A DNA stretch of 64,000 nucleotides from a virus. A program made the position numbers and the translations under genes. Positions 1 to 64,000 of the stretch are shown one piece after another. The first letter of the stretch is position 1, and the number at the start of each line of letters is the position of its first letter. The stretch lies in IMG/VR virus record IMGVR_UViG_3300028412_000009, one strand, 5' to 3'. The notes beneath the pieces are model-generated. The model worked only from the letters and a program-made list of their open reading frames with translations. It was not told where the DNA came from and made no database searches.

Positions 1-1
1 C

Positions 2-448
2 GTTCATAAATTCGGTGGAATGTATGTAAACTGCGACATCGAACCAATTAGGCCTCTCCCCGAACTCCCTAAGAAGGCTTGGGCTTCATACGAGAATGAC
101 ATCAATGATGTGGTCAATGCTGTTATTGGAGCTCCCGCTCCCCGGAATGTCTTTTGGGGCCGTCTCCTGTCGAAGCTTCCAGCCCGCTATTTCTTGAACC
201 CCACCGATGAGATGGTTCATACCACAGGTCCTGGGCTTTTGACGGACATGGCCCGACGCTTACCAGAAAGGATTCACGTCTTCCCCAAAGAGACTTTCAA
301 TCCTGTGCACTGGTCTAAGATCTCGCCAGGAGGAGATGCTAAAAGCTTCAGAGATTCGCTCCCTCCGGAAACTATAGGGGTGCATCACTGGGGACACAAA
401 AAAGATGGAAGGACCAATTACATTGAATCCGCAACCCAGCCGAAGTAG
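2..448 (+). CDS. Glycosyltransferase, GT32 (Och1/Gly_transf_sug)-like C-terminal fragment; the gene probably starts upstream of the window
   Basis: The frame is open from the window start. FGGMYVNCDIEPIRPL resembles the GT32 GG-x-Y-x-D-x-D-(I/V)-x-x-x-(K/R)-P-L motif. A second glycosyltransferase follows immediately. Confidence 0.4.
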   Translation, partial: VHKFGGMYVNCDIEPIRPLPELPKKAWASYENDINDVVNAVIGAPAPRNVFWGRLLSKLPARYFLNPTDEMVHTTGPGLLTDMARRLPERIHVFPKETFNPVHWSKISPGGDAKSFRDSLPPETIGVHHWGHKKDGRTNYIESATQPK

Positions 449-1169
449 AGCTGTAGCCTTCACCGCCTATGACAGGCCCGGGTATCTTCGGGAATCTCTG
501 GAGTCCTGGCGGAAAGTTCGAGGGATGAATCGGTGGTACTTCTATCTCACTGTTGACCCTTCTGGGGAAACTCAGGAAGTAGTTGATCTCTTCACGCAGT
601 TTGCCCGAGACATGAGACTTCCTGATTGTGTGGTGAAAGTTAATCCTAGAAGGTATGGGGTTCTTCATCACCCCTGGGCCTCTTTTGATCATCTCTTTAG
701 TAACTTAGGAGTAGACCAGGTTCTTAGGGCGGAAGATGATCTTCTCGTTTCTGATGACATTCTAGAGATGTTTGAGTGGATTGACAACACCTACTCTGAA
801 GACACGAGAGTCGCCTCTGGGCACTCCTATTCTGGGGCACTGGAGGGGGACCCCAGAATTATTTCCAAATCTACTCGTTTCGAGTCCCTTAATTGGTGCA
901 CTTGGAGAGATAGATGGAATGACTTTATGCGGGACACATGGGATCATGATTACTCGACTTTCAATGGGGTCCCAGGAAGAGAGTCTGGGTGGGATTGGAA
1001 TTTGAACACCAGAATTTATCCCAAGTTTGGTCTTCAGGCTGTCCGACCTCAGCTCAGTAGAACTCAGAACATTGGTCTTCAGGGAACCCACTCCACGCCT
1101 CAGAACTTTTCACAGAGCCCTTCTTTCAGGGAAGAGTATGGGGTAGTTTCTTACGCAGAAGGACGATAG
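405..1169 (+). CDS. Glycosyltransferase family 2-like (GT-A fold)
   Basis: N-terminal AFTAYDRPGYLRESLESW resembles the GT2 IIPTYNRPELLxxCLESL block. An acidic DD-x-x-x-SDD stretch (EDDLLVSDD) could be the DXD motif. Confidence 0.4.
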   Translation: MEGPITLNPQPSRSRAVAFTAYDRPGYLRESLESWRKVRGMNRWYFYLTVDPSGETQEVVDLFTQFARDMRLPDCVVKVNPRRYGVLHHPWASFDHLFSNLGVDQVLRAEDDLLVSDDILEMFEWIDNTYSEDTRVASGHSYSGALEGDPRIISKSTRFESLNWCTWRDRWNDFMRDTWDHDYSTFNGVPGRESGWDWNLNTRIYPKFGLQAVRPQLSRTQNIGLQGTHSTPQNFSQSPSFREEYGVVSYAEGR

Positions 1170-1171
1170 TA
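1161..1171 (+). promoter_or_regulatory. Conserved intergenic 11-mer GGACGATAGTA
   Basis: Overlaps the stop codon of ORF 405-1169, 6 nt before the ATG at 1177. Confidence 0.3.
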
Positions 1172-1176
1172 GCACT

Positions 1177-1629
1177 ATGTCAGATAGCGCAGATCGAAGA
1201 GACCTTCAGGTTGAGGATACCCTTGACCTGGCTTTTGACCTGCCACAGGAGTTTGAGGATGACCCTTACCTGTCCTCCCTGTATCGGGAAATCATTGCTC
1301 GGTTGAGGGTTGAGGCAAACGGCCTTCCTATGAACACTGTTCAGACTCTTCTTCTAGAGCGCATTGCTTTCTTCTACATTAATCTAAAGAGGTCAGAGAG
1401 GTCTGAAGCTCTCAGCCCAACCAGACACAAGGACTTAGTCTCGTTCTGGCTTAATATGACCTCAGAGTTCAACAAGCAGTTAGCCGCAGGACATGAGCAG
1501 TTAAGAGACGCTCTTCTGTTGTCTATCTCTAAGATGGTAATGAGCAAGATTGATGAGATCGAGGACCAGGAAACCCGCCAGCAGTTGAGAATCCTTCTCT
1601 CTGAGGGATTCGCAGAGATGGGGCTCTGA
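1177..1629 (+). CDS. Hypothetical protein; possible small terminase subunit by position upstream of TerL
   Basis: Start follows a spacer after the conserved 11-mer. 150 aa, lies directly upstream of the large terminase. No diagnostic motif. Confidence 0.3.
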   Translation: MSDSADRRDLQVEDTLDLAFDLPQEFEDDPYLSSLYREIIARLRVEANGLPMNTVQTLLLERIAFFYINLKRSERSEALSPTRHKDLVSFWLNMTSEFNKQLAAGHEQLRDALLLSISKMVMSKIDEIEDQETRQQLRILLSEGFAEMGL

Positions 1630-2333
1630 TGATGGACTCTGATGACAGAGATCTGATTGTTCTTTTAGCCAGTAGCTCTGCCAGCCTTGCCGTGGCCCCG
1701 GGCAACAAGGATAATTGGGTGGAGCGTGCTGGTCCTGGAGGTCAGGGCGGCGAGCTCCCCCGCTATGTCCGAAAGATCGCCAGAGGGATAATGAAGTCAG
1801 GGAAGAGCAAGTCTCAGGCTATTGCTATTGCTATTAGCCGTATCAAGAGATGGGCCCGGGGCGGCGAGGATGTCAAGGCGGACACACGAATCAAGGCCGC
1901 AAAGGCGTTGGCAGAGTGGACCGCTCTAAAGGCCAAGAACAAGAGAAATCAGATCGTTAAAGCCTCAAACTCCGAGGGAGAGTATTTCATGCTCTCATAC
2001 TCTGGTGAGTTTAATACTGACCTTGTTCGCAGAGCCTGGAATAAGTTCCAGTCTGATCTCAGCAAGAAAACCTTTTCTGGGGACACCCCTGAAGAGGACA
2101 TTCCTGTTTTCTGGATTGTCGAGCTATGGACCTCTCATATCATTGTTGAAAAGTCTACTTATGGCGAATATGATCAGTCTGAGCACTTCAAGATCCCTTA
2201 TACAGTAGAGGGTTCTCAGGTCAACTTCGGGGTTCCAGAACCAGTGAAGTCTGCCTATGTCCCCGTTGAGTCAGACTTGACCTCGAATGAGAAGATCTTA
2301 CTTTCTGATTTGCTGACTTCTTCTAAGGAGTAG
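1629..2333 (+). CDS. Hypothetical protein with a Lys/Arg-rich central region
   Basis: Translationally coupled to the upstream ORF. Basic K/R-rich segment. No recognisable domain. Confidence 0.3.
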   Translation: MMDSDDRDLIVLLASSSASLAVAPGNKDNWVERAGPGGQGGELPRYVRKIARGIMKSGKSKSQAIAIAISRIKRWARGGEDVKADTRIKAAKALAEWTALKAKNKRNQIVKASNSEGEYFMLSYSGEFNTDLVRRAWNKFQSDLSKKTFSGDTPEEDIPVFWIVELWTSHIIVEKSTYGEYDQSEHFKIPYTVEGSQVNFGVPEPVKSAYVPVESDLTSNEKILLSDLLTSSKE

Positions 2334-2336
2334 CAT

Positions 2337-4196
2337 ATGAGAAGACTTTCGGATGAATTTCTCTTAGCTGGAGATGATCCTAACAGAAGCACTCTTAGTC
2401 AGGTCTTTGACGAGGAACCTGTCTCCCTAGACGTGTTTGTGCAGGATCAAAAGTTTCTTAATAACCCTCCCCTGTCGGACATCCAGTTTGAGCTTGTGCG
2501 TCATATTGAGCGTGTCTATCTTCCAGAGCTCTACCCTGCCATGGCTGACGAATTCGGAGGCTACTGGGAGGACACCTTAGACACCCCGATGCGGAACCTT
2601 ATCACCGCACAGTGGGGCAAGGGTGGCGGAAAGGACATGACTGTTGGAGTGGCCTCTCTGAGAGTTGCCTACTTGCTGATGTGTCTGAAGTCTCCACAAC
2701 AGCACTTTGGCATGACTTCCTCCAGCTCGATCCACCTCCTCAACATTGCCGCTAACGCTCCGCAGGCCCACCGTGCTTTCTTCGTGCCTCTAACCCGAGC
2801 CGTGAAGAGAGGATGGTTTAAGGACCGAGCTGAGCCCAAGATGAACACCATCATCTATGACAAGAACATCGAGGCTATTTCGGGACACTCTGACGCTGAG
2901 GGCCAAGAGGGTTTGAACCTGATCCTCGGGGTTGCAGATGAGATCGATGCTTTCAAGGCTCGCAATGAGCTCGTAGGCGGCGGAAGGAAGGCTCGCGAGG
3001 CCTCCACTACCGCTGAGGGTATTTTGGAGATGCTTAAGACATCTGCGTCTACTCGGTTCCCTCAGACCTATAAGCGCGTGGCCATTTCCTACCCGCGCTA
3101 CCTGGGATCCACGATCCAAAAGCTGACGGAAGAGGCCAAGGTCAATGTTGAGCGTTCTCCATCAACCTCGATCTATTTTGCCTCTGGTCCCTATGCCACC
3201 TGGGAAGTAAACCCTCTTCGTAAAGGCAAGCAAGAGTTTGCATCTGACTATGAAGAGGACCCAGTGGAAGCGGCGGCTAAGTATGAATGCAAGCCTGCCC
3301 GGGCCACTAACCCCTACTACCGAAACTTCTACATCTTCAAGCAGGCTGTAGACAGGGATACGCAACCCCTTTCTGTAGGATATAAGCGACGCATGGTGGA
3401 ATCCGAGGTTACCAAAGAGAAGACTTTGGGGTGGGAGCCGGTTTTCACTCTCTCTCCCGGCTTCAAGCCGATCCAGGGGGCTCGCTATGCTATGCACGGG
3501 GATCTCGCTATTTCAGGTGACCGTGCCGGAGTTGCGATGTCTCACATCTCTCACTATGAAGAGCGAGAAGAGGTTGTCGCTTCTGGAAAGGACGGAGAGC
3601 AAGTCACTCAGAAGACTTCAGTTCCTGTGATCCGCAATGACTTCACAGTGACGTTCGAGGCAGACTCCGGAGCTGAGCCTGCCCGAGAGATTCAAGTTCG
3701 GTGGGCCCGAGAGCTGGCTTTTGAGCTAGTTAAGCGTGGGTTCCCTATTGTGTCTTATACGTTTGACTCATTTCAATCAGCAGACAACATTCAGATCCTT
3801 CAACAGCACGGGATCCCTTCTGACAAGCTCAGTCCTGACCGAGACCAGAGCATTTGGCGGACCCTGAAAGATATTGCCTCCGAAGGAAGACTTCGAATGT
3901 CTTTTAATCAGTTGTTGCTCAACGAGCTTGAGGCCCTGTCTGTTTTCGGTAAGAAGGTAGACCACCCTCCTAACGGCAGTAAAGACGCCGCCGATGCTTT
4001 TGCTTGCTCCGTGGTGGGGGCCTTGGTCGCGGGGGGCGAAGAGGACCCTGACGGGACGATGGTAAACATGGGAGACACCATTTTTGAGGTCGGAGATGAG
4101 ATACACTTAGCTGATGGGCTGGGTTCTCTTAGCCCGATAGGAATGGAGTCTATACTCTCTCTACCTTCTGGATTTGAGGAATACAGTAATGGCTAA
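2337..4196 (+). CDS. terL: Terminase large subunit (TerL)
   Basis: 619 aa. P-loop-like GKGGGKD, Walker-B-like LILGVADEID, and C-terminal nuclease-type acidic residues (HGDLAISGDRAG; GSKDAADAF). Position immediately upstream of the portal. Confidence 0.7.
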   Translation: MRRLSDEFLLAGDDPNRSTLSQVFDEEPVSLDVFVQDQKFLNNPPLSDIQFELVRHIERVYLPELYPAMADEFGGYWEDTLDTPMRNLITAQWGKGGGKDMTVGVASLRVAYLLMCLKSPQQHFGMTSSSSIHLLNIAANAPQAHRAFFVPLTRAVKRGWFKDRAEPKMNTIIYDKNIEAISGHSDAEGQEGLNLILGVADEIDAFKARNELVGGGRKAREASTTAEGILEMLKTSASTRFPQTYKRVAISYPRYLGSTIQKLTEEAKVNVERSPSTSIYFASGPYATWEVNPLRKGKQEFASDYEEDPVEAAAKYECKPARATNPYYRNFYIFKQAVDRDTQPLSVGYKRRMVESEVTKEKTLGWEPVFTLSPGFKPIQGARYAMHGDLAISGDRAGVAMSHISHYEEREEVVASGKDGEQVTQKTSVPVIRNDFTVTFEADSGAEPAREIQVRWARELAFELVKRGFPIVSYTFDSFQSADNIQILQQHGIPSDKLSPDRDQSIWRTLKDIASEGRLRMSFNQLLLNELEALSVFGKKVDHPPNGSKDAADAFACSVVGALVAGGEEDPDGTMVNMGDTIFEVGDEIHLADGLGSLSPIGMESILSLPSGFEEYSNG

Positions 4197-5667
4197 TACC
4201 AACCGAGCTCGTGGTGGAATGAGCGAGCCTGTTAAGATTGATGAGTCTAGGTATGACATCACTTTTGGTGTTGATGCCCAGCTTCCTTTCTCTACCCCAT
4301 ACTCCCCTACCACGATCCGGCCCCCTAAGCTTCGGGACGATACCCTCTATGAGGTCTCTCCTCTTGACTATGACCATAATGGGCCAACTATTCGCGAGCT
4401 TGAAATCATGCGAATGCGTGATGGCCAGGCCCAGGCTCTTCACCGCCTTCTCACTCTTCCTATTCGGTCTTCGCTCAAGACCTCTTCTATCGTCCCCGCA
4501 GAGGGAGGAGAGAAAGAGGCGAAGTTCATTGAGGATGTCTTCTATACCTCCCCATCTAACGGGGGAATGAGCGTCCCCTTCTCCCGTGTTATGGCTCAAA
4601 TCCTTGAGGGGCTGTTCACCGGGTTCTCTGCTTTCGAGAAGGTCTTTTGGAAGCCCAAGCAGGGACCTCTGAAGGGTAAGATCGCCCTGAAGAAGTTGGC
4701 GTACCGCCCTTGCTCTACTGTTACGTTTGTGACGGACGACCATGGAGGTTTCGCAGGGTTCCGTCAGAGGGTTTGGAAGGGGCCACACCAGATTGACGTG
4801 TTCATTGAGCCCAAGTACGCGATGTACTACGCCGCCCAAGAGGAGCTTAGGAAGTTCTATGGAGTAAGCTTCTTCAACGCCGCCTTCTACCACTATGACA
4901 AGAAGTCCAAGCTCTACTACACAGGCCATCTTGCCGGTCAGCGTTCTGCTGTAGGAACTCGCCTTGGTACAGTGCCTCCGGGAGCTTCGAGGTCTCAGAA
5001 GGAAGAATTCTCTAGAGCTCTGGCTAATATGTCTCTCGCTCAGTATCTGGCAATCCCTGAGGGGTTCGAGGTTGAGGTTCTCAAGGAGGGTGGGAACTTT
5101 GATTACCTTGATCTAATTAACCACCACAATTCTCAGATGTCCAAGAGTGTGTTGGCTAACTTCTTTGACAAGGATCAGGGGAGTGGATCCTCTGGAGGCT
5201 CGGCAATAAGCTTTGCCGAACCCGGGGATGACATGTTCGTTTTGATGCTCAAGGCAATTATGGACGACATTGCCGATGCCATCAACAACTTCTTGATTCC
5301 TCAGCTAATTGAGCTCAACTTTTCTAAGGGTAGATACCCCCAGTTCACGTGGGGAACTCTTACTGACGCTCAGAAGGAGGCCATCAGTGCCACCTTTGAT
5401 AAGCTCGCCACTGCTGGCCAGTCTCTTGCCATTACCCCTGAGTTCATGCGATCTCTTGAGGAGACCATGGCAGATGAGATGGGTCTTGATGTAGACTATA
5501 CTGAGGTAGAAGCCCGGGAGCAGGAAGAGCAAGCGATGGCAGAAGCTCAGTTTGCTCTTGAGCAGGGTGAAGACCCTCAAGGGGGAGACCCTGAAGCTCC
5601 CCCCATAGACCCAGAAGCTGACGCTGAAGCTCTCGCAGAACTCGAAGCTCAAGCTCTAGCCGTTTAA
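4174..5667 (+). CDS. Portal protein
   Basis: 497 aa, directly downstream of TerL. Highly acidic, Ala/Glu-rich C-terminus typical of portals. Start may be the ATG near 4189. Confidence 0.6.
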   Translation: MRNTVMANTNRARGGMSEPVKIDESRYDITFGVDAQLPFSTPYSPTTIRPPKLRDDTLYEVSPLDYDHNGPTIRELEIMRMRDGQAQALHRLLTLPIRSSLKTSSIVPAEGGEKEAKFIEDVFYTSPSNGGMSVPFSRVMAQILEGLFTGFSAFEKVFWKPKQGPLKGKIALKKLAYRPCSTVTFVTDDHGGFAGFRQRVWKGPHQIDVFIEPKYAMYYAAQEELRKFYGVSFFNAAFYHYDKKSKLYYTGHLAGQRSAVGTRLGTVPPGASRSQKEEFSRALANMSLAQYLAIPEGFEVEVLKEGGNFDYLDLINHHNSQMSKSVLANFFDKDQGSGSSGGSAISFAEPGDDMFVLMLKAIMDDIADAINNFLIPQLIELNFSKGRYPQFTWGTLTDAQKEAISATFDKLATAGQSLAITPEFMRSLEETMADEMGLDVDYTEVEAREQEEQAMAEAQFALEQGEDPQGGDPEAPPIDPEADAEALAELEAQALAV

Positions 5668-5680
5668 GGAGAAACATCTC

Positions 5681-6073
5681 ATGGCTCTCAATTCTTCTAG
5701 TGAGCGTAAGGTAGCCACCAAGGCGGGGGCTGATTACTTCGGCAAGCCGGTGGGGTCTGTGATCACAGCCAATGATCGAATGACGGCCAAAAACCGCAGG
5801 GCTCCCGTGACCATGGACCGCCTGCGTTCTCTGCGACGTCAGTTTGTTCAGGCGAAGCGTGTCGGAAGTAAGCCCATCATGGCGGCGGTCAACAAGCAGT
5901 TCCAGGAAGAGATCCGCATCTTTTCAGATACGGGAGGCAGGGACATCAAGGGTATTCTGGACGAGATGGACGCCAATCTCACGGATGGAATGAAAGATTC
6001 TACTGAATTGAATGATACTGATGTTGAAGACGGGAACAAGGAAGAATCCCCCGAACAAGCGCCCGAAGACTAG
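5681..6073 (+). CDS. Hypothetical protein sharing an N-terminal motif with the giant downstream protein
   Basis: Good RBS (taaggagaaac). Motif FGKPVGSVITANDRMTAKNRRAP parallels FGQPVGTLITADMEAAAERR at the N-terminus of ORF 6133-11445. Confidence 0.45.
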   Translation: MALNSSSERKVATKAGADYFGKPVGSVITANDRMTAKNRRAPVTMDRLRSLRRQFVQAKRVGSKPIMAAVNKQFQEEIRIFSDTGGRDIKGILDEMDANLTDGMKDSTELNDTDVEDGNKEESPEQAPED

Positions 6074-6087
6074 GCAATTTCCCTCAG

Positions 6088-6098
6088 GGACGATAGTA
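6088..6098 (+). promoter_or_regulatory. Conserved intergenic 11-mer GGACGATAGTA
   Basis: 15 nt after the stop at 6073 and 35 nt before the GTG start at 6133. Confidence 0.3.
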
Positions 6099-6132
6099 TC
6101 CACATCAGTAGAATCTTTTAGGGAGCCCTTCC

Positions 6133-9100
6133 GTGTCAGCACCTCTTGATGATCCCCAAGAGCTCGATGAGCTCGTTGCCTTAGCCGCCCGCAGGCTGAG
6201 GAACTTGGGCGGTAGCAAGAGTCGGGGAGGCCGCTATGTTCGAACTCCCGAGGGGGCCCGACACTTCGGCCAGCCTGTAGGTACTCTCATCACCGCTGAC
6301 ATGGAAGCGGCGGCTGAGAGGCGTTCCGGTACCAAGGCCCCAAAGAATGCTCTGTCTTACGCGAAGCCCAAGCCTCAGACATCGGCACCCGGCTCTCGTC
6401 CTTTTGCAATGGGGGATCCCAAGAAGGATGGGCCTCATGTAGTCCAGCCTGTAAACAATCAGCCCGGCAACTCTTCGAAGTCTCAGAGCGTGGCTTCCAA
6501 GAAGGCGTCCACTCCTAGAGATGTTAATGCAGACAAGCCGAAGTTCGATGTTCCCACCAGGCTTAAGGAAACGCCATCTCTCCAGGGAGACAAGAAGTTT
6601 CGAGTAGGTAAGAAGGCTTACGATGCTCCAGAGGGTTCTCGCCTTATCAAGACCAAGGATGGTAAACTGGCTTATGTCATTGACCCCTCTGGTCGTCCCC
6701 ACCTCTTCAATGAGCGTGGTGAGGTAGAGCTCTCCCTGGAAAATGAGAACCGTATTGCTCGACTGTTCACTGAAGACTTCTCTGAGGACGAAAAGTACTC
6801 TGTTGAGGAGTTTGAGGAAGGAGGCACTAACCTAGGTCAGGTTGGTGACTCTGTCCCCGGCCGGGATTGGCTAAAGAATACTGACCCCGGTTCTGTCATT
6901 TCTTTTGGCGAGGGGGAAAAGGTCCGCTGGAAGAAGGGCTCTGATGGAAACTGGCGTCGTGAGGAGGATGGAGACTCTGGCCCGCATTTTGAGTCTGAGG
7001 TTATGCCCTTTGACGAGAATACGAAGATCGAAGAAGTTCCCGAAGTCAGGTCCGACCAGGCCTTCGACCCAGCCATTGATGAAGTTGATGATACTGACCT
7101 TGATGAGCTGAACGCGGAAATAGAAGAGTCCATGGAGCGACTATCTCCTGAGGACCAAGATCTTGTTCGAGCCATGACATTCCAGATGCGCAGTATGGTC
7201 GCGGGTCGTTCCCTGGGATCTCCCGAGGGTGGGGACCGATCTGAAAGCGAAGACACGCGACAGCCCTCTGTCGGGGGGCCAGTAGATCGAGAGACTCTCA
7301 GTTCATCTAAGCCGGGCACTACAGTGTCTGAGGAAGACCCTGTCGAGAACCGAAAGATTCGTTGGACGAAGAACGAGGATGGCAAGTGGTACACCCGAGG
7401 GTCTGACGAGGGGGTTGAGGATGACTACTTCGATGAGTCCTCCTCTGCAACCTTTACGTCGGTCCCCGATTCCTCCCCCGAGGGTCAGTCAGATTCTCGG
7501 CCTGCTTCCGAGAGCTCCTCTTCTGCTGGGAAAGACTCCACAGAATTCGTGCCTGGTGATTCAGAAGCCGGTACTACGGTCACTGTCCCGGAGGGGGATT
7601 CTGGCCGCGTCTTCGTGAAGGTAGGGGATAACCAGTGGGTCTCCCCCTCCCCCGATGGGTCCAATGTTGACAGCTTCACTGATGACGACATGAAGGATAG
7701 GGACGTAACTGTCCTGCCTTCCTCTGACAGGCGCGCCGCCTCCGGGAGGCGCATGGCAGAACGCCGTAGTCGTGAGGCTTCCCCTCTTCCCTCAGCTGAG
7801 TCGGTTGAAGCTAACCAGCGCGCCCGCCGCGAGGCTTCCGAAGAAGCTAGCCGTCGAGGTCGCGAGCTTATGAAGGCTGACGAGAGGCGCAGGGCTGATG
7901 AGGCTAGAAAGAACCCAGCTGAGGTCTCTGATTTGGATGGGGCTGGGGCCGGAGAATCCGTGACTGTGGTTGACCCTGACGGTTCTGTCAAGAGTTGGAA
8001 AAAGTCCGAGCAGACGGGCAATTGGCACGACTGGGACCGAGACAAGATCAGTCCTTTCTCCGAGGCGTTGAACGGCACGTCAGACAGAGAGAAGAGGGGC
8101 CTTTCTTCAGAAGAGCTTCTTGAGGAAAGTGAGGCTGTCTCCAAGCCCGCTTCCCGTCGAGGTCGGGGTACTTCGGAGGGAGAGAGTGCTCGCCCAACTC
8201 CCCAGCCTGACCCCAACAACCCCAATGATCTTTCCAACGCCGAAGAGGGCGATGTTGCCTATGCTCAGGATGAAGATGGCAACGACCGAGAGTTCTTGAA
8301 GTCTCCTAATGGATCTTGGATGTCTGCTCCTGAGGGTAAGGACACCTTTGAAGAGTGGTCTGATGATGAGTTGAGAGAGCTCGGTGGGGAGCTCGATCCT
8401 ACTCGCACTTCTGTAGACTTCCCCAACGCTTACGGATCTCACACCAATCAGGTCCAGCCTAATGAGGAGGCCGCTCCTACTAGCCCTGAAGGTGCTGAGT
8501 CTTCTCCCCGCCCTCGGAGGAGGAGAGGGCGTAGAAAGTCCGTCCCTGGATTTGATGAAATAGATACGGGGGATTCAGGGGCTAATGACGAGCTCTTCGA
8601 CCCTGACGCTGAGCCTCAGGATCTTCCTGAAGGAGAAGATGTCATCCCCAAGGCCAATGAGTTTGAAGAGGTTGACCAGCCGGGAGATGAGGCTCGTAAG
8701 CGCCCTGGAGGCAAGATGCCCCAGCGCAAGCCTTCGCCAGATCTTCCTGATACCGACACTCTCGGGAACCCTGATGGCTTCTCTCCCACTCCAGTGGGTG
8801 CCGAAAATCAGGAGTGGTCACTTCAGCCTAAGGACACCATTACCCGTGAATGGTTCCGTAACGCCCCTGCCGGTTCTCAGATCACTGCCCCCGATCCGAC
8901 CTCTGCACGCGGAGAGTCCATCTGGGAGAAGGATCTCAACGGAGAGTGGAACCGAGTTGTCGGTCGTGCCGGTCACTTCAGTCCGCGCTCAACTGGTGGG
9001 GCCGGTAACGAGGGCCCGGGTCACAACTTCAACATTTTCGAGCCCGATGGGTCCCTTTCTGAGGAGTTCGGGGATTACAAGGTTGGTAAGTCGGGAGACG

Positions 9101-17822: not shown

Positions 17823-18385
17823 GTAAGCTTTCCTTGGCCGCACGCAATATGCTGGTACAGACTCCCGAGGTTCAGAGCCTCGTCTCTAGCGGGTTGATCG
17901 CAAGTGACTCTGAATGGGACAATGGGTGGGTTTTTGACAATTACATCATTCCCAGAGCTCTTGATGACAAGTCATACACCACAGCGGTCGTTGTTTCAGA
18001 GCGTGTCTGGCAGGATCCTAATCCACACAATACGATGAAGTTTCCCCTGCTGGAGGTCGATATTTGGGCGGCTCCTACGAGAGATAGTTCTGGTTCCATC
18101 ATAGAGAGGGACGCCGACGACCTCATTGAGGAGGTAATGGCTGGGATAATGCCTTATTTCCACGCTATTGATCGAGGCGTCCCCGGCAGATCTGGAGACC
18201 CTCATATCTCCTACATGGGCTCACCCGGAGAGGTGAGATATTGGGGAACAGAAGATGAGATTCTCAATCATACAGGGGTTCCTATTTTCGACTCCACCCA
18301 TATCAGCACAGAAGACTTCAGGGATGTTGAAGGCGGTAATGGGGTAAGGTACCGATCTTACCGCTTTGGCATCGAAACAGCTTAA
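17819..18385 (+). CDS. Hypothetical protein; candidate tail terminator
   Basis: 188 aa. 4-bp overlap with the upstream gene. Confidence 0.3.
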   Translation: MSKLSLAARNMLVQTPEVQSLVSSGLIASDSEWDNGWVFDNYIIPRALDDKSYTTAVVVSERVWQDPNPHNTMKFPLLEVDIWAAPTRDSSGSIIERDADDLIEEVMAGIMPYFHAIDRGVPGRSGDPHISYMGSPGEVRYWGTEDEILNHTGVPIFDSTHISTEDFRDVEGGNGVRYRSYRFGIETA

Positions 18386-19538
18386 TCCAATAACTCACAG
18401 AGGACTTGATCCCATGAAAGTATTGCTAACAATCCCACTCTCTCGTTTTTCAGGTTATGGGAATGACGGAATTGGACTTACCCGAGCCTTAGTACGTGCG
18501 GGGGCAGATGTATATATCCGTCCGAAGGTGGTGCAGGCTCCCCTTCCTGCTGACATTGCCCAGCTTCTGACAAAGGGGCTTCGAGCCCCTTTCGATCTCA
18601 CCATCACCCACTTGGACCCAGCGGCCTTACAGCTACCCCCCGACACCCGCGCCTCCAGTAAGATCTGCATCGCCTGGAGCATGTGGGAGTACACAGACTT
18701 TAGCTTCATGAGAGGTCGATCTAAACTCCGCGAGAATCTGCGAGACTACGATGCTGTAGTTGGGTATGACGAGGTTACTAACGAGTGTTTCCGCCCTTAT
18801 TATCGGGGTCCTATCCTGAAGCAACAAGGTGGATATGAGCCGGAAGGTTGGGAGTATTTAGAGCGGAATTGGAATTCGGAAGACTTCTATTTCTCCATGG
18901 TTGGGGCTCCCCTTTCTATCAGGAAGAATCCATTGTCTGCTGTGAAGGCATTTGGCGAACTCAAGAACGAGAACTCCGAGTTTGACAAACATGCTAGGTT
19001 GATGTTGAAAACTACCCCTGACGACAAAGGACTTAGCCCCAAGATGGAGGATGTGTATCCGGGTCTGAGGGTGTTCGCGGATACTTGGACCCCTGACATT
19101 CTCAAAGAGTTCTATCGGAACACCCACGTACTTCTGGCCCCCTCCCGGGGGGAAGGGAAGCACATGCCTTCTCTGGAGATCCAAAGCACTGGAGCTCCGG
19201 TCATCGCTACCAACTGGGGTGGCATGACTGAATGGCTTAGCCCTGAGTATTCCTACCCAGTGGACTACCGGCTGTCCCTTCAAGACCCTATCAACAAGTC
19301 TATGACTAACGCTGAAGTCTCGGTCCCTCATCTCAAAGAGCTTATGCTTCATGCGTTCCAGAATCGAGATGAAGTGAGGCACAAGGGGTTCGTAGCTTCG
19401 CAGATTATCCCTCAACTTTGCTCCTGGGAGAATGTTGTAGGTAGGTTGATGGGCAAATTGAGGGATCTCGAAGGTGGAGAGGAACTGTGGGCCCGTTACC
19501 AGATAGCTCTTTCGGAGGCTGAAGATGGAGACGACTGA
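18366..19538 (+). CDS. Glycosyltransferase family 4 (GT-B fold)
   Basis: C-terminal LAPSRGEGKHMPSLEIQSTGAPVIATNWGGMTEW matches the GT4 E-x7-E nucleotide-sugar motif (PSxxEGFG..EAMAxGxPVIAT). Embedded in the structural module. Confidence 0.7.
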   Translation: MASKQLNPITHRGLDPMKVLLTIPLSRFSGYGNDGIGLTRALVRAGADVYIRPKVVQAPLPADIAQLLTKGLRAPFDLTITHLDPAALQLPPDTRASSKICIAWSMWEYTDFSFMRGRSKLRENLRDYDAVVGYDEVTNECFRPYYRGPILKQQGGYEPEGWEYLERNWNSEDFYFSMVGAPLSIRKNPLSAVKAFGELKNENSEFDKHARLMLKTTPDDKGLSPKMEDVYPGLRVFADTWTPDILKEFYRNTHVLLAPSRGEGKHMPSLEIQSTGAPVIATNWGGMTEWLSPEYSYPVDYRLSLQDPINKSMTNAEVSVPHLKELMLHAFQNRDEVRHKGFVASQIIPQLCSWENVVGRLMGKLRDLEGGEELWARYQIALSEAEDGDD

Positions 19539-19770
19539 AGTCCGCTGTCCTGTAGGCCCCCGAAGATTGTTCACTAAACTCCTTAGCGATGGAAAAAAAC
19601 CTACCATCACCGCATCCAACCTAATTGAGTTTTCTTGCCCAGAGTGTAAGAAGCTTTTTAGGACGCAACACAATATCTATTGCTCTAGAGTTTTACACCG
19701 CTATGATTTAGCCGGAGAATTGGTTGAGTCAGTTCTTGAGGATGCTCAAGTTCGACCTCGTGGCCGATAG
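19525..19770 (+). CDS. Small zinc-ribbon protein
   Basis: CPVGP...CPECKK: two Cys pairs. 81 aa. Confidence 0.35.
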   Translation: METTEVRCPVGPRRLFTKLLSDGKKPTITASNLIEFSCPECKKLFRTQHNIYCSRVLHRYDLAGELVESVLEDAQVRPRGR

Positions 19771-19772
19771 TA
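19762..19772 (+). promoter_or_regulatory. Conserved intergenic 11-mer GGCCGATAGTA
   Basis: Overlaps the stop at 19768-19770 and lies 54 nt before the GTG at 19826. Confidence 0.3.
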
Positions 19773-19825
19773 GAAATAGCCGCTGTAAAGCGCGTTTCAT
19801 TTGACCTACCCTAAGGAGAAACACT

Positions 19826-20404
19826 GTGGCTACCAAGAACGTTGAGGGGTTTTCTATCTCTCACGCCGCGATTCTCGACGGCCAGACTGGACTTGAAGAA
19901 GAGTTCGGTGATCTGTATGGTATCCGCTCCGGTTCTCTAGAGCTTGATCAGGATAGCTACGACAACACTGGTGACGACGGAATCCTCAGTACCTGGTACT
20001 GGGCTAACAAAGTGAACGTCACCATTCAGTCTGGGTACATCCCGTTCCAGACCTGGTCTCTGATTTCCGGCTCGAAGGTTACCTCTTCCGGGTCGGGAGC
20101 TAGCGAGATTCTGGAAGCCCCCCTTTGGGAGCAGAGGCAGATGAACACTCAGCCTCGACCTATGCTTGTGCGAGTCCCTTCTAAGGACTCTGCGGGTGCG
20201 GTTCGCCTTCTGGACTTTATCCTGTTCAAGGTTCAGTTCCAGCCTTTCAGCTTCGACGGACCTTCTTACAAGGAAGGTCTTCTGGTTAACTACAATGGAT
20301 CCGCCTTGTTCTCGGACACTGACCACGAAGGCAACCAAGTAGTTGACTCTCAGACTGGGGATCCAACGACTGCCATTGGAAAGCTTATTTCCAAGGGAGT
20401 TTAA
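19826..20404 (+). CDS. Major tail protein (tail tube)
   Basis: 192 aa, GTG start with a strong RBS. Lies immediately upstream of the two chaperone genes and the tape measure gene. Gly/Ser/Thr-rich. Confidence 0.5.
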   Translation: MATKNVEGFSISHAAILDGQTGLEEEFGDLYGIRSGSLELDQDSYDNTGDDGILSTWYWANKVNVTIQSGYIPFQTWSLISGSKVTSSGSGASEILEAPLWEQRQMNTQPRPMLVRVPSKDSAGAVRLLDFILFKVQFQPFSFDGPSYKEGLLVNYNGSALFSDTDHEGNQVVDSQTGDPTTAIGKLISKGV

Positions 20405-20456
20405 GTAGAACACGGAGCTAAGTTAGAGCTTCTTCAACAAATACAAGGAGAGTCGC

Positions 20457-20993
20457 GTGACGACCGCAGAAACAGATACAGATGCAATTGTAACCGAACC
20501 TCGTGCCCTCACACTAGAGAATGGCGTTGAGGTTCGAGTAGAACGAATTCGACTAAGACAGTTGATGAGGTTCTTGAAGATTCTCACTAGAGGTGCTGGA
20601 GGAGCCCTTAGCTCTCTCAGCCTTTCTGAGGACAGTTCTCAGGAAGAGTTTGCTACAAACATCTTAATGGCTACAATTCTTGCTTTCCCTGAGGCTGAGG
20701 ATGAGTCGGTTGACTTCCTCACCTCCATGGTCTCCCCTGCTGGTCTTATCGAGGGCAAGAAGCTCTCTAAGGCTGAGATGGAGATCAACGACGGGAAGTA
20801 CCAGGCTGTCATTGAGGCTCTACACAATCCAGAGTTGGATGACACTGTTGCCATCATCACAGCGATTGTTGAGGTCGAGGGGCCCCACATCCGTTCCTTG
20901 GGAAAACAACTAGCGACCCTGCTGAAGGCACAGAAGAAGTCAGAGGTCGCAAAGAAGCCCAACGCCTCCTCCAAGAAAACCTCGAACGCCTAG
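20457..20993 (+). CDS. Tail assembly chaperone (gpG-like)
   Basis: 178 aa, acidic. Second ORF after the major tail protein and before the tape measure gene. Contains the slippery site G_GGA_AAA near its 3' end. Confidence 0.55.
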   Translation: MTTAETDTDAIVTEPRALTLENGVEVRVERIRLRQLMRFLKILTRGAGGALSSLSLSEDSSQEEFATNILMATILAFPEAEDESVDFLTSMVSPAGLIEGKKLSKAEMEINDGKYQAVIEALHNPELDDTVAIITAIVEVEGPHIRSLGKQLATLLKAQKKSEVAKKPNASSKKTSNA

Positions 20994-21379
20994 ACCCCCA
21001 GGGGCTCTTAGGAGGGTTCAGTGTTGCCTATGACTTGGTTGCCGCAGAGTACGGATGGTCCGACGAGTACATCAATAACCTCCCGCTTGTTCGGCTTCAT
21101 CAGATCGTTGCGGCAATCAGGACGAGAAAGTACTTTGAGTCCAGAGAAGAGGGACAACGCTTCTCCTGGTTGGCAAGGACGCTTGCTGCGTACGTTGCCG
21201 CTGGGTACATGGTCGAGGGAGATAACCCAGCCCTAGAGAAGGCTGGGACGATTGCCTATGACGACATTGAAGCCGCACTGCTTGGAGACCTACCTGAGAA
21301 AGAGGCAGAGAACAAGCCGGGTTCCTATGAGCGCCTACACATGCTCTTAGCCGGAGGCCCTAAGAGGGCGATTCAGTAG
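20457..21379 (+). CDS. Tail assembly chaperone G-T fusion, produced by a -1 frameshift at 20900-20906
   Basis: The -1 frame (ORF 21035-21379 and its upstream extension) has no stop across the end of G. Predicted fusion is about 307 aa, arranged like lambda G/GT. Confidence 0.5.
20900..20906 (+). promoter_or_regulatory. -1 programmed ribosomal frameshift slippery heptamer G_GGA_AAA
   Basis: XXXYYYZ heptamer aligned to the G zero frame. The -1 frame is open from about 20882 through to 21379. Confidence 0.55.
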
Positions 21380-21391
21380 TAAGGGGAGAGC

Positions 21392-24300
21392 ATGGAGAGA
21401 AACGAGACGAGGGTACTCTACAAAGCCCTTGCTGACTTCTCGGCTCTTTCCAACGCCGCCCGAAAGGCCCGCAAGGAAATCGCGGACCTCAAGAAGGAAG
21501 AGCGGGATCTCAACCGAGAGTCTGCCCGAGGCTCTAATGGCGCTGATAATAGGAGGAAGAACGAAGGAAAGCTCATTCAAGAGCAGATTCATTCTCTTCG
21601 TCAGCTCAACAGAGAACTTCGTGACACCTCCACGTCTGTCAAGGGCTTCAAGTCCCGCTTGGATGAGTCAAACACATCCCTGAATAGGGTTGGTTCCTCC
21701 ACCCAACGGACCACTGAGCATCACCGCAACTACCGGCGAGAAACAGACCGGACAAGCCTTGTTGTCGCTAAGCTGAGGACTCAGCTTGATGGACTAGCCA
21801 AGGGCTTCAACGCCCTTCGTAACTGGCGTCCTCGGCTGATTCCTCCTTTCATTGCGCTAGTTCCTATCGTGGGAGGTTTGCTGGCTCTTATTAATCCTTT
21901 GGTTGCGGGTATTGGAGCTTTGGGTGTTGCTACCTTTGGCTTCGCCTCTAGTTTGGTATCCCTGTCAGGAGCCGCCCTCTCGGTGATTCCGGGCTTGACG
22001 GCTATCCTTACCTTGGTGGCCTCTCTGAAGACCGCATTCGGTGGGATTGGAACCGTCTTCCAGCGCTACAACGCTATGAAGGAAGCCTCTGGCGGCGGAG
22101 GAGGCTCGGCCCAAGCTGAGCTAACCCGGGCGGAGGAGCTGGAGCGGGCGAACATTAGGTATGCCCGAGCGCTTGAGAATGTCCGCTGGGCTCAAGAGGA
22201 CCTCAACAAAGCCCGCGAGGATTACATTCAGCTTCTTAAGGACTTAGAGAAGGCCGTCAACGACGCTTCTAAGGCCGAGGGCATAGCTCGGGACAACGCC
22301 CGATTTTCTCAGGAGTACGCCACCGAGATCGCCGGAGATCCGAACGTTTCCGAGGCTGATCAGGTTGCCGCCCAAGAGTACGCTGACTATCTCAAGGAGC
22401 AGGCGGAAGAGGCCCGCGAGATCCGCATTGAGACTGAGAAGGAGCTCAAGGAAGCCGAGAGAGGCGGAGTAGACAATAATCGCCAGGTGATTCAGGCTCA
22501 GCGTCGTCTTGAGGATGCTACCTGGGCTGTTCGCGATGCCCAGTTAGCTCTCACCAACACTCAGAATGGAACTGCGGGAGCGGCCTCTGCCGCCGCCTCA
22601 GCTGAGGCCGCGTTCCGGAAGGCACTAGACAAGCTTTCTCCTTCTGCCCGCTCAGTGGTTGAGACCCTCATTGCTCTGAAGGAGGAGTGGGAGGATGTTC
22701 AGCGAACTGTTCAGGAGTCGTTCTTCAAGGAGATTGTAGACGACGCTAAGTTGTTGTTCGATCTTCTTCCTAGCCTGACTATTCTCTTGAGTTCTGCCGC
22801 TGGAGCCGCAGGTAGAGTCACTTCTGACCTTCTTCAGCAAATCACCTCTGACGAGTGGCTCGAAGATATTGCGTCTATTGCTGGTCAGAACGTTGCCCTC
22901 ATTGAAAACTATGGGGACGCGCTTGGAAGTATTCTTGACATCTTCAGGAATATCACTGTAGCGGCTGGCCCCTTCGCTGTGGCATTGAGTGAGACCGTTG
23001 CTGATGGATTGGCTAGTCTCAGTGAGATTACGGCAACTGCTCGTGACGATGGATCCCTAGCAGAGTGGCTAGAGACCGTTGCCGATAGACTTGGCATGTG
23101 GTGGAGAATCATCAAGAATATCGGGAAGACCCTCTTCAATTATGGAGCGGCTTCCGCTGAATTTGGTGAGTGGCTCACTGGTAGTTTTGAAGAACAAACA
23201 GAGCGCTGGTTAGAGGCTTCTGAAAGAGCTCGGGAGGAAGACTCCAGGTTCAAGCAGTATCTTGAGGACCTCAAGCCTCTACTCAGTGAGCTGGCAGATC
23301 TGGCAGGAGCTTTCTTCGGCTGGTTTGCTGGGGTCTCCGCTGACGAAGACAACATTCAGAACATGAAGGATCTCTCTGAGTTGTTGCGTACTGATCTCGG
23401 CCCCGCTCTAGGTGAGCTTCTGGATCTACTCGCGGACTCAGAAATAGGCGAGAAGCTGATTGGAGCCCTTACAGACCTTGTCGAGTTGATTATTGACTTC
23501 CTAGAAAAGGGAGGCCTAGAGGGATTCGAGGAGTTCTATTCTGTCCTCTCCAGCATTTTCAATTTCTTCTCTGATCTCATTGCACTAACCCCAGAACCTG
23601 TTCTAAAGACTCTAGCCGTCACCCTAGGTGCTCTCTCAGCTATGACCTTCCTTGGTCTTGGCCGCATACTGAGTCTGCTTAGCCTTGTCCTTGGTAAGAA
23701 GCTGGCAATGGGAGCGCTCACTAAGCTCCTAGGAGCTTTTGGTTTGCTTGGAGGAGCGGCCACTCCTGTTCGTCCCCCCGGAGCCCCTCCTGTTCGTCCC
23801 CCCGGAGCCCCTCCTATTCTTCCCCCCGGAGGGGGTTTGAAGCCCGGAAAGCCTGCTGGCGGAGGCGTTGGCGGTTTCTTCGGTCGAGTAGTCAAGAGTC
23901 CTGTCGGTAAGGCTGGGTTAGTTGGCCTTATAGCGACTGCTGCTACTGAGGGTCTTGCTACGTTAATTGAAGACGGAGAGGGTACCAAGAGAGATCTAGC
24001 GGCGGCTGCAATTCGGGGCGCTCTCCTGGGTATTCCGGGGCAGATTTTCTCTATTGCTAATAGCGACATCGACTTCCAAAAGATCTGGGATGAAGCTATC
24101 GAAGGAGGGGAAGAGTTCCTTGATTGGGTAAAGGATCTCCCTCGTAGTATCGGTGTGCTTGTTGGAAATCTATGGAACGGTATCAAGTCCATAGGGTCTT
24201 GGCTTTCAGAGCAATGGGAAAAGTTCACCTCTTGGCTTTCGGAACTTCCTTTCAAGATTGGAGAATACGCCGGTAACGCCTGGAACCGTATGAAGGGCAT

Positions 24301-25207
24301 TGGCTCATGGTTAGGGGAGCAATGGGAAAAGTTCACCTCTTGGCTTTCGGAACTTCCTTTCAAGATTGGAGAATACGCCGGTAACGCCTGGAACCGTATG
24401 ATGGGCATTGGCCCATGGTTAGGGGAGCAATGGGAAAAGTTCACCTCTTGGCTTTCGAACCTCCCCAGTGATATTTCAAAAACAGCTGGGAACGTTTGGC
24501 GCTTTATTCAGGGCATCGGGGGATGGCTCTCCCAGCGGTGGGTCGAGTTTGCTGGCTGGCTCACTAGACTCCCTGGGATGGTGAAGGCGCGAGCCGGAGA
24601 CATCTGGAAGTCTATGAAGGGCATCGGGGGATGGCTGGGAGATCAGCTGGTTAGGATAAAGAACTGGTTCACAGCTCTTCCGAGAAGGATTAATGATTGG
24701 GCTAGTTCAGCCTGGGATGGTCTAAGCGGTTGGGCAAAGGAGATCTTTGGCGACTTCAAGGAAGGGTTTGACTCCACTCAACGGGGCGAGGGAAGAGGCA
24801 GTGTAAGAAACAACAGCACTGGTGGCTCAGTTCCTGGCTACGGAACCAACGATACAGTTCCTTCGATGCTTACCCCCGGAGAATTCGTCCTGAGGAAGTC
24901 GATTGTGAGGAAGATTGGAACTGATAACCTAAACAGAGTAAACGCTGGCATCATGTCTTTGTCAGAGGCCATGAACAGCTCTACTTCTTCTCGCCCAGAA
25001 TCTCAGCTCTCTTTCTTCCAGAATGGCGGAGAGGTAGGAAAGATGGTAGGATCTTCCCGGGCCTACAAGCCTACTTCCATGGGAACAACCATCGTGAACA
25101 ACTACACCATGGAGAATGTCAACATCAACAACCCAGTAGGAGAGCCCTCCGAGGAGTCCATTATTCAATCTGGACAGGAACTGGCCTTTGTAAATGGATG
25201 GGTGTAA
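21392..25207 (+). CDS. Tail tape measure protein
   Basis: 1271 aa. N-terminal coiled-coil. TM-like Gly/Ala-rich central segments. Multiple 36-aa W-rich repeats. Follows the G/GT genes. Confidence 0.8.
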   Translation: MERNETRVLYKALADFSALSNAARKARKEIADLKKEERDLNRESARGSNGADNRRKNEGKLIQEQIHSLRQLNRELRDTSTSVKGFKSRLDESNTSLNRVGSSTQRTTEHHRNYRRETDRTSLVVAKLRTQLDGLAKGFNALRNWRPRLIPPFIALVPIVGGLLALINPLVAGIGALGVATFGFASSLVSLSGAALSVIPGLTAILTLVASLKTAFGGIGTVFQRYNAMKEASGGGGGSAQAELTRAEELERANIRYARALENVRWAQEDLNKAREDYIQLLKDLEKAVNDASKAEGIARDNARFSQEYATEIAGDPNVSEADQVAAQEYADYLKEQAEEAREIRIETEKELKEAERGGVDNNRQVIQAQRRLEDATWAVRDAQLALTNTQNGTAGAASAAASAEAAFRKALDKLSPSARSVVETLIALKEEWEDVQRTVQESFFKEIVDDAKLLFDLLPSLTILLSSAAGAAGRVTSDLLQQITSDEWLEDIASIAGQNVALIENYGDALGSILDIFRNITVAAGPFAVALSETVADGLASLSEITATARDDGSLAEWLETVADRLGMWWRIIKNIGKTLFNYGAASAEFGEWLTGSFEEQTERWLEASERAREEDSRFKQYLEDLKPLLSELADLAGAFFGWFAGVSADEDNIQNMKDLSELLRTDLGPALGELLDLLADSEIGEKLIGALTDLVELIIDFLEKGGLEGFEEFYSVLSSIFNFFSDLIALTPEPVLKTLAVTLGALSAMTFLGLGRILSLLSLVLGKKLAMGALTKLLGAFGLLGGAATPVRPPGAPPVRPPGAPPILPPGGGLKPGKPAGGGVGGFFGRVVKSPVGKAGLVGLIATAATEGLATLIEDGEGTKRDLAAAAIRGALLGIPGQIFSIANSDIDFQKIWDEAIEGGEEFLDWVKDLPRSIGVLVGNLWNGIKSIGSWLSEQWEKFTSWLSELPFKIGEYAGNAWNRMKGIGSWLGEQWEKFTSWLSELPFKIGEYAGNAWNRMMGIGPWLGEQWEKFTSWLSNLPSDISKTAGNVWRFIQGIGGWLSQRWVEFAGWLTRLPGMVKARAGDIWKSMKGIGGWLGDQLVRIKNWFTALPRRINDWASSAWDGLSGWAKEIFGDFKEGFDSTQRGEGRGSVRNNSTGGSVPGYGTNDTVPSMLTPGEFVLRKSIVRKIGTDNLNRVNAGIMSLSEAMNSSTSSRPESQLSFFQNGGEVGKMVGSSRAYKPTSMGTTIVNNYTMENVNINNPVGEPSEESIIQSGQELAFVNGWV
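23761..23830 (+). repeat. In-frame direct repeat encoding PVRPPGAPP x2-3
   Basis: cctgttcgtccccccggagcccct is duplicated within the tape measure gene. Confidence 0.6.
24209..24424 (+). repeat. Two nearly identical 108-bp tandem copies within a larger array of six or more diverged 36-aa repeats in the tape measure gene
   Basis: EQWEKFTSWLSELPFKIGEYAGNAWNRM(K/M)GIG(S/P)WLG occurs twice, with only 2-3 nt differences. Flanking diverged copies span about 24100-24740. Confidence 0.85.
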
Positions 25208-25210
25208 CTC

Positions 25211-26020
25211 ATGGTAAATACTACACAGACCTATTGGGAAGTGAACGGGGTCTCCCTCAACACTTACGCACACAACATCTCAACTCTAGGTGGAGGAAGG
25301 ACGAATGTTCCTCTGACGAGAGGCTCGAATATTCTCGTCCCTTATCGCCGAGGTGAGGTCTACATTCCGAAGATCGCCACCTCTCGCGACATCACCTTGG
25401 CTATGTGGGTAGCTGGTGTTGATGCGGATGGCAAGCCTGAAGGGTCGTTTGAGGCCAGATGGCAGGACAACTTTGACACCCTCAGGAGATTGCTGTGGCG
25501 AGAGAATGAGACCGTTACGCTCACGAAGAGATTCTGGCGCAGGGTGCTGACTTCAGCCCCGGGTGACCCGGAGGTGTATGAGGACCAGATCGTGACAGCC
25601 TCCGCAGAAGCCGAATTTGTGAGGGGGTTGGAGCCTTCAATGTCAGCTCCGGGGTTGGCCCGCACTACGGTGACCTTCACACTTCCAGACCCGTTCTTCT
25701 ATGGAGCAGAGGAGACCGTGGAGTTTTCCTCAGACTCTGATACGATAGATGTGGCCGGGGACGTGCCAACGCAGAACATTGAAGTGGACCTAGGAGCCGG
25801 AGTCAGGATTGTGAACTCTTCTTATTCACCAACCCTATCGTTGAGAAGCAGTGTTGAGGCTTCTGTTGATGTTTTTAATAGAACTGTCTCTGGCCAGTCA
25901 GCGAACGCTCTCATCCAGTACTCCGGATCTGACAGCTGGTTCGAGCTCAATACCGGAGAAAATGACCTTGTTGTCACTGGTGGGGATGCCACCCTCCGCT
26001 ACCGGCCTGCATACTTCTAA
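25211..26020 (+). CDS. Distal tail protein (Dit-like), by position
   Basis: 269 aa, immediately downstream of the tape measure gene. Confidence 0.4.
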   Translation: MVNTTQTYWEVNGVSLNTYAHNISTLGGGRTNVPLTRGSNILVPYRRGEVYIPKIATSRDITLAMWVAGVDADGKPEGSFEARWQDNFDTLRRLLWRENETVTLTKRFWRRVLTSAPGDPEVYEDQIVTASAEAEFVRGLEPSMSAPGLARTTVTFTLPDPFFYGAEETVEFSSDSDTIDVAGDVPTQNIEVDLGAGVRIVNSSYSPTLSLRSSVEASVDVFNRTVSGQSANALIQYSGSDSWFELNTGENDLVVTGGDATLRYRPAYF

Positions 26021-26031
26021 GGAGAACGACA

Positions 26032-26826
26032 GTGGCTTTATTGAATGAGCTTACTAGATCAAAGATCATGCTTAAACAGTTTGGCGGGGAAGACTACACT
26101 CCCACTGCCTCGTGGAAACTTGCCGCTGTCACTAGCGCCCCTGACGAGGAGGACGGCTCTGGTCTTGAAGAGCCTCTAGCTTCATCTTACGGTCGAGTCA
26201 CTGTCCCTAACGACCTCACTACCTTTGAGCTGTCGCTAGAAGGAACTGAAGTGGTTAACTCTGAACAGTGGGTTTTCGGGCCAGCTACAGATGAATCCTG
26301 GGGTCCCATTTTGGGGATCGCCTTGTTTGATGCTTCCGATGAGTACATGGGGTACGCTCCTTTCTCTTCCCCTAGAATTGTCAACAAGAACGACCGGCTC
26401 TTAATAAAGCCAAAGTCATTTATTGTGGCTATGGAAACAACTCCCCTTTCCGTCTATGTAGAGGAAGCCCCTGTGCCTACGATCAAAACATCCCCTGACA
26501 ACACTCGTTTCATTCTCTCCGTGGACGATGCAGGAGCAACGGTATGGACTGAAACTACCGCCTTTGGGCCTCCTACTTCTCCCACCTCCCTTACAGACAC
26601 CGCTGGTGTTCTTTCTTGGACCGCATCTTCCGGCGACGGTGGCACTCCGATCAACTCATATACCGTATGGCACTACGACTCGGATAGTCTTCTTCAGAAT
26701 TATGAGGTGCTTTCCTCCTCTGAGCTCTCGTACGAGATCCCCCTAGATGAAGTAGGGACCTTCTTTGTCACCGCCGAGAACATTGTAGGGGCCAGTGATC
26801 CTAGTAATGAAGTGATCGTTTCCTAA
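26032..26826 (+). CDS. Tail protein with an FN3-like domain
   Basis: Segment TSPTSLTDTAGVLSWTASSGDGGTPINSYTVWHYD is typical of a fibronectin type III fold. Confidence 0.4.
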   Translation: MALLNELTRSKIMLKQFGGEDYTPTASWKLAAVTSAPDEEDGSGLEEPLASSYGRVTVPNDLTTFELSLEGTEVVNSEQWVFGPATDESWGPILGIALFDASDEYMGYAPFSSPRIVNKNDRLLIKPKSFIVAMETTPLSVYVEEAPVPTIKTSPDNTRFILSVDDAGATVWTETTAFGPPTSPTSLTDTAGVLSWTASSGDGGTPINSYTVWHYDSDSLLQNYEVLSSSELSYEIPLDEVGTFFVTAENIVGASDPSNEVIVS

Positions 26827-29558
26827 TGTCCTCTCTTCACTATGGCCTATCCACGGCAGAAACTCCGCCCAACCTGAAAGCCGCGTCGGCCTCAGTTCTT
26901 GGTCTCTCTTTTGGCGTTTCTGCTGAGGTTGAGTCAGCTCCGGCTTATGTTGTCAGTGCAGAGGACACCAATGGGCTTGAGTTCCGGGTCTATGACCCAA
27001 CGGGATCTACTTTCTTAGGTTCTGTTGCTAAGAGGAGTGTTGCTAAGTGGTCTGATGAGTTGAATGGCAAGGGTTCCGGTACCCTTGAAATTAACCTCAC
27101 TGACCCCGCTGTTCAGGCTAACCCTAAGATCATTGCTGATGACAATATCATCAAGGCCCGTTTTCTTGGGGAAGACAGGTTTGCTTGGAGGGTTAAGAAC
27201 GGAAGCACTACCCTCATCAGTGAAAGAGAGACAGAGGACGATAAGTCCGAGTTGAGTGGGCCCGGAATCCTTTCCGTTCTATCAGAGGGAATTCTTCGCC
27301 CTGAGTACCCAATTTCTGGGGATCCTACACGAGAATCTAGAGAACGTTACTTTGGCTACATGTCGAAGCATGACTCGGTTGAACTTACTAGTACTGTGGG
27401 CTGGATCGAAGAGGTCAATGAATTAACTTCTCCTTTGATTACGCAACTCACTGACTGGGAAATTATTCAAGGCTCTTCCGTGGTGACAAAGTCTCTGGGG
27501 CCCGCTTCGGTGGGGAGCTACTATGAATCTATGGAGTTCACATATAGCTCTTCCGGATCTACCGAAGTTGAATGTCGAGAGGCTTCCTCGGATGACATTT
27601 CTGTGAACCCGGGGGAGGTTCTTTCGGCGGGTCTTCTCTACTCTACCCTGCTAGGTGGGTCAGCTCGGGTAGGCTTGGAGTTTGATTCGGGTGGGTCTGT
27701 GTACGGGGATTGGTCGGTTACAGAAGCCGAATCCTCTTCTAATCTGAGTTTAGAGGGAGCTTTAGCTCCCGAAGGGAGTTCGTCTGCTCGCCTGGTCATT
27801 CAGCTCTCTTCAGATGAGCACGCTGATGGTAATGTTGTTTCCTTAAGTTCTCCAATTGTCAGTAGAACTGAGTCTGCTCTTTCCTTTTTCTCAGGCAATT
27901 CTGACACTACGGCCTCCTATTCACGAGAGTGGACTGGGTCGGAGAATGACTCCACCTCCATTCGATATGAGCGAATGCTGGTCACCTCTGATCGTCAAGC
28001 CAGTTGGTATGACGAAGATGACTGGACCCGAGATTTTGAGGCAATAAGGAAGCAAGACGCCAAAGGAGGGACAGGAGAGAATAGCCCTCCAGATTGGCCC
28101 GACCCCACAGCTTATTTGGTGTGGCCTTCAAAACCAACACGGCCTTCGAACCCAGGCGCTGTTTATTGGAGGAATGAGTTCTATGCCACTGAGCGGATGA
28201 GCGTGTTCGTTCAGGCGGCGGCGGACAACCGAATGCGTGTCTGGCTAGATGGAGCGGAAATTATCACGGCTGGGTTCAACGGCGACGCCACCGAAATCAC
28301 TTCTTCTTGGGATGGGGTGATTTCTGAGGGTACTCATCTTCTCGCCGCAGAGACAACCAACTTTCAAAGCCCCACCCCGGGAGATAACTATGGGTGGTTC
28401 CTTTGCACTGTTATGAAGAAGATCTTGAATAAGCCTGTTGGTGTTGTAACGCATACCGACTCCTCTTGGTATGCCTACTACAAGGGAGACGCTAACGTTC
28501 CTTACAGGGACGAAGTCACTACAGGAACGAAGACAGTCACAACCGAAAAGAAGGTCTCGGTTAAGTACAAGGTACGAAGTGGGGACACTCTAAGTGCTAT
28601 TGGTCGTAAATACGGGGTCCCTTGGCGGAAGATCTATAAAGCCAACAAGAAAAAGATTGATGATCGGGCGGCTCGGAGTGGTCTCCCTAATAATGGCCCT
28701 GGGTGGTGGATCTTCCCCGGACAGATCCTAGTTATCCCCGGAAAGTATAAGACCACAAGCTCAACGGCCTCGGTGCCCTCCACCAGCACTAAGCGTGTCT
28801 GGAGCGCGGGGGAGGCCTTGAGCACCAAGCGTCCCGGTTGGTACCCTCATCAGATTCTGGCCAAGGTTTTCTCTGAGGCGAAGAGTCGGGGAGTGCGCTC
28901 TTTAGCCTCTACCGAGTTGGGGTTCGCTTTCGGCTTTGACTCTGAAGGAGAGTCCTGGCCGACAGGACACGAAGAGGTCGTGGAGCGGTCCTTCCGCATC
29001 GCCTCCAGTGTGTATGAGGTCGCCCAGGAGCTTGTAGAGGGCGGGATTGACATTAGGATGGGCCCCGACCTTGTCTTGAGGGCCTACAACCAGCTCGGAT
29101 CTTATCGAGGTATTGGGGTAGCCAGAGAAGATAGGTTCCACCTTCTAGATGTTGGGAACAGCACTCTCAAGTATAAGATCGGGCGCAGTACTGACCTCTA
29201 CAACTCTCTTTTGATCGACACGGAACTTGGGTGGAGAAACTTTTCTACCCCCAACGGGGATGAGATCGGACTGTCTGAGGGAGGAGCCTCTCTGGGGGGG
29301 ATGAACGCTGATAGGATTGCTCACGCAATTGGAGCCGAGCTTGAAGAGCTCTCTCGAAGGACAAAGACAGTTTCCACTACATTCAGGATTGTTCCCGGAC
29401 GCCTCCCTTATGTCGATTTCGACCTAGGGGATATTGTTGTCGGTCATGATGAACAAGGCAATGTATTCGATGCTAGAATTACAGCAATAGGCATTGAAGA
29501 GAAGAGTGAATATGACATTCGGTGTGAGGTTGAGGCCTCAGGAGAAGGTTTATCATGA
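26826..29558 (+). CDS. Tail-associated (Tal/baseplate hub-like) protein containing a LysM peptidoglycan-binding domain
   Basis: 910 aa. YKVRSGDTLSAIGRKYGVPWRKIYKAN ... GQILVIP is a canonical LysM. Position after the Dit-like gene. Confidence 0.55.
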   Translation: MSSLHYGLSTAETPPNLKAASASVLGLSFGVSAEVESAPAYVVSAEDTNGLEFRVYDPTGSTFLGSVAKRSVAKWSDELNGKGSGTLEINLTDPAVQANPKIIADDNIIKARFLGEDRFAWRVKNGSTTLISERETEDDKSELSGPGILSVLSEGILRPEYPISGDPTRESRERYFGYMSKHDSVELTSTVGWIEEVNELTSPLITQLTDWEIIQGSSVVTKSLGPASVGSYYESMEFTYSSSGSTEVECREASSDDISVNPGEVLSAGLLYSTLLGGSARVGLEFDSGGSVYGDWSVTEAESSSNLSLEGALAPEGSSSARLVIQLSSDEHADGNVVSLSSPIVSRTESALSFFSGNSDTTASYSREWTGSENDSTSIRYERMLVTSDRQASWYDEDDWTRDFEAIRKQDAKGGTGENSPPDWPDPTAYLVWPSKPTRPSNPGAVYWRNEFYATERMSVFVQAAADNRMRVWLDGAEIITAGFNGDATEITSSWDGVISEGTHLLAAETTNFQSPTPGDNYGWFLCTVMKKILNKPVGVVTHTDSSWYAYYKGDANVPYRDEVTTGTKTVTTEKKVSVKYKVRSGDTLSAIGRKYGVPWRKIYKANKKKIDDRAARSGLPNNGPGWWIFPGQILVIPGKYKTTSSTASVPSTSTKRVWSAGEALSTKRPGWYPHQILAKVFSEAKSRGVRSLASTELGFAFGFDSEGESWPTGHEEVVERSFRIASSVYEVAQELVEGGIDIRMGPDLVLRAYNQLGSYRGIGVAREDRFHLLDVGNSTLKYKIGRSTDLYNSLLIDTELGWRNFSTPNGDEIGLSEGGASLGGMNADRIAHAIGAELEELSRRTKTVSTTFRIVPGRLPYVDFDLGDIVVGHDEQGNVFDARITAIGIEEKSEYDIRCEVEASGEGLS

Positions 29559-31114
29559 CAGCTAGAAGACCCCAACAGCCCACAGGAAACAGGTTAATCC
29601 GGGCCCAGCAATCTACTTTCGACGGGACCCTGGGAGGGCGGCTTAGATCCGCTCGTCCTGTGGACCGCCAGGCCCCCGCTGAGCGCCTAAGTACCTCTCA
29701 GAGTGCGGTCGGTGGAGGTCAGATCTATCACTCCGTTAATGTAGGTCGAGTAGGAGAGAACGACTTTCTCATTGACCGTAATGGAATGCCTTGGTGGCCA
29801 ACATTATCCGGATGGACTAGACTCTTCTCCCACTGGGGGAACGCCTATCCTTTAGCAGATAACCCTCCCCCTTGGTTTTCGGGTAACGATCCTATGGTTA
29901 TGTTTGGCCTAGACGTGGCGACAGTGACAGATCCGGATACGGGAGGAATGTCTACCAACTCAACCATGATTGGGTCAGGAGTCCGCATGAGCTCCTATGG
30001 GTCCATAGCGATGGGCCTTGTAGTTGAGGCGATGTGCAACGAAGGGGTGGTGGCCTTAGGAAACACTATTGGGTTGGGAGTAGAGAATCTACAGTCCTTC
30101 GACTCTAAAGGACGTCCCACCGCTACTCCGGGGAGTCGTGCAAATATTGTTGCTATCGGATCAGATCTAAAAGCTCTTAGATCGGTTAATCAAGCCATTC
30201 TGATTGGAGTAGGACACCGTTACGATGCTCTCGATGACTCAGACGCGAGCGATGGTGTCTTTAGTATAGGAATGGCCAACTCTGTGCTAGGAGTTGCGAA
30301 AAATATCTTACAGCTAGGCACGAACAATCAGTTTGATAGTTCTAGTGGTGTCGGGCCTTCTGACCTTACCCAAATTGGAACTTCTAATGAGATTACTCTA
30401 ACTGACAGCGCTATACCTAGAGATGTTCTTATGTTTGGTACGGGAAATACCTTAACCACGCAGGAAGATGACTGGAGAGAGAGCAGTCAAAGTTTTCTGA
30501 TTGGAGTGGCGAACTCTACTGACTCCGGTAACTCTCTTGCTATTGGACTAGACAACAATATATCAAATGCTCATGGGGTTGTTGCTATAGGAACTAATTC
30601 TGACGTCACTGGGGCCCCTCAGTCTGTGGCTCTGGGGTTCAGCGTACTCATTGAAGGAACTTCAGAGTTCTCTGACTATTCTTCAGCGCAGGCTAGCTCA
30701 GCCAACGGGGGAAATGCTGTTGGGTTGGGAACAGCTATTGCTCTCAATAAGTACCAGACCATTGGGATCGGAACGGCCTTAGATCTTTCCGGGATTAAGT
30801 CTCACGTTCTAGGGAATGGTGTGGGGATCACAGGAGAAAGGTCTTGGGTGATTGGCTCCGACGTCTACCCGGCCCAAGACTATCTTCCGGACGGATGGGA
30901 TCCTGTGGACGAGCTCCCTGCCAGCCCCCTGGCCGAGGACGAGTGGGGAGTCTTAGTAGGTCGAAGGGTCGAGATCAAAAGGTCTCCCCATACCATCCCT
31001 GATGTTTCTCCAGTGGGAGACGAGTCTACAGGCATCATTCTTCATTCTCCTGACGGCTCATCCTTTGTTATCACTGTAGATAATGCCGGAACTTTGGCTA
31101 CCACAGCTTTGTAG
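29555..31114 (+). CDS. Tail fibre/receptor-binding protein with Hep_Hag/YadA-head-like repeats
   Basis: Repeated xxIG(V/L/M)xNxxxGxxSxAIG motifs (LIGVGHRYDA, FSIGMANSVLG, FLIGVANSTDSGNSLAIGLDNN, VVAIGTNSDVTG). Confidence 0.5.
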   Translation: MTARRPQQPTGNRLIRAQQSTFDGTLGGRLRSARPVDRQAPAERLSTSQSAVGGGQIYHSVNVGRVGENDFLIDRNGMPWWPTLSGWTRLFSHWGNAYPLADNPPPWFSGNDPMVMFGLDVATVTDPDTGGMSTNSTMIGSGVRMSSYGSIAMGLVVEAMCNEGVVALGNTIGLGVENLQSFDSKGRPTATPGSRANIVAIGSDLKALRSVNQAILIGVGHRYDALDDSDASDGVFSIGMANSVLGVAKNILQLGTNNQFDSSSGVGPSDLTQIGTSNEITLTDSAIPRDVLMFGTGNTLTTQEDDWRESSQSFLIGVANSTDSGNSLAIGLDNNISNAHGVVAIGTNSDVTGAPQSVALGFSVLIEGTSEFSDYSSAQASSANGGNAVGLGTAIALNKYQTIGIGTALDLSGIKSHVLGNGVGITGERSWVIGSDVYPAQDYLPDGWDPVDELPASPLAEDEWGVLVGRRVEIKRSPHTIPDVSPVGDESTGIILHSPDGSSFVITVDNAGTLATTAL

Positions 31115-31122
31115 GAAATCTT

Positions 31123-32286
31123 ATGAAAAATTACCCTTTATACGCTGTTATACCCTGTCACAATGATTGTGAGCTTTCTAATTGGGCAGTAAGAGCTTTA
31201 CTTTTCTCTGAGGCAAAGTTTGAGAAAATTATTGTTGTTGCAGACAGATGTTTTAGCCATGTCAATTCTTGGAAGTATGATGAAGTCTCTGTTATTTTCC
31301 TGGAGGATAATTCCGAAGGAAAGTCCGGAGCCCTGAACAAAGCTTTAACTCTCCTCTCTCTCTCCAGTCCTTCTGGCTTTTACATTCTATTTTGCGATGC
31401 TGATACCGTCATAGATCTTAGTCAGGTTCGGTTTCTACAGTCGGAGATCTCTGCTTCAGGAGTCAAAGCAGTGATGGCTCAAGTCTCGATTCTGAGTTCT
31501 GACAGTCTTCTTGTTGGATTCCAGAGGCTAGAACTACAAAACCAAATTTTGGACCATAAAAGAAATAGCTATCGGTCTGACATAATTACAGGCCAGGCTT
31601 CTATTGTGGACATGACAGAGGGCAGTTACTTTTTTGACAGTGGCTCTCTGGTAGAAGATCAAAGGCTCACCTATCAGCTGAGGGCTGAGTTTGGGGACGC
31701 TTCTTGCTTGGTCTCTCGCCACACGGGAGCAGTTACGGATCCTATGACCTCTTGGAAAGGGTGGTGGGCCCAGCGCCGAAAATGGAACACGGGCTCTCTC
31801 AATGAGGTGCTCGCCCAGCCTTTCTCACTGACCAAGCGTTACTGGCGGCGTCTTTTTAGTACCCTCTTCGACTTGAGTTTGAGGACCTCGGTCCTTCTTG
31901 GGGTCATTCTCTTCCCAAGCTTTTGGTGGGTGGGTCTTCTCCTTGTGGCCGTTGGCATGGTAGTATCAACCCCCTGGGGCTCAGTAAGAGTTCGAAGTGA
32001 CCACAGGCCCGTACTTTTGTGGGAGCTCTACCAATGGGCTTTGTGGGCTAACCTGGGAGCCAGCTTGGTAAAACGAGGACAGCAGGGGTTATGGGAGAAG
32101 CAACGAGAAGCCGAGTCTAGGACGGGACAAAGTAGAGATCTCCTGGCCTCGATTGCGGGCTTGGGTCTGCTCTCCTTTGTTTCCTTGCTCCTGGCCCCTT
32201 TAACTATCCCTGTACTAGTTTTTAGACAGATCAATCGATTAAGGAGAAAACAAGATGAATCTGGACATAAATTTAGAAACAGCTAA
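31123..32286 (+). CDS. Membrane-anchored family 2 glycosyltransferase (processive-type)
   Basis: DAD motif in FCDADTVID. Q-R-R-K-W resembles the QxxRW motif. Three to four C-terminal hydrophobic helices. Confidence 0.55.
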   Translation: MKNYPLYAVIPCHNDCELSNWAVRALLFSEAKFEKIIVVADRCFSHVNSWKYDEVSVIFLEDNSEGKSGALNKALTLLSLSSPSGFYILFCDADTVIDLSQVRFLQSEISASGVKAVMAQVSILSSDSLLVGFQRLELQNQILDHKRNSYRSDIITGQASIVDMTEGSYFFDSGSLVEDQRLTYQLRAEFGDASCLVSRHTGAVTDPMTSWKGWWAQRRKWNTGSLNEVLAQPFSLTKRYWRRLFSTLFDLSLRTSVLLGVILFPSFWWVGLLLVAVGMVVSTPWGSVRVRSDHRPVLLWELYQWALWANLGASLVKRGQQGLWEKQREAESRTGQSRDLLASIAGLGLLSFVSLLLAPLTIPVLVFRQINRLRRKQDESGHKFRNS

Positions 32287-32515
32287 GGCAATTATTGGAG
32301 AACAGCAGATTGCCCTCTCTCTTCTCAATAGAAAACTCTCTACTGCCTATATCCCGAACGAGTTAGGTCAGTTGCTTCATGGGGCCTGCGGGGAAGTTGG
32401 TTTAACCCGATCTGGAGATGAATTTCTAAGGTGTTGCTCTTGCTTCCCTTCTTCTGATCAGGCCGATAGTAACCAAGAAGAGACTCCCGAAAAAGACACT
32501 TCTGATTTGTCCTAG
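32255..32515 (+). CDS. Doubtful ORF containing an instance of the conserved 11-mer
   Basis: 86-aa ORF with no features. ggccgatagta lies at 32461-32471, so this span may be non-coding and regulatory. Confidence 0.2.
   Translation: MNLDINLETAKAIIGEQQIALSLLNRKLSTAYIPNELGQLLHGACGEVGLTRSGDEFLRCCSCFPSSDQADSNQEETPEKDTSDLS
32461..32471 (+). promoter_or_regulatory. Conserved 11-mer GGCCGATAGTA
   Basis: Inside the doubtful ORF 32255-32515 and 90 nt before the ATG at 32561. Confidence 0.25.
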
Positions 32516-32560
32516 TGTCTGTATGGGTCACATTTTTACCGACCTTTAGGAGACAAGGAT

Positions 32561-32896
32561 ATGCAGGGATGGGACACATTTACGGCCTCAATTCCCGCAG
32601 ACCAGGTTTCCTTCGGGGCACTGATCGGTTTTGTAGTGCTCAGTATCTTCCGAGGTTGGCTCGTACCGGGAAACCTTGCCAAAGACAGAATTCGAGATAA
32701 AGACACTCAGATCGAGTTAACCGCTCAGGAAAGAGATGACTGGAAAGCCGCGTACTACTCTAAGTCAGAGGAGTGCACGGAGTTGTCTCGCCAGAACGGA
32801 GAACTCATTGATGGTGGACGAACCACAAAATCTGTCCTTGAGGCCCTTAGAGCTCAAGCTACCCAAGGCCCACATACGGGGGGTCCAGATGTTTAA
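32561..32896 (+). CDS. Small membrane protein with one N-terminal TM helix and a coiled-coil (holin- or i-spanin-like)
   Basis: FGALIGFVVLSIFRGWLV hydrophobic helix followed by a charged helical region. Position after the tail genes. Confidence 0.3.
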   Translation: MQGWDTFTASIPADQVSFGALIGFVVLSIFRGWLVPGNLAKDRIRDKDTQIELTAQERDDWKAAYYSKSEECTELSRQNGELIDGGRTTKSVLEALRAQATQGPHTGGPDV

Positions 32897-33119
32897 GAGC
32901 TTTTTCAACAGAGCTTTACCGACTCACCCCTCCTCCAGTGGTCTCTCTACCGAAGAAAGCCGCGAAGAGGCTAAAAAGGCCTCTCTGTCTTCAGCTACTT
33001 CAGCCCTTCACACTAGGAGTAAGGCTGGCGAGGTCTCCTCTCTGACAAAGGACCTAGCTGAGCTCAAGCTCCAGAATAACTTTGCCAAGATGATCAATTC
33101 TTCAATAAGGAGGACTTAG
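32893..33119 (+). CDS. Hypothetical small Ser-rich protein (the ORF track gives 32736-33119; a start near the 32893 ATG is more likely)
   Basis: The ATG near 32893 is preceded by a G-rich RBS. No lipobox, so not an o-spanin. Confidence 0.25.
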
Positions 33120-33120
33120 T

Positions 33121-33426
33121 ATGACTTGGGTGGAAATCCTCACCAGAGGGGCCGCTCTTTCAGCATTACTGGGAGCGGCCCTTTTTGTGGGGTTCTATTT
33201 CAAGAGATCCCCTTGGGACAGTAACCGGGTAGGTAGATCTCTAATGCTTTTTCTTACTTCTGTAGTGGCAATGCTCCTGGTCAGCACAGTGTCCCTGTTT
33301 ACAGGCGGAGACATCTCTGGGTATGATTACCTCAGACTAGTTACTTATGGAGCTGTCAGCTACTCCATCTGGAATCTATTCTTTACCCTTGTCTCTATTC
33401 AGAACTCTCCCACACCTAAAAGGTAA
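33121..33426 (+). CDS. Holin-like membrane protein with 3 TM helices
   Basis: 101 aa with three hydrophobic helices and a charged C-terminus. Confidence 0.4.
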   Translation: MTWVEILTRGAALSALLGAALFVGFYFKRSPWDSNRVGRSLMLFLTSVVAMLLVSTVSLFTGGDISGYDYLRLVTYGAVSYSIWNLFFTLVSIQNSPTPKR

Positions 33427-33641
33427 AAAACCCTAAATTAGTCGTTTCTCTCGTGATATACTTCTAGCATGAGTGGATTAGATCTGGAGAAGGGTCTCTC
33501 GGAATTCCTTGAAAAAGCGAAAGCATCTTTTCTGGCCGACCCCGGGTATGCGGAAAAGATTGCTCAGCAGGCGGGGGCTCTGCGAGTTAGGCGAGAGCCC
33601 GAGAATGAGGTAGACTAGGCCCTTCAAGACTTGGAGGGTAA

Positions 33642-35327
33642 GTGCCTAAATTTGACGTCCGGGGGCTGACAGACCGCCACCGTGAAGAGCTCGCTTGGAA
33701 GATCCATGAGATGGATGACTTCAATCTTCCCGAGCTAAAGGCGTGGAACTACGAGCTCTGCCGCCAACACAGAAATGGCTGGGAAGAGCCCTATTGGGAC
33801 CCAGATTCTCAGCAGGAGCGCCATCATCTGATCATCACTCGACCCAAACCTGGGTGTCGCAAGTGTGGACTCAGATTTCGCAAGCATCAGCGAGTGGGAG
33901 TGGCCTGGTTATACCTCAAGAAGAGGGCCCTTCTCGCGGACACAATGGGTGCGGGGAAGACCACTACAGTTGGTGGTCTCATCGCCCTCCTCTTGGAAAC
34001 AGGGGAACTACCCCAAAAGGGAAGAGTCATCATTGTGCCTCGGTCCCCGGCATTAATGCAGTGGTACACCGAGCTTCTCAGAATGATGCCTAATCTCAAT
34101 GTGGTGGTGGCGACAGGAACAAAAACTCAGCGTTCTAATCTGTATGTTCAGAGTTGGGATGTTCTTCTTATCGGCCCCGAGATGATTAGAAATGACCAGG
34201 ATGCCTTATCTAGATTCCCTCTAGCCGCCTTGGTAACAGACGACATCGACCCCCTACGAAATGACACCACAGACACTTCCATTTGCTTAGATTCTTTAGG
34301 TAGAAAAGCAGATAGATATGTCATTGTCTCTGGTACTCCTCTTCAAAAGCGCCTCCCTGAGATCTACAACATTCTTGATGGTGTGGGTGGTGAAATGATC
34401 TTTGGATCATTAGATCAGTTCATGAGCCGCTACGTCCGAAGCGAGCTTGTCACTGAGTACAACGTCAAGGACCATCGCCAAGAGACCAAGAGAAAGATCG
34501 TAGGTTATCGAAACCTCAATGACCTGAAAAGGCGTATGGCTCCTCTGGTCCTTCGCCGGACGGCGGCTGACCTGGATGACATCACCCTACCCACTATCAA
34601 CTCTGATGACATCTTCCTCAAGCTCTACCCCTCTCAGCAGAAGCGCTATGACGATCTCAGACGAGAAGTTGTTCGCCTCTTGAAGGAGGGAGGAGAGGAG
34701 ATTGAGAAGCACGTCAACGCCTTGTCCAAGATTCATTATGGAGCCGCGATTTGTGCAGGTCTCGCGGCTCTGGACGGGCCTGAGTTCGACGCCCCTGGAA
34801 CCTCGGTGAAGTTGGACTGGATCATGGAGAAGATCGGGGAAGACGGCGATCTCGGAGAAGAGAAGGTGGTCATCTTTGCTAACCTGAAGAACACCGTTCG
34901 GGCCTTGCAAGACCGCCTTCGCACAGAGGGTATCGGGTTTGTGACCGTGTGGGGTGAGGAGGCCAACAAGTCCAAGCGGGCAGAGTCTCAAGAGCGTTTT
35001 TGGCAGGATCCCAAGTGCCGTGTACTCATTGGAACTCGGGCTATCGAGCAGTCACTTAACCTTCAGGTAGCTCGCCACCTCATCAATGTGGATATGATTC
35101 TCAACCCCGCGAGGATGGAGCAGTTGGCTGGTAGAATCAGAAGAGACGGCTCCGCTTATCAGCACGTTTTCGTTCACAACCTTTTGGCGGCAGATACCCA
35201 AGAACAGAGATATATGGCAATGATTGAGAGAGAAGCCGCCCTCTCTTCTCACGTTTGGGATGAGAACTCTGAGCTATTCAAGGCTCTCAGCCCCCTTGAC
35301 CTTCTACATCTCATTAGTGGAGATTGA
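33642..35327 (+). CDS. SNF2/SF2-family DNA helicase
   Basis: Walker A MGAGKTTTVGG. Helicase motif VI LAGRIRRDG. SNF2-like length and motif spacing. Confidence 0.7.
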   Translation: MPKFDVRGLTDRHREELAWKIHEMDDFNLPELKAWNYELCRQHRNGWEEPYWDPDSQQERHHLIITRPKPGCRKCGLRFRKHQRVGVAWLYLKKRALLADTMGAGKTTTVGGLIALLLETGELPQKGRVIIVPRSPALMQWYTELLRMMPNLNVVVATGTKTQRSNLYVQSWDVLLIGPEMIRNDQDALSRFPLAALVTDDIDPLRNDTTDTSICLDSLGRKADRYVIVSGTPLQKRLPEIYNILDGVGGEMIFGSLDQFMSRYVRSELVTEYNVKDHRQETKRKIVGYRNLNDLKRRMAPLVLRRTAADLDDITLPTINSDDIFLKLYPSQQKRYDDLRREVVRLLKEGGEEIEKHVNALSKIHYGAAICAGLAALDGPEFDAPGTSVKLDWIMEKIGEDGDLGEEKVVIFANLKNTVRALQDRLRTEGIGFVTVWGEEANKSKRAESQERFWQDPKCRVLIGTRAIEQSLNLQVARHLINVDMILNPARMEQLAGRIRRDGSAYQHVFVHNLLAADTQEQRYMAMIEREAALSSHVWDENSELFKALSPLDLLHLISGD

Positions 35328-35328
35328 C

Positions 35329-36063
35329 ATGAACCCACCCTTGAATGACACGCAGAGAAAACTTGTCGAAGATAACATCGACCTAGCCCGTCATCTTGCC
35401 CACACTTCGTGGAGGCGAATGACAGCTGGAGTGGAACTAGACGAAGTCCTCTCTGCCGCCTACCATGGGCTGACTATTGCCGCCCGTAACTACGACCCCA
35501 TGGCCTTTGATAGATCCCAGGAGTCTATTGACAGCGGGGTGGCGTTCTCTTCCTACGCCAGGAGAAGGATTCTAGGGTCAATCCTGGACTGGCAAAGGTC
35601 TCAAGACCATGTCCCTAGAAGACAGCGCAAGGTCTATAAAGAGATTCAGGAACTTGGATACGAGTCGGGCGTGCCTTTAGAGACTATTTCTTCGAAGCTG
35701 GATCTTCCTCTAGAGAAAGTTAAGTCTATCATTTCTCGTGTGGAGAGTTCCCCGGTTTCTTTTGACAACCATATTCCTAATTCAGACGAGAACTCAGGAG
35801 GGGACTTAGGGTTCCAGGTCGAGGACCAGAATGACCTGGAATCTTCTTCGTTGGTTAAGTTGATCTCTAAGACTATGACTGAGGCATGGGAATCTCTTCC
35901 TCATGAGCAAAGATTGATTGTGGCCCTTCGCTACTATGCGGAAATTGACCTCTCTGCTATTGCCAGCCTGCTTGACTCCTCGTTGGAGTCCGTGCGCTCT
36001 TCCCATGCCCTGGCCGTGGAAGCCTTGCACCAAGCCATGCTGTCTGAAGTCTCGGGAGAATAG
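35329..36063 (+). CDS. Phage-encoded sigma-70 family RNA polymerase sigma factor
   Basis: Region 2-like DLARHLAHTSWRR...YHGLTIAARNYDP and region 4-like LPHEQRLIVALRYYAEIDLSAIASLL. Start set at the ATG at 35329, right after the helicase stop. Confidence 0.65.
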   Translation: MNPPLNDTQRKLVEDNIDLARHLAHTSWRRMTAGVELDEVLSAAYHGLTIAARNYDPMAFDRSQESIDSGVAFSSYARRRILGSILDWQRSQDHVPRRQRKVYKEIQELGYESGVPLETISSKLDLPLEKVKSIISRVESSPVSFDNHIPNSDENSGGDLGFQVEDQNDLESSSLVKLISKTMTEAWESLPHEQRLIVALRYYAEIDLSAIASLLDSSLESVRSSHALAVEALHQAMLSEVSGE

Positions 36064-36065
36064 CT

Positions 36066-37520
36066 ATGGCTGACCCTGTCGAGCACGCAGAGATTGTTCT
36101 CTCAGCCATCATCCCTGGACGTCAAGATCTTCTGGAGAAGGCTCTCACTCGCCTATCAGGTGAGCACTTTGTTGATCAAACTCACCGGACCCTGTTCCTC
36201 GTTTTGGAGAGGTACTATCACAGCACCGCGCAGGTCATTCCTCTCCACTATCTGGACGATCAGGTCTCGGGGAAGGGGGACCCCGCTAAGAGGGCTCTCT
36301 TCTTAGAGACCTATCAGACCCTTGAGTCTCGCTCGGTCTCCGATGCCGAGTTCATTTGGTCCACAGAGCAACTCCGTGAACTCGCGGCTCACCGGGCTAC
36401 TGGTAACAGTCTGACGGAGGCAATGGGGATCCTCCGTCAAGGCAAGACTCTTTCTAACGGTGATACTCTCCGAGGGGCTGAAGATGCCCGCGATTTTCTG
36501 TTGTCTTCTCTGTCTCAAATCGATAAGGAGCTGAAGCTTCAGTCTGCCCCTGAGGGGGACATCAGAACTGAGACAGACGCATTGCTCGATGAGTATGCAG
36601 AGCGCAAACGTTCCTTGAAGGAGGGACGCTCCGAGGGAATCAGGTTCGGGATCCCCGAGCTAGACGCCAAGGTGGGCGGGATGCAGAATGGAGAGCTGAT
36701 TCTTCTAGCGGGGTACTCCAGTGATGGAAAAACGAGCCTTGCGGTGCAGGCGGCTTGGAGTGCGGCCATTGAGCAGAAGAAGAACGTCGTTTTTCTGACG
36801 ACTGAGACTCTCCGTCCTCAGGTGGCCCGCAAGGTTATCGCCCGCCACTCGAAGATGAGTCTTTTTGACCTCCCGATGGGTCTTAACACTCGTGACCTGA
36901 AGGCAGGAACTCTCTCTCCAGCCCATGAGGAGAAGTACACAGAGGTGGTCAGGGAGTTTGGGTCGAACCCAGAGTACGGGAAGGTGTATGTGGCTCAAGT
37001 TCCCCGAGGATCCTCCATTGCTTCCATTGAGCAGACCCTCTACCGGGTCCAGCGTCAATTTCACATTGACTTTGTGGTTATGGACTACCTTGCCCTTCTC
37101 CGCTCGGATAGCAAGCGTCCGACGACTCGGGAAGAGCTGGCGGCGATCATGAAGGAAGCCAAACAGGTATCTACCACGTTTGATGATGGGCGCGGGGTTC
37201 CTTTCCTCTCCCCCTGGCAGGTCTCTCGGCTGTCTCGGGAGAACGCTGAGAAAATTGGAATGTACACCAGTGCGAGTCTTTCTGAGACTGCTGAGGCCAC
37301 CAACTCAGCTGACGTGATCGTTTCTTTGTTGGCTCCTACCGACAACACTGATAGGCACGCTGAAGTGACGATGCAGGTGCTGAAGAACCGAGACGGGGAG
37401 ACAGCTAACGGCATCATCGTTGAGGTAGATTACGCCACCAGCAGTTTCCGGGGGAGGAACTCCGTCCCCACCTCGTTTGGTGGGGGGTCCTCCCAAGGCG
37501 GTCTGGGGAGCCTACTTTAG
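36066..37520 (+). CDS. dnaB: DnaB-family replicative helicase
   Basis: N-terminal DnaB-N-like domain. Walker A GYSSDGKTSLAVQ. Walker B IDFVVMDYL. Gly-rich C-terminus. Confidence 0.8.
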   Translation: MADPVEHAEIVLSAIIPGRQDLLEKALTRLSGEHFVDQTHRTLFLVLERYYHSTAQVIPLHYLDDQVSGKGDPAKRALFLETYQTLESRSVSDAEFIWSTEQLRELAAHRATGNSLTEAMGILRQGKTLSNGDTLRGAEDARDFLLSSLSQIDKELKLQSAPEGDIRTETDALLDEYAERKRSLKEGRSEGIRFGIPELDAKVGGMQNGELILLAGYSSDGKTSLAVQAAWSAAIEQKKNVVFLTTETLRPQVARKVIARHSKMSLFDLPMGLNTRDLKAGTLSPAHEEKYTEVVREFGSNPEYGKVYVAQVPRGSSIASIEQTLYRVQRQFHIDFVVMDYLALLRSDSKRPTTREELAAIMKEAKQVSTTFDDGRGVPFLSPWQVSRLSRENAEKIGMYTSASLSETAEATNSADVIVSLLAPTDNTDRHAEVTMQVLKNRDGETANGIIVEVDYATSSFRGRNSVPTSFGGGSSQGGLGSLL

Positions 37521-37660
37521 CTTGACCCTTGGGGGTCTTGGTGGTAGAGTGGCCAGACACCGATAAGGAGATCACATGTCTAAGTTCTATGACAATTTCG
37601 ACAAGATGTTCGTTACAGCCTGGGTTATATCTGTAATAGCTAGTCTCACGATGCTGGGAG

Positions 37661-38266
37661 TTGTTGTGTGAGACATTGTCACTCTCGTCACCCATTTCAC
37701 AGGATAGTTCGATGTCTAAAAAAGTGAAGCACGAGTCCTTTGAGGCCTGGGAACAGGAAGATGACGAGGGGTGCTTGATTTGCCCCCTTTGTCTGAAGAA
37801 TAGGAATCACCCAGGTGATTGTGACTGCGGGTGTGAGCTCGCTCGAACCTATTGGTTTTCCAAAGACTTGGGTATTAAGGACGAACCCATCATCCCTTCT
37901 CTCTTCCGATACAGGCAAAGTGAGAATAGGGAGCAGGTTAGCCGGATAGCTGATGGAGCTAATCTTGTATCTAGTAAGACTCGCGGAGGGAAGCACCTTC
38001 CAATCATCGATCTTGACTTCCCTCACAGATACTTTCCTTCATCTACCCCTGGGCATGGGCATCTTTACCTCAATCGTCCTATCTCAAAGTGGCGTTGGTT
38101 GGTGCTGATGTGGGCCCTTCGCTACGCCAAGGTTCTCAACCGAGGGGGCTTCCTTTGGTCTCTGCGTAGAGGATCTAACTTTGCCCGTCTTCCCGGGTAC
38201 TCCAAGGGTGAGTCGGAAGAAGTATTCCATTACACATATGGGTGGTTCTTCAAGAGAAAGAGGTAG
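37661..38266 (+). CDS. Hypothetical Cys-rich (zinc-binding) protein
   Basis: CLICPLC...CDCGC cluster. The true start may be the internal ATG encoding MSKKVK at about 37711. Confidence 0.3.
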   Translation: MLCETLSLSSPISQDSSMSKKVKHESFEAWEQEDDEGCLICPLCLKNRNHPGDCDCGCELARTYWFSKDLGIKDEPIIPSLFRYRQSENREQVSRIADGANLVSSKTRGGKHLPIIDLDFPHRYFPSSTPGHGHLYLNRPISKWRWLVLMWALRYAKVLNRGGFLWSLRRGSNFARLPGYSKGESEEVFHYTYGWFFKRKR

Positions 38267-38269
38267 GCA

Positions 38270-38836
38270 ATGGCTGACATGAAGTTCTCTGAAAAGAGAG
38301 AGATCGCCAATAAGCTTATGTCTATCTTTGAGGCCTACACATTATCCTCTGGAATTTATGTGGGGGAGTTTGAATACGGGTCCCCTAAGATGTCCTGCCC
38401 GTTCACTGGAATCTATCATAATGACGCTCGTTCTTTTAGGATCTACCCACAGTCTAATAGTGCCTATTGTTTTGCTTGCTCCATCTACTATACCCCTGTC
38501 AAGCTCATCTCGATGTCTAAGGACCTATCTGACTCTGAGGCTGTAGAGTGGATTCTCGAACACAAAGGGTATGTTGAGCCGAACTTCGAAGATGTCTGGG
38601 ACTCCATCACTTCTGATGACGACGAGGAGATGACAACTTCTTATCTAGCAGAAGCTCTCAAAACTGCGTGTGCTAGGATGGATAATGACTGGAACCAAAA
38701 GCAATTTGAACCTGAAGTGTCTGGAATGCTGAATCGTTGTTTATCGCTTCTTCCAAGGGTCCAGAATGCGCAGGACAGTGAGAAATGGTTAGGGGCCTCA
38801 AAGGTCGCCATGTCAAGAACCCTGAGAGGAGGTTAA
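38270..38836 (+). CDS. Stand-alone DnaG-type primase zinc-finger (zf-CHC2) protein
   Basis: CPFTGIYHNDARSFRIYPQSNSAYCFACS matches the CHC2 zinc finger (CPFHxExTPSF...YHCFGCG). No TOPRIM domain in this ORF. Confidence 0.5.
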   Translation: MADMKFSEKREIANKLMSIFEAYTLSSGIYVGEFEYGSPKMSCPFTGIYHNDARSFRIYPQSNSAYCFACSIYYTPVKLISMSKDLSDSEAVEWILEHKGYVEPNFEDVWDSITSDDDEEMTTSYLAEALKTACARMDNDWNQKQFEPEVSGMLNRCLSLLPRVQNAQDSEKWLGASKVAMSRTLRGG

Positions 38837-39627
38837 CCTTGGTTATTGGTCATTCTGTTGTGGTTTCTGAACTTGAGGTAGACCTTCCTAGGGTGTCCCT
38901 TTTCTTGGGGCCGAAGTCTGTGGGAAAAACTACTGTCGCTCAACACCTCAAAGGATTCTACGGGGTCTCGGGCTCTGACTACCTCCATGTAGAACATCTT
39001 GATGCTGAGTCAGTGCAGAGAGTAGTAGGATTTGCTCGGACCCACCCCTCTAGAGATAAGAAGCTGATCGTCTTACAGATGGACGGCTCTTCGAGGATTA
39101 CTCAAGATGCCCTACTCCTCACTTTAGAAGAGACCCCGCCAGACGTTCACTTTATCTTGGTTTCCTCTGAGTCTCTTGTTCCTACCTTGAGCTCTAGAGC
39201 AAAGGTCTTTCATTTTCCCTTCCTTCAGGAGGAGGAAGTAGAAGAGGTGCTTCGAGAGGTTCTTTCTGATGCGGCAAATGTGTCCCGCTTGGCCAAAGCT
39301 TCTGGCGGGCAGATCTTTCGAGCCTTCACGGCTTCTAAGCTTTCAGAGAAGAGGTCTGAAGTTCTAAGAGCCCTGCACGCCTTCTACGCGAGGGATGCTA
39401 CGATCTTGGAGAAGATAGCCCCCTCGTGGACTGCTGACCATACTTCCTTGCTGGAGATTTGGTGCCAGGAGCTCATCACAGGGAGATGGCGACTGTTCGA
39501 GCCAGCCGAAGCAGGACTATCTGACCGCAAGCTGGCGATCCGCCTCCTCATTGCCATTAGGTCGGGGATTCGACCCCGCTTAGTGGTGAGGTCTAGTATC
39601 ATGGATGTATGGAGAGATTACATATGA
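38785..39627 (+). CDS. AAA+ clamp-loader subunit (DnaX/HolB-like)
   Basis: P-loop LFLGPKSVGKTT. Sensor/box VII-like DGSSRITQDALLLTLEETPPDVHFILVS, matching DEAHxLxxxAxNALLKTLEEPP...FIL. Confidence 0.6.
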   Translation: MVRGLKGRHVKNPERRLTLVIGHSVVVSELEVDLPRVSLFLGPKSVGKTTVAQHLKGFYGVSGSDYLHVEHLDAESVQRVVGFARTHPSRDKKLIVLQMDGSSRITQDALLLTLEETPPDVHFILVSSESLVPTLSSRAKVFHFPFLQEEEVEEVLREVLSDAANVSRLAKASGGQIFRAFTASKLSEKRSEVLRALHAFYARDATILEKIAPSWTADHTSLLEIWCQELITGRWRLFEPAEAGLSDRKLAIRLLIAIRSGIRPRLVVRSSIMDVWRDYI

Positions 39628-39812
39628 GAACCTACGAAGACTATGAACGAAATGGTCCTAGATTTGAAGCAAAATTTTCTAGCACCTGTACTATAGACCG
39701 GAGCCATAAGATCAGGAAGAAAGATACAGTGTCTCATGTGAGATTGAAGGAGAACCCTTTGATTCCTATTCAGGGTATTGCCTGTTCCTCCTGCATTATG
39801 TTCATGGACTGA
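39609..39812 (+). CDS. Hypothetical small protein
   Basis: 67-aa ORF. Confidence 0.2.
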   Translation: MERLHMRTYEDYERNGPRFEAKFSSTCTIDRSHKIRKKDTVSHVRLKENPLIPIQGIACSSCIMFMD

Positions 39813-40780
39813 TGGCAACCTTCAGTCAGTGGTGGAAGAGTTTCTCCATTAAGGGAGAGGTGCGCCAACTCACGTGGGTATGTGGCTCAGAGTTGGTTCT
39901 AGTGGACGAGGTAGTGCGGTCTATACGAGAGTCTTTAGACCCTGACCCCTGGGATTACGTTCCTTTGAACGCCGAAGAGATGTCAGAGGATGAGATTTGG
40001 TCCAACATCCTTCAGTATCCAATCAGCGCAAGCCCTAGACTCGTTGTTGTGCGTGAGGCCCAATCCTTGAAAGACACGTCACGGATTACTGACCTTGTCA
40101 AGAAGAGACGACTCCTCCCTAACACTTATGTGATCTTTGTCTCTTCAGACTCTTCCCTGCCGAAGGGAGAGGATGGAAAGGAAAGGGCGTCTCACGTCAA
40201 GGCATTCTCTGGTAAGGGTTATGTGATTGAATGCAAGCCCTTCACCCAAGCCACCGCTAAGTATGCCGTTTCTTGGGTTCAAGGAAAGAAGCAAATGCGA
40301 TCCGGGGTGGCGGCCCACCTTTTGAGTCGAGCCAATGGGGATCTCCGCCTCACTAGGGATCTTTGTCACAAGCTGGCTTTGTTCCCTCAGGAGCCCACAA
40401 TGACCATGGTGAACGAACTGTTACGCGAGCACCCCCGGGACTCTCTCACCAACGCACTCCTGGCGCTGGATCGGAAGACTGCCCTCTTGGCTCTTGAGGT
40501 CCTGGATCCCGGCGACTACAGTGCGGTAATAGGCTCTCTTGATGCTAACTTGGAGTTGGCCGGTCTGGTCCATGATATGCTGGTAGCTCACAAGCCTACG
40601 GCGGAAATATCTAAGGCGGCGGGGAGTCGGAGATTCCTTGTTCCGGACCTCCTTCCGGTGGCCCGCCACTATGGACCTAAGAGGCGAGCTTCGATCAGAC
40701 GCTCGCTGGCAGAGGCTGATGAGGCTCTCCAGCGAGGAGAAAAAACAGCAATCCTGGAAAGTGTCATCACTTTCTGGTAA
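39812..40780 (+). CDS. Putative clamp-loader delta (HolA-like) subunit
   Basis: N-terminal GSELVLVDEVVRSIRESL and the later PRLVVVREAQ resemble HolA family blocks. Adjacent to the AAA+ clamp-loader gene. Confidence 0.4.
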   Translation: MATFSQWWKSFSIKGEVRQLTWVCGSELVLVDEVVRSIRESLDPDPWDYVPLNAEEMSEDEIWSNILQYPISASPRLVVVREAQSLKDTSRITDLVKKRRLLPNTYVIFVSSDSSLPKGEDGKERASHVKAFSGKGYVIECKPFTQATAKYAVSWVQGKKQMRSGVAAHLLSRANGDLRLTRDLCHKLALFPQEPTMTMVNELLREHPRDSLTNALLALDRKTALLALEVLDPGDYSAVIGSLDANLELAGLVHDMLVAHKPTAEISKAAGSRRFLVPDLLPVARHYGPKRRASIRRSLAEADEALQRGEKTAILESVITFW

Positions 40781-40953
40781 GGAGTAATTATGGAATGGCC
40801 ACTCTTTTGGACAATCATCAGTCAGATTGTTCTTTCGCTATTGATTTTAGGATTTCCGGTGTCGATTATTCTATTCTTGTGCGCTTCGGCAATTAAGACA
40901 GGGTCTCAGTCCGGAAAGGACAAATTATCTTCCCAGGGGAACAGGATCGGTCG

Positions 40954-43434
40954 ATGACAGATTTCAACTATGGAGCTCTCCGAAGCGCGGCAGAGTTCGA
41001 AGAGTTCGTAGAAAGAATCCTTGAGGCAAAAAAGCCGTTCGGGTTTGACGTAGAGGCGGGGTATTTTGGGGACCCCCCAGAAAAAGACGTGGCTTTGAAG
41101 CCTTACCACCCCAACTGGCTCCTTGCCGGGTTCTCTTTTACCAACTCCGTTGAATGGGCACGCTATGTTCCGGTGGCTCACGATGCGGGGGACAATGTCG
41201 ATGACCCCGTGAGGACAGCCAAAGCTCTGTGGAGGCTGTTAAATTCTGGACTTGGGGTTGCGCACAATGCCATGTACGAGCTCAATGCTTTGGGCCGATG
41301 GTTCCGAGAGACCCTTTCAAATGACCCCGAAGTCGGGGAAGATGTCATCGCCTCAAAAGGGTTCTTCCCTATCTTCTCGGATTCTATGATCGAGTCCTTC
41401 CTTGTGGCAGTCTACGACCCAATTCGAGTAGGGCAGAACTTGAAAGGGCTAACCAAGCACATCTTCAACCACCAGATGATCACTTTTGACGAGCTTTTTG
41501 AGGAGCTTGTTGCTTCTAAGAAGATCAAGACCTCTCAGAAGAGATTCAACATTCTTCCTCTCGACCTGAAAGTCGTCACATATGCCTGTGAGGACGCTCT
41601 CTGGTGTTTGGCTCTCCACCGTAAGCACCACCCCATGCTGAAGGCAATGCCCGTTTATAACACGGTCTATCGAGCAGAAATCGCTCTTCTCCGGGTCGTG
41701 GCTGAGATGGAAAAGGAGGGGATTCTACTCAACTGGGGCGCTATATCCTCGAAAGCCCGTGAAGTCGAAGAGTTGAAGACTCTCATGAACGAAGAGATTC
41801 AGCAAGAGCTTTCAGACAGGCTTGGGGAGCTAGTCAATATCAACCTTGCATCAGTCCCTCAACTTTCAGAAATTCTGTTCAACCGCTTGGGATTGACTGT
41901 GACAGAGCGTAGCGAAAAGACCGGGAAGCCCAGTACATCTGAGCCAGCCCTTCGGGCCATTGCTAAGGAAGATGTCATTGTTCAGAAGATCCTCCGCTAC
42001 CGAGAGGTAAACAAACTTCTTGGAAGTTACTTGAAGAAATATGAGGAACAGCTCAACTACGCTGGAGATGGGAGAGCTTATCCCAACCATAAGCAGACTG
42101 GAACTGTCACCGGACGTTTCTCTGTTGACGGGGTGAGCTACCAGCAATGGCCTAAGCCCTATCACTATGAACTGAACTCGGGTAAGGTATTCGACTTAAA
42201 CTTTCGAGACCTGCTTATTTCTCCTCCAGAGTATCGAATTGTCGGGTTCGACTTTTCCCAAGTTGAGCTGAGAGTCCTCGCCGGGGTGGCCCAGGAGAGT
42301 GTGATGATTCGCGCCTTTGAGGAGGGAGAAGACATTCACAAGGCTACGGCCTCCAAAATGCTTGGGCTCCCCCTAGAGGAGGTCGGACCCAAAGAGCGTC
42401 AGTTGGGTAAGACCATTAACTTCGCAGTGGTCTATGGAAGTGGTTCCGATGGGCTCGCCAACCTCATTGGAAGTACAAAGGATGAGGCTCAGGAGAAGTT
42501 GAAGCAGTACTTTGAGGCTTTCCCTGGGATCCGGGGCTGGATGGACGAGCAAATCAGACTAGGTCATGAAAACGGCTACATCGAGAACTTCTTTGGACGC
42601 CGGATTAAGGTCTGGGAGTTCCTGGACAACCGATCCTGGGTGGTAGCTAAGGGTGAGCGCTTCTGCGGTAACGCTCCCATCCAAGGTGGAGCCGGTGACT
42701 ATTTGAAAATTGGCATGGTGCGCGTCCATAAGGCCATCCGGGACGCTGGGCTAGAAGATAAGGTCCGCATGATCGTAACTTTCCATGACGCCTTAGAGTT
42801 CTATGTCCATGACTCTGTCACTACCCAGGAAGTCATCGACGTTGTGGGGCCCGCTGTGAGTTTCCCTCTCCCCGGAATGCCGGAAATTACGGCAGATTGG
42901 CACGAAGGGTATCAGTGGGGGACTCTCGCAGAGATCTCCCTGGAGGATGGTGTCATTTCTCGATATGAGATCGGAACTACCCTCCCAGACGGGGAAAAGT
43001 TTGAATGGTCAGGGAGTGACCTTCACGATGTCCTGAACCCTTATTATTTCTGGAACCGAGAGTACTACGGTGAGACGTATCTTGATCGGGATTACTACCT
43101 GAGCAAGTATCCGCAAGGTAGGAATTTTCAGCCGAAGCCTCAGGAAGAGACAGTAGAGGAAGCCACTGAAGACGTTGAAGCCCCAGATAAGGCCGTTGTC
43201 ACTATGCCGGACATGCCTCTCAGGAGTGCATGGGACAAATTCAAGGGGTTCCTGTCTGAACGTCCCGGACAGACCGAGCTTACGGTGGTCACCCCAGAAG
43301 GGCCCGTGACCTTTGACGAGCGGTATGAGATCTCTCCTCAGGATCAGGGGAAGATCAATCTCATCCTGGGAGGAGCCTCTCTTTCGTTCCCTTCAGGCTC
43401 CACTGAAGACCTGTTTGAGGGGATGGAGCTGTGA
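40954..43434 (+). CDS. polA: Family A DNA polymerase (Pol I-like) with 3'-5' exonuclease domain
   Basis: Exo I FGFDVEAG. Motif A IVGFDFSQVELRVLA. Motif B RQLGKTINFAVVYG. Motif C VHDALEFYV. No 5'-3' exonuclease domain. Confidence 0.85.
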   Translation: MTDFNYGALRSAAEFEEFVERILEAKKPFGFDVEAGYFGDPPEKDVALKPYHPNWLLAGFSFTNSVEWARYVPVAHDAGDNVDDPVRTAKALWRLLNSGLGVAHNAMYELNALGRWFRETLSNDPEVGEDVIASKGFFPIFSDSMIESFLVAVYDPIRVGQNLKGLTKHIFNHQMITFDELFEELVASKKIKTSQKRFNILPLDLKVVTYACEDALWCLALHRKHHPMLKAMPVYNTVYRAEIALLRVVAEMEKEGILLNWGAISSKAREVEELKTLMNEEIQQELSDRLGELVNINLASVPQLSEILFNRLGLTVTERSEKTGKPSTSEPALRAIAKEDVIVQKILRYREVNKLLGSYLKKYEEQLNYAGDGRAYPNHKQTGTVTGRFSVDGVSYQQWPKPYHYELNSGKVFDLNFRDLLISPPEYRIVGFDFSQVELRVLAGVAQESVMIRAFEEGEDIHKATASKMLGLPLEEVGPKERQLGKTINFAVVYGSGSDGLANLIGSTKDEAQEKLKQYFEAFPGIRGWMDEQIRLGHENGYIENFFGRRIKVWEFLDNRSWVVAKGERFCGNAPIQGGAGDYLKIGMVRVHKAIRDAGLEDKVRMIVTFHDALEFYVHDSVTTQEVIDVVGPAVSFPLPGMPEITADWHEGYQWGTLAEISLEDGVISRYEIGTTLPDGEKFEWSGSDLHDVLNPYYFWNREYYGETYLDRDYYLSKYPQGRNFQPKPQEETVEEATEDVEAPDKAVVTMPDMPLRSAWDKFKGFLSERPGQTELTVVTPEGPVTFDERYEISPQDQGKINLILGGASLSFPSGSTEDLFEGMEL

Positions 43435-43964
43435 GTCTTTCCGCCTATGATCTCCCGTTTACGGAGCTTGAGTCAAAAGTCATTGACTGGGCCCAGGAGT
43501 GCCTAGAGCTTAGGCACGGGGAAGCCGGGGATCCCGAGGGGAAGCTACGAGAGCCTGACCCCTCTTCAGGAATATCCGGAGTCATGACCACACTTCGCCG
43601 GGTGCGCAGTCGCTCGGATCGAGTAGAAGAGTTTCTGGCTAAGGCAACTCAGGCCCGGGCCCGTGCCAGACGAGCCCGCGACGAGGCCGCGTTTGCATCA
43701 GAGATTGCTTATGATGAAGCGGCCCTCATTCGAGCGGCGCGTCGGCACCCCGACTTATTTTCTTCGGGCAAAGAGCGCCACGCGGAGGCTTCTACAGACT
43801 CTCTCAATGAGCGGAGAGATGCCCACCAGGCAAGGCGTCTCGTGTCTGTGACTGAGGAAGCCTATGACGTGATCACGCAAGTCCACTGGCAGTTGGACGC
43901 TATTCGCAAGGACCTGCGCGCCTCACTCCACGCCCTACAATTTGAGTCCGGATTGGAAAGATAG
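43431..43964 (+). CDS. Hypothetical protein
   Basis: 177-aa Arg/Ala-rich ORF. Confidence 0.3.
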   Translation: MSLSAYDLPFTELESKVIDWAQECLELRHGEAGDPEGKLREPDPSSGISGVMTTLRRVRSRSDRVEEFLAKATQARARARRARDEAAFASEIAYDEAALIRAARRHPDLFSSGKERHAEASTDSLNERRDAHQARRLVSVTEEAYDVITQVHWQLDAIRKDLRASLHALQFESGLER

Positions 43965-44051
43965 CCCTGGGTATGCTAGAATAGAGGGGTAGCCAAGCTA
44001 CGCCGACACTATACAAAAAATCAAGCACTGAGAGAATAAGAGAGCGCAACT

Positions 44052-44948
44052 ATGCCAAGAGTAGAATTTGATGAAGCGAACAAGGTAGAAAAGGTCAGTT
44101 ACGATTTTGAGCGTTTGAAGCTCGCCAAGGATGAGAAGGCCCGTCTGGCCGTTGTCGAGTCCCCACAGATGGAGTACCGACACACTATTGATGCTCCTAA
44201 GATTGTCAATGGTCAACCCGAGACTCACATGGTGGAGAACCCACGCACAAAGGAGAAGGTTGAAGACTACGCCCGTAGCTTCATCTCATCCCCTCTTTGC
44301 TCCGGGGATCCTGTCAAGCTCGCTGACACAGGAATCGATGCAGAAAACTGTAGGGTATGCGCTTACGCCATGGAGCACTCTGATCGAGTGAAGCCGCCAA
44401 TGCGGCGATATGCCATGCACGTCATTCGCTACAAGACGAAGCCTGGTTCATTTGAGATTGCTTCCCCTTTCTCCATTGAGCTTGTCGTGTGGGCTTTCAC
44501 TGACAGGGTCTTCAACAAGCTCACTGACCTGAAGAAGGAGTGGGCAGACAACGGTGGGTTCAAGGCTCACGATCTCACCATCACCTGCACCAACGGAACG
44601 TTCCAGAACTATGAGTTCGGGATGTCTCCGGACGCCGCTTTTGCTAAGGATAACGAAACCAAGGCTCTGACCAAGGAAACCTATGAGAACAATCAGATTC
44701 CTGACTTGGCTCTCGCGTGTGGTTCCCGTAAGGAAGAGAACTGGATTGTTGATGATCTCAAGAAGGTCACCGAGGCTTGGGACGCTGTCAACGGCTCGCA
44801 GGATGTAGACAGCAGTGACTCAGCCTCCCTAGATGAGGGAATCTCGGGTCTCATGGGAGACGATGAGGCACCAGCTGTGGCCGAGGAGTCTGAGACAAAG
44901 AAGGATTCTTCCGGAGAGACGACTAGCTTTGATGATCTCTTCAGTTAA
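44052..44948 (+). CDS. Putative gp32-like single-stranded DNA-binding protein
   Basis: 298 aa. Cys/His cluster (CSGD...CRVCAYAMEH). Strongly acidic C-terminal tail ending SFDDLFS. Located in the replication module. Confidence 0.4.
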   Translation: MPRVEFDEANKVEKVSYDFERLKLAKDEKARLAVVESPQMEYRHTIDAPKIVNGQPETHMVENPRTKEKVEDYARSFISSPLCSGDPVKLADTGIDAENCRVCAYAMEHSDRVKPPMRRYAMHVIRYKTKPGSFEIASPFSIELVVWAFTDRVFNKLTDLKKEWADNGGFKAHDLTITCTNGTFQNYEFGMSPDAAFAKDNETKALTKETYENNQIPDLALACGSRKEENWIVDDLKKVTEAWDAVNGSQDVDSSDSASLDEGISGLMGDDEAPAVAEESETKKDSSGETTSFDDLFS

Positions 44949-44951
44949 TTC

Positions 44952-45527
44952 ATGATTCTCGGAATCGACCTGGCCGCTAGATTTTCGGCGGCAGTTGCTG
45001 TTGATGCTAGCGGCCAGGCCGTTTATCAGTTTGATTCGTGGGGAATAGATTCTGACCAGTTTGCCCAAGTAACAGCGGCTTTCTGTGCGGTTCACAACCC
45101 TTCTGTTATTGCCATTGAGGATCTTCCTTATGGCCTATCCCGACAAGCTCAGATTAAGGCCCCACTTAGGGCTCAAGGGATGATGATTTCCCACCTAAGA
45201 CTGGCGAAGGTCCTTGACCGGGCCTTTTTTATCGCTCCCGCTTCGTGGCAACGCGGCTTTGAAGGAGTTTGGAAAGGGAAAGCCCCTGGAGCCACCGAGG
45301 CGGCGGTCTCCCTAGGCTTTGTTGCTCCTGACCTACTTGGGGAGTATGCTGACGATGTACCCCCTCTGGGCAAGGAGCACGCGAAGGAGAGGGCTAAAAT
45401 CCGAGGTCAGCTAAAGAAGGCCTCTACTGACTATAACGATGCGTTCTTGATAGCTGAGTGGGTAAGACGGGGCGTAGAAGCAGGAGACTTCCCCCGCTTG
45501 CAGGGCGTTCAGCCGGTGAACCTTTAA
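44952..45527 (+). CDS. RuvC-like Holliday junction resolvase
   Basis: N-terminal MILGIDLAARFSAAVAVD matches the RuvC/YqgF ILGIDPG-xxxG-xAv block. 191 aa. Confidence 0.55.
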   Translation: MILGIDLAARFSAAVAVDASGQAVYQFDSWGIDSDQFAQVTAAFCAVHNPSVIAIEDLPYGLSRQAQIKAPLRAQGMMISHLRLAKVLDRAFFIAPASWQRGFEGVWKGKAPGATEAAVSLGFVAPDLLGEYADDVPPLGKEHAKERAKIRGQLKKASTDYNDAFLIAEWVRRGVEAGDFPRLQGVQPVNL

Positions 45528-45537
45528 GGAGTAAGAG

Positions 45538-46773
45538 ATGGCTACAACAAAAAAGCCTAGTTTGGCTCAAGTTCTAGCAGGAGCCCAGAAGAAATACGAC
45601 ATCAAGGCAGGAGCTATGAGCTCCATTGCCGAGGATGTTCAGGTCATTCCTTCCAATGTGATTGCCCTCGATGCCGCTACTGGCGTGTGGGGATTGCCGC
45701 TTGGGCGTTCCGTTGAGCTCTATGGTCCCCCTAGCTGTGGGAAGACTACAGTTGCCCTACACACTGCCGCTGAGCTTCAGCGGATTATCAAGGAGGGGGG
45801 AGATCCTGAGCGAGGGATCAGCCCCACCGATAAGATTGCCTACTTCGATTATGAGTACGCAATGGATCCTTCGTATTCCAGGACTTTAGGATTTGATCCT
45901 GACGATGAAGAGACTTGTGTCTTCGCTCAGCCGGACTTCCTGGAGACCGGAGCTGATCTCATGATTGAGATGATCGAGAGTGGCGAAGTACGCTTGGTGA
46001 TCATTGATTCAATTGCCGGTATGACGCCAAAGTCCATAGAAGAGAACTCGGTAGGTAAGAGTCTGCCCGCTGTTCAGGCAAAGCTCCTGACTACGCTTGG
46101 ACAGAAGCTCAACCCGATTCTTGCCAAGAACAATTGCCTTTTGATCTACCTGAACCACTCCAAGGAAGTCATGGCTATGGGGGGTTATGGGCCTCCCCAA
46201 ACCTCCACTCCGGGCGGTAAGGCCGTCAAGTACTTTGCTTCTATGAGAGTTGAGTTCACTCCCCTGAAGAAGCATAAGAGTAAGTTCAAAGACCCTGTGA
46301 CTCAGGAAGAGGTCGAGCTTCCGACCTCCACGGACGTGAAGATCAACATCACTAAGAACAAGGTGGGCCCTCCGTTCAAGCGCGGGGTTGCCCGGGTTCG
46401 GTACGGTCGGGGCTTTGACAACTTCTGGACAGCTCTTCAGGCACTTCTCGCGGCCAAGAAGATTGTCTACAGCGCGGGGAGCTATTACTTTGACCGCTTC
46501 GATGAAGAGGACGCTGAGCAGGCCGCGCCCGCCTGGATGAACCGGGCCAAAACAGGCAAGAACTCAGAGCGTCCGGCTATTCGCGGAGAGGACAACGTCT
46601 TCAAGATGGGAGATGCCCACCCCGAGTGGCGAGCTTTCCTGATCGAGAGGGCGCGAGAGATCATCCACGCCAACCTGGAGGTCCTTGAGGAAGTTCAGGA
46701 AAATGAGGATGAAGAGGCTTCAGGACTTGACATTGAACCGGCGAGCGGGCAGACTAAGCGAGTCAGCCTTTAA
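45538..46773 (+). CDS. RecA-family recombinase
   Basis: Walker A VELYGPPSCGKTTVAL. RecA-like LVIIDSIAGMTPK. 411 aa with a C-terminal extension. Confidence 0.7.
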   Translation: MATTKKPSLAQVLAGAQKKYDIKAGAMSSIAEDVQVIPSNVIALDAATGVWGLPLGRSVELYGPPSCGKTTVALHTAAELQRIIKEGGDPERGISPTDKIAYFDYEYAMDPSYSRTLGFDPDDEETCVFAQPDFLETGADLMIEMIESGEVRLVIIDSIAGMTPKSIEENSVGKSLPAVQAKLLTTLGQKLNPILAKNNCLLIYLNHSKEVMAMGGYGPPQTSTPGGKAVKYFASMRVEFTPLKKHKSKFKDPVTQEEVELPTSTDVKINITKNKVGPPFKRGVARVRYGRGFDNFWTALQALLAAKKIVYSAGSYYFDRFDEEDAEQAAPAWMNRAKTGKNSERPAIRGEDNVFKMGDAHPEWRAFLIERAREIIHANLEVLEEVQENEDEEASGLDIEPASGQTKRVSL

Positions 46774-46792
46774 CATCGACTAGGAGGCCCCT

Positions 46793-47026
46793 GTGGCTCA
46801 ATCTTCAAGCTCAGCCCGTTCTAGCTCATCCGGAGGTATCGGATTTGCGGGGCTTCTGACTATTGCTTTTATCGTGCTCAAGCTTACAGGGGTTATCTCC
46901 TGGTCATGGTTGTGGGTACTTTCCCCTCTTTGGATCAGCTTCGCTCTTGGCTTGCTTATCCTGACCATCTTTCTTATTTGCGTGTTGTTTTCGGCCATAT
47001 TCTTGGGAGGTAGTAAGAAGTGGTAA
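46793..47026 (+). CDS. Small membrane protein (2 TM)
   Basis: 77 aa with two hydrophobic helices. Confidence 0.3.
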   Translation: MAQSSSSARSSSSGGIGFAGLLTIAFIVLKLTGVISWSWLWVLSPLWISFALGLLILTIFLICVLFSAIFLGGSKKW

Positions 47027-48264
47027 CCCTAGAGCAAGTAAAAGAAAACCTCATCACTGAGAATGAGGTAATGGAGCGTCTGGGAAAGTTAGAACCCTTA
47101 GGCTCCGTGGCTCTCACCAAAGACAGTAAGGTCAAGTTTGAAATCGACCCCGAGTGGAGCCTTGACGTAGACACGTTGGAAGACTCCGATCCCGTCAAGG
47201 TGCATCTCACTATCGACGGTCAAGAACGCCAGCTTTCGAAGGAAGCTTTCTTCCAGTCGGCTGTTAACATGGGTCTCCCGATGTCCACTGTGAAGCGCGT
47301 TCCTCACGACGCTGTACAGGGGTTCCTCAACAGGACTTACAGAGACTCCGGGAAAGAGTACAACGTTCTCTCCGTAGATGGGCTCGCCTCTGCGTTCACT
47401 CCCCCCACCATCATCCCCTTCTCAAATCTTGAGCTGATGGAGCGTGTGCTGGGGTCTATTCGGTCAACCTACGGTTCAGACTCTGAGGTCTATGCTGATT
47501 TCAAGTTCAATCACTCGCTGACTCGAACCGATGTCCGCCTCATTGTTCCAGCCGAGTTCCGCAGAATGCAGGACACCCACATGGATGATGTTCCTCATGG
47601 GCAGGAAGATGATTGGGCCGCAGGGATCCACCTGTCCAACTCTCTCATTGGGAAGTCTCAGACGACTCTCCAGGCCTACATGTTCCGCTGGTGGTGCTCC
47701 AACGGGTGCACTACTAAGCTGGAGTCCGTAGGGAAGTGGGATCGACGCAGTAATGTTCACCGCACGGACGAGGTCTATCGGTGGGCCGCAGAGGCTGTCA
47801 ATGAAGTTCTGGGTGGGATGGAAGAGCGCTTTGACCAGGTTCAAGCCCTGACCTCTCTTGAGGTGCAGGACCCGGCCACTGCCCTGAATGAGGTCTTCGG
47901 TCACTACTCGTTACCTGCTCGTCAGCGCAACCGGATCCTTGACACGGTCGTTTCCACGTCAGATCTGACAATGTATACGCTCATGCAGGCAGTGACAGAG
48001 GCGGCTAATGATCCTGCCCTATCTCCAGGGGACGTTAACCGACTCCTTCATGTAGGTGGAGACTTTGCAGGAGAGGGAGTCCTCGACCCTATCAAGGCTC
48101 GTGTCTTCCGTTCTGGTCAAATGGCTGGCCCTGACGCTCCCAACCCCTTTGAGATCTCTACTAGGATCGAAGTAGGCAATCTTATCGGTGGGGCTGATCT
48201 CTCGCTCAGGATCTCCCCCCTCCTTGATAATCCGCTGAAGCTCAGCGGCAGTGTGAGGGACTGA
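47020..48264 (+). CDS. Hypothetical protein
   Basis: 414-aa ORF with no recognisable motif. Confidence 0.3.
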   Translation: MVTLEQVKENLITENEVMERLGKLEPLGSVALTKDSKVKFEIDPEWSLDVDTLEDSDPVKVHLTIDGQERQLSKEAFFQSAVNMGLPMSTVKRVPHDAVQGFLNRTYRDSGKEYNVLSVDGLASAFTPPTIIPFSNLELMERVLGSIRSTYGSDSEVYADFKFNHSLTRTDVRLIVPAEFRRMQDTHMDDVPHGQEDDWAAGIHLSNSLIGKSQTTLQAYMFRWWCSNGCTTKLESVGKWDRRSNVHRTDEVYRWAAEAVNEVLGGMEERFDQVQALTSLEVQDPATALNEVFGHYSLPARQRNRILDTVVSTSDLTMYTLMQAVTEAANDPALSPGDVNRLLHVGGDFAGEGVLDPIKARVFRSGQMAGPDAPNPFEISTRIEVGNLIGGADLSLRISPLLDNPLKLSGSVRD

Positions 48265-48863
48265 TGAAATTCAAGCAGGTGAGACACCTCCTTTGGTGTG
48301 ATTTGGAGACATCAAGCCTCCCAAAAAAGAATGACTACTCCGGTGTTCATATTTTGGAAGTTGGAGTTATTCTTACTGATATGTCTCTCAATAAGTTGGG
48401 AGGATACAGTGAAGTAATCAAGATGACCGACGAGGCCGCTGACTCTCTGCGCAAAACCCCTGGAGTTTTGGAGATGCACAAGAGTAGCGGCCTCTTGAAG
48501 GACTGCGTCAATGCGACGATGACAGTCCCGGATGTTGAGTCTGAGATCCTGGCGTTGCTTGATGACAACAACGTCGAGGTCCAAGCGGTAGCCCTTGCAG
48601 GCTCGGGAGTGACAGCGTTCGATCATCCCGTGATCAAGGAGCATATGCCTCTCCTTGCAGAGGCTCTGACGTACTTCAGTTATGACATTGGCTCTTTCCG
48701 CAGAATGTTCAAGCTTGTCAGTGGGGGAACGCCTATCGTCAATCCCTCCAACCACAGTTATGGGCCGACCAAGAAGCATCGAGCTATGGAGGACATCAAG
48801 GCTCATCTGGAGGAGGCTGAGGAATACATGGAGGCTGTCAAAAAGCTCCTTCCTCCCTTCTAG
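48264..48863 (+). CDS. DEDDh-family 3'-5' exonuclease (DnaQ-like)
   Basis: Exo I WCDLETSSL. Exo II VTAFDHPV. Exo III HRAMEDI (H-x4-D). Confidence 0.55.
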   Translation: MKFKQVRHLLWCDLETSSLPKKNDYSGVHILEVGVILTDMSLNKLGGYSEVIKMTDEAADSLRKTPGVLEMHKSSGLLKDCVNATMTVPDVESEILALLDDNNVEVQAVALAGSGVTAFDHPVIKEHMPLLAEALTYFSYDIGSFRRMFKLVSGGTPIVNPSNHSYGPTKKHRAMEDIKAHLEEAEEYMEAVKKLLPPF

Positions 48864-49037
48864 CCAGCAGAGGCTTGACAGGGGCTCACGGGGCGGGTAG
48901 AGTCAAGGGAACTGACTACAAAGAAAGGAACCTCATGGCGCATAACCGAACGGATGTGGGTGGCATGTTTGAATGCACCACCCACGATTGTTTGGGACTG
49001 AACTGTTGGCATCACCTCGGAGACTCTGAGGAAACAG

Positions 49038-49688
49038 ATGAGGAAGGGCCCCTTCTTGATTGAAGCAAAAGAGAGCCTTGCGAGGATCTCACGTTGGGCT
49101 AACGGAGATGTAGTGATCCCTGTTCCTTACATCCCTATCCCTCACTCCTTTAAGAGGAAGCGGAGATTGATGAAGGCGCGTGCTACAGCTAGGGACCGCC
49201 TTTCTTTGATGCAACAGCGAGAAGCCCGATACCAGGAAAGCCTGGCTGTTAATCCTGAGTTTAAGGACTGGTTCGCCTCTTTGAAGAAAAGGGAGCGAAG
49301 GGCCCTTTCGGTTGAGCCTCTAGGGGACTTCTATGTGGGCCAGGCGCGAGCCTCTTACGATATAAGGATCCGCCAGTCCCGTTGGGCCCGGGCTAAAAGG
49401 AATGCCACAAACAGGTATGCTCAGCTCACTTCTTTCAGGAGTAATCAGGATCATGTCCTCTCTCAATTAAGGAGTGGTGCTTTCACCAACGAGAACTCCG
49501 AACTTGCTGTTGGTCAAACCTGGCACTCTAAGAGAGATAATAGAACTGTGCAGATTGTCTCTCTTGGAGAGAAAGTTCATGCGGTCTCCTCGGCTGGAAG
49601 AGGGACAACCATGTCTTATGACGGATTGAAGAAAAACTATCTACCCGAGGCCCAGACTCTGTCCGTGCCTCAAGTTTGGAGAAACTGA
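49038..49688 (+). CDS. Hypothetical protein
   Basis: 216-aa basic ORF. Confidence 0.3.
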   Translation: MRKGPFLIEAKESLARISRWANGDVVIPVPYIPIPHSFKRKRRLMKARATARDRLSLMQQREARYQESLAVNPEFKDWFASLKKRERRALSVEPLGDFYVGQARASYDIRIRQSRWARAKRNATNRYAQLTSFRSNQDHVLSQLRSGAFTNENSELAVGQTWHSKRDNRTVQIVSLGEKVHAVSSAGRGTTMSYDGLKKNYLPEAQTLSVPQVWRN

Positions 49689-49957
49689 TGGCCATGAAAG
49701 CTTATGTGGATAAAGTCATTATCAGCCCCATTGACCCAGAAGATGTCACTCCTTCAGGGCTTGTTCTGGCCCCAGCCAAAAAGCCCGTCCCAACCAGTGG
49801 AAGGGTCGTGTCCGTAGGTCCTAAGGGGGAGTGCCCAATGGACATTGAAGAGGGTCAAGTGGCGTTCTTCAAAGAATTCGCAGGAGCTGAAGTGGAGCGT
49901 GAAGGAGAGAAGTACTATATCCTTCACTACACGGACCTGTTGGCGGTGGAGGCATGA
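49676..49957 (+). CDS. groES: GroES/Cpn10 co-chaperonin homologue
   Basis: KAYVDKVIISP...PSGLVLA...SGRVVSVGPKG...YYILHYTDLLAVEA aligns along the full GroES length, including the mobile-loop and roof regions. The start could be the ATG at 49691. Confidence 0.7.
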   Translation: MEKLMAMKAYVDKVIISPIDPEDVTPSGLVLAPAKKPVPTSGRVVSVGPKGECPMDIEEGQVAFFKEFAGAEVEREGEKYYILHYTDLLAVEA

Positions 49958-50178
49958 GCAGAACAGACTTGGCCCAACAGTATGGACTTCCTGATGTCAT
50001 GGAGGCCCAAGTGGAACTCCGCTTCCTCGGAGGGAGAAGAAATGAATGGGAAGTGGGGATCCATCAAGAATCTGACGAGCTAGAAGAAGTTCTACTGCGC
50101 GCCTATGCCACTGGAGGCACTCCAGAAGAAGCCTTCAAGAAAGCGCTCGTAGAGTATAAGGGTCTCCTCGACTTATGA
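49954..50178 (+). CDS. Hypothetical small protein
   Basis: 74-aa ORF. Confidence 0.25.
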   Translation: MSRTDLAQQYGLPDVMEAQVELRFLGGRRNEWEVGIHQESDELEEVLLRAYATGGTPEEAFKKALVEYKGLLDL

Positions 50179-50441
50179 CCGAGAAGCTGTCCTTCACTCT
50201 TGCCCTCAGAGCTATCGAGGAGGTTGCGGAGGAAATAGATCAGAAGCAAGATGTCATCTTAGATCTCAAAGAGAAGAGAGATGACATGATTCGTGATGCC
50301 CTGAAGGCGGAGATGCCCAAGACAGTCGTATCCCGCGCGGCGGGCCTGTCGGTGGAGCAGATCCGAAACATTGAAGGATACCGTTACTCCCGAGAGTCTC
50401 GCCGTAAGAAGCCAAAGAAGACAGGACCTGAACGTGATTGA
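50175..50441 (+). CDS. Hypothetical small protein
   Basis: 88-aa ORF. Confidence 0.25.
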   Translation: MTEKLSFTLALRAIEEVAEEIDQKQDVILDLKEKRDDMIRDALKAEMPKTVVSRAAGLSVEQIRNIEGYRYSRESRRKKPKKTGPERD

Positions 50442-51369
50442 ACAGATTGAGATCAAGAATTTCCAGTCCCTTCAGTCTGTGTCGCTAGAGCTATCTCCCT
50501 TCACAGTTATTGTGGGACAGTCTTCTTCTGGTAAATCCGCTTTCATTAGGTCCTTGTCTACCTTGATCTCCAATCGTCGGGGGACAGACTTCATTTCACA
50601 CGGGACCACTACCTCCGTGATCACTGCTTCCCTTCCCCAAGGCAAAGTTTCGCTTTCCCGCTCCACTACTGCCTCAAAGAACAAGTACACGGTCATTCCT
50701 CCAGGAAAGGATCCAATAGCTTTCACTAAGTTGGGGGGAGACACACCCCCGGAAGTTTCATCCTTCATGAGGATGTCCCCCAAGGACAGCGTCACTCTGG
50801 CTCAACAGTTCGATAAGCCTTACCTTCTCGCAGAGCCTCCGGGCCAAGCGGCTCAAGCTCTGGGCTCGTTGACCAATGTCCACGTCATCTTTGACTCTGC
50901 TCGTGAGGCCAACCGACAGAGACTGTCAGCCTCACAGAAACTCAAGACCCGCAGAGAAGACTTAGAGGGAGTAGAAGAAAAACTCACTCTTTTCACTGAC
51001 CTTGATGGGTTGTTGGCTCACATTGATGTGGCCGAGGAATGGATCTCTAAGGCCACACGAGCTGAACAGAGGCTTTCTTCCCTCAATGGTCACATTGACA
51101 CGCTCCGCTCTACTAAAGCCGCTCTTGTCCAGGCGCAGGCTGTTCTGGATAGGCATGTTCCTGATGACACTCGCATTGTAGAGCTGTCGTCGCGAAGGCA
51201 AGAACTGAACCGGCTGATCGGGGATCTTCGTCAGGCTTCTGCTCAAGTAAAGACCGCCGTCAGCGACCTCAAATCGGCTGAGGCTGAGATAGAATCTCTA
51301 GAGGTGGAGTACACCCGGGCCCTGCAAGACATGGGAACTTGCCCCACCTGCCTTCAAAAAGTCTCTTGA
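50437..51369 (+). CDS. SbcC/Rad50-like ATPase, N-terminal half, ending at a CxxC zinc hook
   Basis: IEIKNFQSLQSVSLELSPFTVIVGQSSSGKS is the classic SMC/SbcC N-terminal Walker A block. A long coiled-coil follows, and the ORF ends ...GTCPTCLQKVS. The ORF track begins at 50371; a GTG/TTG start near 50437 is likely. Confidence 0.5.
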   Translation: MEQIEIKNFQSLQSVSLELSPFTVIVGQSSSGKSAFIRSLSTLISNRRGTDFISHGTTTSVITASLPQGKVSLSRSTTASKNKYTVIPPGKDPIAFTKLGGDTPPEVSSFMRMSPKDSVTLAQQFDKPYLLAEPPGQAAQALGSLTNVHVIFDSAREANRQRLSASQKLKTRREDLEGVEEKLTLFTDLDGLLAHIDVAEEWISKATRAEQRLSSLNGHIDTLRSTKAALVQAQAVLDRHVPDDTRIVELSSRRQELNRLIGDLRQASAQVKTAVSDLKSAEAEIESLEVEYTRALQDMGTCPTCLQKVS

Positions 51370-51424
51370 CAGGAGACGACTCTGCCACTGGGCTTCAGGC
51401 ACCTACTATAGAAAGGATTCACCC

Positions 51425-52427
51425 ATGTTCGTATTGGCATTGATTCTGATCCTTCTGGGAATTGCTGGGCTTTTTGTCTCCCTGGTGCTCCACAAGAAGG
51501 TCAAGAATATGATGAGCGCGGAGTCTTCGCGCTACTTCAACTCCGATCTGGCAGACGCCAAGTTCGCTAAGAAAACGACTCTGGTCATCTCTTGCATCTT
51601 GGGGGCTGTTGGGCCCGTCGTCTTGTTCTTCAGCTCGTTTTATGTTCAGGATGCTGGTGAGGCAAAGGTTCAGGTTTCGTGGACTGGTGAGCTCATCGGA
51701 CAGACTACTGAGGAGGGACTGCACTTCAAGGCCCCTTGGGTCAGTGTCCGTACCTTCGATGTCCGCAACAACATTGCTTCCTTCATTGATGGCGGGGGAG
51801 ACCACTTATACGGGAGGCAAGGCCACCGGCCCTCAGATCACCTTCCAGGACCGTGATGGTGTGACGGGTAACCTCGATGTTGTCGTTCGATACTCAGTGG
51901 ATCCCACCGCTGTATTGGAGATCTATCGAGAGTTTCAGACCCAGGAAGCCTTTGTTGATCGAGTGATTCTCCAGGGGGTCCGCGAAGAGGCCAGAAATGC
52001 TCCTGCTACTCGTGGGACTCTAGAGGTCTACAACTCCCGAGCTCAGGTAGCTTTCGAGATCTCGGAGTCCTTGCGCGAGCGCTGGGCTGAGGAAGGTGTC
52101 ATCGTTGAAGAGGTCACACTCCAGGAGATTCGCTACAGCTCCGAAGTGACTGCCCGTTTTGATGACGCACAAGCGGCTCGGATTGCTGTGGACCGGGCTG
52201 AGGCTGAGCAGGAAGCGGCTTCGGTTGTTGCTGACACCTTGGTGATTGAAGCACAGGGTGTGGCTGATGCGGCTGTGGTTGAGGCCCAGGGGCGGTCTGA
52301 GGCAAACGAGATCCTCTCCAGCTCCCTGACTGAGGAAATTCTTCTCCAACGCTACATCGACGCACTGAATGATGGTACAATCTATGTAGTCCCGGAGGGA
52401 TCCACTCCCTTCATTGGGACCCGATAG
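51425..52427 (+). pseudogene. SPFH/band-7 (prohibitin/HflKC-like) gene interrupted by a +1 frame change in a G5 run near 51793-51797
   Basis: N-terminal TM helix plus the start of the SPFH domain sit in one frame (51425-51856). The continuation is in another frame (VVRYSVDP...VIEAQGVADAAVVEAQGRSEANEIL...YIDAL...IYVVP, to 52427). The junction lies at ggcgggggag. Confidence 0.5.
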
Positions 52428-52445
52428 GTTCTTAACCGACGCACG

Positions 52446-52481
52446 GAAAGGGAGGGGTTCCACTTCGGGACCCTCCCTTTC
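52446..52481 (+). terminator. Hairpin (terminator-like) downstream of the SPFH gene
   Basis: gaaagggaggg-N14-ccctccctttc is an 11-bp perfect stem. No strong T-tract follows. Confidence 0.35.
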
Positions 52482-52495
52482 TCATAGGAGATCAC

Positions 52496-52702
52496 GTGAT
52501 GACACCCCAAGAGCGCTTTGATGCTTTGCTCAGTATTCAAGCTCAGATGACTTCCCTCAGAGGAGAGATAGATTCCCTTTCGGACTCCGTCTCCGCTCTC
52601 TTATCAGAGAACGTCCCTCAGGCAGAGATTCCTGAGCCTACTGAGGCCACCCCAGACTGGGCTGAACATCCACTTGACGCGCAGGACCAGCACGACGGAT
52701 GA
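52496..52702 (+). CDS. Hypothetical small acidic protein
   Basis: 68-aa ORF. Confidence 0.25.
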   Translation: MMTPQERFDALLSIQAQMTSLRGEIDSLSDSVSALLSENVPQAEIPEPTEATPDWAEHPLDAQDQHDG

Positions 52703-52992
52703 CTAAGACAGCTCAAGACTCCGAAGAGCCGGAAGACCCACGGATGGCCGCTTACCAGGCAATCCAGGACAACCTTACCACTTTGGGTAATATGTCTTCC
52801 TTGGCCATCGCTCGCCAGCTTCTGGACGCGGCCACGTCTAAGCTTTCCAACACTGAGAAAGATGTGATCAGGCAGATACAGTTAGCTTCTATTTATGCTA
52901 ATGTTGCCCAAGCGGAAATCCTCGGAAAGTCAATTGACAATTTATCTGAGGCTATTTTTAAAAAGAGCTTAGACGAGGAAAAGACAGAATGA
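52699..52992 (+). CDS. Hypothetical small protein
   Basis: 97-aa ORF. Confidence 0.25.
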   Translation: MTKTAQDSEEPEDPRMAAYQAIQDNLTTLGNMSSLAIARQLLDAATSKLSNTEKDVIRQIQLASIYANVAQAEILGKSIDNLSEAIFKKSLDEEKTE

Positions 52993-53109
52993 AAACATTG
53001 AAAATCCTCTCATTTACTCTATTAGCTTTAGCCTCTTTTGGGGCTTTATCTGTCTTTCTCTTTTTACACTTGTTGGACCAGCAAATTAGAATGGAAGAAA
53101 GGCAAAAGC

Positions 53110-53709
53110 ATGAATATAGATACCAGCAATAGTCTAATTGGTCTCGGGGGTAGACTTCGATCAGGCAAAGACACTGTGGCTGACTACTTGGTGGAGAGCT
53201 ATGGGTACCGGAAGATTGGTTTTTCGGATGCTCTCCATGAGATGCTTTTGGTGCTCAACCCCACGGTCAACCTCTCTTTCACCAAATCTTCTTACGCTGA
53301 TCTCACAACCAAGCTGGGGTACACGGGCGCTAAGAAGATCCCCGAGGTCCGGAGACTACTTCAAGTGCTGGGCACCGAGGTGGGAAGGAACATGATTGAT
53401 GAAGATCTGTGGGTCAATCAGGCCGAGAAGAAGATTCGAGCTTCTTGGGATGAAGGGTTTCCGGTAGTCATTACTGGAGTTAGATTCCCTAATGAACTCA
53501 AGATGATCAGACTTCTGGAAGGCCGATCTGTCTGGGTCTCTCGTCCTTCTGTGGATGCTCAGACTTCTGCACATTCGTCAGAAAATACATTGCAGCCTGT
53601 TTACTTCAATTCCGTAATTCAGAATTCTGGGTCTCTAGATGATCTTTACGAAAACGTTGACGCCCTTCTTTACCAAAATAACCCCGAACTAAGAAAGTTA
53701 GACAATTGA
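53110..53709 (+). CDS. Deoxynucleoside monophosphate kinase (T4 gp1-like)
   Basis: IGLGGRLRSGKDTVADYLV resembles the T4 dNMP kinase P-loop (LSGVKRSGKDTTADF). The ORF track begins at 53038; the ATG at 53110 is the likelier start. Confidence 0.55.
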   Translation: MNIDTSNSLIGLGGRLRSGKDTVADYLVESYGYRKIGFSDALHEMLLVLNPTVNLSFTKSSYADLTTKLGYTGAKKIPEVRRLLQVLGTEVGRNMIDEDLWVNQAEKKIRASWDEGFPVVITGVRFPNELKMIRLLEGRSVWVSRPSVDAQTSAHSSENTLQPVYFNSVIQNSGSLDDLYENVDALLYQNNPELRKLDN

Positions 53710-54410
53710 CAGAAATTCAGTTCTCAGATATTGCCGTAAATCTCATTGGCTCTATGGGATCTGACGCTTCTATTGTGCAGGCGGCTCGTGTTTCTCTTTC
53801 CGGAGAAAACGAGGTTGAAATGACCTCAAAGGAAGAGGGTCTTATCAATTATTTGATGAGAAATAAGCACGGGTCTCCCTTTGAACACACTACTCTCAAG
53901 TTCTATGTCAAAGCCCCCATCTTTGTGTTCCGTGAATTCCATAGACACAGGATCGGATTCAGTTACAATGAGATGAGTGGCCGATACACCAAGCTGAAAC
54001 CAGAGTTCTATCTTCCTTCTTGGGATAGGCCTTTGATCAATGTGGGGACTAGTGCCTCCCCTGATTTTGCTCCTGGGGATGAGTACCTCGTCACCAAACT
54101 TCGAGAGACTCTCGCTTCTCAGTATCGAAGTGCTTGGAATGATTATGAAGAGCTTATTGCTATGGGGGTTGCCAACGAGGTAGCCAGGGTGCTCCTTCCT
54201 GTGGGAATCATGAGCCAGATGTATGTCACGTGTAATGTTCGGTCCATGATGAGCTTCCTGTCTCTGCGCACCCAGGATGACCGCGCGGCTCATGTCTCGA
54301 AGCCTCAGCTGGAGATCCAGATGGTGGCTCGTCAGATGGAGGAGGCTTTTGCTGGGCTCTTCCCTGTCACCTACGCCAGCTACAACACCAACCAGCGTGT
54401 GGCTCCGTAG
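53706..54410 (+). CDS. thyX: Flavin-dependent thymidylate synthase ThyX
   Basis: ThyX signature REFHRHRIGFSYNEMSGRY (RHRxxxxxxxS-x-R). Confidence 0.85.
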   Translation: MTEIQFSDIAVNLIGSMGSDASIVQAARVSLSGENEVEMTSKEEGLINYLMRNKHGSPFEHTTLKFYVKAPIFVFREFHRHRIGFSYNEMSGRYTKLKPEFYLPSWDRPLINVGTSASPDFAPGDEYLVTKLRETLASQYRSAWNDYEELIAMGVANEVARVLLPVGIMSQMYVTCNVRSMMSFLSLRTQDDRAAHVSKPQLEIQMVARQMEEAFAGLFPVTYASYNTNQRVAP

Positions 54411-54411
54411 A

Positions 54412-54422
54412 GGCCGATAGTA
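54412..54422 (+). promoter_or_regulatory. Conserved intergenic 11-mer GGCCGATAGTA
   Basis: 2 nt after the thyX stop, just upstream of the Y RNA promoter. Confidence 0.3.
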
Positions 54423-54450
54423 GAAAGTTCAAAATTTTTGCCCTCTGAGC

Positions 54451-54480
54451 TTGACAAGGGCCCGGAGGGTCTGTAGTGTC
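54451..54480 (+). promoter_or_regulatory. Sigma-70-like promoter upstream of the Y RNA array
   Basis: TTGACA at 54451-54456, an 18-nt spacer, and TAGTGT at 54475-54480. Lies just downstream of an instance of the conserved 11-mer. Confidence 0.35.
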
Positions 54481-54506
54481 ATCAACATAACTTAACAGCG
54501 CGAGAT

Positions 54507-54592
54507 TTACACGAGCCGAAGAGGCAGTCGGTTATCATTCAAACTGAAATTATGCCCTCGGGCTATCCGACCCTCACCCCATGTTCGTGTGT
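54507..54592 (+). ncRNA. Y RNA-like element 1 (Ro60-binding-type stem with bulged C; internal GC hairpin gccctcgggc)
   Basis: 5' ttaCACGAGC-C-GAAGagg pairs with 3' cCTC-ACCCCAT-GTTCGTGtg. The architecture matches units 2 and 3. A GGTTATC box is shared by all three units. Confidence 0.4.
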
Positions 54593-54598
54593 TTCTTA

Positions 54599-54709
54599 GA
54601 ATGAGCCGAAGAGGCATCGGTTATCCCACTGAAAATGAGAACCTGGCGGTTCGATTCCGTCATTAGTTGGAACAGGTTATTTTTCCGATCTTCACCCCCA
54701 TGCTCATTC
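54599..54709 (+). ncRNA. Y RNA-like element 2 with tRNA-like T-arm
   Basis: 5' GAATGAGC-C-GAAG (54599-54611) pairs with 3' CTTC-ACCCCCAT-GCTCATTC (54690-54709). Internal T-arm GGCGG-TTCGATT-CCGTC at 54645-54661. Confidence 0.5.
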
Positions 54710-54713
54710 ACTC

Positions 54714-54755
54714 GCCTCTCTTGGAGGTTCATCGGGTTCGACTCCCGATGGAGGC
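54714..54755 (+). ncRNA. tRNA top-half-like minihelix (acceptor-like stem GCCTC/GAGGC enclosing a perfect T-arm)
   Basis: TCGGG-TTCGACT-CCCGA (54732-54748) flanked by gcctc...gaggc. No D-arm or anticodon arm is present. Confidence 0.3.
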
Positions 54756-54758
54756 ACA

Positions 54759-54892
54759 AAAACTGAACCGAAGAAGTATTGGTTATCCATGCTAAGGAAG
54801 AGGTCACGGGTTCGAATCCCGTCATCAGACCTAGTCTGATGTAGCTCAGAGGCAGAGCGCTTAAACCCAATCTTCACCCCATGTTCAGTTTT
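54759..54892 (+). ncRNA. Y RNA-like element 3 (YrlA-like) with a complete tRNA-mimic module
   Basis: Terminal stem AAAACTGAAC-C-GAAG (54759-54773) pairs with CTTC-ACCCCAT-GTTCAGTTTT (54872-54892). Inside are a T-arm ACGGG-TTCGAAT-CCCGT (54806-54822), an acceptor-like hairpin CATCAGAC-cta-GTCTGATG (54823-54841), a U8-A9-like TA, and a D-arm GCTC-AGAGGCA-GAGC (54844-54858). Confidence 0.55.
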
Positions 54893-54937
54893 ACCACATG
54901 TTCAGAAATACTGAACCGAGAGAAAGGATGAACACCT

Positions 54938-56557
54938 ATGGCTAACAATAGCCTCAAGTCCGTCACAACCCGACCCGGAATGACGGCCACTCCTCAGACG
55001 CAGAAGGCGGCTAAGGGGCAGAAGGAGAACAACGCAGGCGGCTACACGTTCACTGTCTCAGACATGGACCGAGCCAAGCGTTTCTTGATCCTTGGATCTG
55101 ACTCGTCGTTCTACCAGAGCGGCCAGGAGCTCTCCAAGGACAACGCCAAGAACCTGATCAAGCTTGCGAAGTCTGACCGTGCCCAGGAGCTCACTGACCT
55201 GATTGTGGAGATCTCCACTCAGGGTCGTGCGGCCAAGCAGGACCCCGGTCTGTTTGCACTGGCCGTCGTGGCTTCCCATGGCGCGACTGAGGACAAGCAG
55301 TACGCTCTGTCCAAGCTCTCTCAGGTAGCCCGTACCGGATCCTCGCTGTTCACGTTCATCACTTACGTGGAGCAGTTCCGAGGGTGGGGGCGTGCCCTGA
55401 CCAAGGCGGTTTCTTCTTGGTACACGGAGAAGTCTGTGGACAAGCTCGCCTACCAGACGGTGAAGTACCGTCAGCGTGATGGCTGGACTCACCGGGACGT
55501 GTTCCGCAAGGCGCACCCTCAGAAGGGCAAGAACGGAATCTCCGAAGGAGAGGATGCTCGTGCTTTTGAGGCGCTGGGTGAGTGGATTCTCCGAGGTGAG
55601 TTGTTGGAGAACACTCCTAAGCTTGTTCGCGGCTTCACGATGGCCCAGACTGCTTCTAAGTCTGAGCTTCCTGCTCTGATCAGGGAGTACGGACTGTCGT
55701 GGGAGATGCTTCCTACCGAGGCTCTGAACGACAAGAAGGTCTGGGAGACGTTGCTTCAGGGCAATGTTCCTCTCGGGGCCCTGTTGCGTCAGCTTCCTCG
55801 TTTGACGAAGCTCGGCATCGTCGCGCCTATGGGTGGAAAGACTGCTGAGATCGCCAAGAGGATCACTGATCCTGAGGAGCTCAAGCGTGCCCGTATCCAC
55901 CCCTTGAACCTTCTGGTTGCCCAGAAGACCTACGGGGCGGGGCACAGCCTCCGGGGCAATTCCTCCTGGGCCCCCAACCAGAAGATCGTGGACGCTCTTG
56001 ACAAGGCCTTCTACCTGTCCTTCAAGACGGTCGAGCCCGCTGGCAAGCGCACTCTGATTGGGTTGGATGTCTCCGGCTCGATGGGCTGGGCTTCAGTGGC
56101 CGGGGTTCCTCTCATGCCTTCCGAGGCAGGAGCGGCCCTTGCGTTGGTCATTGCCAACACGGAGCCTGAGGCGCACATCTTCGGATTTGCGGACACCTTC
56201 CGTGAGTTGGGCCTCTCCCCAGGGATGCGACTTGACCAGGCCCTGCGGCAGACAAGTTTAAGGACGTTCGGAGGCACGGACTGTGCTCAGGCCATCGAGT
56301 ACGCTCGTACTCACAAGTTGGAAGTGGACACGTTCCTTGTGATCACAGACAACGAAACCTACGGGGGTCGGAGTCACCCACACGAGGCCTTGCAGAGGTA
56401 CCGTCGAGAGACTGGCATCGATGCGAAGCTCATCGTGCTGGCGACTACTGCTTCCGAGTTCAGCCTCGCGGATCCCAGTGATGGTGGGATGCTGGACATC
56501 GCTGGGTTCGACTCAGCAGTTCCTCAGCTGATCAACGAGTTCTCTCGGGGACTCTGA
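54938..56557 (+). CDS. rsr: Ro60 orthologue (Rsr): TROVE domain plus C-terminal vWA domain
   Basis: 539 aa. The N-terminal and central region resembles TROVE. The vWA MIDAS motif LIGLDVSGSMGW (DxSGS) is followed by conserved vWA blocks. GC content and codon usage are higher than in the flanking phage genes. Confidence 0.8.
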   Translation: MANNSLKSVTTRPGMTATPQTQKAAKGQKENNAGGYTFTVSDMDRAKRFLILGSDSSFYQSGQELSKDNAKNLIKLAKSDRAQELTDLIVEISTQGRAAKQDPGLFALAVVASHGATEDKQYALSKLSQVARTGSSLFTFITYVEQFRGWGRALTKAVSSWYTEKSVDKLAYQTVKYRQRDGWTHRDVFRKAHPQKGKNGISEGEDARAFEALGEWILRGELLENTPKLVRGFTMAQTASKSELPALIREYGLSWEMLPTEALNDKKVWETLLQGNVPLGALLRQLPRLTKLGIVAPMGGKTAEIAKRITDPEELKRARIHPLNLLVAQKTYGAGHSLRGNSSWAPNQKIVDALDKAFYLSFKTVEPAGKRTLIGLDVSGSMGWASVAGVPLMPSEAGAALALVIANTEPEAHIFGFADTFRELGLSPGMRLDQALRQTSLRTFGGTDCAQAIEYARTHKLEVDTFLVITDNETYGGRSHPHEALQRYRRETGIDAKLIVLATTASEFSLADPSDGGMLDIAGFDSAVPQLINEFSRGL

Positions 56558-56575
56558 GCTCAGCTTCTCCTAGCC

Positions 56576-56622
56576 AAGGCCGGGCGACAACAACTTCAGG
56601 GTTGCTTTTGTCGCCCGGCCTT
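56576..56622 (+). terminator. Strong hairpin terminator after rsr
   Basis: 15-bp perfect inverted repeat aaggccgggcgacaa / ttgtcgcccggcctt, with a structured 17-nt loop containing ttttg. Confidence 0.55.
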
Positions 56623-56666
56623 GCTACGCTAGGGCCACGACTTACTAAAAAGAAAGGAAATTCACA

Positions 56667-57044
56667 ATGACTAAGACACTTCGAAAAGCACTCCAAGAGG
56701 CTGTCGCTGAGCGTGAAGCTGATTACCGTTACAAGGAACACTTTGCCAATTGCAGGTATCAAGACCAGGGAGAGCCTTCCTGTATTGTAGGTCTTGCTCT
56801 ATCGAAGATGGGGGTATCTATCGATAAGCTGGCTGAAATGGATAATAACTGTGACGTTTTCTCAACCTCTGTTGATGCGTTGTGTTCTGCGGAATTGTTC
56901 CCAGTGGGGCTGAGCGGGGCTGAGGTACAAGCTTTGAGTGAGGCGCAAGCTTGCCAGGACCAAGGAGGGACCTGGGGCGAGGCCCTGAAGGCGTATGACC
57001 AATCTCTCAAGGCGTCGGAGGCCCTGGGGGCGGTGACCTCATGA
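56667..57044 (+). CDS. Hypothetical Cys-containing protein
   Basis: 125-aa ORF with a good RBS (aaaggaaattcacaATG). Confidence 0.3.
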   Translation: MTKTLRKALQEAVAEREADYRYKEHFANCRYQDQGEPSCIVGLALSKMGVSIDKLAEMDNNCDVFSTSVDALCSAELFPVGLSGAEVQALSEAQACQDQGGTWGEALKAYDQSLKASEALGAVTS

Positions 57045-57673
57045 CCAACGACGAACAGGTGAAGAATGCAATTCATCGGACGCTTGAGGACGAGGCTGGT
57101 CCACTGCTTACCGTCACGGTAAATACAGACTTCGCAACACGGACCATCGACGCTTGGACATCCAGCATCATCGCCGCCATGCCCACACCCGTTGCGGGGC
57201 CTCAACAGGTGGAGACAGTGGAGCAGTTGGAAGCGTTGCCCTCAGGAACGTCAATCCAGAGCGGTGCGGGGGGTACCTACCAGGGCTTCGATCACCCCTG
57301 CGGTCGTCGGCTGTGGTTCATGTGCGGCGCTGACACTGGTGTCGAATCAGCGCGGCTAGTGTCGTGGAGTCCCGCGCCGTTCACCGTCCTGCTCCCCGCA
57401 CTTCGCCCCGAGCCGACTGCTGACGAGTACACGCCCAGCATTCGGGACATTCGACGCGCCTGCATTCTTGACGGGTCAGCGATATGCGATGAGGCCGAGT
57501 TCGACCGCGCCATTGCCCGTATCAAGGCCGATGCCCTCCAAGCCTATGCCGACACTCTGGGCGTCAACGTGAACGACGAGGGCACCGAGTGGTGGCGGGG
57601 CTATCGACAGGCCCAGCGTGAGTTCATTCACAAGACAATCGCCGAGGCTCAGAAGGAGAACCCCGATGGCTAA
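57041..57673 (+). CDS. Hypothetical protein (GC-rich island)
   Basis: 210-aa ORF. GC content and codon usage are clearly higher than the phage backbone. Confidence 0.3.
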   Translation: MTNDEQVKNAIHRTLEDEAGPLLTVTVNTDFATRTIDAWTSSIIAAMPTPVAGPQQVETVEQLEALPSGTSIQSGAGGTYQGFDHPCGRRLWFMCGADTGVESARLVSWSPAPFTVLLPALRPEPTADEYTPSIRDIRRACILDGSAICDEAEFDRAIARIKADALQAYADTLGVNVNDEGTEWWRGYRQAQREFIHKTIAEAQKENPDG

Positions 57674-57821
57674 TAACAAACTGACATGTCCCGGATGCGG
57701 TGCGCACCTGAGCGCTGTGTGGCAAGCGTTCACGGAGGGCCATCCCTGCCCCAGCTGTGGTGATGACCTGAATGGCGTCCAGATCACGACATCCACTTGG
57801 CGACCCATGAGGCAATGGTAG
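57618..57821 (+). CDS. Small zinc-ribbon protein
   Basis: CPGCGAHL...CPSCGD: two CxxC pairs. Confidence 0.3.
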   Translation: MSSFTRQSPRLRRRTPMANNKLTCPGCGAHLSAVWQAFTEGHPCPSCGDDLNGVQITTSTWRPMRQW

Positions 57822-57839
57822 CGAAGCGAACGTCACAAG

Positions 57840-58865
57840 GTGCTAGAATTGCCTACGAGGCAAGACAACCCGAAGGGCTTATACGTGAGCGTTGATATGC
57901 AGGACGTCGTTGCAGGTGGCGGTCTCTCCCTCAATACGACACACACCGGCGACAACAGGGTGTTGCTTAAGCAACTCGACGAATCCTCGGTCGCTTTGAG
58001 CGTGTGGTCGCCGCCTTACTTCGTGGGCAAGTCGTACGAGGCAGATTGGACACTCGAAGATTGGAAGTCCCTGCTTCGTGCGGTCATCCATGAGCACGCT
58101 CGCGTCCTTAAGCCTGGCGGCTTCCTTGCGATTAACGTTGCAGACATATTGGCCTTTGCGGATGCCAGTATTCCGCGATTTCAGGCTGACGTCGTTTCGA
58201 CGAAACGGAGCGGAATATCCCGCGCTCAAGTTCTCGAAGCCAAAATGTCCAACCCGGAGATGACCCGCTACCAACTGGCGGATCTTCTGGGATGTAGCGA
58301 GCAGACGATTCAACGCCGACTCGATCACAACAATGTCCGTGGAGGAAAGTACAAGGCTCAGACACGTGTCATGCCAGTAGCCGGTCTGATCGATGAACTC
58401 GCGCTAGAAGTTGGACTGACCCTTTACGACCGGCGTATTTGGGCAAAGGATCCAGCATGGACAAATAGCCGATGGCACTCTCTGTCTTATCGAGCCGTCG
58501 ATGATTTCGAGCACATCTTCATTTTCTGGAAGCCGGGAATCACCACCGTGGATCGCAAGCGCCTCGCGCCCGAGGAGTGGACCGAATGGGGATCGCGGGG
58601 CATCTGGAGTTTCGCTTCTGTCCGCTCCAACAATGACCACGAGGCGAAGTTTCCGGTGGAACTGCCATCGCGCCTAATTCGGCTTCTAACAGAGCCCGGC
58701 GATCTTGTTCTGGACCCGTTCATGGGGAGCGGCACCACAGGCATAGCGGCAATGCGCGCCGGTCGCCCTTTCATTGGGATGGAACTCCTGCCACACTATG
58801 CACAGTTAGCTAACAAAAACTGTGCACTGGAAGCGGAGCGTATCCATGAAACAGAAAAGGATTAG
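57840..58865 (+). CDS. DNA N6-adenine/N4-cytosine methyltransferase (beta class) with an inserted HTH-like segment
   Basis: Motif IV SVWSPPYFVG (SPPY) precedes motif I LDPFMGSGTTGIAA (FxGxG). HTH-like YQLADLLGCSEQTIQRRL. GC-rich. Confidence 0.75.
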   Translation: MLELPTRQDNPKGLYVSVDMQDVVAGGGLSLNTTHTGDNRVLLKQLDESSVALSVWSPPYFVGKSYEADWTLEDWKSLLRAVIHEHARVLKPGGFLAINVADILAFADASIPRFQADVVSTKRSGISRAQVLEAKMSNPEMTRYQLADLLGCSEQTIQRRLDHNNVRGGKYKAQTRVMPVAGLIDELALEVGLTLYDRRIWAKDPAWTNSRWHSLSYRAVDDFEHIFIFWKPGITTVDRKRLAPEEWTEWGSRGIWSFASVRSNNDHEAKFPVELPSRLIRLLTEPGDLVLDPFMGSGTTGIAAMRAGRPFIGMELLPHYAQLANKNCALEAERIHETEKD

Positions 58866-58868
58866 AAC

Positions 58869-59459
58869 ATGCCCACAGGATATACTGCCAAGCTTCATGA
58901 CGGCCCGCAAGAGTTCAATGACTTTGTGCTGAGTTGCTCCCGCGCCCTTGGAGCAACTGTTCATCAAAGGGATGAGTCTCCGGAGTTGAAGCCCAAGCTT
59001 CGTGAACCCCACACTAGCTACTTAGAAGAAAGACTGAACAAAGCCGCTACTCGCCTGAGGGAGGCTGAAAGTTGGTCTGAGGAGGAAGCACAGAGCCAGG
59101 CTGAAGAGCAGAACATCAAGAACCGGGAGTATTGGCTTGGTGTGAAAGAAAGAGCCATTGCCAGGAGAGAGCGTTATGAAGACATGCTCACTCAGGTACG
59201 TGCTTGGACGCCTCCGACAGATGGCCACGTGGGGTTGAAAGAGTACATGATCGATCAGCTAGAGGAGTCTATCCGTTTCGACTGTCATGACAGAGGCGAG
59301 CCAATTCCTTTGACAGGAGAAGAGTACCGAGCTCAGCAGATCGCTTCCACTGAGAGAGAACTTGAGTATTACCCCAAGGAGATTGAGGCAGAGATCGAGA
59401 GGTCTAATGAGGCGAACAAGTGGATTCTGGATCTGTTCGCTTCCCTTGGAATTGAGTAA
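58869..59459 (+). CDS. Hypothetical protein
   Basis: 196-aa ORF rich in charged residues and coiled-coil-like. Confidence 0.3.
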   Translation: MPTGYTAKLHDGPQEFNDFVLSCSRALGATVHQRDESPELKPKLREPHTSYLEERLNKAATRLREAESWSEEEAQSQAEEQNIKNREYWLGVKERAIARRERYEDMLTQVRAWTPPTDGHVGLKEYMIDQLEESIRFDCHDRGEPIPLTGEEYRAQQIASTERELEYYPKEIEAEIERSNEANKWILDLFASLGIE

Positions 59460-59643
59460 GATCCAGAGAAAGAGGATGCGCTACCCTGACAGGCCCCGTG
59501 CTCAACTGTGGCCTGTCACAGGGGGGAGACACCTAGTTTCTAGAAAGTACCAACCGAAGTCTGGGGCGAAACCCCACCAACCTGGTACACTAGAACGAGG
59601 CCAACACACTACCGACTGACCTACTTTTCAGAAAGGATCTCTT

Positions 59644-59841
59644 ATGGCTGACGTAGGCTGGACTAAGCTTTCACGTACCAATCATTCATGTCCTCTGCCC
59701 AATGAAAAAGAGATCTCTCTCCGAGGGGCTGGACACGGTTCCCAATGGACATGCTCCCAGTGCTACAGGGTCTACCGCCTAGAGCGGGTCTCCTTCTCTT
59801 CTGACACTGAGGTGCACTGCGTATGGAAAGAGATCCACTGA
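59644..59841 (+). CDS. Small zinc-ribbon protein
   Basis: CPLP...CSQC...C: Cys pairs in 65 aa. Confidence 0.25.
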   Translation: MADVGWTKLSRTNHSCPLPNEKEISLRGAGHGSQWTCSQCYRVYRLERVSFSSDTEVHCVWKEIH

Positions 59842-60004
59842 TGAGGGACTACAGGAGAAGTGCATGATCGCTGACTGCTGTTGCTATTGGGGCTGTGCGG
59901 TGTCAGGAGAGCACCCAGAGTTCGAGTGCTATCGTTGTCCTGTCCATGGAGGCCCTTTGGCCCAGCCATGGGAACTATGCAAACGCCATAAGAGGGAGAG
60001 CCAG

Positions 60005-60953
60005 AGTGACTAGAATCCTGTGTGTGGGGGACATCCATGCGAGAGACCGAGCTCCTCGTGGGGCCAATGAGCCTTACCTAGAGGATCTGCTCGACCTCTT
60101 GCGCCAGACAATCCAACTTGAGAGTAAGTACGATTGTGATGCCGTGGTCTGGGCTGGGGATGTCTTCCACGAAAAGGCCCCATCGAAGACTTCACACTCC
60201 ACCGTACTGCGCATGATCGAGATCGTGCAGGGCTACAAGAACCTGTGGATCGTGCCAGGGAACCATGATGTCTCGAATGATGTACTGGATAGCATCTACG
60301 ATAAGCAACCTCTGGGCATCCTGTACCGAGCTGGGGCCAAGGAACTATCCGGCTGGCACCCTGAGTTGCCCCTGTATGGCATCCCCTGGCAACAGGACTG
60401 GCATGAGGAGGGCACTCTGGATCGAGTGGCTTCACTCTGGCTGGAGGCCTCACGGCACCAGGAATCGCTGATTGTCACCCATGCGCCTCTGTACGCCCCT
60501 CAGGAGGCCGCTAAGGTGCCGTTCGACACAATCCCCCTAGAGGAGCTCTCCAAGGCTCTGGGAGGCTCAGGGAGCCTGTACTACGGCCATATCCATGAGG
60601 ATCACGGCATCTACGCTGTCGGGGGCGTGACCTACTGCAATATGGGCGCACTGTCTCGCGGATCTCTGCATGAGTACAACATCGAGCGGGACATCAAGGT
60701 CGCTCTGTGGGAAGACGGTGAATTCACTGAGATCAAACTGGATGCCAAGCCCGCTGAGCAAGTGCTGAGGGTGGAGGCACACCTGGAGGCCAAGGAAGGT
60801 AAGTTGAATCTAGAAAGTTTCCTGGATTCCATCGGGGCCAAGACACTGGAGATCAGCTCAACATCAGCTGTTGTCGATTACATCAGAGGCCGGGATGACC
60901 TAGATCGCACTGTCAAGGATCGAGCAATCAAGATCCTAGAGGATGCAGAGTGA
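60005..60953 (+). CDS. Calcineurin-like metallophosphoesterase (SbcD/Mre11-like nuclease)
   Basis: ILCVGDIHAR (motif I), VVWAGDVFHE (motif II GD), LWIVPGNHDVS (motif III GNHD), plus later GH motifs. The ORF track begins at 59895; a GTG start near 60005 is likely. Confidence 0.7.
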
Positions 60954-61230
60954 TCTAGGTCATCCTGCTCTATCTCGCAGTGCTGGGGCTGGGAAGTCAT
61001 CTTGGGTTCATGGTAGTAGTTATCCGAGATACAAGACGGAGGATCAGGTACAAGGAAGCGAGACTGAGAGAAAGAAGAAGCACAAGATTGTCCGTCAGAG
61101 TTATGGGGAGATTGAGTGCTCTTGTGGGGTCGGGTTCATCTTTCCCGTCAGTATCCCCATGTCAGAGTTGCTGACAGAGCTCTCTAGGCACTTCGGACCC
61201 TTGAGGATCGAGCTGAAGAAGGCCAGATGA
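60943..61230 (+). CDS. Hypothetical small protein
   Basis: 95 aa. Last + strand ORF before the orientation switch. Confidence 0.25.
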   Translation: MQSDLGHPALSRSAGAGKSSWVHGSSYPRYKTEDQVQGSETERKKKHKIVRQSYGEIECSCGVGFIFPVSIPMSELLTELSRHFGPLRIELKKAR

Positions 61231-61386
61231 GTGAACACTATATCTATGAGGTGGATTGCACCCTCATAGGCGAGGGAGGCAGTCAGAAGACGGTCGTCTG
61301 TAGGTGTGGAGCTCTCTACACCTTCCCCTTGATTCACTACACCGTGCCTGAGATCAAACAGGGGCAGGGAAGATACTGCATATAGT

Positions 61387-61397
61387 GGCCGATAGTA
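61387..61397 (+). promoter_or_regulatory. Conserved intergenic 11-mer GGCCGATAGTA
   Basis: At the orientation-switch region, abutting the 9-bp hairpin. Confidence 0.3.
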
Positions 61398-61413
61398 CAA
61401 GCGTAAGCTTGTA
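61392..61413. terminator. Hairpin at the convergent transcription boundary
   Basis: agtacaagc-gtaa-gcttgtact is a 9-bp perfect inverted repeat. It sits between the last + strand gene and the first - strand gene, immediately after an instance of the conserved 11-mer. Confidence 0.4.
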
Positions 61414-61764
61414 CTACTTCAGAGGATCTACCTGAATCCAGACCTTCCGTGTGTCAGTGCAGGTGGCTCCACACCCTATACATCGAAGCTTGTCAAAGCG
61501 CCTTTTTTGAATCTCCTCGGCCAACCTCAAGTCTCTGTCTTTGTGTGGAGTGCACACAAAAGCCACACACGAGCATAGAGCTGGGAATCGGGTGGTCCAC
61601 TCAGCCTCACACTGACACCCTTGATCATCCCAGGGAATGGAGAACTCAACTGATTCTAGTAAGTCTTGCTCAGGAGCTACGATAGTCATTAGGGTGTAGT
61701 CACCTCCCACCAGATCCACAGGATGTGAGTGCAACTCCTCCCCAGCAATTGTTCCGAGCTCCAC
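61414..61764 (-). CDS. Hypothetical Cys-rich protein
   Basis: 116-aa ORF on the minus strand. Confidence 0.3.
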   Translation of the reverse strand: MELGTIAGEELHSHPVDLVGGDYTLMTIVAPEQDLLESVEFSIPWDDQGCQCEAEWTTRFPALCSCVAFVCTPHKDRDLRLAEEIQKRRFDKLRCIGCGATCTDTRKVWIQVDPLK

Positions 61765-62144
61765 TCCATTCTTGCCTGCTCAGGAACCTTGGTAGGCACT
61801 GGCCCTCAGCCACTTCTCAGCGTCCTTGGGGGCTCGCACAGAGTGATTCTTCCTCTGGACAGCGGGGGTCTTTTCAGTGAAGACCTCCATCTGCGTAGTC
61901 TGGATCAGCCACCCTTCGGGGACTCGCCGGATCTTTGGGCTCTCATCTAGTATCAAGAGGAAATTGCTCATGACTCCTCCTTCGGTTGATTCTCAGAATA
62001 CCGTGAGGTGCAGGTGGAGAGCAAGCCCTACACCGATGATGGACAGGACCAGAGTGACTGCCAGAGCCCAGGTGAGTTCGCCACGGATTCGAGCCGCCAA
62101 ACCGGCGAAGACGCAGGACAGAATTAGCAGGAAATAGATTGCCG

Positions 62145-62906
62145 TCATGTCTCCATCCAAATCATCCGTTCGACATCGAAGTAGTAGCCACGCTCGATCA
62201 TCATCTCACGCCAATGATCATTGGTCTGCCAGTTCTTCAGGACAGGCAGAAGATCATCCGGGCACCTGTAGGCCGCGTCAATGGCCTCTCCTGCCTTCTG
62301 GGCCTCCGCGATGAGGGCCTCCATGATTGCCTCATACTTCCACGGGGGGATGGACTCGGGGTGCCTCTCGCGCACTACCTCAAGATCAGCTTCACGGAGA
62401 ATGCTTTGTCGGAGCATCCGGCCCCAGTGAGCCTCAATCTGTCCTAGTAGGAAGTACCTACCATTGGGATCGATGCCACTCATGAGATCTCCCGGACTGC
62501 TTTGGCCTGCACAGGGCTGAGCACGTTCCCTTTGGTTGAAGGTCGCGTGGCAGTTGAGGCACCCACGTATGTAGACCTTGTGTTGGGTGCAATGCAGGAT
62601 GTCGTTACCGTCATCATCAAGCCCGTTTGAGATACGATCCGCCCAGACTGTGACACATTTCAGACACTCAGGCTTGGTGGAATTTTTTTTGAAGGCTCCA
62701 GGAGACCTTGAAGCTCCACACAGTGTATCGACCCACTCGTTCGTGTCATAACTCAGGGTGATGTGACTGAAGGGAGCCACTGCTGGGTTTGTGTCCCAAG
62801 AACATGACACCCACTTCATGAGGCACCCCGACCAGGAAAGCGCTCGGGATCCTCCCACGTGGTGAGAGTAGCAGGGGTCCCTGGGGGGCCAGCCACCACC
62901 CGCCAC
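62145..62906 (-). CDS. Hypothetical protein with a possible HNH-like Cys/His nuclease motif
   Basis: CLKC...DDDGNDILHCTQH...CLNCH resembles HNH zinc-finger spacing. The true start is probably an internal Met. Confidence 0.3.
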   Translation of the reverse strand: MAGGGWPPRDPCYSHHVGGSRALSWSGCLMKWVSCSWDTNPAVAPFSHITLSYDTNEWVDTLCGASRSPGAFKKNSTKPECLKCVTVWADRISNGLDDDGNDILHCTQHKVYIRGCLNCHATFNQRERAQPCAGQSSPGDLMSGIDPNGRYFLLGQIEAHWGRMLRQSILREADLEVVRERHPESIPPWKYEAIMEALIAEAQKAGEAIDAAYRCPDDLLPVLKNWQTNDHWREMMIERGYYFDVERMIWMET

Positions 62907-62990
62907 GTGACCTGCTTCAGGCGCTTGGCGAGAGCCGCCGACTCCTGCCGCATCTGCTCTGTGGTGCGGGTGGATTCCACACTCTTGCGC

Positions 62991-64000: not shown

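What the first reader, a model, noticed from the sequence alone, without database searches (positions are those of the whole stretch)
54938..56557. Phage-encoded Ro60/Rsr orthologue (TROVE + vWA)
A 539-aa protein shows the Ro60 organisation: a TROVE-like N-terminal and central region, then a C-terminal von Willebrand A domain with a DxSGS MIDAS motif. Ro60/Rsr is an RNA-quality-control ring protein that binds Y RNAs and misfolded RNAs. Finding it in a phage replication and auxiliary gene block implies the phage deploys a Ro60 RNP during infection. Possible roles are rRNA/tRNA surveillance, scavenging cleaved tRNAs, or interference with host RNA-targeting defences. The gene is compositionally distinct (higher GC, GC3-rich codons) from neighbouring phage genes, which suggests capture from a host.
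Basis: partly seen in the sequence, partly recalled or inferred. Interest (0 to 1): 0.85.

Follow-up and report, generated by a model that had tools for sequence, protein, structure and literature searches.

The report
Phage Ro60 gene with Y RNAs
The gene is a genuine phage copy of the ring-shaped RNA-binding protein Ro60/Rsr, preceded by three unreported partner "Y RNA" genes, but such modules are already well known in phages of actinobacteria, so the only possibly new item is a small Y-RNA-like hairpin sitting on the gene's own ribosome-binding site.

Summary
ORF 54938-56557 (+), 539 aa, is a full-length Ro60/Rsr orthologue. It has Pfam TROVE and vWA_Ro60 domains, a complete MIDAS motif, an E 1e-114 match to D. 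radiodurans Rsr, and a predicted ring with TM 0.90 to Ro60 structures. It lies in a siphovirus-like actinophage genome.

It is not new as a kind. 368 GenBank phage records and 270 IMG/VR contigs encode relatives. Phage Ro60 has been known since 2003, and a phage Ro60 crystal structure appeared in 2025.

The 527-nt gap upstream holds three tandem Y RNA genes on the same strand: U1 54507-54592, U2 54597-54711 and U3 54759-54892. U3 is YrlA-type, scoring 111 bits (E 3e-26) against a model built only from relatives. There is also an orphan T-arm.

The GC3 excess is real (0.719, z 3.1). However, rsr is GC-richer than its flanks in about 95-99% of viral loci and 88-97% of bacterial loci. It therefore does not indicate recent host capture.

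One possibly undescribed feature exists. A circularly permuted copy of the Y-RNA Ro-binding helix (54893-54920) abuts the rsr Shine-Dalgarno sequence. It is conserved with covariation in a clade of phage and actinobacterial rsr leaders, which suggests autoregulation. This is untested.

The parts
54451..54479 (+). Promoter-like site: -35 TTGACA (54451-54456), 17-nt spacer, -10 TAGTGT (54474-54479, fits the actinobacterial TANNNT form)
   Evidence: Read directly from the sequence. The sigma-70 consensus scan did not report it because the -10 matches TATAAT at only 3 of 6 positions. Similar TTGAC(A/T) boxes precede the Y RNA/rsr region in L005 and L007. Function is inferred and was not tested.
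54507..54592 (+). Y RNA unit U1: a minimal Y RNA. It has a 9-bp terminal stem, a CGAA/ACCCCAU internal loop, GAGG/CCUC and GUCGG/CCGAC helices and a small apical region, with no tRNA-like domain
   Evidence: RNAfold gives -25.8 kcal/mol, z -2.8. It carries the motif GCCGAAG...GGTTATC. It scores 37.3 bits, E 2e-9, against model R2 with filters off. A near-orthologous unit exists in Microbacterium phage Cece.
54597..54711 (+). Y RNA unit U2: the same Ro-binding stem module plus a T-arm (GGCGG-TTCGATT-CCGTC), with no acceptor-like stem or D arm (YrlB-like)
   Evidence: RNAfold. It scores 49.7 bits, E 1.4e-10, against R2 over the whole window.
54711..54757 (+). Orphan tRNA-like T-arm (CAUCGGG-UUCGACU-CCCGAUG), preceded by GGAGGUU and flanked by GCCUC/GGAGG pairings. 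It is either a relic of a fourth unit or a processing signal
   Evidence: RNAfold gives -19.4 kcal/mol, z -2.4. It gives a local 12-bit match to the T-arm positions of R2. It also drove sub-threshold tmRNA and Plastid-ycf2 Rfam hits. ARAGORN finds no tRNA or tmRNA.
54759..54892 (+). Y RNA unit U3: a YrlA-type Y RNA. It has a 10-bp terminal stem, CGAA loop, GAAG/CUUC and AUUGG/CCAAU helices, then a T arm, an 8-bp acceptor-like stem and a D arm
   Evidence: It scores 111.1 bits, E 3.1e-26, full length, against model R2, which was built from 26 units of relatives only. Rfam YrlA RF02553 gives a partial hit at 54798-54864, 34.9 bits, E 3e-5, below GA 69. RNAfold gives -41.2 kcal/mol, z -2.8.
54893..54928 (+). 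rsr leader element. ACCACAU, then hairpin GUUCAG-AAAUA-CUGAAC (54900-54916), then CGAG (54917-54920), then SD AAAGGA (54923-54928). It is a circularly permuted copy of the Y-RNA terminal (Ro-binding) helix, abutting the ribosome-binding site
   Evidence: Sequence. The same element is found in 30 distinct rsr leaders. The scan gave 32 hits in the 50 nt before rsr against about 4-5 per 50-nt bin elsewhere. RNAalifold predicts the hairpin, with 4 of 6 pairs compensatory. A model trained only on bacterial leaders finds the window leader among just 4 hits in 460 kb, all at rsr leaders. Model R3 gives 34.9 bits.
54938..56557 (+). rsr: Ro60/Rsr orthologue, 539 aa (TROVE/HEAT-repeat ring + vWA with MIDAS)
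56568..56633 (+). Long, near-perfect 3' hairpin after the rsr stop codon, without a U tract. It is a possible terminator or 3' stabiliser
   Evidence: The MFE of region 56558-56666 is -46.4 kcal/mol. The sub-threshold mir-4872 Rfam hit merely reflects the hairpin. The intrinsic-terminator scan did not report it.

Best explanation
The locus is a compact phage Ro60-Y RNA module of the kind common in actinophages. A promoter-like site at 54451-54479 is followed, all on the + strand, by three Y RNA genes. These are U1 (minimal), U2 (with a T-arm) and U3 (YrlA-type, with a tRNA-like T/acceptor/D domain). Then come a short leader, the rsr gene and a strong 3' hairpin.

Shown here: the protein is a full-length Ro60/Rsr ring with an intact MIDAS vWA domain. 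Each of the three RNAs carries the conserved Ro-binding architecture: a terminal stem, a large internal loop containing CGAA, then a second and third helix ending in GGUUAUC. This architecture is shared, with covarying stems, by the units upstream of rsr in related phages and actinobacteria.

Inferred from established work on D. radiodurans, Salmonella, M. smegmatis and Thermus phage phiLo: the array and rsr are transcribed together and the RNAs are processed out. Each Y RNA binds the outer surface of the Rsr ring and gates or tethers it to a host effector, most likely the exoribonuclease PNPase. During infection the phage would thereby reprogramme or dampen host structured-RNA decay and quality control.

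Additional inference, untested: the leader hairpin mimics the Y-RNA Ro-binding helix right next to the Shine-Dalgarno sequence. Free Rsr could bind its own mRNA and repress translation, with the Y RNAs competing for Rsr.
For: Protein:
- Pfam TROVE and vWA_Ro60 are both above GA.
- NCBIfam Rsr aligns over 17-538 at E 9.5e-145, and PHROG 850 at 9.5e-89.
- phmmer against PDB gives 2nvo Rsr 1.2e-114, 1yvp Xenopus Ro60 7e-110 and 9nen human RO60 4e-106, all full length.
- The AF2 model has pLDDT 88 and pTM 0.87. It superposes on Ro60-RNA complexes at TM 0.90-0.91 and rmsd 2.1-2.6 A.
- The MIDAS residues are invariant.

RNAs:
- The pattern CCGAAG-N6-9-GGTTA occurs 3 times in 64 kb, all at 54516-54785 (+), against 0.06 expected.
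- All three units fold to the same architecture, alone and within the 550-nt transcript.
- The terminal stem is 94.4% paired over 16 units from 7 loci, with 8 of 9 pairs showing double changes and 0 of 500 shuffles reaching this.
- Model R2, built without window sequences, scores U3 at 111 bits, U2 at 50 bits and U1 at 37 bits, and nothing else in the window.
- R2 finds 193 units in 71 of 80 viral rsr loci, all on the rsr strand and nearly all upstream.

Literature:
- YrlA/YrlB lie upstream of rsr in one precursor, with the GNCGAAN0-1G motif, in 22 phages (PMC4201824).
- The phiLo Ro60 binds two upstream Yrl RNAs and host PNPase and attenuates PNPase (PMC12135203).

Leader.
Against: - No expression, processing or binding data exist for this phage. 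RNA ends are unknown.
- The Rfam YrlA hit is below the gathering score (34.9 against 69) and covers only the tRNA-like part.
- The NCBIfam Rsr equivalog cutoff is not reached (483 against 900).
- U3's motif begins with A and not G (ACCGAAG).
- The PNPase-tethering step is borrowed from other systems, and the host is unknown. The capsid's nearest relative is a Microbacterium phage at 59.6% aa.
- For the stem covariation, the 3' partners were chosen by complementarity, so the percentage paired is partly built in. The conserved C-x-T-G anchor beside each partner was not part of the selection.
- The leader element occurs in only about 30 of 170 rsr loci. A helix-2 mimic that would sequester the SD is not supported by RNAalifold.
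Confidence: 0.85

Rival explanations
1. One reading: the gene is a recent capture from the bacterial host, revealed by its foreign GC and GC3-rich codon usage.
For: GC3 of 0.719 is the highest of 74 ORFs, z 3.1. Several of the closest homologues at about 60% identity lie on long actinobacterial MAG contigs (L009, L010). Isolated phages reach at most 53%.
Against: The GC excess is family-wide. rsr exceeds its flanks in 99% of 80 viral loci (mean +0.050) and 97% of 65 bacterial loci. Against the downstream flank only, the figures are 95% and 88%. The window's +0.065 is ordinary by this measure. The very closest relatives (99%, 69%, 64%) are on phage-like contigs with small ORFs, WhiB and amidase. 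The adjacent Y RNA array and leader are shared with distant phages such as Cece, which argues for long residence as a module in phages.
Confidence: 0.12
2. The upstream repeats are not functional Y RNAs. They would be decayed tRNA genes or a relic of the tRNA arrays that precede rsr in related phages.
For: Relatives L001-L004 carry tRNA arrays just upstream of their Y RNA units. The window has T-arm-like sequences, including an orphan one at 54730-54750.
Against: ARAGORN and Rfam tRNA models find nothing in the window. All three units keep the non-tRNA Ro-binding module (CGAA loop, GGUUAUC, CAUG) with covarying terminal stems. U3 scores 111 bits against a Y RNA model trained on other genomes. 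A near-identical strain conserves the region, with 4 differences in 546 nt.
Confidence: 0.03
3. The leader hairpin is not an Rsr operator. It would instead be a processing or stability element, such as an RNase cleavage site separating the Y RNA precursor from the rsr mRNA or a 5' stabilising stem-loop. Alternatively it is a fossil junction left by tandem duplication of Y RNA units.
For: In the window and in L009 the hairpin arms have the same sequence as the terminal stem of the adjacent unit (CTGAAC/GTTCAG; GGGCGAGC/GCTCGCCC), as expected after a duplication. Y RNAs are processed from polycistronic precursors in M. smegmatis and D. radiodurans (PMC4201824). The element is confined to one clade.
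Against: In L001, L003 and L007 the hairpin arms differ from the neighbouring unit's stem. The Ro-contact motifs (CAUG, GNCCGA) are the invariant positions. The fixed 15-26 nt distance from CGA to the start codon, with the SD in between, is conserved across phage and bacterial loci whose proteins are 45-69% identical to the window protein.
Confidence: 0.4
4. The phage Ro60 RNP acts mainly as a counter-defence or RNA-repair accessory, for example against tRNA- or rRNA-cleaving host defences, and not through PNPase modulation.
For: In Salmonella, rsr and the Y RNAs sit in the rtcBA RNA-repair operon (PMC7790460). The bacterial relative L009 has Hen1/Pnkp repair genes just downstream of rsr. Hu et al. 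speculate about interference with CRISPR type III through PNPase.
Against: No RtcB, Pnkp, Hen1 or other RNA-repair gene lies near rsr in the window. Its neighbours are ThyX, dNMP kinase, unknowns, a methyltransferase and SbcCD-like proteins. No PADLOC or anti-defence evidence was sought or found.
Confidence: 0.2

Closest known systems
Actinophage 'Ro-like RNA binding protein' (PHROG 850; e.g. Microbacterium phage Cece gp176, Gordonia phage BearBQ gp43, cluster C mycobacteriophages such as ScottMcG/ET08)
   Same: Full-length TROVE + vWA_Ro60 protein, 47-53% identical. In Cece the same three-unit Y RNA array and the same leader hairpin lie upstream. A band-7 gene is also nearby in both.
   Different: There is no DNA-level match to any deposited phage. 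The genome backbone is distant: the capsid's best hit is 59.6% aa to Microbacterium phage Magritte. The window has no tRNA genes, whereas several related viral contigs have tRNA arrays next to the Y RNAs.
Bacterial Rsr with YrlA/YrlB Y RNAs (M. smegmatis, S. Typhimurium; Chen et al. 2014, PMC4201824; Rfam RF02553)
   Same: The Y RNAs are upstream of rsr on the same strand. They carry the GNCGAAN0-1G motif. One RNA has a T arm, acceptor-like stem and D arm (U3), and a second has only a T arm (U2, like M. smegmatis YrlB).
   Different: The score is below the Rfam gathering threshold (34.9 against 69), as for all actinobacterial and phage relatives tested here at 31.7-46.7 bits. Both strands of the Ro-binding helix are conserved here (CAUG on the 3' side), whereas Chen et al. 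say only the 5' strand is recognisable in Salmonella and M. smegmatis. There is a third, minimal unit and an orphan T-arm.
Thermus phage phiLo Ro60 with Yrl1/Yrl2 (Hu et al. 2025, PMC12135203; PDB 9l5y)
   Same: A phage-encoded Ro60 with Y RNA-like genes upstream. These are defined by a 5'-3' stem flanking a large bulge with CGAA. It is the only phage system with biochemical data: it binds Yrl RNAs and host PNPase and attenuates PNPase.
   Different: The relationship is very distant. There is no sequence hit at E 1e-3, identity is 19-20% and TM only 0.56. The window protein is much closer to Xenopus/human Ro60 (TM 0.90). phiLo dimerisation features were not examined here.
Translational operators that mimic the protein's primary RNA ligand (textbook cases: E. 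coli thrS operator mimicking tRNA-Thr; ribosomal-protein operators mimicking rRNA sites) - cited from general knowledge
   Same: The rsr leader carries a copy of the conserved Ro-binding helix and its flanking CAUG / GNCCGA motifs, placed 3-10 nt from the Shine-Dalgarno sequence.
   Different: There is no experimental evidence of binding or regulation. The mimic is circularly permuted, closed by a loop at what is the open end in Y RNAs. The element is restricted to one clade of rsr genes. No paper describing it was found in the searched library.

Membership tests
Ro60/Rsr (TROVE + vWA ring proteins) | TROVE (HEAT-repeat) domain detected above the curated threshold | tested here: met
   PF05731 at E 5.4e-46, 158 bits against GA 23.
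Ro60/Rsr (TROVE + vWA ring proteins) | C-terminal Ro60-type vWA domain with a complete MIDAS motif (DxSxS...T...D) | tested here: met
   PF25045 at E 4.7e-55, aa 371-535. D377, S379, S381, T447 and D471 are invariant in 15 relatives.
Ro60/Rsr (TROVE + vWA ring proteins) | End-to-end similarity to experimentally characterised Ro60/Rsr | tested here: met
   2nvo at 1.2e-114 (aa 17-538), 1yvp at 7e-110 and 9nen at 4e-106.
Ro60/Rsr (TROVE + vWA ring proteins) | Closed ring (doughnut) fold | tested here: met
   The AF2 model has pLDDT 88 and pTM 0.87. TM is 0.90-0.91 to Ro60-RNA complexes over about 535 columns. This is a predicted structure, not a solved one.
Ro60/Rsr (TROVE + vWA ring proteins) | NCBIfam 'RNA-binding protein Rsr' equivalog score cutoff | tested here: not met
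   NF041674 gives 483 bits against a cutoff of 900, although the alignment covers 17-538 of 539 aa. The protein is a diverged orthologue, not within NCBI's equivalog threshold.
Ro60/Rsr (TROVE + vWA ring proteins) | Binds Y RNA on the outer surface and misfolded RNA ends in the central hole | not testable with these tools
   This needs EMSA or a structure. Only the presence of cognate-looking RNAs next door was shown.
YrlA-type bacterial/phage Y RNA (Rfam RF02553; Chen et al. 2014) | Reaches the Rfam gathering score | tested here: not met
   34.9 bits against GA 69, covering model positions 23-87 only. Relatives from phages and actinobacteria also score 31.7-46.7 bits.
YrlA-type bacterial/phage Y RNA (Rfam RF02553; Chen et al. 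2014) | GNCGAAN0-1G motif near the 5' end | tested here: met
   U1 and U2 have GCCGAAG. U3 has ACCGAAG, where the first G is replaced by A and pairs with U in place of a G-U pair.
YrlA-type bacterial/phage Y RNA (Rfam RF02553; Chen et al. 2014) | tRNA-like domain: T arm, acceptor-like stem and D arm in that order | tested here: met
   U3 has CGGG-UUCGAAU-CCCG, an 8-bp CAUCAGAC/GUCUGAUG stem and GCUC-AGAGGCA-GAGC. U2 has only the T arm, and U1 has none.
YrlA-type bacterial/phage Y RNA (Rfam RF02553; Chen et al. 2014) | Encoded within 4 kb of rsr on the same strand | tested here: met
   The units lie 46-431 nt upstream of the start codon on the + strand.
YrlA-type bacterial/phage Y RNA (Rfam RF02553; Chen et al. 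2014) | Homology to Y RNA units of related rsr loci (covariance model built here without window sequences) | tested here: met
   R2 scores U3 at 111.1 bits (E 3e-26), U2 at 49.7 bits and U1 at 37.3 bits. There are no other hits in 64 kb.
YrlA-type bacterial/phage Y RNA (Rfam RF02553; Chen et al. 2014) | Stable RNA bound by Rsr in vivo; tRNA-type modifications | not testable with these tools
   No transcript or immunoprecipitation data are available.
Phage Yrl RNAs as defined by Hu et al. 2025 | [quoted passage not shown] | tested here: met
   All three units have an 8-10 bp stem, a CGAA / (C)ACCCCAU loop and a second helix. The criteria were read.
Autoregulatory operator by ligand mimicry (considered for the leader hairpin) | Leader contains a mimic of the protein's RNA ligand overlapping or adjacent to the ribosome-binding site | tested here: met
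   The elements are CAUG-stem-loop-stem-GNCCGA, with the SD 3-10 nt downstream. The scan hits are enriched about 7-fold at rsr leaders. Covariation was found. Models cross-validate between bacteria and phages.
Autoregulatory operator by ligand mimicry (considered for the leader hairpin) | The protein binds the leader and represses its own translation | not testable with these tools
   This requires EMSA, toeprinting or reporter assays.

The most novel reading that the evidence does not exclude
In a clade of rsr genes shared by actinobacteria (Nocardia, several Actinomycetota MAGs) and their phages, including this one and Microbacterium phage Cece, the rsr mRNA leader carries a circularly permuted mimic of the Y-RNA Ro-binding helix directly abutting the Shine-Dalgarno sequence. 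This would make Rsr a translational autorepressor whose synthesis is set by competition between its own mRNA and the co-transcribed Y RNAs. No such feedback loop for any Ro60 turned up in the one literature search made here.
Probability: 0.35. Interest if true: 0.55.

Novelty: new member of a known kind. Interest (0 to 1): 0.3.

Why it matters
The finding as stated matters little. Phage Ro60 genes are catalogued in hundreds of actinophages, their Y RNAs were described a decade ago, and one phage Ro60 has been solved and linked to host PNPase.

The follow-up adds three practical points.
- The partner Y RNAs (three here, and up to about six per locus in 71 of 80 related viral contigs) are routinely left unannotated even in curated GenBank phages such as Cece and BearBQ. 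A simple covariance model recovers them cleanly.
- The GC-rich composition of rsr is intrinsic to the family and should not be read as evidence of horizontal transfer.
- The conserved Y-RNA-like hairpin on the rsr ribosome-binding site offers a directly testable hypothesis for how Ro60 levels are matched to Y RNA levels. That aspect of Ro60 biology turned up no mechanism in the one literature search made here.

Tried and rejected
- Megablast of 54300-56700 against 50,697 phage records gave no match, so no annotated near-relative could be used.
- ARAGORN and Rfam at gathering thresholds found nothing in the 64 kb. The Y RNAs appeared only in an E-value scan.
- Sub-threshold Rfam hits to tmRNA (18.9 bits), Plastid-ycf2 (27.3) and mir-4872 (19.7) were rejected as side effects of T-arm-like hairpins and the 3' hairpin.
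- The sigma-70 and terminator scans gave nothing useful.
- A first, loose hairpin scan for the leader had too high a background: 29 observed against about 18 expected. It was replaced by a refined pattern with a positional histogram.
- Model R1, trained on GC-rich bacterial leaders only, gave weak E-values of 0.09-0.9. Only the positions of its hits are informative.
- The idea that the leader also mimics Y-RNA helix 2 and sequesters the SD was considered by eye. It was dropped because RNAalifold predicts only the hairpin.
- Comparison with the near-identical strain L173 was uninformative, with 4 differences.
- The GC-based host-capture inference was tested and rejected.
- A literature search for Rsr autoregulation returned only PNPase autoregulation papers.
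- Not done: a protein phylogeny, identification of the host, and a PADLOC scan of neighbours.
Full report
**The observation**

An ATG-initiated ORF of 539 aa lies exactly at 54938-56557 on the + strand. An AAAGGA Shine-Dalgarno sequence sits 9 nt upstream of the start.

- Pfam finds TROVE (E 5.4e-46) and the Ro60-specific vWA domain PF25045 (E 4.7e-55, aa 371-535). Both are far above their gathering scores.
- NCBIfam's Rsr model aligns over residues 17-538 (E 9.5e-145, 483 bits) but stays under its strict equivalog cutoff of 900.
- PHROG 850 'RNA-binding protein' matches at 9.5e-89.
D377, S379, S381, T447 and D471, the full MIDAS set, are invariant in an alignment with 14 relatives.
- By sequence the protein matches D. 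radiodurans Rsr (2nvo, 1.2e-114), Xenopus Ro60 (1yvp, 7e-110) and human RO60 (9nen, 4e-106) end to end.
- An AlphaFold2 model (pLDDT 88, pTM 0.87) superposes on Ro60-RNA complexes at TM 0.90-0.91 and rmsd 2.1-2.6 A over about 535 columns.

The protein is a Ro60/Rsr orthologue.

**Context**

The window is a siphovirus-like phage genome segment. It carries terminase, portal, protease, major capsid, tape measure, helicases, DnaB, PolA and UvsX. Around rsr it has an SbcC-like ATPase, a band-7 protein, dNMP kinase, ThyX, a DNA methyltransferase and an SbcD-like phosphoesterase. The capsid's best relative among deposited phages is Microbacterium phage Magritte at 59.6% aa, so the host is probably an actinobacterium. 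No deposited phage matches at the DNA level. A 2.5-kb metagenome contig (L173) is a near-identical strain.

The 527-nt gap between thyX and rsr is not empty. An E-value Rfam scan gave a sub-threshold YrlA hit at 54798-54864: 34.9 bits against GA 69, E 3e-5, covering only the tRNA-like part of the model.

Repeat analysis and folding show three tandem units with one architecture. Each has:
- an 8-10 bp terminal stem;
- an internal loop with CGAA on the 5' side and (C)ACCCCAU on the 3' side;
- a 4-bp GAGG/CCUC (or GAAG/CUUC) helix;
- a 5-bp helix ending in the invariant GGUUAUC;
- a variable apical part.

The pattern CCGAAG-N6-9-GGTTA occurs three times in the whole 64 kb, all here, against 0.06 expected. 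The three units keep their folds in the MFE structure of the full 550-nt region.

The same units, in 1-4 copies, precede rsr in related phage contigs and actinobacterial MAGs. Over 16 units the terminal stem is 94.4% paired, with double changes at 8 of 9 pairs and 0 of 500 shuffles reaching this. One caveat applies: I chose each 3' partner by complementarity. However, each partner sits immediately after a conserved C-x-T-G that was not used in the choice.

A covariance model built from 26 YrlA-type units of other genomes, with none from the window, gave these results:

| Unit | Coordinates | Score | E-value | Search |
|---|---|---|---|---|
| U3 | 54759-54892 | 111.1 bits | 3e-26 | whole window |
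| U2 | 54597-54711 | 49.7 bits | 1.4e-10 | whole window |
| U1 | 54507-54592 | 37.3 bits | 2.3e-9 | filters off, 54300-55000 |

Nothing else in the window scored.

- U3 has the T arm, an 8-bp acceptor-like stem and a D arm of YrlA.
- U2 keeps only a T arm, like M. smegmatis YrlB.
- U1 is a minimal Y RNA with a close counterpart in Microbacterium phage Cece.
- Between U2 and U3 lies an orphan T-arm hairpin (54711-57). It may be a relic of a fourth unit or a tRNA-like processing signal.

A TTGACA-17-TAGTGT promoter-like site (54451-54479) precedes the array. A very stable hairpin without a U tract follows the rsr stop codon.

**How ordinary this is**

- tblastn finds the protein in 368 phage records: 212 Mycobacterium, 117 Streptomyces, 19 Gordonia and 10 Microbacterium. 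Most of the records listed are annotated 'Ro-like RNA binding protein' or 'RNA-binding protein'.
- 270 IMG/VR contigs encode relatives.
- My Y RNA model finds 193 units at E<=1e-4 in 71 of 80 of those loci. Every one is on the rsr strand and nearly all are upstream, in arrays of up to about six.
- Chen et al. 2014 reported likely Y RNAs next to Ro60 in 254 bacteria and 22 phages. They defined the GNCGAAN0-1G motif and showed that YrlA and YrlB lie upstream of rsr in one precursor in M. smegmatis (PMC4201824).
- Hu et al. 2025 solved the Ro60 of Thermus phage phiLo. They identified two upstream Yrl RNAs by the stem-bulge(CGAA)-stem criterion. They showed binding to host PNPase with attenuation of its activity (PMC12135203).

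The window locus is thus a new member of a known kind.

**Mechanism**

Shown here:
- an intact Ro60 ring protein;
- three adjacent cognate-type RNAs;
- a single-strand, promoter-to-hairpin layout.

Inferred from the cited systems:
- the array and rsr are co-transcribed and processed;
- the Y RNAs bind the outer face of the ring and tether or gate it;
- the most likely effector is host PNPase, so the phage would alter structured-RNA decay and quality control during infection.

Nothing in the neighbourhood points to RNA repair: there is no RtcB, Pnkp or Hen1. By contrast, a bacterial relative (L009) has Hen1/Pnkp just downstream of rsr. An anti-defence role remains possible but unsupported.

**The composition argument**

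The numbers are right: GC is 0.590 and GC3 is 0.719, the highest of 74 ORFs, at z 3.1. The inference fails. rsr is GC-richer than its flanks in 99% of 80 viral loci (mean +0.050, sd 0.023) and in 97% of 65 bacterial loci. Against the downstream flank alone the figures are 95% and 88%. The window's +0.065 is unremarkable for the family.

The nearest homologues are a mixture of phage-like contigs (99%, 69%, 64% identity) and actinobacterial MAGs (about 60%). This speaks for long-standing exchange, not a recent capture.

**The one unexpected feature: the leader hairpin**

Immediately 5' of the rsr Shine-Dalgarno sequence the window reads ACCACAU-GUUCAG-AAAUA-CUGAAC-CGAG-AG-AAAGGA (54893-54928). 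This is the 3'-strand motif (..CAUG) and the 5'-strand motif (GNC-CGA) of the Y-RNA terminal helix. Here they are joined by a loop at what is the open end in Y RNAs, making a circular permutation of the Ro-binding helix.

- The same arrangement, with different but complementary arm sequences, stands before the start codon in L001, L002, L003, L005, L007, L009, L031, phage Cece, several Actinomycetota MAGs and many Nocardia genomes.
- A pattern scan over 1.6 Mb (170 loci, both strands) gave 32 hits in the 50 nt before rsr, against 4-5 per 50-nt bin elsewhere.
- RNAalifold predicts exactly this hairpin in 14 bacterial leaders, with compensatory changes at 4 of 6 pairs. Those sequences had been picked by a hairpin scan, so the percentage paired is partly circular.
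- As a cross-check, a model trained only on bacterial leaders found four hits at E<=1 in 460 kb of window plus viral loci. All four were at rsr leaders, including the window's.
- A broader model recovered held-out leaders in L078/79, L094, L100, L103, L106-109 and L116. It also showed that most other viral rsr loci lack the element.
- The invariant positions of the leader alignment (CAUG, GCCGA) are the same ones that are invariant in the Y RNA units. The CGA motif lies 15-26 nt from the start codon, with the SD in between.

The most economical reading is an operator by ligand mimicry. Free Rsr would bind its own leader and block the ribosome-binding site, and the Y RNAs would compete for Rsr. 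I put this at about 0.35. The main rival, at about 0.4, is a processing or stability element, or a duplication scar. In the window and in L009 the hairpin arms equal the neighbouring unit's stem, which fits a scar. In L001, L003 and L007 they do not. I found no paper describing such an element in the searched library, and no Rfam family covers it.

**Verdict**

The evolutionary inference is not supported, and the biological novelty is low. The added value is the delineation of the complete module (promoter, three Y RNAs, orphan T-arm, leader hairpin, rsr, 3' hairpin) and a testable autoregulation hypothesis.

Noticed in passing
window 51425-52427 (+): The band-7/SPFH gene appears split between two reading frames. 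ORF 51425-51856 encodes a transmembrane N-terminus and the start of the SPFH domain. The overlapping ORF 51609-52427 carries the rest (Pfam Band_7 from aa 74). This could be a frameshift, a sequencing error or a programmed shift. Microbacterium phage Cece also has a band-7 gene two genes upstream of its Ro60.
   Followed up: partly
window 6133-11445 (+): A 1770-aa ORF lies between the portal and the head-maturation protease. It has no Pfam hit at E 1e-3. It is the largest gene in the window and its function is unknown.
   Followed up: partly
L172 (Microbacterium phage Cece OP068343.1, locus 1498-1997) and L171 (Gordonia phage BearBQ OR253908.1, locus 2057-2467): In both curated GenBank phages the 400-500 nt gap upstream of the 'Ro-like RNA binding protein' gene has no annotated feature, yet it contains Y RNA units. 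Cece has three units plus the leader hairpin. BearBQ has two units with a CGGA variant of the motif.
   Followed up: partly
L011-L090 (80 IMG/VR loci), upstream of rsr: Y RNA units form tandem arrays of up to about six copies per locus: 193 hits in 71 loci, all on the rsr strand. In several clades a unit of about 70 nt ends within 25-100 nt of the rsr start codon. In L001-L004 the arrays are directly preceded by tRNA gene arrays. The window has no tRNA gene at all.
   Followed up: partly
L009 8299-11659 (actinobacterial MAG contig, ~61% identical Rsr): A Hen1 methyltransferase, an AAA_33 kinase, a metallophosphatase and a PNKP-ligase domain protein lie just downstream of rsr. Together they form a bacterial Pnkp/Hen1 RNA-repair cassette. 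The same locus has three or four Y RNA units and the leader hairpin.
   Followed up: no
all rsr loci (L011-L170): rsr is systematically GC-richer than its surroundings in both phages (mean +0.05) and bacteria (mean +0.03). This is a family-wide compositional bias whose cause was not investigated. Amino-acid composition, codon selection for expression, and mRNA structure are possible causes.
   Followed up: partly
window 54880-54934 (+): UGAACA at 54929-54934, between the SD and the start codon, is complementary to UGUUCA. That sequence occurs in U3's 3' strand (54882-54887) and in the leader hairpin's 5' arm (54899-54904). RNAfold of 54880-54945 pairs 54882-54887 with 54929-54934 around the leader hairpin. 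Alternative pairings that include the translation-initiation region are therefore possible.
   Followed up: no
window 48264-48863 (+) and 47020-48264 (+): An RNase_T/DnaQ-like exonuclease and a DUF932 protein sit in the replication block. They were not examined for any link to RNA metabolism.
   Followed up: no
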